Shown here piece by piece: positions 1-11,392 of a stretch of DNA of 11,392 bases. The DNA is taken from contig JBHGNT010001160.1 in NCBI GenBank assembly GCA_043228905.1, positions 1 through 11,392 of the forward strand, read 5' to 3'. The notes beneath the pieces were generated by a model, which saw only the letters and a program-made list of their open reading frames with translations, was not told the DNA's origin and made no database searches. The translations under genes were made by a program, and so were the position numbers. How positions within the stretch are numbered: the first letter of the stretch is position 1; each line of letters begins with the position of its first letter. The DNA comes from Azolla caroliniana. Its lineage: Eukaryota > Plantae > Polypodiophyta.

Positions 1-2
1 CA

Positions 3-1883
3 AACGCCCTTTCAGTGCATGATGTGCAATGTTTTCTCAGGTTTGCAAATTTTTATCGAAAATTTATTAAAGATTATTCCAAGGTTGTGCTTCCGCTTAC
101 TCAGCTCACACATAAAGATGAACCATTTATATGGAGTTCAGATGCAACCGAGGCATTTGAAAGCTTAAAACGAGCATTTACAACGGCACCTATCTTAGCA
201 CATGTCGACCCAACAAAACGCTTCATCCTCGAAGCCGATGCATCCGATTTTGCACTAGGGAGTGTCCTCTCGCAGACTGGAGATGATGGACAACTACACC
301 CTGTCGCCTTTCATTCACGAAAGTTTGAAGCTGCAGAGATCAACTACGAGATCCATGACAAAGAGCTTCTTGCAATCGTGGATTCGTTTCAACAATGGCG
401 ACATTTCCTAGAAGGTTCTTCTCAGCAGATCATTGTCTACAATGATCATAAGCACCTGACTTGTTTCCAAAATGCTCGAGTCTTGAGTCGGCGACAAGCC
501 TGGTGGGCGCAATTTTTCACTCACTTTGACTTTATCATCATATATCGCCCTGGGATGCAGCAAGGCAAAGCAGATGCTCTTTCTCAACGCTCTTATATGG
601 AACTTCGTCCAGGGGAACCTGCATTTGAGCATAAAAAACAAATCCTTTTGGGTCCGAATCGATTACAATTAATGGTAGTTAACGCCATAACAACTCTTGA
701 AAATTCCACTCTTCTTGATTCCATTCGAGATCATATGGCCACTGATGAGTTCGCCAAGGATTTTTTGGATCATATCGTCCCGAATCGTGCTTCTTGCAGT
801 TTCAAAAGGTTTTGGTGCAATTCTCACAGTGGTTGATCGATTTACCAAAATGGCACATTTCTTGCCATGTACCAAGTCGATTACTAGTCAAGAGGCGGTT
901 GATCTCGTTATGCGGGAGGTATTTAAGCATCATGGTCTACCGAATGATATTATTAGTGATCGTGGTCCACAATTCATCTCAAAGTTTTGGAAGCACCTGT
1001 TCAAACTTCTCCACATTTCAGTTAAGCTTTCTTCGGGCTATCATCCTGAAACAAATGGCCAAACAGAGCGTACCAACAAGACATTGGAACAATATCTTCG
1101 TTGTTTCATCAACTATCAACAAGATGATTGGGTTGATTTTTTGCACTTGGCGGAATTCGCTTACAACAACTCAGCCCATTCTTCTACAGGATATTCCCCA
1201 TTTTTCGCAAATACGGGTTGTCATCCTCGGTGGACGATGAATGCGCATCCAGAAGTTCCTACCAACCCTGCTGCCGAGGATCGTCTTAGTCGCCTCCAAG
1301 AAATTCAAGCTAACATTCTCCACAATTTGCACGATGCTCAATTTACACACAAGAGGCTTGCCGATCGTCATCGTCTAGACTCCTTAAAAAAGTTCCGCAT
1401 TGGGGATCATGTATGGCTTCTCCAACACAACATCAAGACCACTCGACCTTGCAGTAAATTGGATTACCAACGTTTTGGCCCTTACATGATCACTGGTAAG
1501 ATAAGTGATGTTGCATTTCGTCTTGACCTCCCTCCGCACATGCATCTTCATCCGGTGTGTCATGTATCCCTTTTGGAACCTTATACTACAAGTTCAATTC
1601 CATGCCGTCTTACGACACCCCCACCACCTGTCGAGTTCTTGGACGGGCCTGAATTTGAAGTTGCTGTCGTTCTCGATTCTAAAATCGTGCGCAACAAGTT
1701 TACTTAGTCGATTGGCTAGGCTATACTCCCAATGATCGAACTTGGGAACTTGGCTAGGCAAATCTTTCCAATGCTGCAGAACTCGTCCATGCATTTCATC
1801 GCCAATATCCTTGTAAACCAGGTCCTAATACAAACCCTACGACCCGTGAGACGGGTCGTCAAAGAAGGGGGATAGTGTCATGA
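3..1883 (+). pseudogene. pol: pol remnant: RT C-terminus/RNase H, integrase core, GPY/F motif, chromodomain; internal deletion and frameshifts
   Basis: ORF 15-836 has FANFYRKFI, EADASDFALGSVL, NYEIHDKELLAIV and YRPG..QGKADALS. ORF 697-1707 has VVDRFTKMAHF, SDRGPQF, YHPETNGQTER and RFGPY. The chromodomain starts EFEVAVVLDSK and continues after a frameshift (~1700) as YLVDWLGYTPNDRTWE..*..NLSNAAELVHAFH, ending at TGA 1881-1883 inside the LTR. Confidence 0.93.
1861..1875 (+). other. Polypurine tract (PPT) of element D
   Basis: AAAGAAGGGGGATAG lies immediately before the TGTCA LTR start. Confidence 0.88.
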
Positions 1884-1930
1884 TAACACTCACATCATGC
1901 ATCGAAAGGATCATGACACTCACATTATGA

Positions 1931-1999
1931 CTCGAAAGGATTTGAACCCACGACCTTGTTGTACACATGTCAAATCCTTAACCATTGTATTAATATTCT
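1931..1999 (-). promoter_or_regulatory. Degenerate tRNA-like Pol III type-2 promoter module in U3 of LTR D
   Basis: The minus strand reads TAATACAATGGTTAAGG (A-box-like, 1982-1992) ... AGGTCGTGGGTTCAAATCC (variable loop plus B box, 1938-1948) with tRNA-like spacing. Stems are poorly paired. Confidence 0.6.
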
Positions 2000-2011
2000 T
2001 ATATGTATAGT

Positions 2012-2181
2012 CTCTAGAATATGAAATCTAATATCATAGGAATATTCTATATTACTCTACATTCTAGAATGACCTAGAATATTCTAGAGTGTTCTATACC
2101 ACTAGAACCTTCTAGAATACTCTAGAGATCTTCTAGATTACTCTACATTCTAGGATAACCTAGAATATTCTAGAGTGTTCT
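2012..2181. promoter_or_regulatory. Array of heat-shock-element-like motifs, including a 45-bp direct repeat
   Basis: TTCTAGAA and GAATATTC cores recur. A perfect nGAAnnTTCnnGAAn (AGAACCTTCTAGAAT) is at 2104-2118. The direct repeat is 2051-2095 vs 2137-2181 (43/45). Confidence 0.7.
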
Positions 2182-2346
2182 CTATTAATTATAAATAGGG
2201 ATCTACCACCCATCCCAAACCTAAATTGGTTCAACGCCACTTTGTAGCCTACTCTTTGTAATCCATTTTACGCTTCAATATAATAATTCTCTTTCAATTA
2301 TCTTTCTATCTCTTTTTCTCTCTTTTTCTCTCTCTCAGTCTTGACA

Positions 2347-2738
2347 CAGACAACACTCGGCTGAAGGTGTTGATGTGGGAGGTGGCTGGATCGGTTTCTC
2401 TCATCTTCAGGTTGAACAGTTGTCCGATCAATATCAATTTCGAAGATGCGGACTTCTTTTCGTACATAGCCTGCAGTTTCTCCCATTACGAGAATGTTGT
2501 CGTCCTTGGCCATATTGAAGTAGAAGTTTTCAACTAGATGCATTCGGATGATGGAGTGCGAGATTTCGTCCATGGATCTCCACTCCTCGACTGTCATCGA
2601 AGAAGGTTTTTCACTGTGTCGAATGGCTTTGAACCGTCTTCTAATGATCAACACATCCTGCATCATCTCCTTCCACAAGGCAAAGTTTTTTCCATTGAGC
2701 TTTCGGATTTCAACTCTTGTACCGAATGTTGAAGCCAT
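2347..2738 (-). pseudogene. gag: Copia gag N-terminus (DUF4219/UBN2-type), frameshifted and truncated by element D
   Basis: MASTFGTRVEIRKLNGKNFALWKEMMQDVL...MAKD continues after a frameshift (~2500) as TTFS*WEKLQAMYEKKSASSKLILIGQLFNLKMRETDPATSHINTFSRVLS, stopping at the LTR D boundary. Confidence 0.9.
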
Positions 2739-2822
2739 GTTCTTTTTGAAAGTGAGATTTTTACTAACCTTGTATTTTCTTTCAACTTTCTTTGCTGTTT
2801 TGTTGCCGTTGAACAACAAGTC

Positions 2823-2834
2823 ACTTTGATACCA
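2823..2834 (-). other. Primer binding site (tRNA-iMet) of Copia element B
   Basis: Minus-strand TGGTATCAAAGT matches canonical TGGTATCAGAGC at 10/12 and lies 2 nt from the LTR terminal CA. Confidence 0.85.
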
Positions 2835-3081
2835 ATTGAAGGATATGGCATTCGATATGTATGTGGAAGTATGTGAGGACCAGTAGGTTATGTCAACAAC
2901 AAGTCACCACAAAGAATATGACAGAAGAGATAGATGAAATGTAGACACAGTTCGAAGCTCTAATGGAAGCTCTCGTTATTCTGTAACTCTTACACTCATA
3001 GAGGCTCAAGATACAAGAGAAAAGGTATCTGTTACAATGTTAGGGTTGAGCTTATATACTAAAGCCCTAGCTCAAGGACGC

Positions 3082-3930
3082 CGCCGTGAGGATTTTCGGC
3101 AATGGTAAGAAAACCGAGTGGAGCGAATAAAACGAGGATGTGCAACGTTGCACATGCACTTAGGGAATATGTAAATAAGAATAAGAAAACAAATGTAAAG
3201 GGAAAGGTGGAATGTAAGGTGCTAAAGTACACCACAAAGTTCATGAAACGTAAATGTGATGAGCACTTAGGTGCACATGCAAATGTAGAAAAGCGGAGTG
3301 CATGGAAGTAAGAGTGTAATAAGTAGTAGGCATGGTGATGTGTGTGTGAAAATGAGAGGACAAGGAGTTAAGGCCCCATCAATCTCTCCTCCTAATATCA
3401 AGGCAAATATTCCCCTTTGAAAAGAGTGGAATATTTGGCCTCTCTTTTGGTAATAAGCTCACCCTTCTTCCACTATAAAACGGGGTGAGGAGTCACCATT
3501 GAAAGGGTCACAATTTTGTCGTTAGAGGTAGGCCTATTAAGGTTTTCTTCTTCATCTTATCCCTATTTTGTTTTAGGATTTTGGTTTTAAGTTCCCTTTC
3601 ATATCGTTTTCCTTTCTCTCGATTGGGGTTTAGGTCTTCTTCCTATTCGGTTAGGTTTTCTTGTTGTGCTTGAGTTTGGCCTATATGGCCGCGGTTGTAA
3701 TCATATTGTGGCTTGTCTTTATCTAGCTCTTTATCTTTCTAATCTTTGCACATTGTTTGATGAACCTTGTCTCGATCTAGCTCTTTATCTTTCTAATATT
3801 CGCACATTGTTCCTCCTCTTTTGTGCTCGGAGGCTCGATTAAGCTCCCATTTTCCCCCTTCTTTTACTCCCTAGTCCAATACCCTCGTGATCCTGCCCAA
3901 GTCGACATGCACGCGCAGATTTCCGCGACA
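3082..3930 (+). mobile_element. Element C: solo LTR (849 bp) related at its termini to LTR F
   Basis: Start CGCCGTGAGGATTTTCGGCAAT matches F start TGTCGTGAAGATTTTCGGCAAT (19/22). End GATTTCCGCGACA resembles F end GATCTTCACGACA. It is flanked by ACGC at 3078-3081 and 3931-3934, and has TATAAAA at 3474-3480. Confidence 0.8.
3712..3811 (+). repeat. Two 46-bp direct repeats (period 54) inside LTR C
   Basis: CTTGTCTTTATCTAGCTCTTTATCTTTCTAATCTTTGCACATTGTT at 3712-3757 has a near-identical copy at 3766-3811. Confidence 0.9.
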
Positions 3931-4026
3931 ACGCGTTTACACTTGGGATACAAAGTGGAAGGAGTCGACCTTTTATGCCAACAAGTTGAACTCTTTCCCG
4001 CTCATAAGCTCCCAAGTCCAGTGTCA

Positions 4027-4568
4027 ACTGTGGCTGATCTTATGGACTACGACGTAAAAGCAAGTTAATCCATCAATGACTTTGTTAATAAAATGTCCTC
4101 GATCACTAATTAGCTCAATCGGATAGCCATATCGACACCATATGTACTCATAGAGAAACTTTGTTGTTGACACCGCCGAATTAACCCATAGTGCATTCGC
4201 CTTGACCCATTTGGTGCAATAATATGTGGTCACTAGGATATAGCGATTTTTAGTTCGTACCGTTGTTGGCTTGAAAAGCCCGACAAAATCTATTCCCCAT
4301 TTTTGAAATCGCTCCAATGGTAATATCGGCTGATGTGGCATCCTTCCCTGTTCCATGGGTTGGCCCATCCACTGGTATTGGTCAATATTCTTGAGAGGTT
4401 GTTGGCACAAGGTGGTTAGCCACCATAGTTCGTTGCACCAAATTTTCCGTGCCGTTGCGTCTCCTACAAAGTGGCCGACGGCTACTCCACAATGAGACTC
4501 TCGTAACACTACAACTTTCTCGTCACTTTGGATTGCCTTTCACCAAATTTTGTCGGTTCCTTTGTGGT
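4027..4568 (-). pseudogene. pol: Integrase N-terminal half (damaged HHCC finger, core with first two catalytic Asp)
   Basis: HKGTDKIW*KAIQSDEKVVVLRESHCGVAVGHF, FQKWGIDFVG, TKWVKA and ELISDRGHF are present. It is cut after VVHKIS by element B. Confidence 0.9.
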
Positions 4569-4896
4569 TCAATTAAAGTTTCATAAAGTTTTTTAATGAT
4601 TTAATTAATTTGACTTAAATATTTATTTAATTTAATGGTTCAATTAAAGTTTCTTTTATCGATTTAATAAATTTAACTTAATGCTTATTTAATTTAATGT
4701 ATTTTTGTATATTTAAATATTTAATTAATTTGACTTAAATGGTTAGGTTTAAATTATTTATTAAATGGATTGGTTTGGTTTCAACTTTTCCCTAAACGCT
4801 TTGGTTCGGTTTGGTTTCGTTTTTGTTTTATATAAACGATTTGGTTTCTTTGCCTTGAAACCGAACCGAACCAAAACCGAACTGTGCTCATTGATA
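4569..4896. mobile_element. Element E: AT-rich non-autonomous DNA-transposon-like fragment (hAT/MITE- or Helitron-like), left end missing
   Basis: An abrupt AT-rich non-coding block interrupts pol. It has about three degenerate 60-70 bp tandem units (TGGTTCAATTAAAGTTTC at 4565 and 4636) and GGTTC/AACCG arrays forming an 18/19-bp inverted repeat (4800-4818 vs 4857-4875). Confidence 0.6.
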
Positions 4897-6500
4897 GTGG
4901 TAGTCTTGTACTCAGAAAATGCATCATCTCGAGTATCCAAGGGTCCTCTGGTTACTCCTTTGGATTGGTTGGGTCCGCCGCCTTGACACTAAACAACAGT
5001 CCGTCCAGAAAATCATCCCGGACACCGTCTCCTTCGTCGGATTCCAGCTAGCTCAAGTATTCTGTGACCGCGTGCTGCACCCCGGGTCGATGGTAGATGT
5101 AGAGTTCAAATTCTTGTAGCAGGAGAGTTCACCGGGCCAATTTTTGGTTAGCAAGGTGTTTGACACCAAGTATAGTAGTGCCAAATGGTCTACATGAAAC
5201 AAAAATTTCTGGCCCAGTAAGTAGTGTCGAAACTTATTCACACTATAAACCTCCCCAAGGCCTCCCTTTTCATGGTTTAATAATTCTGTTTGTCTTTTGA
5301 TAACTTCCGAGTCACGTAGTACACCAGCCGGTACCAATTTGGCCCTGTGAGCTGCATCAGGGCACTCCCAATTACTACGTATGATGTGTCCACAAACACA
5401 TGGAAATCTTTGGACCAATCCGGGGCTTGGACGATCGGAGCCTATGACAACATAACTTGTAATGCCCTGTATGCTTTGTCTTCCACGCCCATCCATTGAA
5501 ATGGTACTTGGTGTACTACGACATGTAACAACATTGCAAAGTTCACCAGATATTAGTATTTGGATATGCGACTGGATCTGACCTAAAAATTAGCTTAGTG
5601 CTTTGGCATTCGTTGGGTTTTGTGCCCCCAAGATAGCCCTTAAGTACCTTTTCCGGATTGACTGTGATTCCCTCCTTGCTCACAGTATGCCCTAGTAACA
5701 CGCCACTTCTGACTTTGAATGCACATTTGGTTGGATTCAAACTTAGTCGCAAAATTCAACATTTCTCTAGACACCTCCGAAGATGGCCCAAGTGTTCGGC
5801 TTTCCAGCTATACACTGCAAAATCATGAAGGAAAACTAGCATGAATGTCGAAATATAATCGCCAAAAATCTCCATAGTGATTCGCTGAAATGTTGGTGGT
5901 GTTGTCTTTGATCCGAACATCATGACTACTACAACAAACATTCCCCATTCTGTGACGAATGCCATTTTTCTTGATCAGTCGGATGCATTCTAATCTGGTT
6001 GTAACCCTGAATCCATCCAAAAAGTTGTAAACCTCATGGTCGACTATTGGATTGAGTACTTCGTCTATAAAAGGCAGCGGAAAGGCATTTGTAACCATCG
6101 CTGTGTTGAGCTTCCGATAATCCACACAAACCTTAATTTTCCCGTTCTTCTTGGGTACTCCTACTATTAGACTCAACCACGTAGCTTGCTTTACCGGTTG
6201 TAGAAATCCGACCGTTAACAATTTTTTGATTTCCTCTTTCATTTTTGCAGCTTTGTTGGGGTTCATCTAGTATCGCCTTTGGGCTATCGGTTTTGCGTCC
6301 TTACTTTGGTGAATTTGATGTTGGTAGAATTTCAGGTCTAATCCCTTCATGTCCTTGTACGACTAGGCAAAAACATCCTTGAATTCCTTCAATGGTGCTA
6401 CCATCTCCAATTTTTCTTCTGGACGCAAATCCATTGCCATGCTTATTGATTGTGGTTCTTTGATCATTCCCAAGCTGACCTCTTCCAATGTTTTTTTTCC
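4897..6500 (-). pseudogene. pol: Reverse transcriptase and RNase H remnant
   Basis: Motifs include VPKKNGKIKVCVDYRKLN, FPLPFID, FLDGF, MMFGSKT, FLHDFAVY (catalytic FLDD mutated), LNPTKCAF, KFRHYLLG..F.FHVDH and HRPGVQHAV.EYLS. There are multiple frameshifts. Confidence 0.93.
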
Positions 6501-6744
6501 ATTTAGAGATACTACTTTAGTTTTTTTTTTTTTTATCTTTGGCTCGCCCGAAGGCTACAACTCACACAAAGTCATGTTTTATTAGTAGTATATAGTCCAT
6601 CAAGGGGTGTACCGAATGGTACGAGTGAGATACATGCACAGGATGACCTCTAGGAGATATAATGAGACTCGCACCACGTTCCATCATGCAACTTGTAGAC
6701 AGGCTACATTTTACCTTCTTCATCGTCGAAACTGTCATTGTTGT

Positions 6745-6947
6745 CACCGTCACCATCTTCGTCGTCGTCACTTACGGACACAAACCGCCCTTCACCGTCA
6801 CCATCTGCGTCGTCGTCACTTACGGGCACAAACCGCCCTTCACCGTCACCATCTGCGTCGTCGCCACTATCTTCGTCGTCATCACTTATGGGCACAAACC
6901 GCCCTTCATCGTCACCATCTGTGTCGTCGTCACTTACGGTCACAACC
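6745..6947 (-). repeat. In-frame 48-bp minisatellite encoding an Asp/Gly-rich repeat in the PR-RT linker
   Basis: Units start at 6745, 6793, 6841 (48+18 bp) and 6907 (partial). The minus frame gives (DGEGRFVPVSDDDADG)n. Confidence 0.92.
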
Positions 6948-7199
6948 TCTTCCAGTGTTGACGCCTTTACTTTCTAGGATATAGCTAATTCTTTTTCCAA
7001 TGCGTCATGCGCTTGGCGAAGCTCCCAAATAACTTCTACGTCCAGTTGAGCTAGATTCTCCTCTATGACTTTGTCGGTTACATATGGAATTACGGCTTCT
7101 GCCACATCAATCTCAAACAATGACACTATTTGTGGGTTCTCCTCCAGGTATTGATCCACTTCCTCATCCACCAATCCGTCTAGCATATGGACGGTGTCA

Positions 7200-7700
7200 A
7201 CTACTTTGTAATGGTCACGCTCTCCTGTGTCGGCATTCGAACTTTTGTTTTCCCCCGATGGAAACTAATAATGTTCTTTTGCCAAATTTGTTTAATATGG
7301 GTCGTCTTCAACCACGGTTGTCCTAATAGCAAGGGGTATGCCCCTGCTGTGTTCAACTTTAGTACCACCGCGGATATCTGGAATGGATGTCCGCCCATGG
7401 CTATTTCAAGATTCCGGATTAGCCCCGTTGGCCAGTCTGAAGTTGATTCCACCATTCACAACCAGAATGGGCATGGTTCCCATTCTTGGATGCCTAATCT
7501 TTAACAGGTACTTCATTGATTACATTTACACCAAAGCTACCATCAATTATTGTTCCAAGTATTTCGACGCCTTTAATAATTACTTTTACTATCGAATTCT
7601 GGTCATCAATTATTGTCAGTCCTTTATTCTGGTGTGTAACGTGTACCGGAGCCTCTGACAACGTGTTCCCCCTCTGTACTATTGTTAGAGTTTCCACAAA
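7200..7700 (-). pseudogene. pol: Retroviral-type aspartic protease remnant
   Basis: GTIIDGSFGVNVI (active-site region), PTGLIRNLEIAMGG and AYPLLLGQPWL. Confidence 0.85.
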
Positions 7701-7879
7701 TCAAGGAACAAGTTTCAAGAGTCCAGCCAATGGCATTGAAATTTGACAACTTGCTAGTGCTAGCCAAGCTGGATCCTCTGTAAGTGGTTCTTCTTTTGTT
7801 GTTGGTTTTTCTTCCAGGGACTACTTGTTTAATTCTTGGAGTATTTTTTCTACATTCCGCTAATTCACTTTCTCCACCC

Positions 7880-9520
7880 ATTGTTATGTTGTCTTTGGTA
7901 CAACTTCCTGGGCCTCCCATTCTACGGTGGTGACTTGTTGTCCTTCAGCCACCTCTATGGTCAGCATATTAATTGCCGCCATTTGGCCTTTTCCTTTTAA
8001 TGGACATTGCCTGCTATAATGCCCTTCTTGTCGGCAAAAGTCTTTATTACAATTATCTTTCTTAGAGCTTCCTGGGCCTCCCATTCTGCGGCGGTGACTT
8101 GTTGTACTTCAGACACCTCTATGGTCAACATATTAATTGCCGACACTTGGCCTTTTCCTTTTAATGGACATTGCATGTTGTAATGGCCTTCAGGTCAGCA
8201 GAAGTAACAATATAGTTTACACGGTTCGCTTGTTTCTACCTTATTTGTTACTACAGGTTGTGTTCTGGAGCCTAGCCGTGCTGATTCCTCTAGCCTCTAA
8301 GGTTTTGTTGGAATGGTTTGGCCTTTTGTGACTTTCTTCTATCCTCCGAAGCTCTTCAATAGTCATGTGAGGAGTATCGACGTTCATTTTGCCGATTGTC
8401 GGTACCATACCTTGGATCATAATTATGGCATTGGTCATCGTACACTTGCCGATCTATGTATCTTCATTCTATTTGCCTCTCTCGATCATAATAAGGGGAA
8501 TAATCTCTATCATATTGTCCTCTTCGGTAGTCCTCCGTTCTATAGCTTCATGTATATCGAGGTCGATCCTCCAGTCAATATCTGTCGTCCCATCAAAACC
8601 ATTCATCCGACCAGAATTGGTCCTTGTCCGTCCTCTGTTCAATTTGTCGTACCGATGCCGCTGGTGGATTGAGAAGGTTATATTCGCACATGTCGATTGT
8701 GTGGGCCCACGAATGGCACAAGGCATAGTGCATTCTCATTGTGCATTCCAAAGTCGAGTGGCCAGGGTTTAGGCATGTTGTGCACTACACCGCTTGCCGG
8801 AATCTGAGTTCCTCTTCCTTTGGTAGCACCTTTTGTAGAGCCTCCATTGACATGCTATTAACATTATGCGCTCTATCCATATCGAGCACTTTATCAATGA
8901 CTTGGTCAATGGTATTTGTGGTGAAGTCCAATACTGCCAATGTTGTTCGAAGTGGCCCTCTGAGCGCAGTTAAACATGTTTCCTCTAAGTCCGCCTCCGG
9001 TGGTGTCTTGGTTAACTGTTTCCGCAAGTTCTGTAACCCAATGATAAACTATGACACTGTTTCTTGTGCCTCTGGGTATGCCACATAAAACTGGCGCATT
9101 AATTCTCTTTGCGCCACTTGTCAGTGGAATAGCCGGATGAACTTGTCACTTAGTTGCATGAATGTTGAGAATTCCTCCGGATTATGCTGGGAATACCAGC
9201 TCGCCGCTTGCCCTTCCAAGGAAAGCCCGAATTCTGCTATCTTTGATGCATCAACAATGGCTTCTGCTAGTCCTTGGGACACATGGTTTGCTTGTCATGT
9301 GGTCAGAAATGCTTGAACATGGGCTTCTGTGTCCGGCTTGTCATTGTACTTCGGGTAGGGGTATGTCATATTGTCTTCCTCCTCGTTTATCCGGAAAATT
9401 TCCATCTCCTGATTCGAATTCTCTGACTCCGCTTTCTCATCAATTACTGTAGCTGGATCCTTATCCAATGTTAGTACTAGGAACTCTTCCTCCTTGCTCA
9501 CCGCTTTTACCCATGACGAT
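7880..9520 (-). pseudogene. gag: gag remnant with up to four CCHC zinc knuckles
   Basis: YPYPKYNDKPDTEAHVQAFLTT (capsid-like start), CTTCLNPGHSTLEC and YALCHSWAHTIDMC (~8685-8785), CYFC*PEGHYNMQC (~8170-8212) and DFCRQEGHYSRQC (~8005-8045). The start codon was not identified. Confidence 0.82.
7904..8205. repeat. 138-bp direct duplication of a zinc-knuckle module
   Basis: 7904-8041 vs 8068-8205, about 15 mismatches by hand count, period 164. Confidence 0.92.
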
Positions 9521-9583
9521 GGTGTCAGGCTTTCTTTTTTAGGAAATAGGTCCCTCCGGATGGGAAGTGAGAACAATAGTGTC

Positions 9584-9663
9584 GATGTGGTGTACCCGGC
9601 AACGGAAGACCCGATGAGAACCGGATGTGGGGTACCCGGCAACGGAAGACCCGGTGAGAACCG
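9584..9663. repeat. 40-bp tandem repeat x2 in the leader/LTR edge of element A
   Basis: GATGTGGTGTACCCGGCAACGGAAGACCCGATGAGAACCG and a copy at 9624 (38/40). It is cut by LTR F. Confidence 0.9.
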
Positions 9664-10041
9664 GTGTCGTGAAGATTTTCGGCAATAGTGTGAAAATCCC
9701 ATAAAACGTACAAAATCGAGTATGAATCACATAATACAATAATTGTGAAGATAACATTTTAAATAAATTTAAGTACAAAATGATGGAGGTTTCAAATGCA
9801 CTTTATTACACGAGAAACAGACAACTAAATGTCAAGATATGAGGGTATAAAGTTTGTGAAAGGAAAAGAGAAAATTGTGAGATATCCCACATAGGCACGA
9901 CAAATATGGTTCTCATCATATATAAGGTAGAGCAAAAGATATTATCTTTGTGTCTATGTGTGGAGCATAGAGAGTTCAAGGTAACTTGAACTAAGAGTGG
10001 AGGTGGGCTAGCTACTCGTAAAGGGTTTTGGCCAACCAAAA

Positions 10042-10200
10042 CCGGACCGGTGATGGAGCTGGAGACACCGGCGTCCGGCGGCAATCCGGCGATGGCGAGG
10101 CACCAGTAACCGATGGCATCCGGTAACCAACGGCAACCGGCGACGGCATCCGACGAGGCACCGGTAACCGACGACATCCGACGAACCGGTGTCCGGCGAC
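10042..10200. repeat. GC-rich CCGG-dense degenerate repeat island in LTR F
   Basis: About ten CCGG sites. A 27-bp direct repeat sits at 10096-10122 vs 10154-10180. The boundary with the AT tract at 10201 is sharp. Confidence 0.8.
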
Positions 10201-10240
10201 TAGATAAATAAATATATAAATATATATACATATAGAAGGA

Positions 10241-10311
10241 GGACAAGTAAGGATTCGAACCTTGCACCTCCAAGTTAGGAGTCAATTGGCTTACCATTAA
10301 GCCATGCCATT
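10241..10311 (-). ncRNA. tRNA-derived (Arg-CCT-like) pseudo-tRNA / Pol III module in U3 of LTR F
   Basis: The minus strand reads TGGCTTAATGGTAAGC (A box; D-stem GCTT/AAGC), loop CTCCTAA, variable AGGTG, and T-arm CAAGG-TTCGAAT-CCTTA (B box GGTTCGAATCC, 10251-10261). Acceptor and anticodon stems are degenerate, so it is not a functional tRNA. Confidence 0.72.
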
Positions 10312-10783
10312 TAGTTGAATTTATATTTCTATCATTGTACTTTTACGTGTAAATTCTCATACATGAGAGCTAAAATGAGTGACATGGTTATCATGCACCA
10401 CATGTAATACATAAGCGCCAAATGGCAAGCATGCATTTTATGCATGTCTTATACCCTCACATGCATCATATGCATGAGAGGATCTATAAAAGAAGGAAGG
10501 GGGAGGAGAAAAAAGACGTTTTTTTTGGGTTATGAAATTAAGAAGAAGAAATTTGTTATCAAATTGATCGTGTAACTTGTTTCTTAAATCTAAAGATAAA
10601 AAGTTCAATCAATCTCTCTCAATCGTTTAATCTCAACTTCTCTCTTTCCCAATCTATCTTAAGTACTTTCTCGCTAAAGCTTGCGCCAAAGCTTGTACCG
10701 ACTTTGAATCCTTCCGGTCCAGAACCCCGGCGGTTCCGCCTCACGATCCGCGCGTAGTGACGGATCTTCACGACATAATTAAG

Positions 10784-10801
10784 TGGTGAACCCGACGTGA
10801 A
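10784..10801 (+). other. Primer binding site complementary to tRNA-Trp 3' end
   Basis: TGGTGAACCCGACGTGAA is the reverse complement of the plant tRNA-Trp 3' end as I recall it (TTCACGTCGGGTTCACCA). Confidence 0.85.
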
Positions 10802-10842
10802 AGAGGCAGTAGGAAGGATCAAGTTGAGATTAATACTTGGAG

Positions 10843-11392
10843 ATGGCGTCCTCAAGCAACCAAGCAGGAGAGCTCGAAAGGATGATGCTAATCGTCGAGC
10901 AAATGATGAGATCTCGGGACAACGACGCGAGCGTGGAAAAGGTTGTCGATCGTGTCGTAGAGCTCGAGGGCCAATTCGATGGAAGGAACGTTACGAAGTT
11001 CCTTGATGCATATAGAAGGGAGATGAATCAAAGGGACGTGTCCGAGGCACGTCAAATCGTAAGCTTCAAGAGAGTTGTCACCAACAACATCCAAAGACGC
11101 ATCATCGAGCTTCAAGAAGGTAAGACAACATGGTCCGAGTTCGAGAAAACGATACTAGCGGAGTTCGTGACTGAAGACTCAACGAGGATGAGTCGACATG
11201 CCCTGATGAAGTGGATAGAGAAGAAGAATAAGAAGATGAGCGTCTCGAGGGTGTACGATGAATTCGACCAGATGTTTAGTCGTCTCCCCAATACGGACCA
11301 AGTGTTGCTTGAAGAGGACAAGACTTTGTACTTCTTGAAGGCCGTGGACATAAAGGATAGACGGGAGTTGGGGACTCTTCTCGAAGATGATA
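10843..11392 (+). CDS. gag: gag (capsid-like) of element F, 3'-partial, >=183 codons; absent from the ORF track because it has no stop in the window
   Basis: ATG 41 nt after the PBS opens MASSSNQAGELERMMLIVEQ...GQFDGRNVTKFLDAYRREM...TTWSEFEKTILAEF...LYFLKAVDIKDRRELG with no stop to the window end. Confidence 0.88.
   Translation, partial: MASSSNQAGELERMMLIVEQMMRSRDNDASVEKVVDRVVELEGQFDGRNVTKFLDAYRREMNQRDVSEARQIVSFKRVVTNNIQRRIIELQEGKTTWSEFEKTILAEFVTEDSTRMSRHALMKWIEKKNKKMSVSRVYDEFDQMFSRLPNTDQVLLEEDKTLYFLKAVDIKDRRELGTLLEDD

Follow-up and report, generated by a model that had tools for sequence, protein, structure and literature searches.

Promoters of small RNAs in long terminal repeats (LTRs) are known from miniature non-coding elements, which use them to transcribe themselves. 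The closest described case is the Helenus/TRIMp3 group, which includes one plant family (Selaginella) and the LTRs of which contain tRNA-derived sequence with conservation centred on boxes A and B and with no working tRNA (Kojima 2024, PMC10886601). According to the available text of that study, Helenus elements are TRIMs without coding capacity, 311-1263 bp long and equipped with a tRNA primer site, and in three LTRs of its supplement the tRNA sequence has the sense orientation and could promote transcription of the element itself. The same text reports a screen of elements below 1000 bp only, argues that autonomous partners must use Pol II, and remarks on partial tRNA similarity in 'not a few LTRs' of Repbase. 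Cases similar to the one described here may sit undescribed in that collection.

The Cassandra and Ajax TRIMs have likewise captured an internal Pol III promoter in the LTR and kept it for long, but the accessible accounts describe it as a promoter of the 5S rRNA type that lies in sense and transcribes non-autonomous elements (PMC10886601, PMC12786077). The Pol III miRNA cassettes of foamy viruses are A/B-box units too, and sit in the LTR of a retroelement that is autonomous and driven by Pol II; as presented in the accessible text, they have terminators and hairpin products (PMC3993851), whereas neither is conserved in the present case and the module is visibly a tRNA remnant. The Tcn1 clade of chromoviruses has been described from mosses and lycophytes (PMC6317226, PMC2864245). 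Its members PpatensLTR/RLG1 and SM-Tcn1 resemble our element in domain order, chromodomain, self-priming and LTRs of 440-470 bp, but the available parts of their descriptions mention TATA and CAAT boxes and no tRNA-like LTR module (PMC2864245, PMC6317226, PMC7466625).

The window, by which we mean the whole stretch of 11,392 nucleotides that was analysed, consists of nested plant retrotransposons. One of them carries a backward module with A and B boxes in its LTR, a real feature of its lineage, and what is new relative to the miniature elements is that the module is backward and belongs to a protein-coding lineage. The A and B boxes in the LTR are shared with Helenus; the short non-coding body, the sense module and the tRNA primer site are not (the primer was tested in locus L007). 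Instead, the lineage codes for gag and pol, shows a TATA motif for Pol II, appears to prime itself, and holds the module antisense in the window and at the related loci L007, L008 and L028. In the literature covered, to which Repbase reports and most subscription papers do not belong, we found no description of autonomous plant (moss, Tcn1) LTRs in which a backward tRNA module is conserved.

The chromovirus and its backward module

The 3' part of a Ty3/gypsy pol occupies positions 3..1875 of the plus strand, with Pfam matches to RNase H, the integrase core and an SH3-like domain, and with a chromodomain. This copy is broken by frame changes near 830 and 1700 and by a stop within the chromodomain, which is readable in two frames; its closest intact relative, P0001, is 90% identical over 188 aa and carries PF00385. 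A polypurine tract (PPT; 1861..1875, plus strand), found at the matching place in L007-L013, leads into a 3' LTR of 471 bp (1876..2346, plus strand) that runs from TG to CA, is of the Tcn1 chromovirus type and aligns end to end with the LTR of L007. The LTR has a TATA motif at 2190 and a CT-rich 3' part. Between the module and the TATA motif lies an array of TCTAGA-rich palindromic repeats (2030-2185), also seen in L007 and L008, which may offer sites for Pol II factors. The LTR end is abutted by the 5' part of a Copia-like element (2345-3050, minus strand) with a primer-site-like motif near 2821-2832 and a gag-like frame at 2298-2903.

Self-priming was read from two relatives, the 5' LTR of the window copy lying outside the window. 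In L007, the 12 nt that follow the LTR can pair with a site located 32 nt past the TATA motif, and L009 has a match of 11 nt in a like arrangement. Together with the chromodomain, this fits an assignment of the window element and its sisters to the Tcn1 clade, the tree itself containing no named Tcn1 reference. Given that this clade is described from mosses and lycophytes, the host is probably a non-seed plant.

The tRNA-derived module (1931..1999, minus strand) is located in U3, antisense to the element. It extends from tRNA position +1, at 1999, to about position 69, with stems decayed and boxes kept. Read from 1999 to 1931, the minus strand follows an exact tRNA register with T8, A14, A15, G18, G19, A21 and a variable loop of five bases. 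The A box (T8 to G19, 1992-1982) matches seven of eight consensus positions, G10 being lost. The B box (G52 to C62, 1938..1948) matches all nine scored positions in the order G52-G53-T54-T55-C56-A57-A58-N-T60-C61; it is an A57 variant free of CpG. Its sequence, GGTTCAAATCC (minus strand, 1948-1938), is a strict B box, one of two in the whole window on both strands. The adjoining variable-loop and T-stem bases (1949..1956, minus strand) are common to the sister families too. G19 and G53 are 35 nt apart, within the 34-37 nt found across five modules. The antisense boxes with tRNA spacing that a preliminary description had reported are thus borne out, as is their placement some 60 bp from the 5' end of the LTR (64 bp from C61 of the B box to the LTR start). 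A perfect 10-bp inverted repeat (1936-1945/1970-1979), not obviously retained in L007 or L028, would pair the B box with sequence immediately 3' of the A box.

On a score of 17 box positions the module reaches 16, a value attained by one of 3000 dinucleotide shuffles of the LTR; this figure is optimistic, given that the score was built from consensus boxes after the site had been seen. Across 838,013 bases of 176 loci found by their integrase, 11 sites score 16, three of which are related modules.

Contigs from all four DNA runs (n=823, 502, 741 and 448) cover the module at the same depth as the rest of the LTR, and consequently the module is not a private insertion. A single-copy SINE insertion at 1931-1999 was rejected on this ground and on the presence of the module in sister families. 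Among the contig variants listed (40 of 48 and 40 of 45 rows), none falls on the 17 box positions, where a hand count gave an expectation of only about 1.3.

The LTR start contains a tandem duplication with a 30-bp period (1880..1941, plus strand; family D15), the arms of which (1886-1911 and 1916-1941) are identical at 23 of 26 positions. It copies the tRNA 3' tail and not the whole B box. The preliminary description was right about the duplication and wrong in having the module merely abut it, since the last bases of the B box are overlapped. The duplication is not present in L007, L008 or L028, and in each of the four DNA runs 12-15 contigs lack it, an LTR start being joined straight to 1913; consequently, we do not regard it as part of the module design.

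The module is no longer a tRNA gene. ARAGORN found no tRNA genes in the window, and the Rfam tRNA model RF00005 gave no match at E<=10, either with the window or with the segment 1900-2010. The covariance-model check that had been proposed for the module also came out negative when four modules were scanned one by one at the same threshold. Watson-Crick pairs are formed at 6/20 stem positions in each of three families, that of the window included, and the folding z value of the window module is -0.4 to -0.6. A functional tRNA gene was rejected on the ARAGORN, RF00005 and stem-pair results. Note that the lack of an RF00005 match indicates that the cloverleaf is gone; it does not follow that the boxes are there by chance. 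Searches with blastn against phage records returned only matches with E of 0.6-8 for all modules queried; among the best 15 rows for each query, annotated tRNAs accounted for three with the window module, 11 with a second module of the window (see below) and none with that of L007. An exact 20-nt search of viral contigs yielded six matches, all of them unrelated T-arm-like or chance sequence. The idea that the LTR terminus represents the CCA end of a tRNA was rejected as well, the LTR starting 17-64 bp past C61.

The boxes in sister families

Relatives were sought in metagenome, genome and viral contigs with an alignment of the integrase and not of the boxes. Of the 176 loci recovered, 123 were readable, i.e., covered the end of the chromodomain and 130 nt or more beyond it. 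Box scores among them were 16 in two (L007 and L028), 15 in one and 14 in 15. The search of viral contigs gave no close relatives and 17 distant loci. In both L007 and L028 the module occupies the matching place of the LTR on the minus strand, scores 16/17, and lies 37 bp and 17 bp, respectively, from the LTR start. The frames of L007 are open (gag 389 aa, pol 1235 aa).

A quick tree of 54 rows placed these two as the sole loci in the 26-row clade of the window (SH-aLRT 97), the other 23 rows being proteins without DNA. The window, L007 and L028 fall on both sides of the first split of this clade. Outside the clade, L008 has a degenerate antisense module at the corresponding place (13/17 in strict register) and is probably a further family carrying it, its score of 14 being equalled by 14 other loci. 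The test of presence in sister LTRs was therefore passed by L007 and L028 and probably by L008. The related Tcn1-type loci L009-L013 and L017 have no module, and these families spread nonetheless. The module is consequently dispensable, as is also indicated by a solo LTR of the window (3082-3930) that lacks the second module.

The columns identical in the window, L007 and L028 are concentrated in the boxes (12/17, vs. 15/47 of the other columns; Fisher p 0.007). Exclusion of three anchor columns did not abolish the difference (9/14 box columns identical, p 0.03). Between the window and L007, identity is 14/17 in the boxes, 6/19 in the outer flanks of the module and 32/91 at four-fold codon sites of an integrase that is 69% identical. 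The preliminary description held that boxes no better conserved than flanking LTR sequence would undermine its case; they are better conserved than the flanks of the module. Furthermore, variation of the B box among families is confined to the degenerate positions 57, 59 and 60, with the exception of C56T in the low-coverage copy of L028. On these three sequences, the boxes are likely under selection.

How firmly this can be held depends on the neutral rate. The whole LTR is 66% identical between the window and L007 (292/441 positions), and at this rate the retention of the boxes in L007 and L028 has p 0.15; at rates of 40-60% it has p 0.0008-0.07. The lack of significance at whole-LTR identity is in line with an inherited relic, in which a single ancestral insertion of a tRNA or SINE head into U3 is passed on without any Pol III role, its apparent conservation arising from a generally constrained LTR, from an alignment anchored on the boxes or from overlapping Pol II sites. 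The degenerate module of L008, the missing module of its sister L009, the loss of C56 in L028 and the lack of reads over the module point the same way. However, boxes at 16/17 in three families stand against four-fold sites near saturation (35%) and outer flanks at 32%, and the result survives removal of the anchor columns. A second lineage, whose module differs in sequence but stands about as far from the TATA motif, also argues against the relic, which we consider unlikely on balance.

Recurrence of backward modules

The second backward tRNA-derived module (10240..10311, minus strand) has 17/17 box positions, a strict B box at 10251-10261 and CCT at the position of the anticodon loop; one copy is known. 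The U3 that holds it belongs to a Gypsy LTR (9665-10775) not related to that of the chromovirus. This is the 5' LTR of a second Gypsy element; it has inverted ends, is preceded by CCGG, and is followed by a primer site for a tRNA (10784-10800) and by gag from 10834. The NCGN-type target of this element resembles that of the Phygy group as outlined in the accessible text of PMC6317226. The two modules of the window have 20/47 non-box positions in common. The best matches of the second module are phage tRNA-Arg genes, which are weak (E 0.6-8), and phage tRNA-Gln and tRNA-Trp are also among its best 15 rows. Read by hand, its 3' end agrees at 6/14 positions with the tRNA implied by the primer site, and consequently it is not a copy of the primer. 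An AT-rich stretch of simple repeats that follows the module could be a SINE tail.

The solo LTR at 3082-3930, flanked by a 4-bp target duplication (ACGC), aligns with the LTR at 9665-10775 at a score of 95.5, where none of 30 shuffles exceeded 13, and is thus a relative of it. The minus strand also carries a decayed Gypsy gag-pol (4024-9726) with a DNA-transposon-like AT-rich insert near 4560-4890 and tandem repeats of 48/66 bp at 6744-6934.

The position of the modules relative to the Pol II promoter is similar across lineages. The tRNA +1 is upstream of the sense TATA motif by 191, 162, 173 and 174 bp in four LTRs, including the unrelated LTR at 9665-10775, the TATA boxes being assigned from the motif alone; in L007 a further TATAAA stands 5 bp from the module.

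Backward A/B modules are also seen outside LTRs. In L007, two of them (about 1000-1075 and 6325-6400, minus strand; scores 16 and 15) lie within the pol frame, in the linker between protease and reverse transcriptase. They occupy the same place in both pol copies, although these are only about 53% identical there. The linker extension that holds them occurs also in P0021, and L007 and P0021 have longer linkers than P0019 and P0004. At L034, a tRNA-like sequence (10520-10600, minus strand; 16/17) about 2.5 kb downstream of the integrase of a distant element is possibly a real tRNA gene beside the insertion.

What the module may do

The module could matter through a transcript, through pairing of the genomic RNA, or as DNA. 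As the preliminary description had it, the first T4 on the minus strand is at 1681-1684, 319 nt from +1 through the run. The antisense RNA of about 315 nt over the PPT and chromodomain that it derived from this site is unsupported, the distance to the first T4 being 319, 1091, 119 and 135 nt in four families. Two poly(A) runs with another organism label, sampled at about 12-13% of each, gave five and two reads and none over the module, where poly(A) selection misses most Pol III RNA. One contig of an RNA library, without strand information, spans 1921-2234. Given the varying T4 position, the missing fold and the lack of reads on the module, it is improbable that selection has acted on a defined antisense RNA.

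These data bear on the proposal that Pol III transcribes actively from the module and that the resulting antisense RNA keeps copy number down or enters small-RNA pathways. Started in a 3' LTR, such an RNA would run over the PPT and chromodomain; started in a 5' LTR, over flanking host DNA. The A box has been retained along with the B box, suggesting initiation and not TFIIIC binding alone; the upstream flank of the module is AT-rich; and Pol III cassettes do occur in foamy virus LTRs, as the accessible text of PMC3993851 describes. Set against this are the scattered T4 distances, the absence of a conserved fold and the 0 of 5 + 2 poly(A) reads over the module, the last a weak test. We regard this proposal as quite improbable.

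A role at the RNA level would have the sense genomic RNA pair with the D and T arms of a host tRNA behind the PPT, as in Ty3, and so aid dimerisation, packaging or strand transfer. In the bipartite primer-binding site of Ty3, tRNA-complementary blocks in U3 of the genomic RNA bind the T and D arms of the primer tRNA, as far as the available text describes it (PMC5371799). The conserved blocks of our module are those of the T and D arms, including variable-loop bases, and G-U pairs could tolerate the differences at 57, 59 and 60. Ty3, however, is tRNA-primed and its blocks match the primer, whereas the lineage of the window appears self-primed (12 nt in L007, 11 nt in L009), in agreement with the self-priming predicted for Tcn1 elements in the accessible part of PMC6317226. 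The second module, in a tRNA-primed element, matches its implied primer at only 6/14 positions. A role of this kind is likewise quite improbable in our assessment.

The reading that we prefer, with a probability of about 0.45, is that the module is a decayed outward tRNA gene which serves as a DNA-level pad for TFIIIC, perhaps also for TFIIIB and Pol III, and would act as a boundary that keeps the Pol II promoter of the LTR open. The tRNA register, the outward orientation, the U3 position and the loss of stems are found in three families of one clade. A DNA-level pad is preferred because the boxes persist without stems, because the orientation is backward and outward, and because the distance to the Pol II promoter is steady. 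Note however that TFIIIC binding alone would not demand the inner non-box positions of the module that are partly kept (18/28 between the window and L007), which counts against the pad.

In the proposed sequence of events, an ancestor would have captured a tRNA gene or the head of a tRNA-type SINE backwards in U3, and LTR copying would have fixed the captured module in both LTRs. TFIIIC would bind the B box, as work in yeast and mouse suggests, and TFIIIB would occupy the AT-rich sequence that separates the module from the TATA motif, which is 162-191 bp away. In the 5' LTR the complex would face the host flank, where it could stop both the spread of heterochromatin and read-through, and it could phase nucleosomes over the LTR promoter; any antisense RNA would be a by-product. 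A barrier would be useful to the element because its chromodomain integrase is thought to aim at heterochromatin.

Precedents for the pad come from host loci and SINEs. Barrier, insulator, roadblock and nucleosome-phasing effects are reported for TFIIIC sites in yeast, and repression of neighbouring Pol II promoters by Pol III complexes is described as well, according to the accessible text of PMC4228148. Mobile SINE boundaries are also known (PMC8136502, available in part). The tDNA and ETC (extra-TFIIIC) boundaries of yeast and the B2 SINE boundaries of mouse resemble the proposed pad in that effects of Pol III factors beside Pol II promoters are independent of the product, but among those treated in the accessible text of these sources none is a fixed part of an LTR retrotransposon promoter (PMC4228148, PMC8136502). 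Mouse B2 boundaries are tied to CTCF in the part of the source available (PMC8136502). For the moss chromodomain element RLG1, targeting of heterochromatin has been proposed (PMC7466625, available in part). CTCF itself is not known from plants.

A wider reading, possible and offered tentatively, is that autonomous LTR retrotransposons of non-seed plants repeatedly captured backward tRNA promoters as portable chromatin barriers, placing TFIIIC/Pol III about one nucleosome upstream of TATA, so that an element seeking heterochromatin could still be transcribed at its insertion site. The two unrelated Gypsy lineages of the window and the capture within pol of L007 would then be independent cases. 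A backward module in a full-size Pol II element cannot transcribe that element, which suggests that transposons put the Pol III machinery to some other use. If it acts as a barrier, it would offer a testable answer to the question of how chromodomain elements that insert in silent chromatin get transcribed, and thousands of LTRs would scatter TFIIIC sites across such genomes.

Follow-up and report, generated by a model that had tools for sequence, protein, structure and literature searches.

Why do two retrotransposon LTRs without obvious likeness to each other both carry, within U3 and in the same orientation, a tRNA-like head with an A box and a B box upstream of the TATA box? The window, by which we mean the whole stretch of 11,392 nucleotides analyzed here, is a nest of LTR retrotransposons, probably of a seed-free plant, with the following features:

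3..401, + strand: RNase H of the broken Ty3/gypsy pol in element D; Pfam RT_RNaseH_2, E=1e-33
691..1707, + strand: integrase and SH3 of element D; Pfam rve, SH3_Tf2-1
After the SH3 to about 1860, + strand: frameshifted chromodomain of element D; three-frame reading, PF00385 in most close relatives
1861..1875, + strand: polypurine tract of element D; sequence adjoining the TG start
1876..2346, + strand: LTR D, 3' LTR of an element of chromovirus type; 471 bp, TG...CA
1927..1999, - strand: tRNA-derived head in U3 of LTR D; box pair, family-wide
1938..1948, - strand: B box of head D; perfect match
1982..1992, - strand: A box of head D; degenerate, with T8, A14, G18 and G19 kept and G10 lost
2190..2197, + strand: predicted TATA box of LTR D; motif scan
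3082..3930, + strand: Phygy-like solo LTR E; F-related termini, ACGC duplication of 4 bp
9665..10775, + strand: LTR F, the 5' LTR of a Phygy-like element; 1111 bp, 10-bp terminal inverted repeat
10240..10311, - strand: tRNA-derived head in U3 of LTR F; box pair, family-wide
10251..10261, - strand: B box of head F; perfect match
10294..10304, - strand: A box of head F; motif scan
10238..10270, - strand: non-tRNA hairpin around the B box of F-type heads; arms 10270-10261 and 10247-10238
10485..10492, + strand: predicted TATA box of LTR F; conserved in a block alignment of 9 LTRs
10784..10800, + strand: primer-binding site of element F; tRNA-Trp type
10843..11391, + strand: gag start of element F; Retrotrans_gag, E=0.005

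Two unrelated families carry tRNA-derived heads

The heads are distinct tRNA-derived remnants fixed in U3 of two unrelated, protein-coding Ty3/gypsy families. Judged by the SH3_Tf2-1 domain and the frameshifted chromodomain behind its integrase, element D, whose 5' LTR and RT lie outside the window, is a chromovirus, an assignment that the chromodomain does not extend to the Tcn1 clade; its LTR begins with a 30-bp tandem duplication. The primer-site isotype of element F, which we take to be tRNA-Trp, agrees with the Phygy entry. The 4-bp NCGN target duplication was likewise found for F/E, as ACGC on both sides of E and as CCGG on the left flank of F, whose right end and pol lie outside the window. 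Both the tRNA-Trp primer site and the NCGN preference are described for Phygy (PMC6317226). In 61 of 92 sequences, including F, the DNA past the primer-binding site matched Retrotrans_gag, and viral contigs contained no relative of the D integrase or the F gag. LTR E carries no tRNA head and serves as a negative control inside the window.

On re-examination, the positions given for the A boxes and TATA boxes of D and F in a preliminary description of this DNA proved exact. Both heads lie on the antisense strand ahead of the TATA box, with an A-box-to-TATA gap of 198 bp in D and 181 bp in F. Only two strict B boxes occur in the window, each with an A box 43-44 nt upstream, and 300 dinucleotide shuffles of the window yielded no strict A/B pair and a mean of 0.4 strict B boxes. 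The two LTRs are dissimilar, as had been described: the best blastn match (E=0.018) lies in a CT-rich U5 stretch, and otherwise only the B box itself was recovered. The heads also differ, with 12 of the 32 inner bases between the boxes in common (38%). Inner identity to the unrelated tRNA-Arg(CCG) gene of locus L037 was 16/32 for F and 16/33 for D, so that D and F resemble each other no more than either resembles an unrelated tRNA gene. Independent capture by the two lineages is likely; alternatively, an old common origin followed by divergence may account for both heads. The similarity in distance to TATA stands as a measurement (198 versus 181 bp), but is weak evidence when taken alone, since U3 of D spans only ~315 bp.

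The heads keep their boxes without a tRNA fold

ARAGORN found no tRNA gene in the window and none in the 9 head-bearing loci among 16 loci scanned, and Rfam gave no tRNA match in the window, head D or head F. When 15 heads were aligned, cloverleaf pairing reached 49.5% of 315 cells versus 46.9% after shuffling, with 37% in the acceptor stem, and a conserved cloverleaf was rejected. Both boxes and a tRNA-like A-B spacing (44-45) were kept in all 15, the invariant columns including A14, G19, G53, T54, T55 and A58. The anticodon position of head F reads CCT; its inner identity of 50% to the tRNA-Arg gene is no proof of parentage.

One reading of the kept boxes is that the heads still work as Pol III promoters and produce an outward or antisense RNA for self-regulation or as a small-RNA decoy, in which case RNA from the 5' LTR would run into flanking DNA and RNA from the 3' LTR against the integrase end. 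The complete retention of boxes and spacing favors this reading, as does a precedent in foamy virus, whose LTR miRNA cassettes are described as needing A and B boxes (PMC3993851). The hairpin around the B box of F-type heads points the same way, with 85.7% of 70 cells paired, 6 G-U cells and 1 compensatory change; its covariation, however, was not above that of shuffles (243/500), and the hairpin was not predicted in D, L058 or L062. Against Pol III transcription stand, moreover, the degenerate A box of D and the terminators: one of the 15 heads has no T4 at all, in the other 14 the distance from the B box to the nearest following T4 varies from 3 to 253 nt, and no T4 terminator is common to all. 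We regard this reading as rather unlikely.

The heads are family-wide and exchanged between LTRs

The preliminary description had named locus-specific SINE insertion, with its own target-site duplications, as the case that would overturn it. Instead, the depth of head D was at least that of the rest of U3 in all three DNA runs (organisms A, B and D; public contigs), and cover of head F was similar to that of the adjoining U3, or slightly lower, in all four (organisms A-D). Contigs bridge head and U3, the B box of head D showed no variant at or above 10% among the 40 rows listed (of 46), and no direct repeat of at least 7 nt flanks either head. D relatives were seen only through this contig cover, as the 122-locus set contains no D-type LTR. 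A single RNA run aligned to D gave no cover of the LTR, an outcome without bearing on its expression. At single loose-end places, 6-19 contigs join head F, which is followed by a TA-rich tail, to other upstream DNA; these contigs hint at other contexts of the head.

Antisense heads were present in 8 of 62 related LTR loci and absent, as in LTR E, from the other 54, so the head is dispensable. The divergent orientation that had been described applies to both heads of the window, but is not universal, since L058 and L066 have a sense head 72-74 bp past the TATA box and further sense heads occur in L054 and L050, in each case only as second heads. In L054 and L058 the head is tandemly doubled, with boxes kept in both copies; a damaged B box was found in L034 and L052. 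Antisense matches scoring 23.5-24 in L002, L050 and L071 and sense matches in L014, L036 and L071 were set aside as noise, shuffles having given 2-6 per round, and a remnant in L057 (E=7.6 only) was left out of the counts.

Heads and promoter blocks have been swapped between LTR families, bearing out the earlier suggestion that the heads are portable. L054 and L058 share the promoter spacer of F (133-135/179) and carry another head at the same position (13/32 inner bases), and L001 and L072 carry a head like that of F (27/32 and 23/32 inner bases) on a different spacer (61/179 and 69/179). The swapped heads sit at a similar distance from TATA, 160-240 bp. In a gag tree of 29 rows, 4 of them with a head, the head label needs 3 changes, as good a result being reached by 73 of 500 shuffles, which leaves loss, exchange and chimeric assembly indistinguishable.

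These patterns bear on a second reading, in which the heads would be passengers without function: a fragment of a SINE2 or tRNA in the LTR of a founder copy, amplified along with it and noticed because boxes were searched for. This takes tRNA-derived inserts to be common in such genomes, and Kojima (2024) proposes SINE2 insertion as the origin of the tRNA-like parts noted in many Repbase LTRs (PMC10886601). The many loci without an antisense head, the TA-rich tail and the loose-end contigs of head F fit as well. A passenger does not readily explain why one promoter block carries different heads at the same place and one head occurs on different promoter blocks, or why both copies of the doubled heads retain their boxes. 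In the 7 F-type heads, moreover, 67 of 70 box-defining bases were kept, compared with 307 of 377 at other positions (Fisher p=0.0014 per base), although a per-column test gave only p=0.08, the 7 sequences are related and, as heads were found by their box motifs, some of the box conservation follows from the search itself. Taken whole, the F-type head and the F promoter spacer show roughly equal conservation; a young passenger would look alike. On balance, we consider the passenger reading unlikely.

A candidate TFIIIC-binding cassette

As the best explanation, to which we assign a probability of roughly 0.45, the heads, which have kept boxes without a cloverleaf, would be DNA sites for TFIIIC that keep the neighboring Pol II promoter accessible. 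A head would have been captured from a tRNA gene or a SINE2 head, copied into both LTRs by reverse transcription and spread by recombination between LTR families; TFIIIC bound to it could then exert a barrier or nucleosome-positioning effect. With the divergent orientation, the TFIIIB side would face the promoter, and Pol III transcription, if there is any, would run in the direction opposite to the start site of the element itself. TFIIIC alone is described as a barrier and insulator in yeasts (PMC3159450); this activity is established there, and the plant LTR heads are read by analogy.

We put forward a wider version with more doubt: autonomous LTR retrotransposons of seed-free plants may have repeatedly captured different tRNA heads and traded them as portable TFIIIC insulators that sit roughly a nucleosome's length ahead of TATA, with some LTRs bracketing the Pol II promoter with outward-pointing heads and so carrying their own tDNA boundary against heterochromatin. 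Literature searches found no description of such a cis-acting anti-silencing strategy for LTR elements, and Repbase or the supplements of Kojima (2024) may already list such LTRs. A/B-box motifs were not found in the supplements of PMC7466625 and PMC6317226, which contain little or no element sequence.

It is very improbable that the antisense head, as part of the element RNA, pairs with the primer tRNA as the 3' half of a bipartite primer site and aids minus-strand transfer. Sense-strand, tRNA-complementary U3 sequence of this kind is used by Ty3 (PMC5371799), and a tRNA-like sequence at U3-R of HIV-1 is reported to promote strand transfer (PMC6468702). Those sequences match the primer tRNA, whereas the heads do not: against the 3' end of the primer inferred from F's primer site, F matched at 8/17 and D at 7/17 positions. 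The same primer site, moreover, goes with several unrelated heads or none, and D, if it belonged to Tcn1, would mostly prime itself, as 83% is the share given for Tcn1 elements (PMC6317226). With matches at only 8 of 17 primer positions (60-76), descent of head F from its own primer tRNA was likewise rejected; the primer tRNA gene was not found in two scans. That bound TFIIIC/TFIIIB makes the head a landing pad, attracting insertions of its own or other elements and building nested islands, is least probable of all: an isolated B box is reported to suffice for targeting TRE5-A (PMC3159450) and LTR L037 lies ~200 bp upstream of a real, divergent tRNA-Arg gene, but one tRNA in 216 kb of loci may be chance, neither head of the window has an insertion upstream of it, and the elements have a chromodomain (D) or a preference for NCGN sites (Phygy) instead.

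Relation to known systems

Cassandra, the precedent named initially, is apt in having a Pol III module in its LTRs, but Helenus TRIMs are also close and form the closest known system (PMC10886601). In Helenus/TRIMp3 the LTRs contain a tRNA-derived stretch whose A and B boxes are conserved, mostly without a functional tRNA; they likely have multiple origins, one family comes from Selaginella, and 'not a few' Repbase LTRs are said to include part of a tRNA (Kojima 2024, PMC10886601). A tRNA-like sequence with kept boxes within the LTR is what we find here too. Helenus elements are, however, short (about 0.3-1.3 kb), non-coding TRIMs, whereas D and F encode pol or gag and LTR F alone measures 1111 bp. 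The template RNA of Helenus is proposed to start from its head, while D and F keep a TATA promoter and a U3 head directed away from it, which therefore cannot transcribe the element. In Cassandra and Ajax TRIMs, too, both LTRs hold a fixed module with a Pol III promoter; unlike the D and F heads, it is 5S-derived, belongs to non-autonomous elements and transcribes the element itself (PMC10886601).

Foamy virus resembles D and F in placing A/B-box Pol III units beside the Pol II promoter in the LTR of an autonomous retroelement, but its units are described as stem-loop precursors with terminators and demonstrated RNA (PMC3993851), whereas the heads are tRNA-shaped candidate units that lack a conserved terminator. 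Yeast ETC sites and tDNA barriers are similarly B-box-dominated and bound by TFIIIC without a tRNA product, binding that for D and F is predicted; ETC sites are fixed host loci of demonstrated activity, the heads mobile, element-borne candidate sites (PMC3159450). Genuine tRNA genes have paired acceptor, D, anticodon and T stems, in contrast to the heads, and SINE2 insertions have their own target-site duplication at one locus, whereas the heads are family-wide without duplication.

Significance

If TFIIIC binds the heads, abundant plant retrotransposons would bring along their own chromatin boundary, and many TFIIIC sites would lie scattered through the genome. RLG1 of Physcomitrium is reported to be transcribed although it resides in heterochromatic islands (PMC7466625), and a boundary function would offer a testable answer to such continued transcription. 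The natural swaps (one promoter with another head, one head with another promoter, no head) provide ready-made comparisons. Even if the heads are neutral, they are family markers and a likely cause of false tRNA or SINE annotation. Autonomous LTRs that already carry tRNA heads, some of them in sense orientation, are a plausible intermediate on the way to Helenus-type TRIMs.

Antisense tRNA-derived heads in two unrelated LTRs

The window, whose host is likely a seed-free plant, consists of nested, broken LTR retrotransposons, and two of their LTRs carry in U3 a tRNA-derived remnant with an A box and a B box (head), pointing away from the predicted TATA box.

Features of the window
Up to 2346: element D, 3' end of a Ty3/gypsy chromovirus, with RNase H, integrase, SH3, frameshifted chromodomain and purine tract, then LTR D (1876-2346)
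1927-1999, minus: head D (TATA box at 2190)
~2347-3080, minus: probable Copia element, 5' end only, abutting LTR D; primer site of iMet type near 2821-2831, start of gag placed by eye, no Pfam match
3082-3930: solo LTR E, headless
~4000-9660, minus: decayed Ty3/gypsy-like element into which F inserted; internal tandem repeats at 6743-6945, 7889-8205 and 9584-9663
9665 onwards: 5' end of element F, with LTR F (9665-10775), primer site 10784-10800, which we take to be of the tRNA-Trp type, and gag from 10843
10240-10311, minus: head F (TATA box at 10485)

Element D is a chromovirus and probably belongs to the Tcn1 clade. F and E fit the Phygy criteria of a tRNA-Trp primer and a 4-bp NCGN duplication (Neumann et al., PMC6317226).

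Both heads lie on the minus strand where a preliminary description had placed them, at the similar TATA distances it claimed (198 bp in D, 181 bp in F). Its further claim that the LTRs and their heads are dissimilar also held, with no significant match between the LTRs (best E=0.018) and 12/32 inter-box bases identical between the heads. An unrelated tRNA-Arg gene, from locus L037, shares 16/32 inter-box bases with head F and 16/33 with head D, at least matching the identity between D and F. In the whole window only two strict B boxes occur, those of D and F, and both have their A box 43-44 nt upstream; a strict A/B pair occurred in 0/300 dinucleotide shuffles. Neither ARAGORN nor Rfam called a tRNA gene at either head. 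Between head D and TATA (2030-2184) lies a duplicated, CTAG palindrome-rich repeat with candidate transcription-factor sites; the stretch between head F and TATA (10360-10480) is dense in CATG/CATGCA motifs, presumably RY-like, that are conserved in seven of nine aligned LTRs.

The heads belong to their LTR families

Contigs of public DNA runs (X1, X2, X3, X18 and X19, from coded organisms A-D) were mapped onto the LTRs at 80% likeness; X1 or X2 may be the same source as the window.

Summed depth over heads and neighboring U3, which is not copy number and serves solely to show that the heads occur just as other parts of the LTR do
D, head 1918-1986 versus 2010-2285
X1: 135,728-213,913 versus 36,802-124,341
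X3: 28,306-41,609 versus 10,256-52,600
X19: 96,119-143,810 versus 24,834-109,968
F, head 10245-10285 versus 10327-10490
X2: 139,273 versus 134,890-209,241
X3: 87,214 versus 105,731-184,407
X18: 11,432 versus 6,566-15,733
X19: 24,690 versus 21,693-47,757

Contigs spanning head D and the remaining U3 occurred in all three runs (X1, X3, X19; organisms A, B and D), and contigs spanning head F and U3 in X2, X3, X18 and X19 (organisms A-D). For D, 40 of the 46 variants at ≥10% were listed; the boxes were free of them and the rest of the head had one, at 1952. For F, 40 of 143 variants were listed, including 10278 and 10297 in the head; position 10297 belongs to the A box, and its variant is close to fixation in organisms C and D. 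Neither head is flanked by direct repeats of 7 nt or longer. Family-wide cover and the absence of flanking repeats rule out a local SINE insertion with target-site duplication, the reading against which the preliminary description had staked its claim. The heads are real, family-wide and recurrent.

LTR D opens with a 30-bp tandem duplication (1880-1939) that many sister copies lack; in those copies the head's 3' end comes to lie no more than a few tens of bases from where the LTR starts, as shown by 12-15 contigs per DNA run with loose ends at 1913 and by single-contig joints. Directly past head F (10040-10244), a TA microsatellite and GC-rich tandem repeats were poorly covered in all four runs, with almost no cover in organisms C and D, indicating a variable, subfamily-specific part of U3.

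Related loci and sense heads

Scanning metagenome contigs for an LTR end plus F-type primer site, blind to the head, yielded at least 122 loci (80 with full flanks). Since a single assembly series supplied most of them, the loci do not equal independent hosts. Of the 62 listed loci with ≥600 nt upstream, 8 had clear antisense heads: L001, L023, L034, L052, L054, L058, L066 and L072, of which L054 and L058 had two apiece. The head closest to TATA lies 160-240 bp upstream of it. All eight fall within F's similarity cluster; among the loci listed, none was found in other clusters or LTR E. A further, unrelated antisense head (L062:57-132) lies ~60 bp inside the probable 3' LTR of a roughly 2.4-kb element with an F-type primer site, which may be non-autonomous.

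A profile built from 15 heads revealed sense heads in L054 and L050, neither in the training set.

Sense heads in R/U5
L058:1646-1722, 74 bp downstream of TATA
L066:2035-2111, 72 bp downstream of TATA
L054:305-373, just downstream of TATA
L050:1524-1575, just downstream of TATA

In L054, L058 and L066, antisense and sense heads thus bracket TATA on both sides, every head pointing away. The sense second heads are possible precursors of Helenus-type TRIMs.

In a single case, a real tRNA-Arg(CCG) gene (L037:1150-1224) lies divergently ~200 bp upstream of the guessed start of a headless LTR; this geometry equals that of captured heads and possibly indicates a route of capture. Another locus, L017, holds a very short F-like LTR (~130 bp) between purine tract and primer site, with an internal deletion joining both termini; run X19 shows a similar joint.

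Probable exchange of heads and promoters

In a block alignment of nine LTRs from head to TATA, L054 and L058 have F's promoter spacer (135/179 and 133/179) but a head matching F at just 13/32 inner bases, while L001 and L072 have F's head (27/32 and 23/32) with a different spacer (61/179 and 69/179), at head-to-TATA distances of 183 and 160 bp. The simplest explanation is that LTR families exchanged these parts, with losses or chimeric metagenome contigs as possible alternatives. A gag tree was built from 29 rows, leaving out those with <70 aligned residues or <700 nt upstream (L001, L023, L052, L054, L058 among them). Its four head-bearing rows require three changes, a value equaled in 73/500 shuffles.

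Boxes outlast the cloverleaf

The 15 heads do not preserve a cloverleaf: of 315 cells, 49.5% were paired, compared with 46.9% after shuffling, and by stem the values were 37% for the acceptor, 47% each for D and anticodon, and 72% for T. The (nearly) invariant columns include T8, A14, G18, G19, G53, T54, T55, C56, A58 and C61, the bases defining TFIIIC boxes, a conservation that is partly circular because the set was chosen by box motifs. In seven F-type heads, which are related sequences, 67/70 box-defining bases were kept, compared with 307/377 modal matches at the other positions; this gives p=0.0014 when tested per base and p=0.08 per column. These heads also form a hairpin enclosing the B box, with 85.7% pairing over 70 cells and one compensatory change. 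It is a genuine inverted repeat and a mere candidate for a selected RNA structure, covariation being as high in 243/500 shuffles.

Known systems and possible function

Helenus TRIMs likewise have tRNA-like LTRs with conserved boxes; unlike D and F, they are short and do not code for proteins, and their head is proposed to drive their transcription (PMC10886601). Membership of D and F was rejected on these grounds. The same source mentions, without describing them, 'not a few' Repbase LTRs that include a tRNA part. In one passage, a sugar-beet preprint gives no examples of such motifs other than Cassandra and Helenus/Ajax (10.64898/2026.03.01.708851), and the main text of a Physcomitrium transposon paper mentions no tRNA, Pol III or SINE (PMC7466625). 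Across mainly titles and abstract openings, outside subscription journals and Repbase, we found no description of autonomous plant LTR elements whose U3 holds an antisense tRNA head. In the sequence index of the wider survey, neither LTR had a look-alike.

We favor a role of the heads as DNA, with a probability of roughly 0.45, because the boxes outlast the structure, no terminator is common to the heads, D has a perfect B box beside a weak A box, and head position survives exchange. Outward Pol III RNA made from the heads is a less probable explanation; foamy viruses carry Pol III cassettes within LTRs (PMC3993851). Slightly less probable still, the heads are neutral passengers. A Ty3-like pairing between head and primer tRNA is improbable, head F matching the primer end at 8/17 positions, and a landing pad for insertion is the least plausible of all.

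In the favored DNA role, TFIIIC would bind a head's A and B boxes, roughly the length of one nucleosome ahead of TATA, and could act there as a barrier or nucleosome-positioning site; barrier-type activity of TFIIIC alone is described in yeasts (PMC3159450). Tentatively, the heads may then be insulators that the elements carry with them.

What the first reader, a model, noticed from the sequence alone, without database searches (positions are those of the whole stretch)
10038..10311. Predicted ~270-nt Pol III transcription unit inside LTR F: tRNA-Arg-like head, AT spacer, CCGG-rich body, T4 stop
Seen: the minus strand has consensus A and B boxes with paired D- and T-stems and a CT-CCT-AA loop. 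A ~35-nt AT tract and the GC-rich repeat island follow. The first TTTT (plus AAAA 10038-10041) falls right at the far edge of that island. Inference: this is a self-contained SINE-like or structured ncRNA gene carried by the LTR, antisense to U3.
Basis: partly seen in the sequence, partly recalled or inferred. Interest (0 to 1): 0.75.

Follow-up and report, generated by a model that had tools for sequence, protein, structure and literature searches.

The report
tRNA-gene promoter kept inside retrotransposon LTRs
A plant jumping gene carries, backwards inside its end-repeat, the promoter boxes of a transfer-RNA gene; relatives keep the boxes and usually a nearby stop signal while losing the RNA's shape, so it likely acts as a DNA docking site that shields the element's own promoter rather than as the 270-base RNA gene first proposed.

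Summary
The tRNA-type A and B boxes (minus strand, 10304-10294 and 10261-10251) are real and beyond chance. They lie in U3 of the 5' LTR (9665-10775) of a Phygy-like Ty3/gypsy element. The 270-nt four-part gene is not supported as a conserved unit. The cloverleaf is broken, the 'Arg' anticodon is variable, and no covariation exists. The CCGG island occurs without the head in 8-9 of 36 related LTR rows, and never with it. The AT 'spacer' aligns with the tract where relatives carry T4/T5, so the usual unit is about 70-100 nt, and F's stop has decayed to TTTATTT. The module itself is lineage-wide: 23 matches in related loci, all in LTRs, in either orientation, about 190 nt before the Pol II TATA box. 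In orthologues picked by flanking DNA, 12 of 13 box positions are invariant against 41% identity in the anticodon arm. A chromovirus LTR in the same window has one too. Best reading: a selected TFIIIC/Pol III docking module, likely a chromatin barrier. No transcript or binding was shown. Pol III LTRs are known in TRIMs (Helenus, Cassandra); the scan noted similar modules in fungal chromovirus LTRs.

The parts
9665..10775 (+). 5' LTR of element F (Ty3/gypsy, Phygy-like), with inverted termini TGTCGTGAAGA...TCTTCACGACA
   Evidence: sequence; loose contig ends at 9665 and 10775; LTR-end and PBS layout shared by related loci
10240..10311 (-). tRNA-derived head (nt 1-73), with broken cloverleaf
   Evidence: found at E=1.1e-11 by a profile built only from other loci
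10294..10304 (-). A box (predicted TFIIIC tauA site)
10275..10281 (-). anticodon-position loop CT-CCT-AA; variable, stem unpaired
10265..10269 (-). variable-loop AGGT motif, conserved together with the boxes
   Evidence: 0.82 identity; not part of the search pattern
10251..10261 (-). B box (predicted TFIIIC tauB site)
   Evidence: no variant at 5% or more listed
10201..10239 (-). AT tract, homologue of the relatives' T4/T5 terminator tract; here TTTATTT at 10212-10206 (predicted weak stop, RNA of about 105 nt)
10042..10200 (.). CCGG-rich, length-variable tandem-repeat island of U3; a separate LTR module
10038..10041 (-). first canonical T4 (back-up stop for read-through); part of the island's edge
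10385..10480 (+). conserved U3 block with RY (CATGCA) repeats and GCCAAATGGC (motif names recalled)
   Evidence: 0.85 identity
10484..10492 (+). TATA box of the LTR's predicted Pol II promoter
10784..10800 (+). primer-binding site (matches a tRNA-Trp 3' end by recall); not complementary to the head
10843..11392 (+). start of gag
   Evidence: PF03732 weak, E=0.006; 95% identical to the 732-aa gag-protease P0001
1938..1992 (-). second A/B-box module, antisense in U3 of the unrelated chromovirus LTR A (1878-2346)
   Evidence: E=1.7e-5; chromodomain piece PF00385, E=2.9e-5

Best explanation
The feature is a tRNA-derived A-box/B-box module inside the U3 part of a coding plant retrotransposon's LTR, whose boxes are conserved while its RNA fold is not, and it likely works as a DNA docking site for TFIIIC and Pol III that keeps the neighbouring Pol II promoter open to use. 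Step 1 (shown): tRNA-like sequence entered the LTRs, probably more than once and probably as a SINE or tRNA-gene fragment (route inferred); it is copied with the LTR. Step 2 (shown by comparison): only the box bases, the AGGT motif and the A-B spacing were kept; the stems and the anticodon drifted. Step 3 (inferred): TFIIIC binds the B box and loads TFIIIB and Pol III. Pol III makes a short unstructured RNA that stops at a T-run behind the head (about 70-100 nt in most families). In F it would stop partly at TTTATTT (about 105 nt) and partly read through the island to the T4 (about 270 nt, a by-product). Step 4 (inferred by analogy with tRNA-gene and ETC barriers in yeast and B2 SINEs in mouse): the bound complex, about 190 nt upstream of the TATA box, blocks silencing from spreading into the enhancer/TATA block. 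In F it stands between the CpG-rich island and that block.
For: Orthologues picked by the flanking promoter block, not by the boxes: box positions 0.96 identity, 12 of 13 invariant; anticodon arm 0.41; acceptor 0.50; U3 core 0.76 (7 rows). L047 lost 11 nt between the boxes and kept both. Within the F family, variants at 5% or more cluster at 10278-10289, and none is listed at 10244-10277. A profile trained on 13 modules from other loci finds 23 matches at E<=1e-3 in 81 loci (10 not used in training). Of these, 22 are in this lineage's LTRs and 1 is in an inserted LTR of another type; none lies in about 307 kb of coding or 56 kb of other DNA. Cloverleaf pairs: 47.9% against 49.3% shuffled; RNAalifold predicts 0 pairs (21 rows). 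Both orientations occur. The midpoint lies 110-224 nt before a TATA box in 15 of 18 modules (mean 190), but 53-612 nt from the LTR start. A T4 lies within 35 nt of the B box in 11 of 18 (background 26%, p=0.002, rows not independent). Four loci carry a second, outward-facing module 75-96 nt after the TATA box. Barrier role of TFIIIC sites: PMC12409998, PMC9540200, PMC8136502 (passages).
Against: No binding, chromatin or transcript data. The module is absent from 21 of 36 related LTR rows and from F's nearest relatives in the gag tree (L007, L001, L003, L004, L009), so it is dispensable. The plant-barrier review names no tRNA or TFIIIC barrier for plants in the passages seen. The TATA distance was searched only 60-330 nt downstream, which bounds its range. 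The 13 training modules were picked by their boxes from LTRs, so part of the enrichment is circular. The loci are metagenome contigs that may merge several copies, and the 7 orthologous rows are about 5 families. The conserved T-run fits real transcription as well as a binding-only role.
Confidence: 0.5

Rival explanations
1. The short Pol III RNA, or the act of transcription, is what matters: an antisense RNA of about 90-105 nt pairs with the U3 part of the element's own RNA, or tunes the Pol II promoter by interference.
For: Terminator-like T4 close behind the B box in 11 of 18 modules; 14 of the 18 modules listed are antisense.
Against: Sense-oriented modules at the same place (L018, L019, L020, L042, L049). 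RNA body neither conserved nor structured.
Confidence: 0.16
2. Neutral remains of SINE insertions that hitch-hike in LTRs; the boxes look conserved because SINEs were selected for them before insertion.
For: Patchy distribution (at least 5 forced changes of the 'none' label), two orientations, several body types, and the same head with other upstream flanks in 6-19 contigs.
Against: In orthologous positions the boxes stayed fixed while the bases between them fell to 41% identity, and the boxes are more conserved than the promoter block. No free-standing match in 56 kb of non-LTR, non-coding DNA (a small sample).
Confidence: 0.12
3. One reading: a self-contained, structured Pol III gene of about 270 nt (head, spacer, CCGG body, T4).
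For: All four parts are present in order; the first T4 is at the island edge; no listed variant at the T4 in X1; head and left block are linked at similar spacing in one X18 contig (275 against 286 nt).
Against: Head and island never co-occur in 36 related LTR rows. The T4-bearing edge is present without a head in L004. Island length is variable and the island does not fold beyond shuffles. The AT tract is the relatives' terminator. A related subfamily in X20 has a T5 just behind the B box.
Confidence: 0.08
4. Landing pad: the module attracts integrases that target TFIIIB/TFIIIC, as Ty3 does, and so shapes nesting.
For: Lead from earlier scan notes on fungal chromovirus LTRs (unchecked). The window is heavily nested.
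Against: No insertion upstream of either module in the window, and no pile-up of loose ends just upstream of the head among the rows shown (tables cut).
Confidence: 0.07
5. The tRNA-derived motifs were re-used as binding sites for Pol II factors and no longer engage Pol III machinery.
For: Steady distance to the TATA box and adjacency to the RY or HSE-like blocks.
Against: Both boxes, their 43-44-nt register (16 of 18) and a T-run are kept together in either orientation, which is the Pol III type-2 layout.
Confidence: 0.07

Closest known systems
Helenus / TRIMp3 (Kojima 2024, PMC10886601; parts 1-4 of 6 read, plus term searches in text and supplement)
   Same: tRNA-derived sequence inside the LTRs, conserved at boxes A and B, with no functional tRNA and no match to the element's own PBS; origin by SINE insertion proposed.
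   Different: Helenus are short non-coding TRIMs, proposed to use the Pol III promoter to make their genomic RNA. Here the hosts are gag-pol-coding elements with a TATA box, the module is mostly antisense and usually has its own T-run. The paper lists Selaginella as the only plant and says that 'not a few' Repbase LTRs resemble part of a tRNA without analysing them.
Cassandra and Ajax (as described in PMC10886601)
   Same: Pol III internal promoter carried in an LTR.
   Different: 5S-derived (type 1) and non-autonomous; in Cassandra it drives the element's own RNA in sense.
tRNA-derived SINEs (SINE2; head-body-tail layout as described in PMC10886601, otherwise recalled)
   Same: A/B-box head followed by an AT-rich tract.
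   Different: No conserved body or LINE-type tail was seen; the module moves as part of an LTR; free copies not shown.
tRNA-gene and ETC-site barriers in yeast and human; mouse B2 SINE boundaries (PMC12409998, PMC8136502; passages)
   Same: B-box-dependent TFIIIC site beside a Pol II promoter; this is what the module likely works like.
   Different: Those serve host domains. Here the site is built into a coding LTR element beside its own promoter; activity untested.
Phygy lineage of non-chromovirus Ty3/gypsy (Neumann 2019, PMC6317226; passages)
   Same: Compact gag-pol with a tRNA-type PBS; the left flank CCGG fits the NCGN target preference; gag-protease relatives in Physcomitrium and Riccia.
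   Different: RT-based placement was not done; the passages seen mention no Pol III module in the LTRs.

Membership tests
tRNA gene | A and B boxes at tRNA spacing | tested here: met
tRNA gene | cloverleaf with paired acceptor and anticodon stems | tested here: not met
   acceptor 1 of 7, anticodon 0 Watson-Crick pairs; ARAGORN 0; Rfam none
Helenus / TRIMp3 | tRNA-derived sequence in the LTR | tested here: met
Helenus / TRIMp3 | short non-coding element (about 0.3-1.3 kb) | tested here: not met
   gag follows the PBS; module-bearing L015, L030 and L043 have long gag and pol frames
Helenus / TRIMp3 | Pol III promoter placed to make the element's genomic RNA | tested here: not met
   antisense in F; the sense U3 modules of L018, L020 and L042 meet a T4 within 14-29 nt
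tRNA-derived SINE (SINE2) | tRNA-derived head with A and B boxes | tested here: met
tRNA-derived SINE (SINE2) | conserved body and 3' tail shared by copies | tested here: not met
tRNA-derived SINE (SINE2) | free-standing dispersed copies with their own target-site duplications | tested here: inconclusive
   no host genome held; 0 matches in 56 kb of other DNA; heads with other flanks in some contigs
TFIIIC-dependent barrier (tRNA gene / ETC type) | intact B box under constraint | tested here: met
TFIIIC-dependent barrier (tRNA gene / ETC type) | TFIIIC occupancy and blocking of silencing | not testable with these tools
   needs ChIP or CUT&Tag and reporter assays
Pol III transcription unit | discrete transcript with start near 10311 and oligo-U end | tested here: inconclusive
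   no RNA holder listed; only contigs of guessed-RNA runs
Phygy (Ty3/gypsy) | NCGN target, tRNA-type PBS, compact internal part | tested here: met
   left flank CCGG (right flank outside the window); PBS; ORF layout of relatives
Phygy (Ty3/gypsy) | placement by RT/RH/INT phylogeny against REXdb | not tested
   F's pol is outside the window; only a gag-protease tree was built

The most novel reading that the evidence does not exclude
Coding LTR retrotransposons of non-seed plants, in at least two distant Gypsy lineages, have repeatedly captured and kept miniature tRNA-type Pol III genes as built-in chromatin barriers, in some families bracketing their Pol II promoter on both sides, as a cis-acting defence against host silencing.
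Probability: 0.3. Interest if true: 0.8.

Novelty: new variant of a known kind. Interest (0 to 1): 0.55.

Why it matters
Pol III promoters in LTRs are described only for small non-coding elements, where they are thought to make the element's RNA, and the Helenus paper argues that autonomous partners must use Pol II. Here coding elements keep both, with the Pol III module in a place and orientation that cannot make genomic RNA. If it is a barrier, it would be a cis-encoded anti-silencing device and a ready test of whether TFIIIC insulators work in plants. Sister families with and without the module give natural controls. These high-copy modules would also inflate pseudo-tRNA calls in such genomes.

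Tried and rejected
No host genome is held, so copy-by-copy tests, F's 3' LTR and free copies could not be examined. An exact 22-nt pattern from the head found 0 matches in metagenome, viral and prokaryote collections; gag searches of viral contigs found no relative. Expression: no RNA holder listed. The three guessed-RNA runs gave 3, 1 and 130 contigs (X20 is probably DNA). The X18 and X19 contigs run through the predicted start into upstream U3; contigs show neither strand nor ends, so this counts for nothing either way. The AT tract was filtered out as a repeat in both lay-downs, so I could not see whether other F copies have a T4 there. Rfam gave no tRNA match for the head, the LTR A module or 10 loci. 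Isotype: phage tRNA matches were weak (best E=0.6) and mixed (Arg, Gln, Trp, Ile, Asn, Pro), and the anticodon-position triplet takes many forms among 21 modules, so no donor tRNA is named. Self-priming was rejected: the head's 3' end does not match the PBS. A link to the PPT-less, tRNA-Arg-site lineage noted elsewhere in this genome was rejected for F: its relatives have a purine tract before the LTR and the module's 3' end is not conserved. The ORF spanning the module (9806-10342, minus) has no Pfam match. One search crashed and was redone; the cloverleaf count was misnumbered and redone. The tree is the quick version, because the careful search did not finish; L049 was left out as too short.

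Full report
Setting. The window is a stack of nested plant LTR retrotransposons. LTR F spans 9665-10775; its ends are marked by loose contig ends in public runs. It is followed by a primer-binding site (10784-10800) and gag, so it is a 5' LTR. The gag is 95% identical to a 732-aa gag-protease, whose more distant relatives are named from Physcomitrium patens and Riccia sorocarpa. The left flank CCGG fits the NCGN preference of Phygy (PMC6317226, passages). The host is a non-seed land plant by inference; moss or fern was not determined, and no genome is held. The family is high-copy and is held by runs labelled with at least three organisms.

Observation. The A box (10304-10294) and B box (10261-10251) are exact matches to the recalled consensus, 32 nt apart. 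A strict pair arose in 7 of 2000 shuffles. The loop CTCCTAA is at the anticodon position. The T stem pairs 4 of 5 and the D stem 4 of 4 only when shifted by one base, while the anticodon stem has no Watson-Crick pair and the acceptor stem pairs 1 of 7. ARAGORN and Rfam do not call it. A TTTATTT at 10212-10206 was overlooked; such interrupted runs are sub-optimal terminators for human Pol III (PMC3141230, passages). The anticodon is polymorphic: CTT replaces CCT in about 10%, 16%, 93% and 64% of depth in X1, X5, X16 and X20 (contig depths, rough).

Relatives. A gag-protease alignment retrieved 81 loci (the best 80 of 132 metagenome matches were kept). A profile built from 13 A/B modules of these loci, without the window, finds F's head at E=1.1e-11 and a second module in the window at E=1.7e-5. 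That second module lies in LTR A of a chromodomain-bearing element. In the loci there are 23 matches at E<=1e-3 in 16 loci, 10 of them not used in training. Of these, 22 lie in this lineage's LTRs and 1 (L014) in an inserted LTR of another type. None lies in about 307 kb of coding or 56 kb of other DNA, against 47 kb of LTR. The training set was picked from LTRs, so only the 10 held-out matches and the two in the window are independent. The module is patchy on the gag tree: F's nearest relatives lack it (quick tree, 39 rows). LTR F looks mosaic, with its left part like L001/L003/L009, its 10213-10500 part like L015/L043/L047/L061/L079, and its end like L001/L007/L011.

What is conserved. Six LTR segments from five loci were found by similarity to F's promoter block and aligned with F. 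All carry the module at the same place. The 13 fixed box positions have 0.96 mean identity (12 invariant), the AGGT motif 0.82, the anticodon arm 0.41, the acceptor 0.50 and the U3 core 0.76. L047 has lost 11 nt between intact boxes. Within the F family, listed variants cluster at 10278-10289 and none is listed at 10244-10277. Across 21 modules, cloverleaf pairs form in 47.9% of cells against 49.3% in shuffles, and RNAalifold predicts no pair. The constraint is therefore on the DNA promoter bases and not on an RNA fold.

The 270-nt model. Of 36 related LTR rows with U3, 15 have a module (two weak: L042, and L046, whose match is probably in U5) and 8 have a CpG-rich island (9 with L004, whose U3 my script cut short). 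None has both; only F does. L004 has the same CCAAAACCGG island edge without a head. F-family contigs skip 52-111 nt inside the island. F's AT tract aligns with a tract that holds T4 or T5 in relatives; 5 of the 7 orthologous rows have a T4 within 35 nt of the B box. Over 18 modules (near-duplicates L061, L049 and L037, tandem second copies and post-TATA modules left out; L019 counted as a miss), 11 have such a T4 against a 26% background. The usual unit is thus about 70-100 nt.

Position. The module midpoint lies 110-224 nt before a TATA box in 15 of 18 cases (mean 190; search limited to 60-330 nt), but 53-612 nt from the LTR start. Of these 18 modules, 14 are antisense and 4 sense. L015, L043, L047 and L079 also carry a sense module 75-96 nt after the TATA box, and L043 and L079 have tandem upstream copies. 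Between module and TATA lie RY repeats and GCCANNTGGC in F-type LTRs and L014, or six heat-shock-like words in LTR A (motif names recalled).

Mechanism. Shown: capture, box-specific conservation, loss of fold, independence from the island, either orientation. Inferred: TFIIIC binding, a short Pol III RNA and a barrier role. [quoted passage not shown] Mouse B2 copies mark methylation boundaries (PMC8136502, title and passages). I put about 0.8 on selection of the boxes after capture and 0.5 on the whole barrier-type model. No expression evidence was obtained.

Known and new. The nearest described case is Helenus (PMC10886601), which is non-coding and proposed to use Pol III for its own RNA. F fails those defining features. 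Ten full-text searches (listings only, except for the papers cited above) showed no description of box-conserved Pol III modules in coding plant LTR elements. The library lacks most subscription papers, Repbase entries were not visible, and the Helenus paper notes that other LTRs hold tRNA-like pieces. Earlier scan notes report A/B boxes in fungal chromovirus LTRs (unchecked). Verdict: new variant of a known kind, interest 0.55.

Noticed in passing
window 1878-2346 (LTR A): The chromovirus LTR has an antisense A/B module (1992-1938) followed by six heat-shock-element-like words before its TATA box.
   Followed up: partly
L015:1205, L043:786, L047:1387, L079:1998: A second, sense A/B module 75-96 nt after the TATA box, so the Pol II promoter is bracketed by outward-facing modules; a weak case in L038.
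   Followed up: partly
L014:3827-4116: An inserted LTR of another type carries the antisense module plus the same RY and GCCANNTGGC block as F; possible exchange or convergence of U3 cassettes between lineages.
   Followed up: partly
window 9665-10775: LTR F looks like a mosaic of three LTR types, suggesting recombination between families.
   Followed up: partly
L001:850-1250, L004:1430-1750, L039:750-950: CpG-rich tandem islands with different repeat units sit at the same U3 position in families without the module.
   Followed up: partly
window 9584-9664: A 40-bp tandem repeat of the minus-strand element into which F inserted; high-copy in runs X1, X5 and X10 but nearly absent in X16.
   Followed up: no
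window 10296-10304: 6-19 contigs per run carry the same head with different upstream flanks; these could be other LTR subfamilies or free SINE copies.
   Followed up: no
window 6743-6945: 48/66-bp tandem repeats between gag-protease and RT of the minus-strand element, encoding acidic repeats.
   Followed up: no
P0002-P0007: Proteins that share only the N-terminal gag part with F and then continue in unrelated acidic sequence; possibly non-autonomous derivatives.
   Followed up: no
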